From assembly GCA_043739465.1 (NCBI GenBank), contig JAYUEA010000476.1:1-29974 (forward strand): a stretch of 29,974 nt of DNA. The letters are read 5' to 3'. Below, one piece after another: positions 1 through 29,974 of the stretch. Under the pieces are notes generated by a model. That model saw only the letters and a program-made list of their open reading frames with translations. It searched no databases and was not told the DNA's origin. This DNA comes from Propionibacteriaceae bacterium (lineage in GTDB: Bacteria > Actinomycetota > Actinomycetes > Propionibacteriales > Propionibacteriaceae). The position numbers and the translations under genes are program-made. Within the stretch, counting starts at the first letter, position 1. Each line of letters opens with the position of its first letter.

Positions 1-489
1 CTCGGCGACGTCCCCGCCGGCACCATCCTGAACATCATCGGCACCACCACCAACGCCCTGGCCCGAATCATCTACGACGGCGCCAGCCGCTGGGTCAACG
101 CCGCCTACATCACCCCACTCACCACCACCGGGCCCACAGCGACCGCCGCGTCCACCGCCGTCAGCTTCGCCACGGCGCAGGTCGGGAAGGCATACGCCTG
201 GGGCGGCAACGGACCGAACGCCTACGACTGCTCTGGCTTGACGACCGCCGCGTACAAGGCGGCCGGGATCGCCATCCCGCGCACCTCTTACAGCCAGTTC
301 ACTGTCGGTACGGCCGTGACACTGGCGAACCTGCGTCCGGGCGACCTCGTCTTCTACTACTCCGGCATCAGCCACGTCGGGATCTACATCGGCAACGGAC
401 GGATCGTCCACGCGACGAACCCGACCCGCGGCGTGGTCACCGACTCAGTCACGTCCATGCCCTTCATGGGTGGCCGTCGCATCGCCTGA
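1..489 (+). CDS. SH3-domain NlpC/P60 cell-wall endopeptidase (5' end outside window)
   Basis: Frame 1 is open from base 1: SH3b-like ...VPAGTILNIIG...RWVNAAYI, then the NlpC/P60 motifs GKAYAWGG, YDCSGL (catalytic Cys), PGDLVFY and SHVGIYIG; stop TGA at 487-489. Confidence 0.9.
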   Translation, partial: LGDVPAGTILNIIGTTTNALARIIYDGASRWVNAAYITPLTTTGPTATAASTAVSFATAQVGKAYAWGGNGPNAYDCSGLTTAAYKAAGIAIPRTSYSQFTVGTAVTLANLRPGDLVFYYSGISHVGIYIGNGRIVHATNPTRGVVTDSVTSMPFMGGRRIA

Positions 490-573
490 CGGTACGGATC
501 CGGCGAGGGGCCCGTCTCCTCGGATCACCTCGGTCGCCGCCGACGCGCGCGGATGTCGCGTTCTGCTGAGTTG

Positions 574-650
574 CGGGACGAATACGCCAAGCCACGCGCC
601 CTGAGCCCCACAGCCGCGTCATTGAACCGTCGCTCGGCAGATTCCTCCCA
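574..650. repeat. Solitary copy of the 77-78 bp inverted-repeat element
   Basis: Arms CGGGACGAATACGCC (574-588) and GGCAGATTCCTCCCA (636-650) with a 47-nt spacer; near-identical to the arms at 19052-19129 and 20075-20152. Confidence 0.7.
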
Positions 651-814
651 GCCGGCGCGTCAGGACAGCCGCACTACCCGTCACTCCCACGGCGTGAGCA
701 CATCCCTGCCCTGGATCTCGGGCGTCGCCAGCCGCATCTCGGACGCCGTGGTCACGGGAATCCATCCACCGGAAATCACACGGTTGTGTCTTCTTTCCCG
801 ACTCTGGAGCACAG

Positions 815-855
815 GTTGAGGCGAATCCCCCTGAGCTGAATCAGGGTCCTCCAAC
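815..855. terminator. Possible hairpin terminator 3' of the minus-strand metallopeptidase gene
   Basis: CCCTGA-gctgaa-TCAGGG (829-846) with an imperfect outer stem GTTGAGG/CCTCCAAC; no clear U-tract. Confidence 0.3.
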
Positions 856-860
856 GACCA

Positions 861-1226
861 TCAACCCCAGCCGAGCTCGTGCAGCCTGTCGTCGCTGATC
901 CCGAAGTGGTGGGCGATCTCGTGGGCGACCGTGATCGTGACCTCCCGTACCGCGTCCTCGTACGTCTCGCAGTTCTCGAGCGTCGGCCTGCGGAACACGT
1001 AGATCCGGTCGGGCAGGACACCTGAGTAACTAGAATCTCTTTCTGTCAAAGGGATTCCCTCATAGAGCCCGAGCAGGACCGGGCCGTCGGCGGGCGGGTC
1101 GTCCTCGATCAGCAGGACCGCATTCTCCACGAGGTCCAGGAGCTCGGCCGGGACTCGTGCGATCGCGAGATCCACCAGCGCGTCAAAGTCCTCGTCATCC
1201 AGCTGCAGCGTCACAGCCGTCAGCAT
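861..1226 (-). CDS. Small zincin-like metallopeptidase family protein
   Basis: LLGLYEGIPLTER...LPDRIYVFRRP...TVAHEIAHHFGISDDRLHELGWG; HExxH motif and C-terminus typical of this actinobacterial family; exact start uncertain. Confidence 0.85.
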   Translation of the reverse strand: MLTAVTLQLDDEDFDALVDLAIARVPAELLDLVENAVLLIEDDPPADGPVLLGLYEGIPLTERDSSYSGVLPDRIYVFRRPTLENCETYEDAVREVTITVAHEIAHHFGISDDRLHELGWG

Positions 1227-1340
1227 ATCGATGGTTGAATCACGTCATTGTCATTTACTAGCCACATTCATGAGAGGGCATTCATAAGTGGCTGATCCGA
1301 CGACGGTCACCTATCGTCGAACCCACTGAAACACACGATG

Positions 1341-1980
1341 CAGGTGTCCACGCCGCTGCATCACCCCACTCACCACAACCGGACCGACAGCCGACCTGAG
1401 CGGCCTGCCGACTATCACAGGCACTCGGTACGCGACCACCGCCGCTCGACATCCGTAACACCTCCGCCGATGCGTACACGGCCGTCGCAGAGGTCCCCTC
1501 GGGGACCGCTCTGTCGATCACGGGCGTCGTGGAGAACGGGCGGATGCAGGTCGTCTACCAGAACGCCGTCCGATCGGTGACGAACGCGTACGTCCGTGAA
1601 CCCGGTCGTCGTCACCGGCGGCGACTCCGTGGGCCTGAGCGGGCTCGTACCCTCGGCCACCCTCTTTGGTCGCTGACTGCCGGGTGCGGTTCCCAGCGAT
1701 CGTCACCTACTACGGGGTGCGACCCGACTCCTCGTCGTCCGACCACCCGACCGGCCACGCGGTCGACCTGATGCTGCCGAACTACTCGAGCAACGCCGCC
1801 CTGGGGACTGGCGATGGCCGACTAATACCGAGCCCACGCGGCCCAGTAAGGGATCTCGTACATCATCGTCTCTTCTCACATCTGGGGCGCGCCCGCAGCA
1901 GTGAGGGCTGGCGCTTCATGGCCGATGGCGGCTCGGACACGCACAACCACAAGGACCACGTGCACATCAGCTTCACCTGA
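1341..1980 (+). pseudogene. Degraded SH3-domain cell-wall protein with a C-terminal His/Asp-motif (DD-peptidase-like) domain
   Basis: Fragments in alternating frames: ITPLTTTGPTADLSGLPTITGTRYATT / LDIRNTSADAYTAVAEVPSGTALSITGVVENGRMQVVYQNAVRSVTNAYV (SH3b) / DHPTGHAVDLML / AMAD*YRAHAAQ*GISYII..HIW / SSEGWRFMADGGSDTHNHKDHVHISF. In-frame TAA at 1823-1825 and 1847-1849 plus several frameshifts; no 5' end found. Confidence 0.7.
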
Positions 1981-2019
1981 CGCTCATGGGTACGAGTCGC
2001 CTCCCCCAGCCCCCTGTCA

Positions 2020-2025
2020 TAGACT
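2020..2025 (+). promoter_or_regulatory. Putative -10 box (TAGACT) for tRNA-Glu
   Basis: TANNNT hexamer 19 nt upstream of the tRNA; a second candidate, TATAGT at 2156-2161, precedes tRNA-Asp. Confidence 0.4.
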
Positions 2026-2044
2026 TGCTCTCGGCTCAGGCCGG

Positions 2045-2117
2045 GTCCCCATCGTCTAGCGGCCCAGGACACCGCCCTTTCAAGGCGGTTGCGCCGGTTC
2101 GAATCCGGTTGGGGATG
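2045..2117 (+). tRNA. tRNA-Glu(TTC)
   Basis: Acceptor stem GTCCCCA/TGGGGAT, anticodon arm CCGCC-CTTTCAA-GGCGG, T-loop GTTCGAATC; CCA not encoded. Confidence 0.95.
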
Positions 2118-2194
2118 CGAAAGATGCCAAGTGGCGGCAGGTGTCGCCGGTTGGCTATAGTTCACGAGGCTCGGGTTCCCGGGTTGGCCGTCAA

Positions 2195-2268
2195 GGCCCC
2201 GTAGCGCAGCTGGTTAGCGCGCCGCCCTGTCACGGCGGAGGTCGCGGGTTCGAGTCCCGTCGGGGTCG
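2195..2268 (+). tRNA. tRNA-Asp(GTC)
   Basis: Acceptor stem GGCCCCG/CGGGGTC, anticodon arm CCGCC-CTGTCAC-GGCGG, T-loop GTTCGAGTC. Confidence 0.96.
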
Positions 2269-2299
2269 CGTTGTGTCCCTAGTCGTTCCGACGACTTCT

Positions 2300-2376
2300 G
2301 GCCAGGTAGCTCAGCTGGTAGCAGCGTTCGCCTGAAAAGTGAAAGGTCGCCGGTTCGAGCCCGGCCCTGGCCACCA
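2300..2376 (+). tRNA. tRNA-Phe(GAA)
   Basis: Acceptor stem GGCCAGG/CCTGGCC followed by ACCA, anticodon arm TTCGC-CTGAAAA-GTGAA, T-loop GTTCGAGC. Confidence 0.95.
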
Positions 2377-2378
2377 TG

Positions 2379-2400
2379 ACCCCGCTCCGGCGGGGTTTTG
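2379..2400 (+). terminator. Intrinsic terminator after the tRNA cluster
   Basis: ACCCCGC-TCCG-GCGGGGT followed by TTTG, directly after tRNA-Phe. Confidence 0.75.
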
Positions 2401-2414
2401 TCGGCTCTGGCACT

Positions 2415-3180
2415 GTGAGCACCGTGACGGCCCTGTTCACGAAACGTACGGTTCCAGGCGCGGCCCTGTAACGAAGCCGCCGGGCTTCGTTGGCTGGCTG
2501 CAGCCGGTTCAGGACGCGCCGCGATCGTTGAGGTCGTCGAGGCGCACGACCACGAGCTGACACTCCCCCGGCTCGTGCCGGCTCCCGCGACCCACGAGGC
2601 CGCTGCTGACTTCGGTCGAGGGCTGGCGGTCACGCACGACGCTGGCGCCGCGGCGTTCGGCGCGCCACCGGAGGGCTGGTCAGGCAATGGCTGGATCGGT
2701 ACGGAGCCAATGACGCTGGACTCCTACCCCACGTGGGGTGCGTTCTACGCCGAGCAGCGCTGCCTGCCGTACGCACGGACGGCCTACGACAGGGGCAGCC
2801 TCGAGGCGGACGATCTGGCGGTGTTGGAGCGGGCATGTACGAGGATCGCCGACGGCATGTACGACGATGACGCCCCACCCGCTCGCATCCACGGCGACCT
2901 GTGGTCAGGGAACGTGTTCGTGACCGGCGCCGGATTCGTACTCATCGACCCCGCCGCTCACGGTGGCCACCGCATCAGCGACCTCGCGATGCTCAGCCTG
3001 TTCGGCGCCCCGCACCTGGACCGCATCCTCAGCGCGTACGAGTCGGCATCAACCCACCTGCCACCTCACTGGCGCTCGCTGCAGCCCCTCCACCGGCTCC
3101 ACCCGCTCCTGGTCCACGCCGCCCTCTTCGGCGGCGCGTACGGCCCGCAGGCGACCGCCGTGGCAGGCCGCTACCTCTGA
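2415..3180 (+). pseudogene. Fructosamine kinase family protein, interrupted by one frameshift near 2470 (real or sequencing error)
   Basis: N-terminus VSTVTALFTKRTVPGAAL* (GTG at 2415 or 2424) continues in the +1 frame as EAAGLRWLAAA...; C-terminal IHGDLWSGN and LIDPAAHGGHR motifs. Removing one A at 2470-2471 restores a single ORF. Confidence 0.75.
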
Positions 3181-3208
3181 CCTTCGCGAACATCCCTCGT
3201 ACGTCGGC

Positions 3209-3507
3209 GGGAGATCCTGTACCGCTCATGGGGAGATCCTGTACTGCTCGTCGGGAGGTTTCGTACTGCTCTGTGGGAGATCCTGTAGCGCTCATGGGGA
3301 GGTCTCGTGCCCCTCGCGGGGAGATCCCGTACCGCTCGTCGGGAGATCCTGTACTGCTCGTCGGGAGCCACCTATCGAGAGCTACGTCCAGACCCTCCCC
3401 CCGAGCAGTGCCAAACCTCCCCACAAGGAGCACGAGACCTCCCCCCCAGCAGTACAGGACCTAGCGGAGCTGTACAGGACCTCTCCCCGAGCAGCACCAG
3501 ACCTCTC
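3209..3507. repeat. Head-to-head array of 22-bp units (7 direct, about 5-6 inverted)
   Basis: Consensus GGGAGATCCTGTACTGCTCGTC at 3209, 3231, 3253, 3275, 3297, 3319 and 3341. Reverse-complement units at 3400, 3422, 3444, 3466 (20 bp) and 3486, plus a degenerate one near 3377. Confidence 0.9.
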
Positions 3508-3512
3508 GGACG

Positions 3513-4646
3513 TCAGCGGAGGTAGGCGTGCTCCCAGCGGCGGAGCTCGTCGTGGTAGCTGGTGCGTGCGTCCTCCTGAGACAGGGAGACGTCGTGGATG
3601 GCGCCCTCGATCCGTATGAGCGTGAGGTGACGGCCGAGGCGGTGGGCCTGCGCGGCCAGCCGGGGCACGTCCAGCACGGTGTCCGCGCGGCACAGGTCGC
3701 TGGACCAGCGGCGCCGGAAGTCGCTCCTGGCCGACGTGACCATGAGGATCGGGCAGTCGATGTCGAGGCCCGCTGAGACCTGCTCGTGGCCCGCGGTGAC
3801 GGCGGTCAGCCACCCCGAACGCACCGGCTGAGACGGGTTGCGCTTCAGCTCGGGGTCGTACGTCCACTCTCCGTCCTGCGCCGCATCGATCGAGCGCGCG
3901 TAGAAGCCGTTGTCGGAAATCGGGAGCGGCCACGTCGCCGCGCGGGTCGCGAGGCTGCGGATCAGCGGCGGGACGAGCGCCCGGACGAGCGCCGAGCCCT
4001 GCAGCTCGATCCACGGGGAGTTGAGCACCAGCCCGTCCAGCGCGCCCAGGTGACGGTTCGCCCAGAGCACGGCAGTCAGGCCGCCCGTCGAGTGGGCCGT
4101 CATCACGACGCTGCCGTGTCGGCGCGCGACGTGGGCGATGGCAGCGTCGATCTCGAGGTCGTAGTCAGCGAGGTCCTCGATGTAGCCTCCCATCAGCCCG
4201 GGACGCAGGTTGCGTCCGTAGCGACGGAGGTCGAGGGCGTAGAAGTCGTACCCCAGCGCGTCCCACCAGTCAGCCACGTGGGTGTGGAAGAAGTAGTCGT
4301 TCCAGCCATGGATCGACAGCACCGCTCTCGGGTGACGCCGCTTGTTCCGCCGCACGAGCGTGGCGGTGAGCGAGCCGTCGCCGATGTCGGGGTCGATCTC
4401 TTCGGGGTGCCGCGTCACGCCCACCAGCGACATCTCGCGCGCCTGGTAGCCAGGCAGCAGGTCGTCGACCTCCCACGCTCCCCAGCGCACGTGAGCCGGC
4501 GTCGCGGTCTCCGGCGTGGGCTCGGGCAGCTCAACCTCGAGCTCCTCAATCGGTACGGGTTCCGGCGCGATCTCCACCGGGTCGGCCGCGACCTCCGTGC
4601 GCGAGGCCAGTACCGACTGCAGCAGGGCGAGAGAACCGAACCTCAT
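3513..4646 (-). CDS. Alpha/beta hydrolase (lysophospholipase/S33-like)
   Basis: IHGWNDYF oxyanion region, LDLRRYGR, nucleophile elbow AHSTGG, catalytic His in GAIHDV; TAGAGT hexamer 6 nt before the ATG. Confidence 0.85.
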   Translation of the reverse strand: MRFGSLALLQSVLASRTEVAADPVEIAPEPVPIEELEVELPEPTPETATPAHVRWGAWEVDDLLPGYQAREMSLVGVTRHPEEIDPDIGDGSLTATLVRRNKRRHPRAVLSIHGWNDYFFHTHVADWWDALGYDFYALDLRRYGRNLRPGLMGGYIEDLADYDLEIDAAIAHVARRHGSVVMTAHSTGGLTAVLWANRHLGALDGLVLNSPWIELQGSALVRALVPPLIRSLATRAATWPLPISDNGFYARSIDAAQDGEWTYDPELKRNPSQPVRSGWLTAVTAGHEQVSAGLDIDCPILMVTSARSDFRRRWSSDLCRADTVLDVPRLAAQAHRLGRHLTLIRIEGAIHDVSLSQEDARTSYHDELRRWEHAYLR

Positions 4647-4718
4647 GTTTCGACTCTATCCGGGCGCTATGACAGCGGCGAGGTAGGTGAACCCCCGCCG
4701 CAGGATCTGGATCAGTGA

Positions 4719-4979
4719 CTAGCCCGAACGCCTCAGCGACCAGGGCGCGTCATCAACGGCGTCCGGTTCGTCATCGTCATCGTCATCGTCACCGTCGTCC
4801 TCGTCGTCGAGGTCGGCGGCGTCGTCGGAGTCATCGGCGAGTTCTGCGTACTGATCAGGAATCGCGTCGGACGGACTGCGGAGCTCGCGCTCCAATGACG
4901 AGAAGTCCGTGGATACCGACCTGTACTTCAGTTCTCTGGCGACTTTCGTCTGCTTCGCCTTCGCACGGCCGCGCCCCAT
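4719..4979 (-). CDS. DUF3073 family protein
   Basis: Signature MGRGRAKAKQTKVARELKY plus an acidic tail; usual position downstream of purM in actinobacteria. Confidence 0.92.
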   Translation of the reverse strand: MGRGRAKAKQTKVARELKYRSVSTDFSSLERELRSPSDAIPDQYAELADDSDDAADLDDEDDGDDDDDDDEPDAVDDAPWSLRRSG

Positions 4980-5121
4980 AGAGCCAGCCCCCTCGCCTGT
5001 GATCGCTCGCGGAGTGGCCGCGGCACATGTTGTCAGTTCGTGCGGACCAGATTACCTTCAGCACCACCGATCCACCAACCTCGAACCACGGCCGTCTCCA
5101 TCGGGCATCCGCCGCCGTGGA

Positions 5122-6222
5122 TCAGGCCCGGTGGGCACCCTCGAGACGTACGGAACCGTCGCCCGCCAGGACCTCGCCGCACACCCAGGACGCGATCCCC
5201 CGGGCGGTCAGCTCGCGCTGGGCCGCGTCGACCGAGGCGGCCGGCAGCACGAGCGCCATGCCGACGCCCATGTTCAGCGTCGCCTCGATGTCGGGCTGGG
5301 ATATCTCCCCTAGCCGCTGCACGAGTCCGAACACCGGACCGGGGGTCCAGGTCGTACGGTCGAGGCGCCCGGAGACGGTCGCCGGGAGGACGCGGGCGAG
5401 GTTGTTCGCGAAGCCGCCGCCGGTGATGTGGCTCATCGCGTGCACCTCAGTGCCACGCACCACTGCGAGCACGTCGGCCGCGTACACCCTGGTCGGCTCG
5501 AGAAGCTCCTCGCCGAGGGTGCGGCCCAGCTCCGGGAGGTACGCGTCGAGGCGGAGCCCTGCCTGCTGCAGCAGCACGTTGCGGACCAGCGAGTAGCCGT
5601 TGGAGTGGAGGCCGCTGGACGCGAGCGCGAGCACCACGTCGCCCACGACCACGCGGTCAGGGCTGAGCATCTCGTCGGCCTCGACGACGCCGGTGGTCGC
5701 CCCGGCGAGGTCGTACTCGTCGGCCGCCAGCAGGCCCGGGTGCTCGGCCGTCTCGCCGCCCAGCAAGGACGCGCCGGCAGCCGTGCACGCCGCGGCGATG
5801 CCGCCCACGATCGCGGCGATCCGCTGCGGCACCAACGCGCCGCACGCGATGTAGTCGGTGACGAACAGCGGCTCGGCCCCGACCACGACGAGGTCGTCGA
5901 CGAGCATCCCGACGAGGTCCCAGCCGATGGTGTCGTGCTTGTCGAGCGCCTGCGCGATGGCCACCTTCGTGCCGACGCCGTCGGTCGACGTGGCCAGCAG
6001 CGGGCGACGGTAGCCCTTGAACGCGGAGGCGTCGAAGAGGCCGGCGAAGCCGCCGATGCCGCCCACGACCTCGGGCCGGTGAGTCGCCCTCACCGACGCG
6101 CCCATGAGCTTGACGGCGCGGTCGCCGGCCTCGATGTCGACGCCGGCGCGGGCGTACGCGGTCCCCGCTTGCCGCGGTGCCTGGGGCTCGCTGCGCTCGC
6201 CACGACTATCCAACTGGCTCAT
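5122..6222 (-). CDS. purM: Phosphoribosylformylglycinamidine cyclo-ligase (AIR synthetase)
   Basis: YARAGVDIEAG, STDGVGTK, GGETAEHPG, SSGLHSNGYSL and LNMGVGM; ATG overlaps the purF stop (TGATG). The longer ORF-track start is spurious. Confidence 0.97.
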   Translation of the reverse strand: MSQLDSRGERSEPQAPRQAGTAYARAGVDIEAGDRAVKLMGASVRATHRPEVVGGIGGFAGLFDASAFKGYRRPLLATSTDGVGTKVAIAQALDKHDTIGWDLVGMLVDDLVVVGAEPLFVTDYIACGALVPQRIAAIVGGIAAACTAAGASLLGGETAEHPGLLAADEYDLAGATTGVVEADEMLSPDRVVVGDVVLALASSGLHSNGYSLVRNVLLQQAGLRLDAYLPELGRTLGEELLEPTRVYAADVLAVVRGTEVHAMSHITGGGFANNLARVLPATVSGRLDRTTWTPGPVFGLVQRLGEISQPDIEATLNMGVGMALVLPAASVDAAQRELTARGIASWVCGEVLAGDGSVRLEGAHRA

Positions 6223-7682
6223 CAGCAACCTCGGATTCCCAGGGCCTGGGCCGCCGGCGGTACGGCCACGGGGTAGACGCCGTCGAAGCATGCGCGGCAG
6301 AGCTTGTCCTTGGCGATCCCGGTGGACGCGACGAGCCCGTCCAGCGAGATGTAGCCGAGGGAGTCGGCACCGATGCTGGTCTTGATCTCCTCGACGCTCA
6401 TCCCCGGCGCGATCAGCTCTGCGCGGGTGGCGAAGTCGATCCCGTAGAAGCAGGGCCACTCCACCGGCGGCGAGCTGATCCGTACATGGACCTCCGCCGC
6501 GCCGGCCTCCCGCAGCATCCGGACGAGGGCACGCTGTGTGTTGCCGCGCACGATCGAGTCGTCGACGACCACGAGGCGCTTGCCGGCGATGACGTCGCGC
6601 AACGGGTTCAGCTTGAGCCGGATCCCGAGCTGACGGATCGTCTGCGAGGGCTGGATGAAGGTGCGACCGACGTACGCGTTCTTGACCAGGCCGACCCCGT
6701 ACGGGATCCCGGACGCCTCCGCGTAGCCGATCGCAGCCGGCGTGCCGGACTCGGGCACCGGGATGACGAGGTCGGCGTCGATCGGGAACTCCATGGCGAG
6801 CGTGCGGCCGATCTCGAGGCGCACGCTGTGCACCCGGCGGTTGGCGATGCGGGTGTCGGGCCGCGACAGGTAGACGTACTCGAACAGGCAGCCCTTGGGG
6901 TTCGCCGGCGCGAACCGCACCGACTGCACCCCGGAGTCGTCGATCTTCAGCAGCTCTCCCGGCTCGACCTCGCGGGTGAACGTCGCGCCGACGATGTCCA
7001 GGGCGGCGGTCTCCGAGGCGACGACCCAGCCGTTCTCCAGCCGACCCAGCACCAGCGGGTGGATGCCCTGAGGGTCGCGTGCCGCGTACAGGGCTTTCTC
7101 GGTCATGAAGACCAGGCAGTACGCGCCCGTCAGGCGGGGCAGCAGGTCGAGCGCGGCCTCATGGACGGACTTGCCGCGGTACGTGCCCAGAAGCCCGCTC
7201 ACCAGCGACGTGTCGTTGGTCGAGTCGAGGCCCTCCTTGTGGGGTACGGGCTCGGTGAAGTCGCGTTCGAGCAACAGCTGTTCGAGCTCGTCGGTGTTCG
7301 TGATGTTGCCGTTGTGCGCGAGCGCGAGGTTGCCGTTCTCCAGCGACCGGAAGGTCGGCTGCGCGTTGTTCCAGGTGCTGGAACCGGTCGTCGAGTAGCG
7401 GGTGTGGCCGATCGCGAGATGGCCGGTGAGCGACGCCAGCGTCGACTCGTCGAAGACCTGCGACACCAGGCCCATGTCCTTGAAGACCATGATGCGGTTG
7501 CCGTTGCTGACCGCGATGCCCGCCGACTCCTGGCCGCGGTGCTGCAGCGCGAACAGCCCGTAGTAGGTGAGCTTGGAGACCTCTTCGTTGGGGGCCCAGA
7601 CGCCGAAGACCCCGCACTCGTCGCGGGGTCCTGGGGAGTCGGGGTCCAGCTCGTGAGTCAGACGTCCGTCTCCGCGTAGCAC
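6222..7682 (-). CDS. purF: Amidophosphoribosyltransferase
   Basis: ECGVFG (N-terminal nucleophile Cys), LQHRGQES, GHTRYST, VDDSIVRGNT, PCFYGID, CRACF; GTG at 7682 lies 7 nt after TAGGCT (7690-7695). Confidence 0.97.
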   Translation of the reverse strand: MLRGDGRLTHELDPDSPGPRDECGVFGVWAPNEEVSKLTYYGLFALQHRGQESAGIAVSNGNRIMVFKDMGLVSQVFDESTLASLTGHLAIGHTRYSTTGSSTWNNAQPTFRSLENGNLALAHNGNITNTDELEQLLLERDFTEPVPHKEGLDSTNDTSLVSGLLGTYRGKSVHEAALDLLPRLTGAYCLVFMTEKALYAARDPQGIHPLVLGRLENGWVVASETAALDIVGATFTREVEPGELLKIDDSGVQSVRFAPANPKGCLFEYVYLSRPDTRIANRRVHSVRLEIGRTLAMEFPIDADLVIPVPESGTPAAIGYAEASGIPYGVGLVKNAYVGRTFIQPSQTIRQLGIRLKLNPLRDVIAGKRLVVVDDSIVRGNTQRALVRMLREAGAAEVHVRISSPPVEWPCFYGIDFATRAELIAPGMSVEEIKTSIGADSLGYISLDGLVASTGIAKDKLCRACFDGVYPVAVPPAAQALGIRGC

Positions 7683-7756
7683 GTACGTCAGCCTAACAAG
7701 GTGCGAGAGGTCCCGACTGCCGCGCCCACCGTACGTACCTGCGTGAGGCGACACGT

Positions 7757-7810
7757 CGACCGGACAGGCATCCGGATACCTGTCCGGTCGTCCCCAAGCC
7801 TGTCCGGTCG
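7757..7810. terminator. Strong hairpin 3' of the SDR gene, with an alternative second arm
   Basis: CGACCGGACAGG (7757-7768) pairs perfectly with CCTGTCCGGTCG at 7779-7790 or at 7799-7810. Confidence 0.65.
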
Positions 7811-7816
7811 CGGCCG

Positions 7817-8629
7817 CTAGCGGTCCAGCAGGCTCGCCATCTTGTCGGCGATCATCGTCATGGCGCGCTCGGGGACCAGCCGGGTGAAGATGTCCATCAT
7901 CTTGGCGTCGGGGCCGACGAGGACACGGTACGAACCCTTCGCCATGCCGTTGATGATGATCCGCGCCGCCTCGGACGGGGGCAGCACCTTGTGGTTGGCC
8001 GCGTTGCCGGAGCCGCCCGCGACGCCGGGGATCTTCACGCCGCTGTTCTCGGAGATGCTCGTCGCGACGGCACCGGGGAACACGACCGTGACGCGTACGG
8101 ACGATCCGCGCAGCTCGGCGTGCAGGCCTTCGGTAAGCAGCTTCACCGCCGCCTTCGACGCCCCGTAGATCGTCTGGCCGGGGACGGGGATGAAGGCCCC
8201 CATGCTGGAGACGTTGACGAGCGCGGCCTGGGGGCGCTTCGTCAGGTACGGCAGGAACGCCTGCACCATGTTCACGACGCCCCAGAAGTTGACCGACATC
8301 ACGCGCTCGATGTCGGCGTGCTCCAGCTCGGAGAAGTGGACGAACTTCTGGATGATGCCCGCTACGTTGAGCAGCCCGTCGATCTCGCCGTGCGCGTCGA
8401 TGACCTGCTTCGGCAGCGCCTGAACGGCCGCCGCGTCGGTGACGTTCACCTGGTGAGTGCTGAGCCGGGCCGCGTTCGTACCAGCGCGCGCGACCGTACC
8501 TGCGAGGCCTTCGGCGCTGAGGTCGACCGCGGCTACGGTCGCCCCGCGGCCGAGGAGGCCGAGGACGACCTCTCGGCCAATGCCGTTGCCGCCGCCCGTG
8601 ACGACGAACACCTTGCCGGGGATCTCCAT
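7817..8629 (-). CDS. Short-chain dehydrogenase/reductase
   Basis: TGGGNGIG Rossmann motif, NVAG, catalytic Ser in NVSS and YGASK. Confidence 0.93.
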   Translation of the reverse strand: MEIPGKVFVVTGGGNGIGREVVLGLLGRGATVAAVDLSAEGLAGTVARAGTNAARLSTHQVNVTDAAAVQALPKQVIDAHGEIDGLLNVAGIIQKFVHFSELEHADIERVMSVNFWGVVNMVQAFLPYLTKRPQAALVNVSSMGAFIPVPGQTIYGASKAAVKLLTEGLHAELRGSSVRVTVVFPGAVATSISENSGVKIPGVAGGSGNAANHKVLPPSEAARIIINGMAKGSYRVLVGPDAKMMDIFTRLVPERAMTMIADKMASLLDR

Positions 8630-8630
8630 G

Positions 8631-10289
8631 TCAGCCTTTCCCTGTCGTGGCGATGTGTCGTGCGGCGAGGTGGCCGAAGACGGCCGCCGGGCCGAGTGTC
8701 GAGCCGGGGCCCGGGTACGTACGACCCATCACCGACGCCGAGTTGTTGCCCGACGCGTACAGGCCGTCGATGACCGTGCCGTCCTCGCGCAGCACGCGAG
8801 CGTGCTCGTCGCTGACGACCCCACCCTTCGTGCCGAGATCTCCCGGCACGACCTGTACGGCGGTGAAAGGGCCCTTCTCGATCAGGCCGAGGTTGGGGTT
8901 CGGGTGGACCAACGGGTCGCCGTAGTAGCGGTCGTAGGCGGAGTTGCCCCGCGCGAAGTCCTCGTCGACTCCGGCCCGGCAGAAGCCGTTGAAGCGTTCG
9001 ACGGTGGCCTTGAGCGCGGCTGGGTCCACGCGGATCCGGCGGGCGAGGTCCTCGAGAGTCGGCGCCTTCACGAGGATCCCGGCCTCGGCCATCGCCTTGG
9101 TGGCGCGAGGGTCCATGGCGTACGAGCGGAGGTACTTGCGCGTGTGCCGCGCGTCGGTGACCATCCAGCACGTACCGGGGACCGTCGTGAAGTGCTCGAA
9201 CATGTGGTGACCGAGGTCCACGTACGACTGGGACTCGTTCGCGAACCGGCTGCCGGCCGCGTCGACGATGATCGAGTGCGGCATCGATCGCTCGCTGACG
9301 AGGAACATGGCCGAGCCGTCGGCTGTCGGCGACGGGATCGAGCCTCCCCACCACGCGTCGTCCATGAGGTCCACCGCGGCACCGATGCGCTGCGCCACCT
9401 CGATGGCCGACCCGAGGTTGCCACGCGACCCGGACGAGTCCGTACCGCTCACTCCCTGGTAGCGCTGGCGCCACTCAGCATTGTGGTCGAACCCACCTCC
9501 GCCCAGCACGACGCCGCCGGTGGCCTTGATCCTGCGCTCTGTGCCGCCCGTGGCGGTGAGGACGCCCACGACCCGGCCGCCCTCCACGACGAGCTCCTTG
9601 ACCGGGGATGAGAGCCGGATCTGTACGCCCTGCTTGATCGCCACGTGGAGCAGCGACGCGGTGACGGCGGCCCCCATGCCGACGGCCTTCTGCCGACGGA
9701 TCAGCGTGCCGAGCACCCGGAAGACCACCTTGGCGCCGCGCATCATGCCGCTCGGGGTCGACCAGGCGCGCGACAGCAGCCAGAAGTCGTCCGTCATGAC
9801 CGGCGCGGGCACGCCGTCCTGGCCACGGGACGTGGTCCACCAGTCGCCGATCGCGTGGACGTCGAACGGCTTCACCTCGATGGCTCTGCCGATCTTGCCG
9901 CCCGGAAGCTCCGGATAGTAGTCGGGGTAGTCGGCGGCACGGGCGAACTTCACGCCGAGCCGCTCCGCGAGGTTGACGAAACCGGCGACGCCGTCGACGA
10001 AGGCCTCCTTGCGTGCCCTCGACGTGGACGGTCCTGCATCACCGACGGTCGCCTCCAGGTAGGTCAGGGCATCCCCCCGGGAGTCGCCCACCTGGTCGCG
10101 CTGCATGAGGGGGTTGTTCGGCAGCCAGAGACCGCCTCCTGACATGGCGCTGCTGCCGCCCCACCTGTCGGTACTCTCCAGCATGAGCACCTTGAGTCCC
10201 GCGTCCGCCGCAGTGATCGCTGCGGACAGAGCCGCAACCCCGGTCCCGGCGACGACGACGTCGAATGTGTCATCCCACTGCTCAGCCAT
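8631..10289 (-). CDS. FAD-dependent oxidoreductase of the 3-ketosteroid delta-1-dehydrogenase (KstD) family
   Basis: VVVAGTG, GGSSAMSGGGLW, YPDYYPE, RFANESQSY, GDLGTKGG, GLYASGN and TYPGPGSTLG; GGAG RBS before ATG 10289. Confidence 0.88.
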   Translation of the reverse strand: MAEQWDDTFDVVVAGTGVAALSAAITAADAGLKVLMLESTDRWGGSSAMSGGGLWLPNNPLMQRDQVGDSRGDALTYLEATVGDAGPSTSRARKEAFVDGVAGFVNLAERLGVKFARAADYPDYYPELPGGKIGRAIEVKPFDVHAIGDWWTTSRGQDGVPAPVMTDDFWLLSRAWSTPSGMMRGAKVVFRVLGTLIRRQKAVGMGAAVTASLLHVAIKQGVQIRLSSPVKELVVEGGRVVGVLTATGGTERRIKATGGVVLGGGGFDHNAEWRQRYQGVSGTDSSGSRGNLGSAIEVAQRIGAAVDLMDDAWWGGSIPSPTADGSAMFLVSERSMPHSIIVDAAGSRFANESQSYVDLGHHMFEHFTTVPGTCWMVTDARHTRKYLRSYAMDPRATKAMAEAGILVKAPTLEDLARRIRVDPAALKATVERFNGFCRAGVDEDFARGNSAYDRYYGDPLVHPNPNLGLIEKGPFTAVQVVPGDLGTKGGVVSDEHARVLREDGTVIDGLYASGNNSASVMGRTYPGPGSTLGPAAVFGHLAARHIATTGKG

Positions 10290-10308
10290 GATGGCTCCGT
10301 CCCCCATC

Positions 10309-10330
10309 AACCGGACAACCTTGTCCGGTT
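10309..10330. promoter_or_regulatory. Putative TetR operator
   Basis: Perfect inverted repeat AACCGGACAA-CC-TTGTCCGGTT in the 51-bp gap between the divergent kstD-like and tetR genes. Confidence 0.8.
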
Positions 10331-10340
10331 AGGACGCAGC

Positions 10341-10931
10341 ATGCCCGGAAGTACCGGTTCCCGCAATGGGGGTCCCGCCGCCGCGCCGCGGAACCGCGCG
10401 GCGATCATCGCCGCGGCGAGGCAGCTGTTCGCCGAACAGGGCCTCCAGGTGCCCCTCAGCGCGATCGCCACGGCCGCAGGCGTGGGCCAGGCCGTCATGT
10501 ACAGGCACTTCCCCGACAGGCTCGACCTCGCCTACGCGGTGTTCGCGGACAACTTCACAGAACTCGAGCGACTCGCCACCGAGACGGTCGGGCCGCAGGC
10601 CTTCCATGCGGTGTGGCGCCGCATCGTCGCGTACACGTGCGAGTCCGTGGGTTTCGTCGAGCTGGTCATCGAGGCCCGCCGTGAGGTGCCGGAGTCGATC
10701 AACGAGGACCGGCTCGTCGCTCTGATCACGGAGCCGCTGGCACGTGCCCAAGGGGCGGGCCTCATCGACGCGTCCTGGACAGCTCGCGACGTGCTGCTGC
10801 TGCAGCACATGGTGTACGGGGTCGTGGTCGCTCACGTGGATCAGAGCCGGGCCGGCGCGGCGGTGGACCGAGCGCTCGCCCTGGTCGACCCACGCCTCGT
10901 CACCGGACTCGTGGACCCGGTCGACGGCTGA
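10341..10931 (+). CDS. TetR/AcrR family transcriptional regulator
   Basis: RNRAAIIAAARQLFAEQG...LSAIATAAGVGQAVMYRHFPDR helix-turn-helix. Confidence 0.93.
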   Translation: MPGSTGSRNGGPAAAPRNRAAIIAAARQLFAEQGLQVPLSAIATAAGVGQAVMYRHFPDRLDLAYAVFADNFTELERLATETVGPQAFHAVWRRIVAYTCESVGFVELVIEARREVPESINEDRLVALITEPLARAQGAGLIDASWTARDVLLLQHMVYGVVVAHVDQSRAGAAVDRALALVDPRLVTGLVDPVDG

Positions 10932-10952
10932 CAGCCAGGCTGTCGGACCGGG

Positions 10953-11549
10953 TCAGTCGTGCGGGGTCGTCGACTGCTGAGGAACCCCGGCGACGCACGA
11001 TCCGCCCACTTTCGTCTCTTGCTCGCCCGACGTGAACTCGAGTTTGACGCGGTCCGGGCCGCCGGTCTCGATCTTGACGCGCCACCCGTCCGCCGGGGAT
11101 GCGGACAGCAGCGAGATGGTCTGGCCTGTGCACGCGACGGTGACCATACCGCCCAGGACATTCCAGGTCCTCACCACCGGTGTGGGGGTCGGGGCCGGGG
11201 CCGGGGGCTTCGTGGACGTGGACGATGATGCGGACTTGGTGGACTTCGAAGGTGCTGTCGCGCTGCCGCTGTTCGCAGGCGCGGTCGCCGTGAGGACCGT
11301 GGGCGGTGAGCTCGGTGCAGGGGGGATCGTCACGCTGGTGCCCGATGGGGTAGTCGTACCCGGTGCGGGGCTCGAGGACGCGAGCAGACCCGACACCTGA
11401 GCCCCGCTGAGGACATCCGTGCGGGTGCCGTCGTCGAGGACGGCGACCGCGCGCCACACGACCAGGCCGGTGAGGGCGGTCGCGAGAGCCCACGATGCGA
11501 CCACCATGAGCCCGACCCGTCGTTTCGCCACGACCCCATACTCGCTCAT
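10953..11549 (-). CDS. Membrane-anchored Ser/Thr/Pro-rich hypothetical protein with a small 2-Cys C-terminal domain
   Basis: N-terminal hydrophobic helix (LMVVASWALATALTGLVVW), low-complexity stalk, C-terminal GGMVTVAC...SASPADGW...EFTSG...C; divergent from the two-component system. Confidence 0.7.
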   Translation of the reverse strand: MSEYGVVAKRRVGLMVVASWALATALTGLVVWRAVAVLDDGTRTDVLSGAQVSGLLASSSPAPGTTTPSGTSVTIPPAPSSPPTVLTATAPANSGSATAPSKSTKSASSSTSTKPPAPAPTPTPVVRTWNVLGGMVTVACTGQTISLLSASPADGWRVKIETGGPDRVKLEFTSGEQETKVGGSCVAGVPQQSTTPHD

Positions 11550-11642
11550 GCGAGTGAAAGGTCCGGTTAAGACGGTGAGAAGTTGCTCGACTGCCCCCCA
11601 TCTGGCCCACGCCGCGCGTCTGGATCATCTAGCGTCACCATC

Positions 11643-12323
11643 GTGGCAAATGTGCTCATCATCGAGGACGACGCGACGATCCGTACGGCGATGATCCGTG
11701 CGTTGACGGCGCGCGGACACTCGACGATGTCGAGTCCCACCGCCCTCGACGGGCTCCAGAGCATCGTGTCGCAGCCCCCGGACGTGGTTCTGCTGGACCT
11801 CGGTCTCCCCGACCTCGACGGTCAGGCGCTCCTGGCGATGATCCGGGCTGTGAGCACGGTCCCTGTGATCGTGGTGAGTGCTCGCGACGAAGGGCCGCAG
11901 ATCATCACCGCCCTCGACGCTGGTGCTGACGACTACCTCGTCAAGCCGTATGCCTCCGACCAGCTCGATGCCCGGATCCGGGCCGTGCTGCGTCGCGTCG
12001 AGGCCGAGCAGCCCGTGGGTCCCCTCATAGTCGGAGGTCTCGTGATCGACGAGCGCACCCGTACGGTCTCGCTCGACGGCCAGGACCTGGAGCTCAGCCC
12101 CAAGGAGTTCGAGCTTTTGGCGTACCTCGCCGGACGCCCTGGGACCGTCATCAGCAAGAAGGAGCTGCTCGCCAACGTGTGGCACATGCCGTACGGAGGC
12201 GCTGACAAGACTGTCGACGTTCACCTGCACTGGCTGCGACGCAAGCTCGGCGAGACCGCCGAGACCCCGGTCTACCTGCACCGGATCCGCGGCGTGGGCG
12301 TGAAGCTGGTCGCTCCCTCGTGA
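11643..12323 (+). CDS. OmpR-family response regulator
   Basis: VLIIEDD, LLDLGLPD (phospho-acceptor Asp), GADDYLVKP, winged helix KTVDVHLHWLRRKL; GTG start 7 nt after TAGCGT. Confidence 0.95.
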   Translation: MANVLIIEDDATIRTAMIRALTARGHSTMSSPTALDGLQSIVSQPPDVVLLDLGLPDLDGQALLAMIRAVSTVPVIVVSARDEGPQIITALDAGADDYLVKPYASDQLDARIRAVLRRVEAEQPVGPLIVGGLVIDERTRTVSLDGQDLELSPKEFELLAYLAGRPGTVISKKELLANVWHMPYGGADKTVDVHLHWLRRKLGETAETPVYLHRIRGVGVKLVAPS

Positions 12324-13591
12324 GGTCCCTGCTGGTGCGGTACGGGCTCGCGGTGACATCCATCGTGCTCGTAGCGTTCCTGCTGCCCCTCGGGTTCGTG
12401 GCCCGGTCCCTGACACAGGAGCGAGCGCTGTCGGTGGGTCGGCAAGACGCCCAGCAGGTCGCGCTCTTCACCGATGACCCGGTACGCCTCCAGGCGGCGC
12501 TGGTCGCCGTGAATGCCGGCGATCGCCGCACGACCGTGTTCGCGACCGACGGCACGATCCTGGGTGCGCCGGCAGAGGACTCCGCATCGGTGGCGCTCGC
12601 TCGGTCGGGTCAGGCGTTCACGGCGAACACCGCCGGGGGCGTCGAGCTGCTCGTACCGGTCGCACGTGCCGACGGCGTCACGGTCGTACGCACCTTCGTG
12701 CCCGACTCCCAGCTGATGGACGGCGTGTACAGAGCATGGGCGGTGCTGGCTGCGGTCGGGGTGGGTCTGCTCGCCGTCACGGCACTCGCCGGGTATCGGA
12801 TCGCGGCCGGCCTGTCCCGTTCGGTGAGCGACCTCGCCAACGTCGCGTCCCGGCTCGGTGCCGGCGACCTGCGCGCTCGGGTCGAACCCTCCGGGCCGTC
12901 AGAGGTGGTCTCGGTCGGGAACGTGCTGAACGGCCTCGGGGACCAGGTGGAGAACCTGCTGGCCGACGAGCGCGAGCTGATCGCGGATCTGTCGCACCGG
13001 CTGCGCACCCCGATCACCGCGCTCCGACTGGACACAGAGCTTCTGATCGACCACGTGGAACGCGACCGGCTCGGGGGCCATGTCGAGGACCTGGTGGCCG
13101 CTGTCGACAGGGTCATCGAGGCCGCCCGCTCCCACCAGCGCCGAGCGCCTGTGCGATGCGATGCGGCACAGGTCGTACGAGACCGGGCGAAGTTCTGGTC
13201 GGTGCTGGCCGCGTCGCAGAACCGTCCGTTCACGGTCGCTCTGGAAGACTCGCCGGCGCTGGTGGCCGCCGGAACTCCGGAGATGGGGGCAGCTCTCGAC
13301 GTGATCGTCGACAACATCTTCAAGCACACAGCGTCCGGCACGGGCCTGGCGCTGTCGGTCACCAGTGACGGTGACACTGTCCGCGTGACCGTCGCCGACG
13401 CCGGACCCGGGATGCCCGACTCGGCCCTCGCGGGTCGCGGACGTTCCGGCTCGGGCTCGACGGGCATCGGCTTGGACGTCGCACGTCGCACCGCAGAGCA
13501 GGCTGGGGGCGCGCTCGCGCTGGGCACGGGCCTCGACGGTCATGGCCTGTCGGTCACCCTCAGCCTCCCGAAAGTGTTATCCGAGCCTTAG
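12320..13591 (+). CDS. HAMP-domain sensor histidine kinase
   Basis: Two TM helices, HAMP domain, H-box LSHRLRTPITAL, N-box DNIFKH, G-boxes DAGPG and GSTGIGL; GTGA overlap with the regulator. Confidence 0.94.
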   Translation: MRSLLVRYGLAVTSIVLVAFLLPLGFVARSLTQERALSVGRQDAQQVALFTDDPVRLQAALVAVNAGDRRTTVFATDGTILGAPAEDSASVALARSGQAFTANTAGGVELLVPVARADGVTVVRTFVPDSQLMDGVYRAWAVLAAVGVGLLAVTALAGYRIAAGLSRSVSDLANVASRLGAGDLRARVEPSGPSEVVSVGNVLNGLGDQVENLLADERELIADLSHRLRTPITALRLDTELLIDHVERDRLGGHVEDLVAAVDRVIEAARSHQRRAPVRCDAAQVVRDRAKFWSVLAASQNRPFTVALEDSPALVAAGTPEMGAALDVIVDNIFKHTASGTGLALSVTSDGDTVRVTVADAGPGMPDSALAGRGRSGSGSTGIGLDVARRTAEQAGGALALGTGLDGHGLSVTLSLPKVLSEP

Positions 13592-13677
13592 TCGTCGATT
13601 GCCGCGGTCCTTCTGGAGCATCCAGCAGACTCCCTATCGGTGACGTCGTCTGACGTCTTCGACAGTGAAGGGATCTC

Positions 13678-14073
13678 ATGAACCGGATCATCCGTACCGT
13701 CCTGGCATCAGTCGGTGCCGCAGCGGTCGTCAGCGGCGGCGCACTGGGAGTGGCCTTCGCCACAACGCCGGCCCCGGCCCAGACGGCCGATCGGGGCTCG
13801 GCCCCCGCCTCTGTCCTGAACAAGACCGTCGACGAGCTGGTCGCTCAGATCGACAAGCTGGAGAAGGATCTGGCCGAGCCGATGCCGACCCTGGCGACAC
13901 CGACCCCTACGCCTGAGGCCCAGCCTCCGGTCGTCGACGCCGCTCCCGCTGCGACGCGGGCTGCCGCCAAGGCTCCCGCCGCCCCTGCGGCGACAGCGGC
14001 CAATGCCACCACCGCCCACGGATCGGACGACGAGAAGAAGCCCGGCGACTCGACGAAGGACTCCGATGACTAA
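13678..14073 (+). CDS. Secreted hypothetical protein (coiled coil, low-complexity stalk, acidic tail)
   Basis: Sec-like signal MNRIIRTVLASVGAAAVVSGGALGVAFA; GAAGGG RBS; overlaps the next start. Confidence 0.7.
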   Translation: MNRIIRTVLASVGAAAVVSGGALGVAFATTPAPAQTADRGSAPASVLNKTVDELVAQIDKLEKDLAEPMPTLATPTPTPEAQPPVVDAAPAATRAAAKAPAAPAATAANATTAHGSDDEKKPGDSTKDSDD

Positions 14074-14536
14074 TTCCGCCACCGCTGCCCGCCGCGTTGC
14101 CGCTCTGACGCTGATCCCGACCTCCGTGGCCGTGTTCGGCGCCGGGCTCGCCTGGGCGAACAACCATGATCCGGCGGTCGCCACCGCACCGGAGTCCGAG
14201 GCTGCTCCCGCGGTGGTGGACCCCCAGATCGCCGTCGCCCAAGCGAAGGTCGACGACGCTCGCGCGAAGCTTGCCGACCTTCAGGCTGAGGTCGACCGCC
14301 GCAACGCGGAGCGGGTCCTCGTCCAGGAGCAGCAGGCGGCCGCTCCCGCTGGCGCTGCGGCCCCAGGAGCCGTCACGCCCCAGACAGGAACGGTCAACGC
14401 GGGGAGGACCCAGCCGAAGACCACGACGACCCAGACCAAGACGACCCAGACCAAGACGACGGTCACCCAGCCCGTCGTCGCGGCGGCTCCGGCTGCAGTT
14501 CCCGTCCAGACGACCACGAAGTCGTCGAAGAAGTGA
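14066..14536 (+). CDS. Exported hypothetical protein with a Thr-rich tail ending TTTKSSKK; candidate flavinylation substrate
   Basis: ATG 14066 with GAAGGA RBS; ARRVAAL followed by a hydrophobic segment; coiled coil; TQTKT repeats; immediately upstream of apbE. Confidence 0.7.
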   Translation: MTNSATAARRVAALTLIPTSVAVFGAGLAWANNHDPAVATAPESEAAPAVVDPQIAVAQAKVDDARAKLADLQAEVDRRNAERVLVQEQQAAAPAGAAAPGAVTPQTGTVNAGRTQPKTTTTQTKTTQTKTTVTQPVVAAAPAAVPVQTTTKSSKK

Positions 14537-15498
14537 TCATGGGCGCCGATCTCGCCGTCACGTTCACGTCGATGGCTGCCGACATCGAGATCCGGGTTGT
14601 CGACCCGGCTCCCGGTGCCGAGGCGGCCATCGAGCGTGCCGTGGCCGAGATCGGTGCCGTGGCAACCCACCTGACCCGGTTCGACCCTGAGTCGGCGCTG
14701 TCCCGCGCCAACCGAACTCCGAACGCCTGGCACGATCTGCCCGCGGTCCTGGCCGACGCGGTCGCCGTCGCACGCTCCGCACACCGCATCACCGGAGGCC
14801 TGTTCGACCCCCGTGTGGGATCGACACTGGCCGCGTGGGGGTACGACAGGACGTTCGACCGCATCGCGACGGAGTCCGTCGACGCGACCGCCTGGGACAT
14901 CTCGATCCACCGTGCGCGTCGCGGGGACGCAGCGCCTCGCACCCCTTGGGAGCCCAAGGTCGAGGGCACGTCGGTCAACTTCGGCGGGAACCCCATCGAC
15001 TTCGGCGGCATCGGTAAGGGCCTCGCGGTGCGGAACGCCGCAACGGCCCTGGCCGGTGCCGGCGGCTCGGTGCTCGTGGACGCCGGCGGCGACGAGTGGC
15101 TCTCCGGACCGGGTCCCGACGGCGGCGGCTGGAAAGTCGGGGTCGAGGACCCCTTGGGCCTCGTCGAACACGTACTCGTCCTCGCAGTCACCGACCTCGG
15201 CGTCGCCACCAGCTCGATCGCCAAGCAGCGCTGGACCGTACGGGGCGTGCCCGTGCACCACCTCGTCGACCCGCGCACCAACACCCCCGGTGGCGCCGGG
15301 CTCGCCGCCGTCACCGTGCTGCACCCCGACCCCGCGTGGGCCGAGGTGTGGTCCAAGACCCTGTACCTCACCGGTGAGGCCGATATCGCAGCCTTTGCCG
15401 AAGCTCGGGACCTCGCTGCGGCATGGGTCACCGTTGACGGCACCGTCAGGCTGTCATCCGCCATCCGTCCCTTCGTTCTTTGGCAGGTCGTTCGATGA
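14533..15498 (+). CDS. apbE: FAD:protein FMN transferase (ApbE family)
   Basis: FTSMAADIEI, LTRFDPESALS, DFGGIGKG, VDAGGD, ATSS and HHLVDPRT; start is GTG 14533 or ATG 14539. Confidence 0.92.
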   Translation: MIMGADLAVTFTSMAADIEIRVVDPAPGAEAAIERAVAEIGAVATHLTRFDPESALSRANRTPNAWHDLPAVLADAVAVARSAHRITGGLFDPRVGSTLAAWGYDRTFDRIATESVDATAWDISIHRARRGDAAPRTPWEPKVEGTSVNFGGNPIDFGGIGKGLAVRNAATALAGAGGSVLVDAGGDEWLSGPGPDGGGWKVGVEDPLGLVEHVLVLAVTDLGVATSSIAKQRWTVRGVPVHHLVDPRTNTPGGAGLAAVTVLHPDPAWAEVWSKTLYLTGEADIAAFAEARDLAAAWVTVDGTVRLSSAIRPFVLWQVVR

Positions 15499-16196
15499 AA
15501 GCCTTTCTCTGGATCCTTGCCGGAGCCGCGGCCCTCGCCGCCGCAGCCGGGAGCATCGTCATCGTCTGGGGAATGACCCAGCAGACCCTCGGTTCTCAGA
15601 TGGCTACCTGGGTGCTGGGCCGAGCGGCTGGCGTCGCCTCGTACGTGCTCCTGCTTCTGCTCGTCGTCACCGGGCTCGTCCTCTCCCACCCATGGGCTCG
15701 ACACCTGAGCTTCCCAGCACCGCGGACCCGGCTGACGATCCACGCGACGCTGTCGCTGTTCACCCTCGCTTTCACGGTTCTGCACCTGGTCGTTCTCGCC
15801 CTCGACCCATGGGCGAAGGTCGGGTGGATCGGAGCCCTGCTCCCCATGGCATCCGGCTACCGACCGGTGGCGGTCAGCCTCGGTGTCCTCGCCCTGTGGG
15901 CGGGGGTCGTCACCGGCGTCACCGCCCGGTTCGCCGGCAGCTTCGCCGCACGGCACTGGTGGCCGATCCACAAGGTCGCCGCCGCCCTGCTGCTGCTGGT
16001 CTGGGCGCACAGCGTCTTCGCCGGTTCGGACGTCGCTGGCCTCACGGTGTTCTACATCGTCACGGGCCTGTTCGTCGTCGCGCTCGCGGTGACCCGATAC
16101 GCGGCCCGCACTCCTGCCGACCACGTCAACGACCTCACCCGTGACCTTGCCACGCACGACCATCACGCCACCGCCTCGAATCGGAGCAGCCGATGA
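15495..16196 (+). CDS. Ferric reductase-like (MsrQ-like) transmembrane heme protein
   Basis: About 5-6 TM helices; GRAAGVASY, membrane His residues in IHATL, LHLVV, IHKV and AHSVFAGSD; ATGA overlap with apbE. Confidence 0.85.
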   Translation: MKAFLWILAGAAALAAAAGSIVIVWGMTQQTLGSQMATWVLGRAAGVASYVLLLLLVVTGLVLSHPWARHLSFPAPRTRLTIHATLSLFTLAFTVLHLVVLALDPWAKVGWIGALLPMASGYRPVAVSLGVLALWAGVVTGVTARFAGSFAARHWWPIHKVAAALLLLVWAHSVFAGSDVAGLTVFYIVTGLFVVALAVTRYAARTPADHVNDLTRDLATHDHHATASNRSSR

Positions 16197-17446
16197 CCAC
16201 GACGATGACGACGACGACCGCGGTCGCAACGGAGACCCTGCTCACGGGACCGGTGACGCTCCGGCGAGAAGGGCCTGCGGATCCTCTGACGGAGACCGTT
16301 CGGGAGTCGTTCGACGACCACTTGCTGCGGGTCGGTGCCCGACCGGACGTCTCAGCCGCCCTGGTCGCCGACGTCGAGCGTGCGGGGCTGCTCGGGCACG
16401 GTGGCGCGTTCGTCCCGGTGGGCTTGAAGTGGCGTTCTGCTCTGCGGCGGAAGGGATCGCTGACCGTCGTCGCCAACGCCGCCGAGAGCGAGCCGGTCGC
16501 GGGCAAGGACGGCACCTTGCTGCGGCAGCGCCCGCACCTCGTGCTGGACGGCCTCCGGATCGCCGCGCAAGCCCTGGGCGCCGACCGCGCCGTGCTGTGG
16601 CTCCACGGCGACGATCACACGGGACGAGCCGCGGCCCTCGAGGCGTTCGACGAACGCGGCTGGTCGGATCGGGGCGTCCCGGTGGAGATCGTGTCGAGCC
16701 CCGTCCACTACCTCTCGGGCGAGGCGCAGGCGATCACGCGCGCGATGGAGGGCGGCCCCACGCTGCCGTTCATGCGTCGTGCGGTGACGGACCCGTGGGC
16801 CCCCCAGACGCTCGTGCAGAACGTCGAGACGCTTGCCAGGCTGGCCCTGCTCGCGCGCGGCCTGCCGAACCCCGACACCCGGCTGCTCACGGTGCTGGGC
16901 GACGATCGGAAGGTCGTCGAGGTGGCGACGTCGACGACGTTCGAGCAGGTGTTGATCGACCTCGGCTGGACGACAGCGCCGGAGGCTGTACTGCTCGGCG
17001 GGTACGGCGGGATGTGGGCTGCCTGGGACACCGTCTGGAAGCTGCCGGTGGACGAGCCCGGGCTTCGGGCCCAGCGCCTGACGCTGGGCGCCGGCGTCAT
17101 GGTTCCCCTGGTGGCAGAGGCGTGCGGCGTCGCACTGACGGCCGACCTGGTGTCGTACCTCGCCTCGATGAGCGCCAGGCAGTGCGGTCCGTGCGTCTTC
17201 GGGCTGCCTGCGCTGGCCGAGCACTGGGCACGGCTCGCCGACGGCGAGAGCGACCGACGGACCCTGGACCGTCTCGCCGTCGACACGGCCGCCATCGAGG
17301 GACGCGGCGCGTGCCGTCACCCCGACGGTGCCACCAGGCTCAGCGCGTCGGCGCTGCGCACATTCTCCGAACACGTCGGCGCCCACGCGGCGGGCATGCG
17401 CTGCCTGCGGCACACGTCGGTGACGCTGCCGGGGGCGGCACGATGA
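16193..17446 (+). CDS. NuoF-like flavin/Fe-S oxidoreductase
   Basis: GLLGHGGA, NAAESEP, YLSGEAQA, QNVETL, LLGGYGG, LGAG, SARQCGPCVFG and GRGACRHPDG. Confidence 0.88.
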   Translation: MTTTMTTTTAVATETLLTGPVTLRREGPADPLTETVRESFDDHLLRVGARPDVSAALVADVERAGLLGHGGAFVPVGLKWRSALRRKGSLTVVANAAESEPVAGKDGTLLRQRPHLVLDGLRIAAQALGADRAVLWLHGDDHTGRAAALEAFDERGWSDRGVPVEIVSSPVHYLSGEAQAITRAMEGGPTLPFMRRAVTDPWAPQTLVQNVETLARLALLARGLPNPDTRLLTVLGDDRKVVEVATSTTFEQVLIDLGWTTAPEAVLLGGYGGMWAAWDTVWKLPVDEPGLRAQRLTLGAGVMVPLVAEACGVALTADLVSYLASMSARQCGPCVFGLPALAEHWARLADGESDRRTLDRLAVDTAAIEGRGACRHPDGATRLSASALRTFSEHVGAHAAGMRCLRHTSVTLPGAAR

Positions 17447-17688
17447 ACGCCATCGAGAAGTTGCGCAGCTCGCGCCAGCGCCTCTCGGGGCAACGTCTGC
17501 GGGTCGACCCGGTCGAGTGCGAAGGCATCGGCCAGTGCGCCGTCGTGGCCAGCCGCCTGGTCCAGCTGGACCGCTGGGGCTACCCGGTCGTACCAACGGC
17601 CGAGCTTGCGACGACTGCTGTCGCCCAGGCACAGAGGGCCGTCAACGCGTGCCCGCGCCGTGCGCTGTTCCTCGAGGCGACCGGCTGA
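17443..17688 (+). CDS. Ferredoxin (probably [3Fe-4S])
   Basis: 81 aa; LRVDPVECEGIGQC...DRWGYP...AVNACPRRAL (CxxxxxC...CP); ATGA overlap with the NuoF-like gene. Confidence 0.85.
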   Translation: MNAIEKLRSSRQRLSGQRLRVDPVECEGIGQCAVVASRLVQLDRWGYPVVPTAELATTAVAQAQRAVNACPRRALFLEATG

Positions 17689-17691
17689 CGG

Positions 17692-19026
17692 TCAGCCGCG
17701 ACCGCCGACGCGAGCCAGGAACAACGCCTCGGCGAGCGCGGCCTTGGCGAAGTCGCCGAGGTGAAGGCTCTCGTTGGGGCCGTGCATGCGGGAGTCGGGG
17801 TCGCACACTGCCGTGAGCAGGATGGCCGCGTCCGGGAACTTCCGCTGGAAGTCGGCCGCCATCGGGATCGAGCCACCCTGTCCCATATGGACCGGCGCCA
17901 CCCCGTACGCCTCCGTGAAGGCCTCCGTCGCGGCCTCGGCGATCGGACCTTCGACGGGCAGCACCCCCGGGTCGCCGGCGCTGCCGCGCGTGACCGTGAC
18001 CTTGGCGCCCCACGGGGCGTGGCTCTCGAGGTGGGCGACCAGAGCGTCGAGGGCGTCAGCGGCCCGCTGACCGGGGGCGACCCGGAGGCTGACCTTGGCG
18101 CGCGCGGTCGGGAACAGGGTGTTCGACGCGTCGGCGACGCTGGGCGCGTCGATGCCGATGACGGAGATGGCCGGCTGCGACCAGCCGCGTGAGACGACGG
18201 AGCCCTTGCCGAGGTAGGCGACACCGTCCAGCACCCCGGACTCGGCCCGCAGCCGCTCCTCGGGGTAGACCAGGTCGGAGTCGGGGGCGGTGCCGAGACC
18301 GGCGACGGCCACGCTGCCGTCGTCGTGGTGGAGCGTGGCGAGCAGGCGGCACAGCGAGGTGACCGCGTCGGGCACGATGCCGCCGAACTGTCCGGAGTGG
18401 ATCGCGTGGTCGAGCGTGGCGACCTCGACCACGCAGTCGCAGACGCCGCGCAATGTGGTCGTGAACGCCGGCACGCCGACGTCCCAGTTGCCCGAGTCCG
18501 TGACCACGTACGCGTCCGCGCGGAGCAGCTCCGTGTGTGCGGCGATGATCGCCTGCAGGCTCGGGGAGCCGAACTCCTCCTCGCCCTCGACGAAGACGGT
18601 GACGCCGACGGGAAGGTCGCCGCCGAACGCCCGCAGCGCCGCCAGGTGGACGCCGATGCCGCCCTTGTCGTCGGCCGCGCCACGTCCGTACAGGCGGTCA
18701 CCCTTCTGCGTGGCCTCGAAGCCCGGCGTCTCCCAGACCGTGGCGTCGCCGACAGGCTGGACGTCGTGGTGCGCGTACAGGCAGATCCGCGGCGCTCCGG
18801 GTGGCCCGTCGAAGCGCCCGATCACGGCCGGACGACCACCCTCGGCAACGATCCGTACGTCCGGGCAGCCCAACTCCGTCAGATGGTCCGCGACCGCCTG
18901 CGCCGACGCGTCCACATCGGCGAAGTGCTCGGGCTGCGAGCTCACGGACGGGATCGCCACGAGAGCGATGACGTCGGAGATGGCGCGAGGGATCTGTGCG
19001 GCGACGGCGGCATGAAGGTCGGTCAT
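17692..19026 (-). CDS. M20/M25/M40 family dipeptidase
   Basis: YAHHDVQP, GRGAADDKG, EGEEE, DSG, GGSIP and HGPNE; ATG 7 nt after TAGGTT (19034-19039). Confidence 0.92.
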   Translation of the reverse strand: MTDLHAAVAAQIPRAISDVIALVAIPSVSSQPEHFADVDASAQAVADHLTELGCPDVRIVAEGGRPAVIGRFDGPPGAPRICLYAHHDVQPVGDATVWETPGFEATQKGDRLYGRGAADDKGGIGVHLAALRAFGGDLPVGVTVFVEGEEEFGSPSLQAIIAAHTELLRADAYVVTDSGNWDVGVPAFTTTLRGVCDCVVEVATLDHAIHSGQFGGIVPDAVTSLCRLLATLHHDDGSVAVAGLGTAPDSDLVYPEERLRAESGVLDGVAYLGKGSVVSRGWSQPAISVIGIDAPSVADASNTLFPTARAKVSLRVAPGQRAADALDALVAHLESHAPWGAKVTVTRGSAGDPGVLPVEGPIAEAATEAFTEAYGVAPVHMGQGGSIPMAADFQRKFPDAAILLTAVCDPDSRMHGPNESLHLGDFAKAALAEALFLARVGGRG

Positions 19027-19051
19027 ATGACCCAACCTATCGCCGTCGCCA

Positions 19052-19129
19052 CGGGACGAATCTGCCCGGCGACGGCTCCGGGCCGATGCATTCATGCTCC
19101 CCTGCGCATCTCTTGGCGGATTCGTCCCG
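19052..19129. repeat. 78-bp inverted-repeat element (3' flank of DUF559-like gene 1)
   Basis: CGGGACGAATCTGCC-N48-GGCGGATTCGTCCCG; contains the stop codon of the gene. Confidence 0.8.
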
Positions 19130-19988
19130 CCGGCCTCCGCTGACACGCAGCGAGAGCACGGCGGACCACCGCCACCACATAGCTCGAGTCGTCAAGGTGC
19201 TCCCACCCGAAGCGGGCAACAAGGTAGCCGTGCTCGGCGAAACAGTTCAGCCGCTCTCGATCCTTGAGGAACTGCGACGTGTTGTCGTGGACTTCACGAC
19301 CGTCGAACTCCACGATGACCCGGACCTCCTTGAAGATGATGTCTGGATGGAAGACCTCACCATTCAGGGTGATCGTCGTGTTGGCCTTCCAGCCCGCGAT
19401 GCCCGCGGCGCGGAGGATCCGCTGAAGTCGCAGCTCCGCGTACGACCATGGGTTTGCCATGCATGCCTCGACCACGCATCGTCGCGTGGCCTGACCTGGC
19501 GATCCCGTGAGGGATGCCAAGGCGGCTGGGAGCTCGCTCGGCCTCGCGAGACCGCGTCGGAGGGCCTCGCAGATGGCGCGGCCATCGTCAGTCGCTGCCA
19601 GCTCGACGGCTGCGTAGGCAGGGCTGACGAAGCGGAGACCCTTGGCGACCCGGACGAAGTCTCGTGGAACCTGGTGGCGCCACACCCGCAGGCCTCGCCG
19701 GGATCTGAGCCGAGGATGCGCGAGCTGCGTGGTGCTGACCCCGACCTCCGGCAGCCAGAGGGAAACGGCTGTCTCGGCGTGCAGTGAACCTTCTGCCCCA
19801 GCCCATGCACACACCGCCCGCAGCCACGTGACGTGGGAGGTGTCGGCTGAGGGCACGAAGGTTCCTGGCAACGGTCTCGCAAGAACACCGTCGGCCACGA
19901 GTCGGCTCAGAGTCGTGCGCCAGCTCGGATTGTCGGCCACGGTGACGACGCCACGCTCGGCTAGCTCGTTCGCGATGGAAGGCTTCAC
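19092..19988 (-). CDS. DUF559 / Vsr-like endonuclease-domain protein with an AbiEi-like N-terminal region (paralog 1)
   Basis: NPWSYAELRL, FHPDIIF, VEFDGREVH, KDRERLN and RFGWEHL; GTG 19988 lies 7 nt after CACTGT. Confidence 0.85.
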   Translation of the reverse strand: MKPSIANELAERGVVTVADNPSWRTTLSRLVADGVLARPLPGTFVPSADTSHVTWLRAVCAWAGAEGSLHAETAVSLWLPEVGVSTTQLAHPRLRSRRGLRVWRHQVPRDFVRVAKGLRFVSPAYAAVELAATDDGRAICEALRRGLARPSELPAALASLTGSPGQATRRCVVEACMANPWSYAELRLQRILRAAGIAGWKANTTITLNGEVFHPDIIFKEVRVIVEFDGREVHDNTSQFLKDRERLNCFAEHGYLVARFGWEHLDDSSYVVAVVRRALAACQRRPAGRIRQEMRRGA

Positions 19989-20025
19989 ACCCGGGACAGT
20001 GGGCATCACAGCGCCCATTCGTCAC

Positions 20026-20066
20026 TTGTCCACAAGGAGTCTTGGCACGCCGTTCCCTGTGGACAA
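20026..20066 (-). promoter_or_regulatory. Inverted TTGTCCACA-N23-TGTGGACAA boxes abutting the -35 of DUF559-like gene 1
   Basis: Two perfect TTGTCCACA 9-mers in opposite orientation at 20058-20066 and 20026-20034. Confidence 0.7.
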
Positions 20067-20074
20067 CGCTCCGC

Positions 20075-20152
20075 CGGGACGAATCTGCCAGCCGACGCCC
20101 CCCAACGGCCGAATCGACGGCCCGAGGTTCGTCTGTTGGCGGAATCCTCCCG
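20075..20152. repeat. 78-bp inverted-repeat element (5' flank of DUF559-like gene 1)
   Basis: CGGGACGAATCTGCC-N48-GGCGGAATCCTCCCG; left arm identical to that at 19052 and in the same orientation. Confidence 0.8.
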
Positions 20153-20183
20153 CTAGCGTGCCTGATCTCCTACCGTGGAACCC

Positions 20184-20585
20184 ATGGACACCACGAGCAC
20201 GTTCATCGTCACGGACTTCAGCCCATCGGATCTGGACCTCGACGTGGAGACCGCACTGCCGACGGGGCTCGCGATGATCACGAAGCGGTTCTCCGGGGCG
20301 ATCGAGGGTCACTCGCAGGCGCTGTTCTGCTCGGCGTTCGACCCGACGCACGGCGGCACGTACGTAGCCCTGGAATCCTTCGACGGCCTCGTCGACGGGC
20401 ATCGCGGCACGTTCTCCTTCGCGCACGCCGCGACCACCGGTCCCGCTGGCGGCCGCGAGGACGCCTGGTTCCGCATCGTCTCCGGCTCGGGCACCGGCGA
20501 GCTGGCCGGGATCCACGGTACGGGCGACATCCAGATCGACGACGGCGGCGCGCATCACCTGACGCTCACGTACGAGCTCGGCTGA
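20184..20585 (+). CDS. DUF3224 family protein
   Basis: KRFSGAIEGHS, YVALESFDGLVDGHRGTFSFAH, IVSGSGTGELAGIHGTG and LTYEL; ATG 7 nt after TACCGT. Confidence 0.85.
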   Translation: MDTTSTFIVTDFSPSDLDLDVETALPTGLAMITKRFSGAIEGHSQALFCSAFDPTHGGTYVALESFDGLVDGHRGTFSFAHAATTGPAGGREDAWFRIVSGSGTGELAGIHGTGDIQIDDGGAHHLTLTYELG

Positions 20586-20674
20586 CCTTCTTGGCCCGAC
20601 CCCGGTGACACGGCCGGACAACCTCAGTGCCACGATGCGCGCGTGGGAGTCGTGACCCGCAGCCAAGGCCGTTC

Positions 20675-21889
20675 ATGACCTCGCAGATCGCGCGCTTCCC
20701 GCCTCGGCTGCTCGCCGGCGCCCTCTCGTTCTGCCTGGCGAGCTGCGCGATCGCCCCTCCGCCGACGAATCCGCAGCCAACCACCACATCCTCCGCTTCT
20801 CCTGGTGTCACTGCGACCACCAGTGCTCCGCCGACGCCGACGCCGACACCCACCCCAGCCCCAACCCGTACGGCCACCGTCGTCATGAACGGCGACCTGC
20901 TGTGGCACAACACGGTCTACCGGAGCGCCCAGCCGGAGGCACGGCGCACCGGCAAGGGGACCGACTTGGTTCGACGTCGACCCCATGTTCGCGGCCCTGA
21001 AGCCCGTCATCTCGGGCGCCGACGTCGCGATCGGCCAGGAGGAGGTGCCGTTCTCCGCGCCGGGCGGGCCGAACCTGGGCTACCCCGTGCTCGCCGCTCC
21101 ACCGCAGATCGCCGCATGGCTGGGAAGCATGGGTACGACACGTGCACGACCGACTCCAACCACGCCATCGACCAGGGCTTCACAGGACTGGTCCGTACAG
21201 CCACCCTCCTCGACCAGGCCGGCGTCCGCCACATCGGTATGATCCGCACCGCGCAGGAGCGTGCGAAGCCGGTCATCGTCCAGACCGCGTCCGGCGTGAA
21301 GGTCGGCAACGTAGAGGCAGGTACTCGCTCAACGGCATCACACTGCCGTCCGACAAGCAGTGGGCCGTCTCGTTGTGGGACGCGCCCAACCTCCTCGCGC
21401 AGGCGCACACCGCTCGCCTGGCCGGCGCGGACATCGTTGTCGTACAGGTCCACGGCAGTGAGGAGTACCAGGCGCGGCCCACCGCCGAGCGACAGGCACT
21501 CGCGGCCGCGCTCACCGCCTCCGACGACGTCGACCTGGTCTTCGGCGAGCACGTACATGTCGTACAGCCCGTCACGAAGGTCAACGGGACGCGGGTCGTG
21601 TACGGGATGGGCAACCTCGTCGCGCAGCAGGTGACCAGGCAGCCGCGCACGTACGAGGGCATGACCATGCGGTTCACGTTCACCGGCACCCTCGGCGGCC
21701 GCTATGCCGTGACGAAGGCCGGGTACATCGGCACGCTCAATCACCTACTGCGACCCGATCCGCGTCTACTCCGTGCTCTCGTCGCTCGCGTCCGGCGCCG
21801 GACCCACGGCCCGCTTCCAGACAGTGCGCACCGCCATCGCCTCCTCCGTGAACCTCCTGGGAGCGGCGCCCGGCCTCGTCGAGGCGTGA
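20675..21889 (+). pseudogene. CapA family (metallophosphoesterase-fold) lipoprotein, multiply frameshifted
   Basis: Lipobox LASC; NGDLLWH, then at least four frame changes through ISGADVAI, DSNHAIDQG, YSLNG, VHGSEEY, GEHVHVVQP and YGMGNL; final frame ends ...GAAPGLVEA* at 21889. Confidence 0.8.
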
Positions 21890-21914
21890 CTGATCGGGAC
21901 CGAGCCTGAGTTGG

Positions 21915-21992
21915 CGCCGGATCTCCGCCAGGATCACCCCCCGAGGCCCTCGGCAATCCCTTGCCACGCTCGATCCTGGCGGATTCAGGGCA
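21915..21992. repeat. 78-bp inverted-repeat element, variant (5' flank of DUF559-like gene 2)
   Basis: TCCGCCAGGATC (21924-21935) / GATCCTGGCGGA (21972-21983); GCC-to-GGC spacing is again 48 nt; shares TGGCGGATTC with the other copies. Confidence 0.65.
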
Positions 21993-21995
21993 GGA

Positions 21996-22066
21996 CGGTC
22001 CACAGGCGGAAGCCTTCACCCCCGTGCTGTGGACAACTGACCGTTGGAGGCGTCGGCGCACACTGT
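21996..22066 (+). promoter_or_regulatory. Promoter of DUF559-like gene 2: GTCCACA-N23-TGTGGACAA boxes, CTGACC -35, CACTGT -10
   Basis: Same spacings (23, 24 and 7 nt) as upstream of paralog 1. Confidence 0.7.
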
Positions 22067-22073
22067 CCAGGGT

Positions 22074-22949
22074 GTGAACCGCACCGTTGCCGCCCTGCTC
22101 GCCGATCACGGCGTGATCTCCCTCTCGAAGCACCCCGGCTTGAGCCGGACCCTGCGCCGCCTCGTTCGTGATGGGACACTCGCTCTCCCTCTGCCGGGCA
22201 CCTTCATCCTGACCGCGTCCGGATACGGAGGGTGGTTGCGCGCCGTGACGGCGTGGGCCGGGAGGGACGGAGCGCTGCACGGTGCGACAGCCGCCAACCT
22301 CTGGTTGGGCGACTCTCGACCCTCCGTCACCCAGCTAGCTCACCCCAGCTTGCGCTCGCGAAGCAGCGTCTCGGTGTGGCGATATGCCATCGAGCCACAG
22401 TTCGTCGTGGCCCGAGACGGTATACGCACGGTCAACGCGGCGTACGCGTCGGTCGAGTTGGCCGCGAGCGACGACGGCCGCGCGCTCACCGAGGCAATGC
22501 GGCGCCGACTGGCCACGGTGGACGAGATCCGCGAGATCCTGGACAGCCTCGCCGGCACCTCGGGCCAGGCAGTTCGGCGCTGCGTGGTCGAGTCCTGCCT
22601 GTCGAACCCCTGGTCCTATGCCGAGCTCCGCCTCCACCGCATCCTTCGACGCGCCGGGATCACCGGGTGGGTGGGCAACGTACCTCTCCGAGTCGGGGGT
22701 CAGGTGCTCCAACCGGATGTGCTGTTTCCGGTCGCCAAGATCGTCATCGAGTTCGATGGCCGCGCCTTCCATTCATCGCGGACAGAGTTCATCGAGGATC
22801 GCGAGAAGCAGAACACCTACATCACCAACGGTTACCTCGTACTCCGCTTCGCCTGGCACCACCTGGACGACCCGGACTACGTGATAGCCATGGTGCGGAG
22901 GGCGCTGGCGGTGCGGGTGCCCGTATCCCGCCAAGATCCCGACTCTTAA
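22074..22949 (+). CDS. DUF559 / Vsr-like endonuclease-domain protein (paralog 2)
   Basis: NPWSYAELRL, LQPDVLF, IEFDGRAFH, EDREKQN and RFAWHHL; roughly 50% identical to paralog 1 in segments aligned by eye. Confidence 0.85.
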   Translation: MNRTVAALLADHGVISLSKHPGLSRTLRRLVRDGTLALPLPGTFILTASGYGGWLRAVTAWAGRDGALHGATAANLWLGDSRPSVTQLAHPSLRSRSSVSVWRYAIEPQFVVARDGIRTVNAAYASVELAASDDGRALTEAMRRRLATVDEIREILDSLAGTSGQAVRRCVVESCLSNPWSYAELRLHRILRRAGITGWVGNVPLRVGGQVLQPDVLFPVAKIVIEFDGRAFHSSRTEFIEDREKQNTYITNGYLVLRFAWHHLDDPDYVIAMVRRALAVRVPVSRQDPDS

Positions 22950-22995
22950 CCCCAGATGCACGGCTCTGCAACCGAATCGTGGCAGGAAACAGGCC
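22918..22995. repeat. 78-bp inverted-repeat element, variant (3' flank of DUF559-like gene 2)
   Basis: TGCCCGTATCCCGCC-N48-GGCAGGAAACAGGCC (11/15 complementary); contains the stop codon of the gene. Confidence 0.55.
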
Positions 22996-23001
22996 CGGAG
23001 C

Positions 23002-23616
23002 CTAGATGAACATCGTCTGCGCGTTCTCGCTGAGCTCCATGAAGTCCGTGGCGCTGATGACGCCCTGCACGGCCGGGTGGAAGTCGGCCTCGATCATCTT
23101 CATCATGTCGAAGGACATCCGGCAGGCCCACATCTTGACACCCGCGGCCTCGAGCAGGTCGAGGAATTCCGGCACTGTCGGCACGCCGAGATCAGCGATC
23201 TGCTTGTGCATCATGTTGGTCGCGATCTTCGTCATGAAGGGGATCCGGCCCATCCACTGCGGCATCGACCAGTGCTCGAGACCAGGCTTGACGCTGCCGA
23301 GCTCGGGCATGTGCATGGCGGTGTTGCCGACCAACGTGAACTGCAGGTTGCCAGAAGTCTTCTTGTTGATGATGTCGAGGCCCCAGAACGTGAAGAAGAT
23401 GTGGACCTCGATGCCCTCGCCCGCGGCAGCGTTGGCGAGGATCAGACCGGGGTACGCCATGTCCAGGTTGCCCTTGGAGCAGACCAGGACGAGCTTCCGC
23501 GGGCCGGAGTAGCCACCGCCAACGCTGGACGCCGCCGTCTCAGTGCCGGCGTCGGCCGCCTTGACCGCAGACCCCCCGAAGTTCGGAAGGATGAAACCGT
23601 CAGGAATCGTAAGCAT
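23002..23616 (-). CDS. DsrE/DsrF/DrsH-like (DsrE2-type) sulfur relay protein
   Basis: SKGNLDMAYPGLILANAA, IFFTFWGLD and WACRMS; AAGGAG RBS. Confidence 0.88.
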   Translation of the reverse strand: MLTIPDGFILPNFGGSAVKAADAGTETAASSVGGGYSGPRKLVLVCSKGNLDMAYPGLILANAAAGEGIEVHIFFTFWGLDIINKKTSGNLQFTLVGNTAMHMPELGSVKPGLEHWSMPQWMGRIPFMTKIATNMMHKQIADLGVPTVPEFLDLLEAAGVKMWACRMSFDMMKMIEADFHPAVQGVISATDFMELSENAQTMFI

Positions 23617-23629
23617 TCGTCTCAGCTCC

Positions 23630-23947
23630 TTATACGCAGCCGACGGGCTTGGGAAGGCCCGCGAGGTAGGACATCTTCTTGGCGGGTTTGCCGGGGAACA
23701 GCACGAACAGCTGCTTCACGTCGAACGTGCCCGCAGTCTGCATCCGGCGCAGCGTCGGCGTGACCCCGGACTTCGCCTGGTCCTCACGCATGAACTTGAG
23801 CGCCGCCCAGTGGGCGGGCGTCAGGTCGTCGATGCCGATCATGCCAGCGAGGATCTCGGCCAACGGCTCGCTCCACTGATCACGGTTGGTGAAGAAGCCT
23901 TCGTCGTTGACCGTGAACGTGTGGCCCTCGATCGTGTTGCTGTGCAC
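23630..23947 (-). CDS. tusE: TusE/DsrC/DsvC family sulfur carrier
   Basis: VNDEGF...W..PLA, LTPAHW, LFPGKPAK, C-terminal AGLPKPVGCV with only the penultimate Cys. Confidence 0.9.
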   Translation of the reverse strand: MHSNTIEGHTFTVNDEGFFTNRDQWSEPLAEILAGMIGIDDLTPAHWAALKFMREDQAKSGVTPTLRRMQTAGTFDVKQLFVLFPGKPAKKMSYLAGLPKPVGCV

Positions 23948-23949
23948 CC

Positions 23950-25197
23950 TCAGTTCTCCTTCATCTTGTGGGCCGGGACCTTGCCGGCCATCGACATCAG
24001 TGTGGGTACGGGCAGCGACCGCCCGGGGAGCAGCATCTGCCAGTAGATCTGCTCGAACGCGAGCTTGCCGATGTGGTTGAGCCTGGTCTCCTTGAGCAGG
24101 CTCATGGGACCGACCGTTGTCAGAGGGAACGAGCCCATGAGCGGTTCGGTGTCGTAGTTGAAGTCGAGCAGCATCGCCTTGCCGCGCCCGGACTCGATGA
24201 AGCAGTTGGCGTGACCGTCGAAGGAGTGCGTCATCGGCTTGCCCGCGTACAGCGCCGTGAAGTTGTCCACGAAGATGTCGACGGAGAAGTGGGCCACCGA
24301 GCCGGCCTTCGAGGTCGGGATGTTGCTCGCGTCACCGACGGCGAACACGTTCTCGTACGTGGTCGACTGGAGCGTCTTCTTGTCCACCGGCACGAAGCCG
24401 AGGTCGTCGCCCATGCCGGAGTCCATGACGTACTGCGCGCCCATGTTCGTCGGCACCGTCACGAGCAGGTCGAACGGCAGCTCCCGACCGTCGAAGCCCA
24501 CGAGCTTCTTGGTCTCCGGGTCAACGCGCTCGACCGCGAAGTCCGTGGCCAGACGGATGCTGCGGTCCTCGAGCACTCCCCCGAGCTTCTTCGACGCCAC
24601 CGGCTTGGTGAAGGCGCCGTCGAGGGGGGTCACGTACGTGATGTCGACCAGGTGGCGGATCTTCTTGTGGCGGAAGAAGTCGTCCGCGAGGAACGCGAAC
24701 TCCAGCGGCGCCACGGGGCACTTGATCGGCATCTCCGTGATGTGGATGAGCAGCTTGCCGCCCGCGAACGAGTCCATGGCCTTCTTGAGGGCCACCGCCC
24801 CGTCGCGCGTGTAGAAGTCGAACGCCGACTTCCGCCAGATGCGCTCGTCGGTGAGGCCCTCGGTCATGTCCGGTCGCGGCGTGGTGCCGGTGGCGATGAC
24901 GAGCCAGTCGTACGAGAGGGTCTGGGTCTTCAGCTCGACCGTACGCGCCTTCGGATCGACAGCGACGATGGCGTCGGTGACGAGCTGCACCTTCGGTGAC
25001 AGCTGCGCCTTGCGGGACCTGCGCACCCGTTCGGGCGTGATCGTGCCGAAGGGGATGAAGAGGTAACCAGGCTGGTAGTCGTGGTCGTCGTCTTTGTCGA
25101 CGACAGTGATGCTGGCGGTCGGCGGCAGTGCCTTGACCAGCTTGTTGGCGAGCATCGTGCCTGCCGTGCCCGCCCCGAGAATCAGTACCTTGGACAT
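23950..25197 (-). CDS. sqr: Sulfide:quinone oxidoreductase-like flavoprotein
   Basis: LILGAGTAG, YQPG, IKCPVAP (Cys), FAVGDA, SKAGS and FDGHANCF (Cys); ATG 6 nt after TATTCT. Confidence 0.85.
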   Translation of the reverse strand: MSKVLILGAGTAGTMLANKLVKALPPTASITVVDKDDDHDYQPGYLFIPFGTITPERVRRSRKAQLSPKVQLVTDAIVAVDPKARTVELKTQTLSYDWLVIATGTTPRPDMTEGLTDERIWRKSAFDFYTRDGAVALKKAMDSFAGGKLLIHITEMPIKCPVAPLEFAFLADDFFRHKKIRHLVDITYVTPLDGAFTKPVASKKLGGVLEDRSIRLATDFAVERVDPETKKLVGFDGRELPFDLLVTVPTNMGAQYVMDSGMGDDLGFVPVDKKTLQSTTYENVFAVGDASNIPTSKAGSVAHFSVDIFVDNFTALYAGKPMTHSFDGHANCFIESGRGKAMLLDFNYDTEPLMGSFPLTTVGPMSLLKETRLNHIGKLAFEQIYWQMLLPGRSLPVPTLMSMAGKVPAHKMKEN

Positions 25198-25208
25198 GAT
25201 CGAAGAAT

Positions 25209-25224
25209 AAACCCCCTGGGGTAT
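25209..25224. promoter_or_regulatory. Putative CsoR/CstR/RcnR-type operator
   Basis: ATACCCCAGGGGGTTT on the minus strand (C-tract/G-tract pseudo-palindrome, 12/16 symmetric), overlapping the sqr -10 box. Confidence 0.6.
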
Positions 25225-25246
25225 CGCCTCGCAGGCGCCCCCCCTG

Positions 25247-26659
25247 TTATCCGAATGACCTGGCCAGCAGCGCTCTCCTCGCCAGGCTGACGGTGCCCAG
25301 AGGCTGCGTCTGCCAGTCGAGGACGGCTGTGCCGGCGGTCGTGTCGATCCGCACGTCGAGCACGTGCGGGCTGTGGAGCGGCACGATCTTGGCGGTCAGG
25401 ATGCCCGGCTCGATCCACCCGCCGGTGCCGGCGGTGTGGACGATGCTGCCGTCGGGCAGGGTCGTCGAGACCCGCGCCCAGGTGCCGTCGCCGAGCGGTA
25501 CGGCGACCGGCCCGGTGCCGTCGTCGAAGGTCAGCGTGCTGCCGTCGAGGATGACGGATCCGGAGGCCGTCACCATCGCTGCCGCACTGCCCGTGGCGGT
25601 CAGCTCGTACCTGCCGGGAGTTCCCTCGTGGGTCGACGCAACCGTGGGCAGCTCGCGGGCGGCGAGGAACGCCGTCAGATCCCCTGAGCCTGTCGAAGGG
25701 GCCTCGGTCTCGGGCAGCGCCTGCTCGTGCAGGCCCGGCAGCAGGTGCTGCCACACCAGGTCGAGCTCGAGCTGCATGTCGTCGACCTGCGCGCACGCGG
25801 CCACGACGAGGTCCTCCTCGCGCAGGACGAGGCAGAGCTGACCGTACGCACCGTCGCCGCGCCAACCGTGGCGGCTGCGCCACATCTGGAAGCCGTAGCC
25901 CTGCGACCAGTCCGGGTTACCACCGGGGTTGTCGACCTGCACGGTCATGGCCTCGTCGGTCCACGCCTGGGGCAGCAGCCGTGTGTCGCCGTACACACCG
26001 CCGTTCAGGATCGTCAGACCCAGCCTCGCCACGGCGTCGGCCGTGATGTGGAGGCCCGAGAAGCCCTGGTCGTATTGGCCGAGCGTCAGCCACTCGATCG
26101 GGCCGATGCCCAGAGGGTCGAACAGCCGCGGGCGCAGGTAGTCGTGCAGCGGCTGGCCGGTGACGCGCTGGACCAGCGCCGACTGCGTGAGGGTGCAGCC
26201 CTGGTTGTAGCAGAACACCGAGCCCGGCTCCTGGTCCGGCTCGAGGCGCAGGAACGAGCCGACAGGGTCCGCCGGGTCGAGCTTCTCGATCGTGTCCTCG
26301 GTGTGCCCGGACGCCATCGAGAGCGCGTTGCGGAGCGTGATCCGCTTCGCCACGGGGCCGACGCCGGTGATCTCCGGGAAGTACGAGACCACCGGGGCGT
26401 CGATCTCGAGCAGTCCGTCCGCCACGGTCATGCCCACCGCGGACGCGGTGAACGTCTTGGACAGCGAGTACTTCAGCACGTTGTCGTCGGGCAGGTACGG
26501 GGCCCAGGTCGACGACGCAACGAGGTGCCCGTGACGGATGACCCTCAACGCGAACGGCCGGATCCCGGAGCCCTCCCAGGCCTCGACGAGGGCCTTGATG
26601 GCGCGGGGGTCCACCCCTTGGGCCTCTGGTGACGATGTCGGCAACGTGTACGTGTTCAC
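25247..26659 (-). CDS. Beta-lactamase-family serine hydrolase with a C-terminal extension
   Basis: YSLSKTF (SxxK), FCYNQ, GYGFQMW and RGDGAYGQ; GTG 26659 lies 7 nt after TAGCGT. The longer ORF-track start is spurious. Confidence 0.88.
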   Translation of the reverse strand: MNTYTLPTSSPEAQGVDPRAIKALVEAWEGSGIRPFALRVIRHGHLVASSTWAPYLPDDNVLKYSLSKTFTASAVGMTVADGLLEIDAPVVSYFPEITGVGPVAKRITLRNALSMASGHTEDTIEKLDPADPVGSFLRLEPDQEPGSVFCYNQGCTLTQSALVQRVTGQPLHDYLRPRLFDPLGIGPIEWLTLGQYDQGFSGLHITADAVARLGLTILNGGVYGDTRLLPQAWTDEAMTVQVDNPGGNPDWSQGYGFQMWRSRHGWRGDGAYGQLCLVLREEDLVVAACAQVDDMQLELDLVWQHLLPGLHEQALPETEAPSTGSGDLTAFLAARELPTVASTHEGTPGRYELTATGSAAAMVTASGSVILDGSTLTFDDGTGPVAVPLGDGTWARVSTTLPDGSIVHTAGTGGWIEPGILTAKIVPLHSPHVLDVRIDTTAGTAVLDWQTQPLGTVSLARRALLARSFG

Positions 26660-26724
26660 CCGACCGACGCTACTCACCCTCACCACAGCCCGCGGCCGAA
26701 AACGCCGATCCCTAGACTGCCGCC

Positions 26725-27609
26725 ATGACCTCACGGGTGGCACTTGACGGCGGACAGTCCGGGTGTCGGACGCGCAACGCTGCCGGCACGATCTGGAAGG
26801 GGATCGGTATCGACACGTCGCACCCCCGGATCCCCCAGCTGGCCGCCGCCGTGCGCGCCGCGGCCCCGGAGGGCGCCGAGAAGGTGCTCGTCGGTACGAC
26901 CGGGCTGGGCGCCGAGGACACCGCAGCCGCCCTCCTGGCGGAGCTGAGCGAGCACGGGACACGTACGGTGCTGCTCGCTCACGACTCGGTCACGAGCTTC
27001 CTCGGCGCCCTCGGCGACCGCCCGGGCTGCGTGATCGCCTCGGGCACAGGCGTGGTGACCCTCGCAGCCGGCGCGACGCAGGCGGCCCGCGTCGACGGGT
27101 GGGGCTGGATCCTCGGGGATGCCGGCAGCGGCTTCTGGATCGGCCGCCGGGCGATCGACATGGCGCTGCGCGCGTTCGACGGCCGCGGACCGCAGACCGC
27201 CCTGCTCGATCTCGTACGGGCCGACTTCGGCGACCCTGCTCTCGCCTACCTGACGCTCCAAGCCGACCCCCACCGCGTCGCGCGCACGGCGGCCTACGCG
27301 CGCAAGGTGGACGACCTCGCCGCGACCGACTCGGTGGCTGCGCAGGTGCTCCGCGACGCCGCGTACGAGCTCGTCACGTCGGTCACGACCGGCCTCGCCC
27401 GCGTGGACGGTGGCCCGGATGATCCGGTCTGCGCACTCGGTAACGTCTTTCGCAGCGCGACGCTGAAGGCCGCCTTCGCGGAGGGTCTGGCCGATCGCGC
27501 CCCGCGGCACCCGATCGTGGAAGCGGAGGGTACCGGCCTCGACGGCGCTGACCTGTTGGACAGGATCCAGACGGGTCTCGCGCCACTCGTGGACGTCGCG
27601 CAGGTCTAG
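26725..27609 (+). CDS. BadF/BadG/BcrA/BcrD-family sugar kinase (GlcNAc/MurNAc kinase-like)
   Basis: LDGGQSGCR, AHDS, IASGTG and GWGWILGDAGSGFWIG; ATG 6 nt after TAGACT. Confidence 0.88.
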   Translation: MTSRVALDGGQSGCRTRNAAGTIWKGIGIDTSHPRIPQLAAAVRAAAPEGAEKVLVGTTGLGAEDTAAALLAELSEHGTRTVLLAHDSVTSFLGALGDRPGCVIASGTGVVTLAAGATQAARVDGWGWILGDAGSGFWIGRRAIDMALRAFDGRGPQTALLDLVRADFGDPALAYLTLQADPHRVARTAAYARKVDDLAATDSVAAQVLRDAAYELVTSVTTGLARVDGGPDDPVCALGNVFRSATLKAAFAEGLADRAPRHPIVEAEGTGLDGADLLDRIQTGLAPLVDVAQV

Positions 27610-27622
27610 GGCCTAGACCGGC

Positions 27623-28507
27623 CTAGACCGAGTCGGGCGGGATCTCCTCGTAGCCATACACGTCGGCGCCGTTGGCGGCGATCTCGGCGGCGGCTGCCTC
27701 CCGGTCATGCGTGGCGGCCTGGACGGCCGCGTTCGCGGACGCGTAGATGTCATGGGCGCTCGCGGTCGTGCTGCGCTCGCAGACGAGCGTCTGGCCAAGC
27801 GCGGGACCGAACTCCTTGCCGCCGAACACCTCGGTCTTCACGAACTCGTAGTAGCCGGCCTTGGCGGTCGTGTACGGGTTGTTCGCCGCACACCGGGCCA
27901 CGTAGTAGCCGACGACCTCGCTGAACGTCTCCGAGGCCGACCCTCCGTAGGAGCCCAAGCGGCCGAGCCTCGAGTACAGGCTGGTGAAGTCCGCCCAGTA
28001 GGTCGGGTTGTCGGAGCGGTCCCGCGAGTATGCATGGCTGACCTCATGGACGAACAGCCGCGACACGTGGCCGGGGTCGGTCTGGTAGCTGGTCAGCAGC
28101 TGCGGGAAGTCGAGGCTGACTGCGTCGCGCTTGCTGAGGCCGTAGTCGCCGGCCACCCAGCCGCCGATGGTCGTCGCCCGCAGCTCGAGGGCGCCGACCT
28201 TGGAGTGGAGCGTCGTCAGGTACGGGGTGCAGCTGATCGCGTCGAGGGTCTGCCACATCATCGCGACGATCGGCCGGTACGTCTCGTCGGCCCAGTAGCT
28301 GCCGGTGGGCGTGAAGCCCCAGTTCGACCCGATGCCGTCGCGCAGCTGAACCATGGAGAGCTGCGGGCTGTACGGGTGCGTCGAGGGACACGCAGCGGGG
28401 ATGACCACCGGCTCACCGTCCGGGGCGGCCTTCGCGACCACAGGCACCAGGGACACGGCGACGGCCAGAAGTGCCACGAGAGCGGCACGGCCTACGCGCG
28501 CGAACAC
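27623..28507 (-). CDS. Secreted zinc metallopeptidase-like protein (HExxH)
   Basis: GGAGG RBS then GTG 28507; signal peptide ending AKA; HEVSH motif, downstream ETFSE; four Cys. Confidence 0.75.
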   Translation of the reverse strand: MFARVGRAALVALLAVAVSLVPVVAKAAPDGEPVVIPAACPSTHPYSPQLSMVQLRDGIGSNWGFTPTGSYWADETYRPIVAMMWQTLDAISCTPYLTTLHSKVGALELRATTIGGWVAGDYGLSKRDAVSLDFPQLLTSYQTDPGHVSRLFVHEVSHAYSRDRSDNPTYWADFTSLYSRLGRLGSYGGSASETFSEVVGYYVARCAANNPYTTAKAGYYEFVKTEVFGGKEFGPALGQTLVCERSTTASAHDIYASANAAVQAATHDREAAAAEIAANGADVYGYEEIPPDSV

Positions 28508-28694
28508 CTGACGGCACCTCCAGGGACGGATATGTCTTCCTGAGACCCTCTCAGCAAAGGGCCCCACGTGCAAGTTGGGGACCACGTGTCACCCGCGCCC
28601 ATCAATGGGCTTCCCACTCCTCCGTACACACTGTCGCTGCCGCTCTCGGAGGGCTGTCTCTGGGCTGGGCACCACCCGTGCCGCGCCGCCTACC

Positions 28695-29378
28695 TCAGCG
28701 GGGGTTGGAGACCACGTCGAGGAAGATCTCCAGGCTTGAGAAGAAGCGGCGGCCGTCGACCGAGGACGAGTCGGCTTCGTTGGCGCTGCACTCAGGATGG
28801 GCCATCAGCCCGACCACGGTGCCGCGTTCGTTCGTGATGCCGGCGATGTCGTGGGCGGACCCGGTCGGGTTCGTACCAACGTAGCGGAACACGATCTGGT
28901 CGGAGGCTTCGAGCTGCTCGAGCACCCCGGGAGTCGCGATGTAGCGACCCGAGCCGCAGGTGAGCGCCATCATGACCTCCTCGCCGGCCGCGAACTGGTT
29001 GGTCCACACGGTGTCGCGGGTCGCGACGCGAACTCGCTGCTCGACCGACAGGTACTCGTCACCGGCGTGGCTGGTGAGCGCCCCAGGCAGCAGCCGTGAC
29101 TCGCACAGGACCTGGAAGCCGTTGCCGATGCCGAGCACCGGCATCCCGTCGCGCGCCTGCTGGACGATCGCGTCGACGACGGGCGTGAACCTGGCCAGCG
29201 CGCCCGGCCGCAAGAAGTCGCCGAACGACGCACCTCCGGGCAGGACCACCGCCTCGACATCGCGGAGCGTGCGGTCCCCGTCGTGCAGGATGACGGGCTC
29301 ACCACCGACGGCGAGGACGGCATTCACGATGTCCGAGTCGTCCGTCGTACCCGGGAAGGTCACGACGCCCACCTTCAT
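28695..29378 (-). CDS. purQ: PurQ-like glutamine amidotransferase homolog lacking the catalytic Cys
   Basis: GVVTFPG, VLPGG.S.GD.LR, GMPVLGIGNGFQ (canonical GICNGFQ), LLPGAL, VFRY and GLMAHPE. Confidence 0.88.
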   Translation of the reverse strand: MKVGVVTFPGTTDDSDIVNAVLAVGGEPVILHDGDRTLRDVEAVVLPGGASFGDFLRPGALARFTPVVDAIVQQARDGMPVLGIGNGFQVLCESRLLPGALTSHAGDEYLSVEQRVRVATRDTVWTNQFAAGEEVMMALTCGSGRYIATPGVLEQLEASDQIVFRYVGTNPTGSAHDIAGITNERGTVVGLMAHPECSANEADSSSVDGRRFFSSLEIFLDVVSNPR

Positions 29379-29974
29379 GCGTCGGTCCCCTCGGTGGGTT
29401 CCTCCGTGGCGTGGTCGGCGACGGTGACCTGGTACGTCGTCGGCTCGGAGTCAGCCCCGTCGTCCTTGGCGCAGTCGCAGTCGTTTCCGCAGCCCTCGCC
29501 GTCGTCCGCGGCGCAGTCCTCGCACCCGCAGTCGCTGTCGACGAGCGACACCTCGAAGTCCTCGACCTCGCTGTGTACGAGCACCTCCTCGGCGGCCCTG
29601 TTCACCTGGTCGAGCCGCTCCTGGGTCAGCTCGCCGTCGAGGACGACCTCGAAGCGCTTGCCCTGACGAACTGTGAAGCCTACGTAGCCGAGCCGCTTCA
29701 GGGCCTCGGTGATGGCCGCACCCTGCGCGTCGTGGATGTCCTCCTTGAGCATGACGTCGACGATGAAGACCGACTGCTCGGTGGCGGGTGGGGCGTTCTC
29801 GGAGCCCTCCGCCGCATCCGTACCCTCGTCGGCCGGAGCCTGCCCCGCGGTCTCGGCCGGAGCCTCGTCAGCGGCAGCGACCTCTGCGGTCAGCGGGGCG
29901 GAAGGGCCGACCTGGGCGCCGGTGAGGCGCTGGTACGTGTCCGCGTAGGTCGCCGAGAGGTTCGACACCACGTC
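29375..29974 (-). CDS. purS: PurS-like domain with a Cys-rich tail, apparently fused to an upstream PurC C-terminus (partial; ORF open at the window edge)
   Basis: Frame open to base 29974: DVVSNLSATYADTYQRLTG (PurC-like end), acidic linker, VDVMLK..I.D.QG.AI..AL.RLG...VRQGKRFE (PurS), then CGCEDC...CGNDCDC; ATGA overlap with purQ. Confidence 0.8.
   Translation of the reverse strand, partial: DVVSNLSATYADTYQRLTGAQVGPSAPLTAEVAAADEAPAETAGQAPADEGTDAAEGSENAPPATEQSVFIVDVMLKEDIHDAQGAAITEALKRLGYVGFTVRQGKRFEVVLDGELTQERLDQVNRAAEEVLVHSEVEDFEVSLVDSDCGCEDCAADDGEGCGNDCDCAKDDGADSEPTTYQVTVADHATEEPTEGTDA

Follow-up and report, generated by a model that had tools for sequence, protein, structure and literature searches.

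The window analysed here (the whole stretch of 29,974 nucleotides) carries two DUF559 genes, p1 and p2, and direct reading of the sequence places one palindrome of about 78 bp upstream and one downstream of each. This arrangement raises the question of whether gene and palindrome form a single unit that propagates its own repeat, as an earlier note on this DNA proposed, or have come to lie together for other reasons. We found no published description of such a DUF559 gene-palindrome pairing in the literature. The reading that we prefer, at a probability of roughly 0.4, is a repeat-nuclease partnership resembling that of REPINs and RAYTs, or a selfish cassette, in which the DUF559 protein would cut as directed by the palindrome and the repeat would spread through repair.

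Two cassettes and their framing elements

The features of the window are as follows.

574-650, unstranded: orphan type-A element, between convergent genes
19052-19129, unstranded: element 1, type-A palindrome, 3' of p1
19092-20018, minus strand: DUF559 gene p1 (Pfam PF04480), ORF of 308 aa, likely start GTG at 19988
20025-20065, minus strand: p1 leader/promoter region with inverted DnaA-box-like motifs, read from the sequence
20075-20152, unstranded: element 2, type-A palindrome, 5' of p1
21915-21992, unstranded: element 3, type-H-like palindrome with degenerate outer arms, 5' of p2
21998-22036, plus strand: p2 leader
22044-22949, plus strand: DUF559 gene p2, paralog of p1, ORF of 301 aa, likely start GTG at 22074
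22918-22995, unstranded: element 4, degenerate type-H-like palindrome, 3' of p2

All four framing elements exhibit GCC...GGC cores exactly 48 nt apart, and the stop codon of each gene lies inside its downstream element (19092-19094 for p1, 22947-22949 for p2); the earlier note had described both features correctly. It had also reported a shared left arm for the two elements of cassette 1, and this arm is indeed identical in sequence. The arms of element 1 (CGGGACGAATCTGCC and GGCGGATTCGTCCCG, 48-nt spacer) are complementary at 14/15 positions plus one T.G pair, and the right arm of element 2 (GGCGGAATCCTCCCG, 48-nt spacer) at 12/15. A type-A element of 78 bp consists of two half-sites of about 25 nt and a variable centre of about 28 nt. 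Folding energies were compared with those of shuffled sequences on both strands. The resulting z scores (-3.6 and -3.2 for element 1, -4.3 and -3.3 for element 2) place the hairpins of cassette 1 clearly beyond chance. Covariance model R1 recovers both elements (E-value = 2.9e-14 and 1e-15, respectively).

The palindromes of cassette 2 are degenerate. In the 15-bp-arm register the arms of element 3 (CGCCGGATCTCCGCC and GGCGGATTCAGGGCA) are complementary at only 9/15 positions; the element holds a perfect inner inverted repeat of 11 bp (CCGCCAGGATC and GATCCTGGCGG), its fold z scores are -0.4 and -0.6, and it matches the type-H family of G004, the closest relative of this genome. The arms of element 4 (TGCCCGTATCCCGCC and GGCAGGAAACAGGCC) are complementary at 11/15 positions, with plus-strand and minus-strand z scores of +0.3 and -2.3. 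Elements 3 and 4 are missed by both the HMM and the covariance model built for the cassette-1 type. These two elements are the left and right ends of a segment missing from genomes G003 and G007; the lack of a target-site duplication, noted earlier, extends to the junctions of this segment.

Stable hairpins could also indicate that the elements act as RNA, namely as a small RNA, a leader or a 3'-UTR stabiliser, their proximity to DUF559 genes reflecting transcript processing. The inner stem exhibits some change on both sides, with a covariation score of 0.156 against 0.109 in shuffles, a value reached by 1/500 shuffles. We nevertheless consider this explanation very improbable. The elements match no Rfam family, they look alike on both strands, and their mismatches exhibit no one-strand G.U bias. 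At the two arm positions that vary most, the bases mostly do not pair (11/19 and 6/19 copies), the centre is unconserved, and copies between convergent genes occur in either orientation.

A winged-helix region fused to a Vsr-like nuclease

Both ORFs pass the Pfam PF04480 (DUF559) cut-off of 20.6 bits (25.5 bits for p1, 21.5 bits for p2) and are 53.5% identical to each other. Homolog consensus places the start of p1 near residue 11. The AlphaFold2 model of the p1 protein (pLDDT 92.8), searched with Foldseek, matches the structures 6y8q, 1zel, 3r3p, 1cw0 and 1vsr. Its N-terminal part (about residues 1-190), an AbiEi-like winged-helix region, resembles AbiEi (6y8q, E-value = 3e-4, probability 1.0) and Rv2827c (1zel, E-value = 2.5e-3); the Pfam AbiEi_4 match is weak (E-value = 0.016) and under its cut-off. 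The C-terminal part (about residues 190-290) resembles I-Bth0305I (3r3p, TM 0.77 over the solved domain) and Vsr (1cw0, 1vsr), in agreement with the Vsr-like identity suggested earlier. Residues P225-D226, E237-F238-D239-G240, H244, D253, R254 and N258 vary little or not at all among 46 homologs; one of these is p2, which retains every invariant column of alignment A2. From the model, the protein can be confidently predicted to join a winged-helix DNA binder of the AbiEi type to a nuclease of the Vsr/I-Bth0305I (EDxHD) type.

Each DUF559 gene type is single-copy. Both p1 and p2 are free-standing in intergenic DNA, not within a self-splicing intron or an intein, and their neighbours encode an M20 peptidase, a DUF3224 protein, a broken PGA_cap protein and DsrE. 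Pfam revealed no transposase domain within the cassette, and the Y1/RAYT transposase family (PF01797) has no match in this genome (G000), G004, G007 or G010.

The p1 leader carries TTGTCCACA at 20025-20033 and TGTGGACAA at 20057-20065, and the p2 leader carries GTCCACAG at 21998-22005 and CTGTGGACAA at 22027-22036. A DnaA-box-like leader motif precedes most DUF559 genes of the genus, and T[GA]TCCACAG has 59 occurrences in the genome where about 21 would be expected. Since p1-family members with different arms have a well-conserved winged-helix region, this region may recognise the conserved GTCCACAG motif instead of the arms.

The AbiEi-like domain suggests another explanation, in which the arms are its operators, the upstream ones for autorepression and the downstream ones for termination or looping. 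The gene would then be a repair, defence or toxin-like nuclease, and the gene-less copies described below would be extra regulatory or decoy sites, or terminators adopted by the host. AbiEi and Rv2827c control their own expression by way of inverted repeats in their promoters (PMC7319586), the upstream element lies 100-150 nt ahead of the start in most genes, and the elements stand at the ends of genes, a position in which a hairpin can act as a terminator. This explanation is unlikely in our view, since it accounts neither for the same palindrome at the 3' end with the stop codon inside, nor for the presence or absence of whole cassettes at orthologous sites, nor for decay remnants and at least 20 orphans behind unrelated genes. 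No AbiEii (DUF1814) toxin partner gene lies beside p1 or p2.

Matching flanks at DUF559 genes

Matching flanks are a general pattern across the genus and not local to these two genes. In 18/30 DUF559 genes of the genus, the best match of the upstream flank is the gene's own downstream flank (permutation p<1e-4). The enrichment of elements at DUF559 genes that the earlier note anticipated is evident from the flank-match score, which reaches 16 or more in 14/30 of these genes against 3/412 control genes (0.7%). Its proposal that the repeat subtype goes with the gene agrees with the paralog-specific arms of p1 and p2 and with the CCGGAWWTCCGCCAGGATYC arms that the cassette-2 ortholog of G004 shares; the co-phylogeny test of protein against arm suffers from two confounders, shared ancestry and the 45 nt of coding sequence that the flank contains. 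The other DUF559 genes of the genome each have a repeat type of their own as well. About ten types coexist in one genome, each gene carrying the same type on both sides without mixing. In other actinobacterial families the own flank ranks first for 7/20 DUF559 genes, and homologs of p1 at non-syntenic loci in other genera likewise have their own flanking repeat type. The flanks of the G070 gene are direct repeats with the loop included.

The two cassettes are only 1.8 kb apart and their genes are paralogous, as would be expected if one ancient tandem duplication had copied a gene situated by chance between two copies of a common repeat. Such a local coincidence is extremely improbable, given that the same framing, with different arms, recurs at about 30 further DUF559 loci spread over other contigs, genomes and families, against the control rate of 0.7%, and that the two cassettes have been gained or lost independently of each other across species.

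Gene-less copies

Type A, the type of cassette 1, occupies about 22 loci in this genome, about 20 of them orphans; these counts are lower bounds, because the assembly is 84% complete in 575 contigs. All are intergenic, mostly directly behind stop codons and often only 0-10 nt away. This genome combines an intact p1 and its type-A loci with a degenerate p2 frame and about 5 weak type-H loci. G004 has 2-3 type-A copies, about 16 type-H loci (about 14 of them orphans) and an intact p2 ortholog whose flanks are of type H. The copy numbers of the two types are thus swapped between the two genomes, following which cassette is intact, in a cross-genome pattern that is confounded by its derivation from mutual closest relatives and by the fast divergence of the repeats. 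Type C has more than 10 loci; its arms number 26, 36 and 9 in the three genomes carrying a gene flanked by type C, and at most 11 elsewhere, including 4-11 in G010, G003 and G011, where no cognate gene was detectable. In G001 and G007 the p1 orthologs are flanked by another arm type, of which there are almost no orphans, so that proliferation is not a constant feature.

The earlier note had counted a fifth copy of the element, and it is real: the orphan at 574-650 was recovered by the HMM and by covariance model R1 (E-value = 3.8e-12). It lies in an insertion of about 367 bp found in this genome only, other species having 7-48 bp at this place. Positions 565-754 of the window are a 79% copy of positions 1004-1195 of contig C496. 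The orphan (575-649) came within a segmental copy, in which about 100 nt from the 3' end of a neighbour gene are also included, and no target-site duplication was found at this insertion.

Other repeats are also abundant in this genome, among them 22-bp arrays and a family of 170 bp present in 80 contigs or more.

Presence, absence and decay at orthologous sites

The comparison of orthologous loci proposed in the earlier note revealed empty sites for both cassettes. Cassette 2 is missing as a whole from G003 and G007, with a spacer of 40-51 nt in its place. Cassette 1 is missing from G003, G004 and G010, and the empty site of G004 holds one hybrid element. An 88-bp remnant of cassette 1 was found in G011, and a frameshifted copy in L004. 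One orthologous intergenic site carries type A here, type H in G004 and GACGCGATTTGCCC arms in G007, the last resembling the arms of G007's own p1 cassette. Behind convergent genes, the repeat type of an intergenic site differs from species to species, whether or not a DUF559 gene is present.

These sites bear on the explanation that DUF559 genes are passengers at a hot spot. The repeats would be generic intergenic ones, terminator-like or MITE-like, spread by host recombination, replication slippage or some other enzyme; selfish or defence-type DUF559 genes would land there, and the nuclease would not recognise the repeat. Matching flanks would result when a gene inserts next to or within one element and thereby duplicates it; the direct-repeat flanks of G070 look as such a duplication of a pre-existing element would predict. 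The species-dependent repeat type behind convergent genes is compatible with this, as are the richness of the genome in other repeats (the 170-bp family in at least 80 contigs and the 22-bp arrays), the persistence of orphans without a cognate gene in G010, G003 and G011, and the segmental origin of one orphan. We regard this explanation as doubtful. It has to contend with about ten repeat types per genome and yet the same type on both sides of each gene, with type-A and type-H counts that swap between sister genomes along with the intact cassette, and with a protein whose DNA-binding region belongs to a family that binds inverted repeats (PMC7319586).

A proposed mechanism

The repeat-propagating nuclease-repeat unit of the earlier note is partly supported, by the enrichment, the gene-specific arms and the empty sites. 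Clean transposition fits poorly, because of the segmental copy at 575-649, the nearly orphan-free arms of G001 and G007, and the type-C repeats without a cognate gene. In the repeat-nuclease partnership that we prefer, the unit is a cassette of about 1.1 kb: a palindrome, a leader with GTCCACAG motifs, a single-copy DUF559 gene and a second palindrome. The bounding palindromes of about 78 bp have arms specific to the gene lineage, the same type also standing gene-less in intergenic DNA. The protein, probably a dimer, would recognise two inverted half-sites of about 25 bp at a fixed spacing of about 48 nt, and its nuclease would nick or cut at or near the palindrome, whether this is a duplex or an extruded hairpin. 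The break could then be repaired in a way that copies the cassette, the palindrome alone, or the palindrome and some flanking DNA, with copies landing in terminator sites or in other sites that resemble the palindrome. If the two flanking copies recombined, the gene would be deleted and a solo element would remain. Precedents exist for some of these steps: AbiEi-family proteins bind inverted repeats (PMC7319586), and I-Bth0305I is reported to be a homodimer with a footprint of about 60 bp (PMC3239194).

Comparison with known systems

Vsr is a single-domain repair enzyme of about 155 aa linked to Dcm methylation. This very-short-patch repair endonuclease (1cw0, 1vsr) shares the nuclease fold and probably the motif set PD...ExDG..H with the DUF559 proteins, but unlike p1 and p2 it has neither a repeat frame nor an N-terminal DNA-binding region. 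IS elements and MITEs with terminal inverted repeats differ from the cassettes described here, which lack a transposase domain and show no target-site duplication, neither where cassette 2 joins its surroundings nor at the 575-649 insertion.

The type IV antitoxins AbiEi and Rv2827c (6y8q, 1zel; PMC7319586) share the two-domain AbiEi fold of the N-terminal 190 residues or so, and members of their family bind inverted repeats near their own gene. Unlike in AbiEi systems, the AbiEii/DUF1814 partner is lacking here, a nuclease domain is fused, and the repeats occur at both gene ends and dispersed.

I-Bth0305I, an EDxHD homing endonuclease (PDB 3r3p; PMC3239194), is similar in its nuclease fold (TM 0.77 over the solved domain) and in its multidomain build with a separate DNA-binding part, and would also be similar in its long pseudo-palindromic target and its selfish life cycle of invasion and decay. 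It is located within a group I intron of a phage and has one gene as its target, whereas the DUF559 genes are free-standing and intergenic, are framed by complete palindromes with gene-less target-like copies dispersed, and encode an unrelated N-terminal region.

By analogy, the system can be called REPIN/RAYT-like in its logic and unrelated in its enzyme. As in the REP/REPIN-RAYT systems (REPtrons) of Proteobacteria (PMC3116915, PMC3337134, bioRxiv 10.1101/2022.05.22.493013), the enzyme is encoded by a single-copy gene with its own palindromic repeat on either side, the repeat unit consists of two inverted arms and a spacer with tens of gene-less extragenic copies, and several gene-repeat pairs per genome, each with its own repeat, are inherited mostly vertically with loss. 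In contrast, the enzyme is an AbiEi-like winged helix with a Vsr-like PD-(D/E)xK nuclease instead of a Y1/HUH transposase. The element is 78 bp long with half-sites of about 25 bp and a fixed spacer, and has no GTAG-type REP head; the short REP hairpin (about 20-40 nt), whose conserved 5' tetranucleotide is recognised in single-stranded form, is not seen here. The host is a high-GC actinobacterium, and whole cassettes are present or absent at orthologous sites. Roughly ten parallel gene-repeat pairs with empty sites occur across the whole genus, and the proteins here carry the AbiEi-like region. Apart from the arm type of G001 and G007, the gene-less copies that characterise a REPtron were found for types A, H and C.

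Two DUF559 genes between palindromic elements

The window, contig C476, belongs to a fragmented assembly (2.49 Mb in 575 contigs, 68.6% GC, 84% complete), and the genomes related to it are Propionibacteriaceae/Propionicimonas-like MAGs. Two genes in the window, p1 and p2 (53.5% identical), pass the Pfam threshold for DUF559, and each forms a cassette with its two flanking palindromic elements.

Features of the two cassettes
19092-20018, minus strand: p1, DUF559 gene of cassette 1 (Pfam threshold passed)
22044-22949, plus strand: p2, DUF559 gene of cassette 2 (Pfam threshold passed)
19052-19129 and 20075-20152: elements 1 and 2, flanking p1
21915-21992 and 22918-22995: elements 3 and 4, flanking p2

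Direct reading of the sequence places the four elements where the earlier note had put them. Its further statements also hold that the stop codon of either gene lies inside the downstream element, that the left arm CGGGACGAATCTGCC is identical in elements 1 and 2, and that elements 3 and 4 retain the GCC...GGC core with the same 48-nt spacing. Its claim of 15-bp arms throughout stands for cassette 1, in which the right arms of elements 1 and 2 are complementary to the left arm at 14/15 and 12/15 positions across 48 nt, but elements 3 and 4 pair at merely 9/15 and 11/15 in this register. The inner 11-bp inverted repeat of element 3 is perfect. By folding energy, elements 1 and 2 have z-scores between -3.2 and -4.3; the fold of element 3 is not significant, and for element 4 significance is confined to the minus strand. 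Judged by homolog alignments, translation of p1 actually begins at GTG 19988 and that of p2 at GTG 22074. An Rfam scan of the whole window (E<=1) returned three tRNAs alone, with no match at the elements, and NCBIfam assigned no family to p1 or p2. No sigma-70 promoter or intrinsic terminator was found in 18950-23100 with simple models, which are uninformative for a 69% GC actinobacterium.

Between the cassettes, at 20627-21909, lies a PGA_cap/CapA-like gene split over at least two reading frames, with Pfam PGA_cap profile positions 73-143 in one ORF and 160-255 in another. Either the gene has decayed to a pseudogene or the MAG is misassembled here. The gene is absent together with cassette 2 in the comparison genomes G001 and G008.

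Predicted structure of the protein

AlphaFold2 modelled p1 with a pLDDT of 92.8 when 46 homologs were supplied, and of 36 from the single sequence. In Foldseek searches with the predicted model, residues ~1-190 match the AbiEi antitoxin (6y8q) and Rv2827c (1zel), and the C-terminal ~100 residues match the catalytic domain of the homing endonuclease I-Bth0305I (3r3p, TM 0.77) and Vsr. AbiEi-family proteins bind inverted repeats (PMC7319586), and the Vsr-like homing endonucleases have I-Bth0305I as their prototype (PMC3239194). The nuclease fold is common to p1 and the EDxHD homing endonucleases, but the intron/intein setting of the latter is not. An AbiE toxin-antitoxin pair was ruled out, as no AbiEii toxin gene lies nearby.

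Type A as a dispersed repeat family

The repeat of cassette 1 (type A) occurs at about 22 loci of the source genome, G000, according to searches with the arms, with an HMM and with the covariance model R1, for which 19 copies were used. Its consensus is GGGASGAWTCYGCCA-N3-GAYG, about 28 variable nt and CRTC-N3-TGGCRGAWTCSTCCC, with a length of 77-78 bp. Stem cells pair in 81% of cases versus 31-47% with the partner slid; the inner stem shows modest two-sided change, and two arm positions are mostly non-pairing. The fixed spacing and free centre suit a dimer reading two half-sites, and the inner stem has stayed palindromic, which hints at a role for hairpin or cruciform forms as well. All copies are intergenic, many of them between convergent genes or 0-10 nt from a stop codon. 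Only 2 of the 22 flank a DUF559 gene, which, taken alone, would read as coincidence. A generic-core search of G000 returned type A only, and a 12-mer repeat map flagged 83% of the bases of the genome because of GC bias.

Gene-specific frames of other DUF559 genes

All the other DUF559 genes of G000 (on contigs C441, C520, C416, C503, C538 and C430) each lie between copies of a different palindromic repeat, for instance GAACCGCCACGTTGCC, CACCAATTGCCTGTCGG and GAGCCGGATTCTGGTCG, and most of them carry the motif GTT(G/A)TCCACAG before the start. The 15 genomes of the genus have 1-8 DUF559 genes each. Among these, 30 genes had sufficient flanking sequence, and they show hairpins 100-150 nt upstream as well as at the stop codon, the arms being shared by both flanks. 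A gene's own downstream flank was the best partner of its upstream flank in 18 of these 30 (permutation p<1e-4), the chance of ranking first being 1 in 30 per gene. The enrichment of repeats at DUF559 genes for which the earlier note proposed a test is equally visible in the scores, which reach 16 or more in 14/30 genus genes versus 3/412 ordinary G000 genes. Chance as the cause of the matching flanks is ruled out by these two comparisons. In a sample across the class, the own flank ranked first in 7 of 20 genes, and homologs of p1 in other genera, at unrelated loci, have the same frame, yet other arms.

The proposed co-evolution of repeat subtype and nuclease is partly supported. By eye, the arm sets sort with the three protein subfamilies (...GAATCCGCC..., ...GTTTTCG... 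and ...ACGTTGCC...), but the positive Mantel-type correlation (rho 0.32) of protein with downstream-flank similarity was set aside, because it is confounded both by orthology and by the 45 coding nt that the flank contains.

Two control genes of G000, C446:1752-2802 and C39:5081-6431, score 60 and 39 in the flank comparison, a very strong match, which probably marks them as IS elements or as cassettes of another kind bounded by long terminal repeats. In another actinobacterial genus, two species carry a DUF559 gene at the same locus (L093, G070:C1; L100, G109:C6) within completely different palindromes, which parallels the p1 orthologs of the present genus. Repeat types B and D of G000 have four arms, two in one orientation followed by two inverted ones, at a strict ~51-nt period, unlike the two-arm types A (62-63 nt) and C (55-56 nt).

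Four-arm elements of types B and D in G000
C441:6094-6264
C416:1284-1446
C417:5450-5612
C239:2962-3130

Presence and turnover at orthologous sites

If the cassettes are mobile, as the earlier note considers, empty sites are expected, and DNA comparison across the genus found them for both. Cassette 1 is present in G001, G002, G006, G007 and G008 and absent in G003, G004 and G010; relics are an 88-bp remnant in G011 and a frameshifted copy at locus L004. Cassette 2 is present in G004, the closest relative, and missing as a unit in G003 and G007, in which 40-51 nt separate the two convergent genes. What G000 has in addition (~21914-23001) runs from palindrome to palindrome, and, as reported before, no target-site duplication accompanies it. 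An orphan (gene-less) type-A copy at 575-649 lies within a 367-bp insertion unique to G000, where other species have 7-48 bp. An IS or MITE with target duplication was ruled out, none being seen at the cassette-2 junctions or at this insertion. Window positions 565-754 are a 79% copy of C496:1004-1195 and include the 3' end of a neighbour gene, which makes copying in the course of repair or recombination likelier than a clean transposition.

The C496 site holds type A in G000, type H (the repeat of the G004 cassette 2) in G004 and, in G007, arms like those of that genome's own cassette. The C109 site holds a DUF559 cassette in G003 and other repeat types in G004 and G007. Both intergenic sites turn over quickly. 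Orthologous-site comparison of the C26 and C109 orphans met several-kb rearrangements and no clean empty site. The DUF559-gene/palindrome architecture is real, recurrent and polymorphic.

Repeat abundance and the cognate gene

Beyond G000, R1 matched about 13 loci in G004, one in G003, one in G007 and two in G011, with two weak matches in G029 (E 5.5e-5 and 1.7e-3) and none in the other 35 genomes searched. Read singly, 9-10 of the G004 matches belong to the sister type H (CCGGAWWTCCGCCAGGATYC), exactly the type that frames the cassette-2 ortholog of that genome, and only two to type A. The type-H pattern has 30 arms (~16 loci) in G004, 10 in G000 (the degenerate frame of p2 and about five weak loci) and background counts in the other 13 genomes. 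The p1 gene is absent in G004, which has a single hybrid element at the orthologous site. The contrast of types A and H between G000 and G004 thus runs in opposite directions, according to the intact cassette, and this reciprocity favours a partnership of gene and repeat.

Type C, whose gene in G000 is on contig C520, is at its commonest (26, 36 and 9 arms) where a gene within its frame is present, in three genomes. Genomes with no detectable cognate gene have 11, 5 and 4 arms. Type B behaves similarly. Such repeats without their gene, type C in G010 for instance, are in part a weakness of the functional reading. The cross-genome counts are biased to close relatives of the genomes that supplied the patterns, nor can related genomes be treated as independent. 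A pattern search with the arm type of the G001/G007 p1 orthologs found essentially only the cassette's own copies and almost no orphans, so this type gives no orphan test.

Interpretation and relation to known systems

The best-supported reading of these sequence comparisons, with a probability of roughly 0.4, is that the DUF559 nuclease may act on its repeats. Slightly more doubtful is the wider proposal that actinobacterial DUF559 proteins of ~300 aa, which join an AbiEi-like binder to a Vsr-like nuclease, create, move or homogenise whole families of intergenic palindromes, each paralog having its own repeat "species". They would then form a second system of REPIN/RAYT type, evolved independently and based on a nuclease and not a transposase. 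The likeness to REPIN/RAYT lies in a single-copy gene that stands between inverted-arm repeats of its own, in the dispersal of copies that lack the gene, and in the coexistence of several such pairs in one genome. The DUF559 system nevertheless fails the defining enzyme test: no Y1/RAYT transposase was found in four genomes, and a classical RAYT is thereby ruled out.

A full-text literature search found no published description of DUF559 with palindromic repeats or AbiEi. The nearest statement is one table row in which DUF559 proteins figure as enriched among predicted inversion targets (PMC9881135). Programmed inversion of the DUF559 gene between its inverted arms is unlikely to matter here, because the leader lies inside the cassette.

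DUF559 is a very large family to which, to our knowledge, no function has been assigned, and we know of no enzyme partner for the intergenic palindromic repeats of high-GC Gram-positives; a functional pairing would explain both. It would also mean that the lifestyle of a repeat with a single-copy enzyme evolved at least twice with unrelated chemistries, and would reveal where many assembly-breaking repeats of actinobacterial genomes come from. About ten natural nuclease/~50-bp-site pairs per genome would then provide a panel for studying the divergence of long-site specificity. Under the wider proposal, long bipartite sites would diversify quickly, making the proteins naturally re-targetable sequence-specific nucleases.

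Leader motif and neighbouring repeats

The actinobacterial DnaA-box-like sequence T[GA]TCCACAG (leader motif GTCCACAG) occurs 59 times in the genome, whereas base composition predicts ~21. Nine of the copies are at the starts of DUF559 genes, the window sites being 20025-20065 and 21998-22036. These could be operators, promoter elements or true DnaA boxes. Pairs of the motif spaced by 20-30 nt are also present on contigs C156, C184, C257, C440, C462, C469 and C477. The minus-strand ORF C462:1331-2216 (~295 aa) has a paired TGTCCACAG motif upstream and a flank similarity of 15, and may be a divergent relative missed by the DUF559 profile.

At least 80 contigs of G000 carry a MITE-like repeat of ~170 bp, whose terminal inverted repeats measure ~22 bp and whose copies are 87-96% alike. 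It lies downstream of two DUF559 genes and is unrelated to their hairpins.

Examples of the MITE-like repeat in G000
C441:4684-4852
C357:1616-1787

The 22-bp unit (GGGAGATCCTGTAC...) of the palindromic array at window positions 3187-3507 recurs as two tandem copies directly beside a type-A orphan at C109:2800-2850.

Follow-up and report, generated by a model that had tools for sequence, protein, structure and literature searches.

The window analysed here, meaning the whole stretch of DNA of 29,974 nucleotides, is an entire contig of a Propionibacteriaceae metagenome-assembled genome (G000), which amounts to 2.49 Mb on 575 contigs and is 84% complete. The genes and features considered below are all found on its minus strand:

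28695 to 29378, minus strand: purQ coding sequence, an intact reading frame for 227 amino acids with an ATG start, stop codon included, lacking the nucleophile Cys.
29124 to 29126, minus strand: nucleophile codon, GGC, giving Gly85 at the catalytic Cys site (Cys86 of T. maritima PurQ).
29229 to 29231, minus strand: Ala50, which turns GGF into GGA in the oxyanion-strand motif; the Phe is invariant in 31 Cys-type PurQs.
28791 to 28802, minus strand: Ala193-His194-Pro195-Glu196 (MAHPE), with the triad His and Glu kept and the preceding Pro changed to Ala.
29375 to 29378, minus strand: ATGA overlap, in which the purQ ATG (29378-29376) lies over the PurC-PurS stop codon TGA (29377-29375).
29375 to 29974, minus strand: 3' part of a purC-purS fusion, which encodes the C-terminus of PurC followed by an acidic linker, the PurS domain and an acidic tail rich in Cys; its frame stays open up to the end of the contig.
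29522 to 29776, minus strand: PurS domain, the predicted partner of the purQ product, with altered motifs (DPQG to DAQG, LLANT to LVHS).

The purQ product scored 246 bits against NF002957 (curated equivalog cut-off 212) and 215.4 bits against TIGR01737 (cut-off 177.8), and it also matched Pfam GATase_5. An AlphaFold2 model was obtained with a pLDDT of 86.9 and a pTM of 0.88, and the top Foldseek match of this model was 3D54_D, the PurQ chain of T. maritima (TM 0.87, rmsd 1.6 Å, 37% identity), followed by the glutaminase domains of lgPurL. As judged by the model and the Foldseek matches, the protein meets the criterion for the class I (triad) glutamine amidotransferase fold. Of the features that define the PurQ family, the equivalog score and the neighbouring PurS partner are present, while the nucleophile Cys of the triad and the PGGFS oxyanion motif are not, and no smPurL (TIGR01736) partner was found.

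HMMER alignment placed Gly85 opposite Cys86 of 3D54_D, a chain of the PurLSQ complex solved for T. maritima. At 29124-29126 the plus strand has gcc, so that the coding strand has GGC between ATC (Ile) and AAC (Asn), giving GIGNGFQ. The replacement of the catalytic Cys, which had been proposed from the DNA alone in the original prediction, is thereby confirmed, as are the other substitutions listed there (GGF to GGA, RN to SH, GEG to GSG, NGS to TGS and MPHPE to MAHPE). All of these, and likewise the changes of C111 to Ser and of PEH to PEC, affect positions that are invariant or nearly so among the 31 Cys-type PurQs, drawn from two phyla, which served as our reference. The PGGFS motif, of which the GGF part has an oxyanion-strand role (PMC7124931), reads PGGAS. 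The exchange of RN for SH lies at positions 103-104, the Ser of GSG is residue 143 and the Thr of TGS is residue 172. The claim of a full-length frame with a retained His-Pro-Glu motif likewise holds, since the frame encodes 227 amino acids with both His194 and Glu196, and the HPE motif is kept across the whole Gly clade of the window's genus. The protein thus has clear homology to an active enzyme and has lost essential catalytic residues, as expected for a pseudoenzyme. Judged from its sequence, it is a PurQ by descent that should be regarded as a PurQ-derived pseudoenzyme (Gly-PurQ in the following), and it is predicted, in the absence of any enzyme assay, to have no glutaminase activity.

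The Gly form is not restricted to the window. Among 40 related genomes, GIGNGFQ together with MAHPE was found in eight species of the same genus (the window's own counted), and all remaining relatives had GICNGFQ and MPHPE. A search of 5.8 billion proteins returned about 25 more clusters at 90% identity with the Gly form, from independent assemblies; the close relatives of the window's protein among them are 88-92% identical to it and keep its lineage-specific residues. The window's protein is itself recorded identically on three contigs. Together with the independent clusters this excludes a base-call error at the Gly codon, as the original prediction had argued from the number of substitutions. 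In a maximum-likelihood tree, 21 Gly sequences from one Propionibacteriaceae genus formed a single clade (support 100/100), in which Gly85 is conserved in every member. The stem branch leading to this clade is long, about 0.4-0.5 substitutions per site (0.42 in the tree with 21 sequences), and the clade splits into two deep subclades that are about 65% identical.

It is also evident that these genes have evolved under purifying selection rather than decay, which is a further mark of a pseudoenzyme. The synonymous rates obtained by maximum-likelihood pairwise estimation were erratic (dS from 0.1 to 20), a consequence of saturated synonymous sites in a high-GC genome, and NG86 estimates and raw codon counts were therefore used instead. 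Within subclade B the NG86 dN/dS was 0.06-0.19, which is no higher than in active PurQ from the same genus (0.12-0.28). For the window's purQ compared with L056, the nearest relative for which DNA was available, dN/dS was 0.118, with 52 codons changed only synonymously and 20 changed in amino acid. Comparisons between the window and subclade B gave 0.29-0.48, values that are unreliable as dS approaches saturation in the deepest comparisons. No stop codon or credible frameshift was found in the approximately 25 Gly clusters, with two exceptions: P0092, which is one frameshifted variant, and the 458-kb contig L053. We rejected the latter as evidence of decay because the adjoining essential genes purC and purS are frameshifted there as well, so that indel errors in the assembly are the likely cause. 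The low dN/dS, the breadth of the Gly clade and the confident structural model therefore indicate a folded pseudo-glutaminase that is maintained by selection. The prediction that the protein is a retained pseudo-enzyme thus received support from a deep and diverse clade of intact reading frames, and the orthologues gave no sign of the relaxed selection and frequent disruption that would have refuted it.

Immediately upstream of purQ lies the gene to which it appears to be coupled. The original prediction had spoken of preserved coupling to purS; the coupling stood, in the form of the ATGA overlap, but PurS turned out to be the C-terminal domain of a PurC-PurS fusion. The Pfam PurS match covers amino acids 70-142 of the frame upstream of purQ, and full-length fusions of SAICAR_synt and PurS were found in relatives (G011, G014 and L054). 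The same start/stop overlap occurs in L054 and L055, and implies translational coupling of purQ to PurC-PurS. The contigs break inside purC-purS both in the window and in the JGI contig L056. The PurS domain has changed on the same branch as PurQ, with MPKPEILDPQGKAV becoming MLxEDIxDAQGAAI and LLANT becoming LLVNT or LVHS, while PurS is canonical in the lineage that has kept smPurL.

A complex model of two PurS domains and one Gly-PurQ scored 0.80, compared with 0.02 for the best control, and resembled the complex already solved. The score mark was calibrated on known cases: of 80 solved complexes 58 attained it, as did 2 of 110 mismatched pairs. The runs shared at least 79% of contacts, with a partner pLDDT of at least 79. 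In the model the interface is formed by residues 10-21 and 65-71 of PurS and residues 52-64, 93-107, 145-152 and 173-175 of Gly-PurQ, segments that contain several clade-specific substitutions in both proteins. However, it should be underlined that a solved structure of the T. maritima PurLSQ complex exists, which the model may merely reproduce, and that likeness to that complex is no proof of binding.

The original prediction had suggested looking for a second purQ or a single-chain PurL; this check proved decisive, and the latter was found. The window's genome encodes a single-chain lgPurL, spread over contigs C107 and C221, with intact motifs (GICNGCQ and MPHPER) and with complete N-terminal and glutaminase domains of its own. 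No second PurQ gene was found in this genome, and only the lgPurL fragments matched the smPurL model (TIGR01736), both within an assembly that is 84% complete. The same pattern was seen across the genus: lgPurL was present in all eight Gly-PurQ species and smPurL was detected in none of them, whereas the four congeners with a Cys-type PurQ all had smPurL and lacked lgPurL. In total, the search for smPurL was negative in 10 congeners with lgPurL, five of which are 92-98% complete. Since FGAM is now made by lgPurL and no smPurL was found, Gly-PurQ has no synthetase to feed. The lgPurL of the genus is closest to that of other Propionibacteriaceae (e.g. 81% to Propionicicella superfundia), with the next-closest sequences in Dermatophilaceae and Intrasporangiaceae (76-78%). 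For G008 and G002 the longest reading frame taken as lgPurL was antisense, and these two entries were disregarded. A loss of Gly-PurQ and PurS had been considered for three lgPurL-bearing congeners (G004, G006 and G007) and was rejected; the locus is unassembled there, as purC is also missing or is cut at a contig end as it is in the window's genome.

To put this combination in context, lgPurL was found in just 6 of 300 sampled Actinomycetes genomes (the window's own excluded), and neither a separate PurQ nor smPurL was found in any of the five of these that we examined. Absence of a separate PurQ in these five is what would be expected from an archaeon that acquired lgPurL: purS and purQ are absent from Methanocorpusculum labreanum after the acquisition, and it has been stated that lgPurL makes both dispensable (PMC3261824). 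Retention of PurQ is therefore unusual among genomes with lgPurL. Within a sample of Propionibacteriaceae, lgPurL occurred in 20 of 150 genomes and in 7 of 40 genera, and we compared the state of PurQ in 16 lgPurL-bearing genomes of the family outside the window's genus. Ten of the 16 had no separate PurQ. Two (G415 and G466) had lgPurL in addition to a canonical set of PurS, Cys-type PurQ and smPurL. One (G410, which we take to be the cultured Propionicicella superfundia) combined lgPurL with a PurC-PurS fusion and had no smPurL; its PurQ is of the Gly type, with the motifs GIGNGFR and MAHPEH. Three (G482, G497 and G493) carried degenerate PurQ-derived reading frames beside purC, in which the oxyanion segment is deleted and HPE is lost, and had no PurS; the comparison of the remnants in G482 and G497 gave a dN/dS of 0.36, indicating weaker constraint. 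Wherever a full-length separate PurQ was found in an lgPurL genome, PurS was there as well.

G086 (represented by P0037) stands for another Gly lineage of the family, one that has kept smPurL and has no lgPurL; in the tree of PurQ sequences this lineage branches with P. superfundia, not with the window's clade. Both orders of events therefore occur in Propionibacteriaceae, in that either the death of PurQ or the arrival of lgPurL may come first. As relatives show a dead PurQ with smPurL as well as lgPurL with an intact PurLSQ, the order in the window's own clade is unresolved.

Beyond the family, we scanned one genome for each of 185,579 species with a DNA pattern for P[VI]LG[IV]GNGFQ. This gave 102 loci, of which 86 were PurQ homologues according to our own PurQ HMM (E <= 1e-50). 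It should be noted that the pattern fixed Gly at the nucleophile position, and that the residue being always Gly is hence an effect of ascertainment. These homologues include loci from dozens of Sporosarcina species, from Bhargavaea, Lederbergia, Siminovitchia, Filibacter, Pallidibacillus, Actinomyces, Gleimia and Bdellovibrionota, and from metagenome-assembled genomes of Microbacteriaceae, Beutenbergiaceae and Micromonospora. Most Bacillota loci had Gly-PurQ within a normal purS-purQ-purL operon, and in Cerasicoccus the Gly form was a second PurQ copy. In Sporosarcina sp. FA9 and UB5, Lederbergia lenta and Actinomyces urinae, the Gly form was the sole PurQ, accompanied by an intact smPurL and no lgPurL. 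Each Gly type clustered with Cys types from its own phylum, and the tree held nine state changes, with its starred branches forcing at least four. On this phylogenetic evidence a PurQ without its nucleophile arose in at least four lineages, and probably in about nine.

Most Gly types share the change of GGF to GG(A/T/S), have Pro at the Cys58 site and vary in the residue that takes the place of the Glu in GEG. The Pro at position 58, tried as a marker of dead PurQs, was weakened as such by the active T. maritima PurQ, which also reads RPGA. The Sporosarcina Gly-PurQ has in addition exchanged His for Leu, and independent Gly lineages (Sporosarcina and Actinomycetaceae) have lost the His or the entire HPE while purifying selection persists. 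In Sporosarcina the dN/dS was 0.105 for Gly-PurQ versus 0.047 for the adjoining smPurL. A literature search found no paper on a dead PurQ, on a PurC-PurS fusion or on PurQ in Sporosarcina.

We favour, with moderate confidence, the reading that the dead PurQ of the window has been kept as a non-catalytic structural or stabilising subunit on PurC-PurS. Its starting point is what was observed in the lineage, namely the lost active site, the lgPurL, the failure to find smPurL, the purifying selection, the fusion and the start/stop overlap. In this lineage lgPurL carries out the FGAM step and Gly-PurQ is without a synthetase. According to the proposal, Gly-PurQ would nevertheless remain attached to the dimer of PurS domains in PurC-PurS, and may thereby serve as a structural or stabilising subunit of an assembly that contains SAICAR synthetase. 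That Gly-PurQ physically binds PurS, or affects PurC in any way, is an inference with no experiment behind it. For the window in particular, the weak points are that the genome is 84% complete and that the 5' part of purC is unassembled. In addition, PurS binding cannot be the sole reason for survival, as two genera keep a PurQ-derived reading frame by purC without PurS. Of the three roles offered in the original prediction, the structural one fits best, glutamine sensing is disfavoured, and an ammonia-dependent role together with smPurL is inapplicable in this genus, where no smPurL was found; the last remains a live idea for lineages that have Gly-PurQ beside smPurL.

Gly-PurQ might instead be a functionless relic, in which purQ has been decaying slowly since lgPurL made it redundant and has survived through being embedded in the purC operon. 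This is unlikely but has to be taken seriously, given that most lgPurL-bearing relatives have no PurQ and some have the degenerate remnants with a dN/dS of 0.36, that erosion of the active site has gone well past the Cys, that the stem branch to the Gly clade is as long as 0.4-0.5 substitutions per site, and that PurQ has been dispensable in many lgPurL lineages, as seen from the decay across the family. In that family series, which runs from an intact PurLSQ with lgPurL, over Gly-PurQ with PurS, to a remnant and finally to nothing, Gly-PurQ could perhaps be a long-lived stage of decay. Slow decay is, however, difficult to reconcile with a dN/dS of 0.06-0.19 over many species pairs and 0.12 in the window lineage, which is no higher than in the active PurQ of the genus, with some 25 clusters that are intact apart from L053 and P0092, and with a Gly state that is older than the split between two subclades of about 65% identity.

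Pseudoenzymes often serve as allosteric regulators, and Gly-PurQ could accordingly be imagined as a ligand sensor that modulates PurC or the purine pathway with glutamine, or a different metabolite, still bound in its old pocket. The conserved fold and pocket architecture, with His194 and Glu196 kept, would suit such a role, and vGAT (PMC7605207) and PDX1.2 (PMC6829848) are examples among pseudoenzymes. On the other hand, the pocket invariants F50, R103, E143 and P193 have been replaced and vary freely across the independent Gly lineages, which is to be expected if the glutamine site is unused; sensing is thus disfavoured, and we consider it rather improbable. More doubtful still is new or residual catalysis, by means of the His and Glu or another nucleophile, or a function as an accessory of lgPurL. 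HPE is conserved throughout the clade, but neither the nucleophile nor the oxyanion-strand Phe is left, and the dead PurQs of Sporosarcina and Actinomycetaceae remain constrained despite having lost the His or HPE. As for an accessory function, lgPurL already has complete N-terminal and glutaminase domains.

There is very little room for the idea that Gly-PurQ is the non-catalytic subunit of an ammonia-dependent smPurL complex and that smPurL is merely missing from the assemblies. Such a combination does exist where Gly-PurQ is the sole PurQ beside an intact smPurL, as in G086, Sporosarcina, Lederbergia and Actinomyces, but no smPurL was found in the window's genome or in 10 lgPurL-bearing congeners, whereas all congeners of the Cys type had one. 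An error of sequencing or assembly at this codon, which has nothing in its favour except that TGC and GGC are one base apart, can practically be disregarded in view of the Gly in all independent assemblies of the clade and the at least eight additional coordinated substitutions that accompany it.

A broader proposal, which we put forward tentatively and regard as possible rather than probable, is that nucleophile loss in PurQ is a recurrent, selected state in bacteria, and that in the window's lineage the pair of PurS and Gly-PurQ subsequently took on a PurL-independent job on PurC-PurS. In cultured genera such as Sporosarcina, Bhargavaea, Lederbergia, Actinomyces and Gleimia, this proposal takes the dead PurQ to be the only one beside an intact smPurL, so that either FGAM synthesis would use free ammonia in vivo or PurQ would have an essential non-catalytic role. 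Following the same reading, a dead PurQ in Propionibacteriaceae may precede, and favour, the capture of a glutamine-using lgPurL. S. pasteurii is reported to lack the activities of both glutamine synthetase and glutamate synthase (GOGAT) and to need ammonia (PMC7775470), which makes ammonia-fed synthesis of FGAM a natural hypothesis for Sporosarcina, although the Gly form has not been verified in S. pasteurii itself.

What is mainly of interest in these results is that dead PurQs recur and that one family has kept the full replacement series. To our knowledge, PurQ is regarded as an obligatory glutaminase in every organism with a three-subunit FGAM synthetase, and dead PurQs are labelled as active PurQ by automatic annotation, as in the records of the sequences studied here. 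A dead PurQ under selection means that metabolic models based on annotation over-assign glutamine-dependent FGAM synthesis, and that PurQ has a selectable role other than the production of ammonia. Moreover, within a single family each stage by which a single-chain enzyme replaces one of several subunits can still be seen: PurLSQ alone, a dead PurQ with smPurL, both systems, lgPurL with orphaned PurS and Gly-PurQ, a degenerate remnant, and nothing. The series makes the entrenchment of subunits, the birth of pseudoenzymes and the choice between ammonia and glutamine in amidotransferases testable, and is of relevance to ureolytic, ammonia-rich genera such as Sporosarcina. Cultured carriers are available in Propionicicella superfundia and Sporosarcina species.

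Compared with known systems, Gly-PurQ is an orthologue of canonical PurQ (as in the PurL-PurS2-PurQ complex 3D54 and in B. subtilis), having the same place after purS and the same His and Glu. It differs in that Cys is replaced by Gly, Phe by Ala and other invariant residues as well, that no smPurL was found, and that PurS is fused to PurC. The vGAT of gamma-herpesviruses (PMC7605207) is likewise a dead relative of FGAM synthetase (PFAS) that is kept for a non-catalytic, protein-binding role. However, vGAT derives from a whole large PurL/PFAS and recruits a host enzyme for protein deamidation, whereas Gly-PurQ is a bacterial stand-alone subunit, for which a similar deamidation function is not implied. 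Memar_1841 of Methanoculleus marisnigri belongs, in the same way, to a redundant purS/purQ set by purC in an organism that makes FGAM via another PurL (PMC3261824). That protein is truncated, lacking about 150 residues and the whole triad, and has been read as a case of decay, in contrast to Gly-PurQ, which is of full length, widely conserved and under selection. PDX1.2 of the plant PLP synthase (PMC6829848) is also a pseudoenzyme in an amidotransferase complex and acts through assembly, but it arose by duplication of the synthase subunit and its active partners remain, while the smPurL partner of Gly-PurQ was not found. There is also a likeness to the other Gly-PurQs, such as those of Sporosarcina, which share the exchange of Cys for Gly, the intact reading frames and the purifying selection; these are mostly the sole PurQ in a purS-purQ-purL operon with an intact smPurL, whereas the window's clade, in which no smPurL was found, uses lgPurL.

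The order PurC-linker-PurS, with PurS at the C-terminus, was found in the window's Propionibacteriaceae genus and in Propionicicella superfundia. The fusion genes are located as follows:

window 29375-29974, minus strand, 3' part of the purC-purS fusion gene, PurS being the C-terminal domain
L010:95-1501, L014:2177-3526, L054:4625-6004 and L196 (loci from relatives), PurC-linker-PurS fusion

At its C-terminus the fusion protein of this genus carries an acidic, Cys-rich tail (CGCEDC...CGNDCDC; CDCASCVDCTCEDCTCENCDCPDC in the congener G014), which, judged by sequence alone, looks like a metal-binding sequence. G014 has retained the catalytic Cys of PurQ, yet carries the PurC-PurS fusion, indicating that the fusion is older than the Cys-to-Gly change in PurQ.

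Independent assemblies end at the same place (window position 29974, L056:1 and contig C443 of genome G006), the shared break point lying within purC or in the linker preceding PurS. Some property of this stretch blocks short-read assembly, and purC is absent from several genomes of the genus because their assemblies break there. In a close relative, positions 4490-6549 of the 458-kb contig L053 contain several frameshifts spanning purC, purS and purQ* (the gene for the Gly-type PurQ); pseudogenisation was set aside here and the frameshifts were read as long-read indel errors, since the essential purC is also affected.

The gene on the other side of purQ* is:

window 27623-28585, minus strand, predicted exported protein of 320 aa, immediately downstream of purQ*

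No Pfam match to this protein was found. Its synteny is kept in all relatives examined, and in the Cys-type congeners it sits between purQ and purL.

Two other Propionibacteriaceae genera that bear the single-chain large PurL have a PurQ-derived ORF of 210–225 aa beside purC, with PurS absent:

L200 (genome G497), L201 (G482) and L202 (G493), PurQ-derived remnants

All three have lost the HPE motif and the oxyanion segment; the Cys is still present in the G497 copy (GVCDGFR), and dN/dS between the G482 and G497 remnants is 0.36. Two further genomes of the family, G466 (100% complete, 1% contamination) and G415, combine a complete large PurL with a canonical PurS-PurQ(Cys)-small PurL set, an apparent transitional state with two FGAM synthetases. 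PurQ, small PurL and large PurL were all not found in G017 and G020 (Propionibacteriaceae, 95–98% complete), whose small genomes (2.0–2.2 Mb) may belong to purine auxotrophs.

PurQ without the nucleophile (GxGNGFQ) recurs in many lineages, cultured and uncultured (pattern matches L057-L158), for example:

L068, Sporosarcina sp. FA9
L063, Lederbergia lenta
L079, Actinomyces urinae
L144, Gleimia europaea

The nucleophile-less protein is usually the only PurQ, encoded in a purS-purQ-purL operon that is normal in other respects. In the Sporosarcina PurQ the loss extends to the triad His (MPLPER); its dN/dS is nevertheless 0.105.
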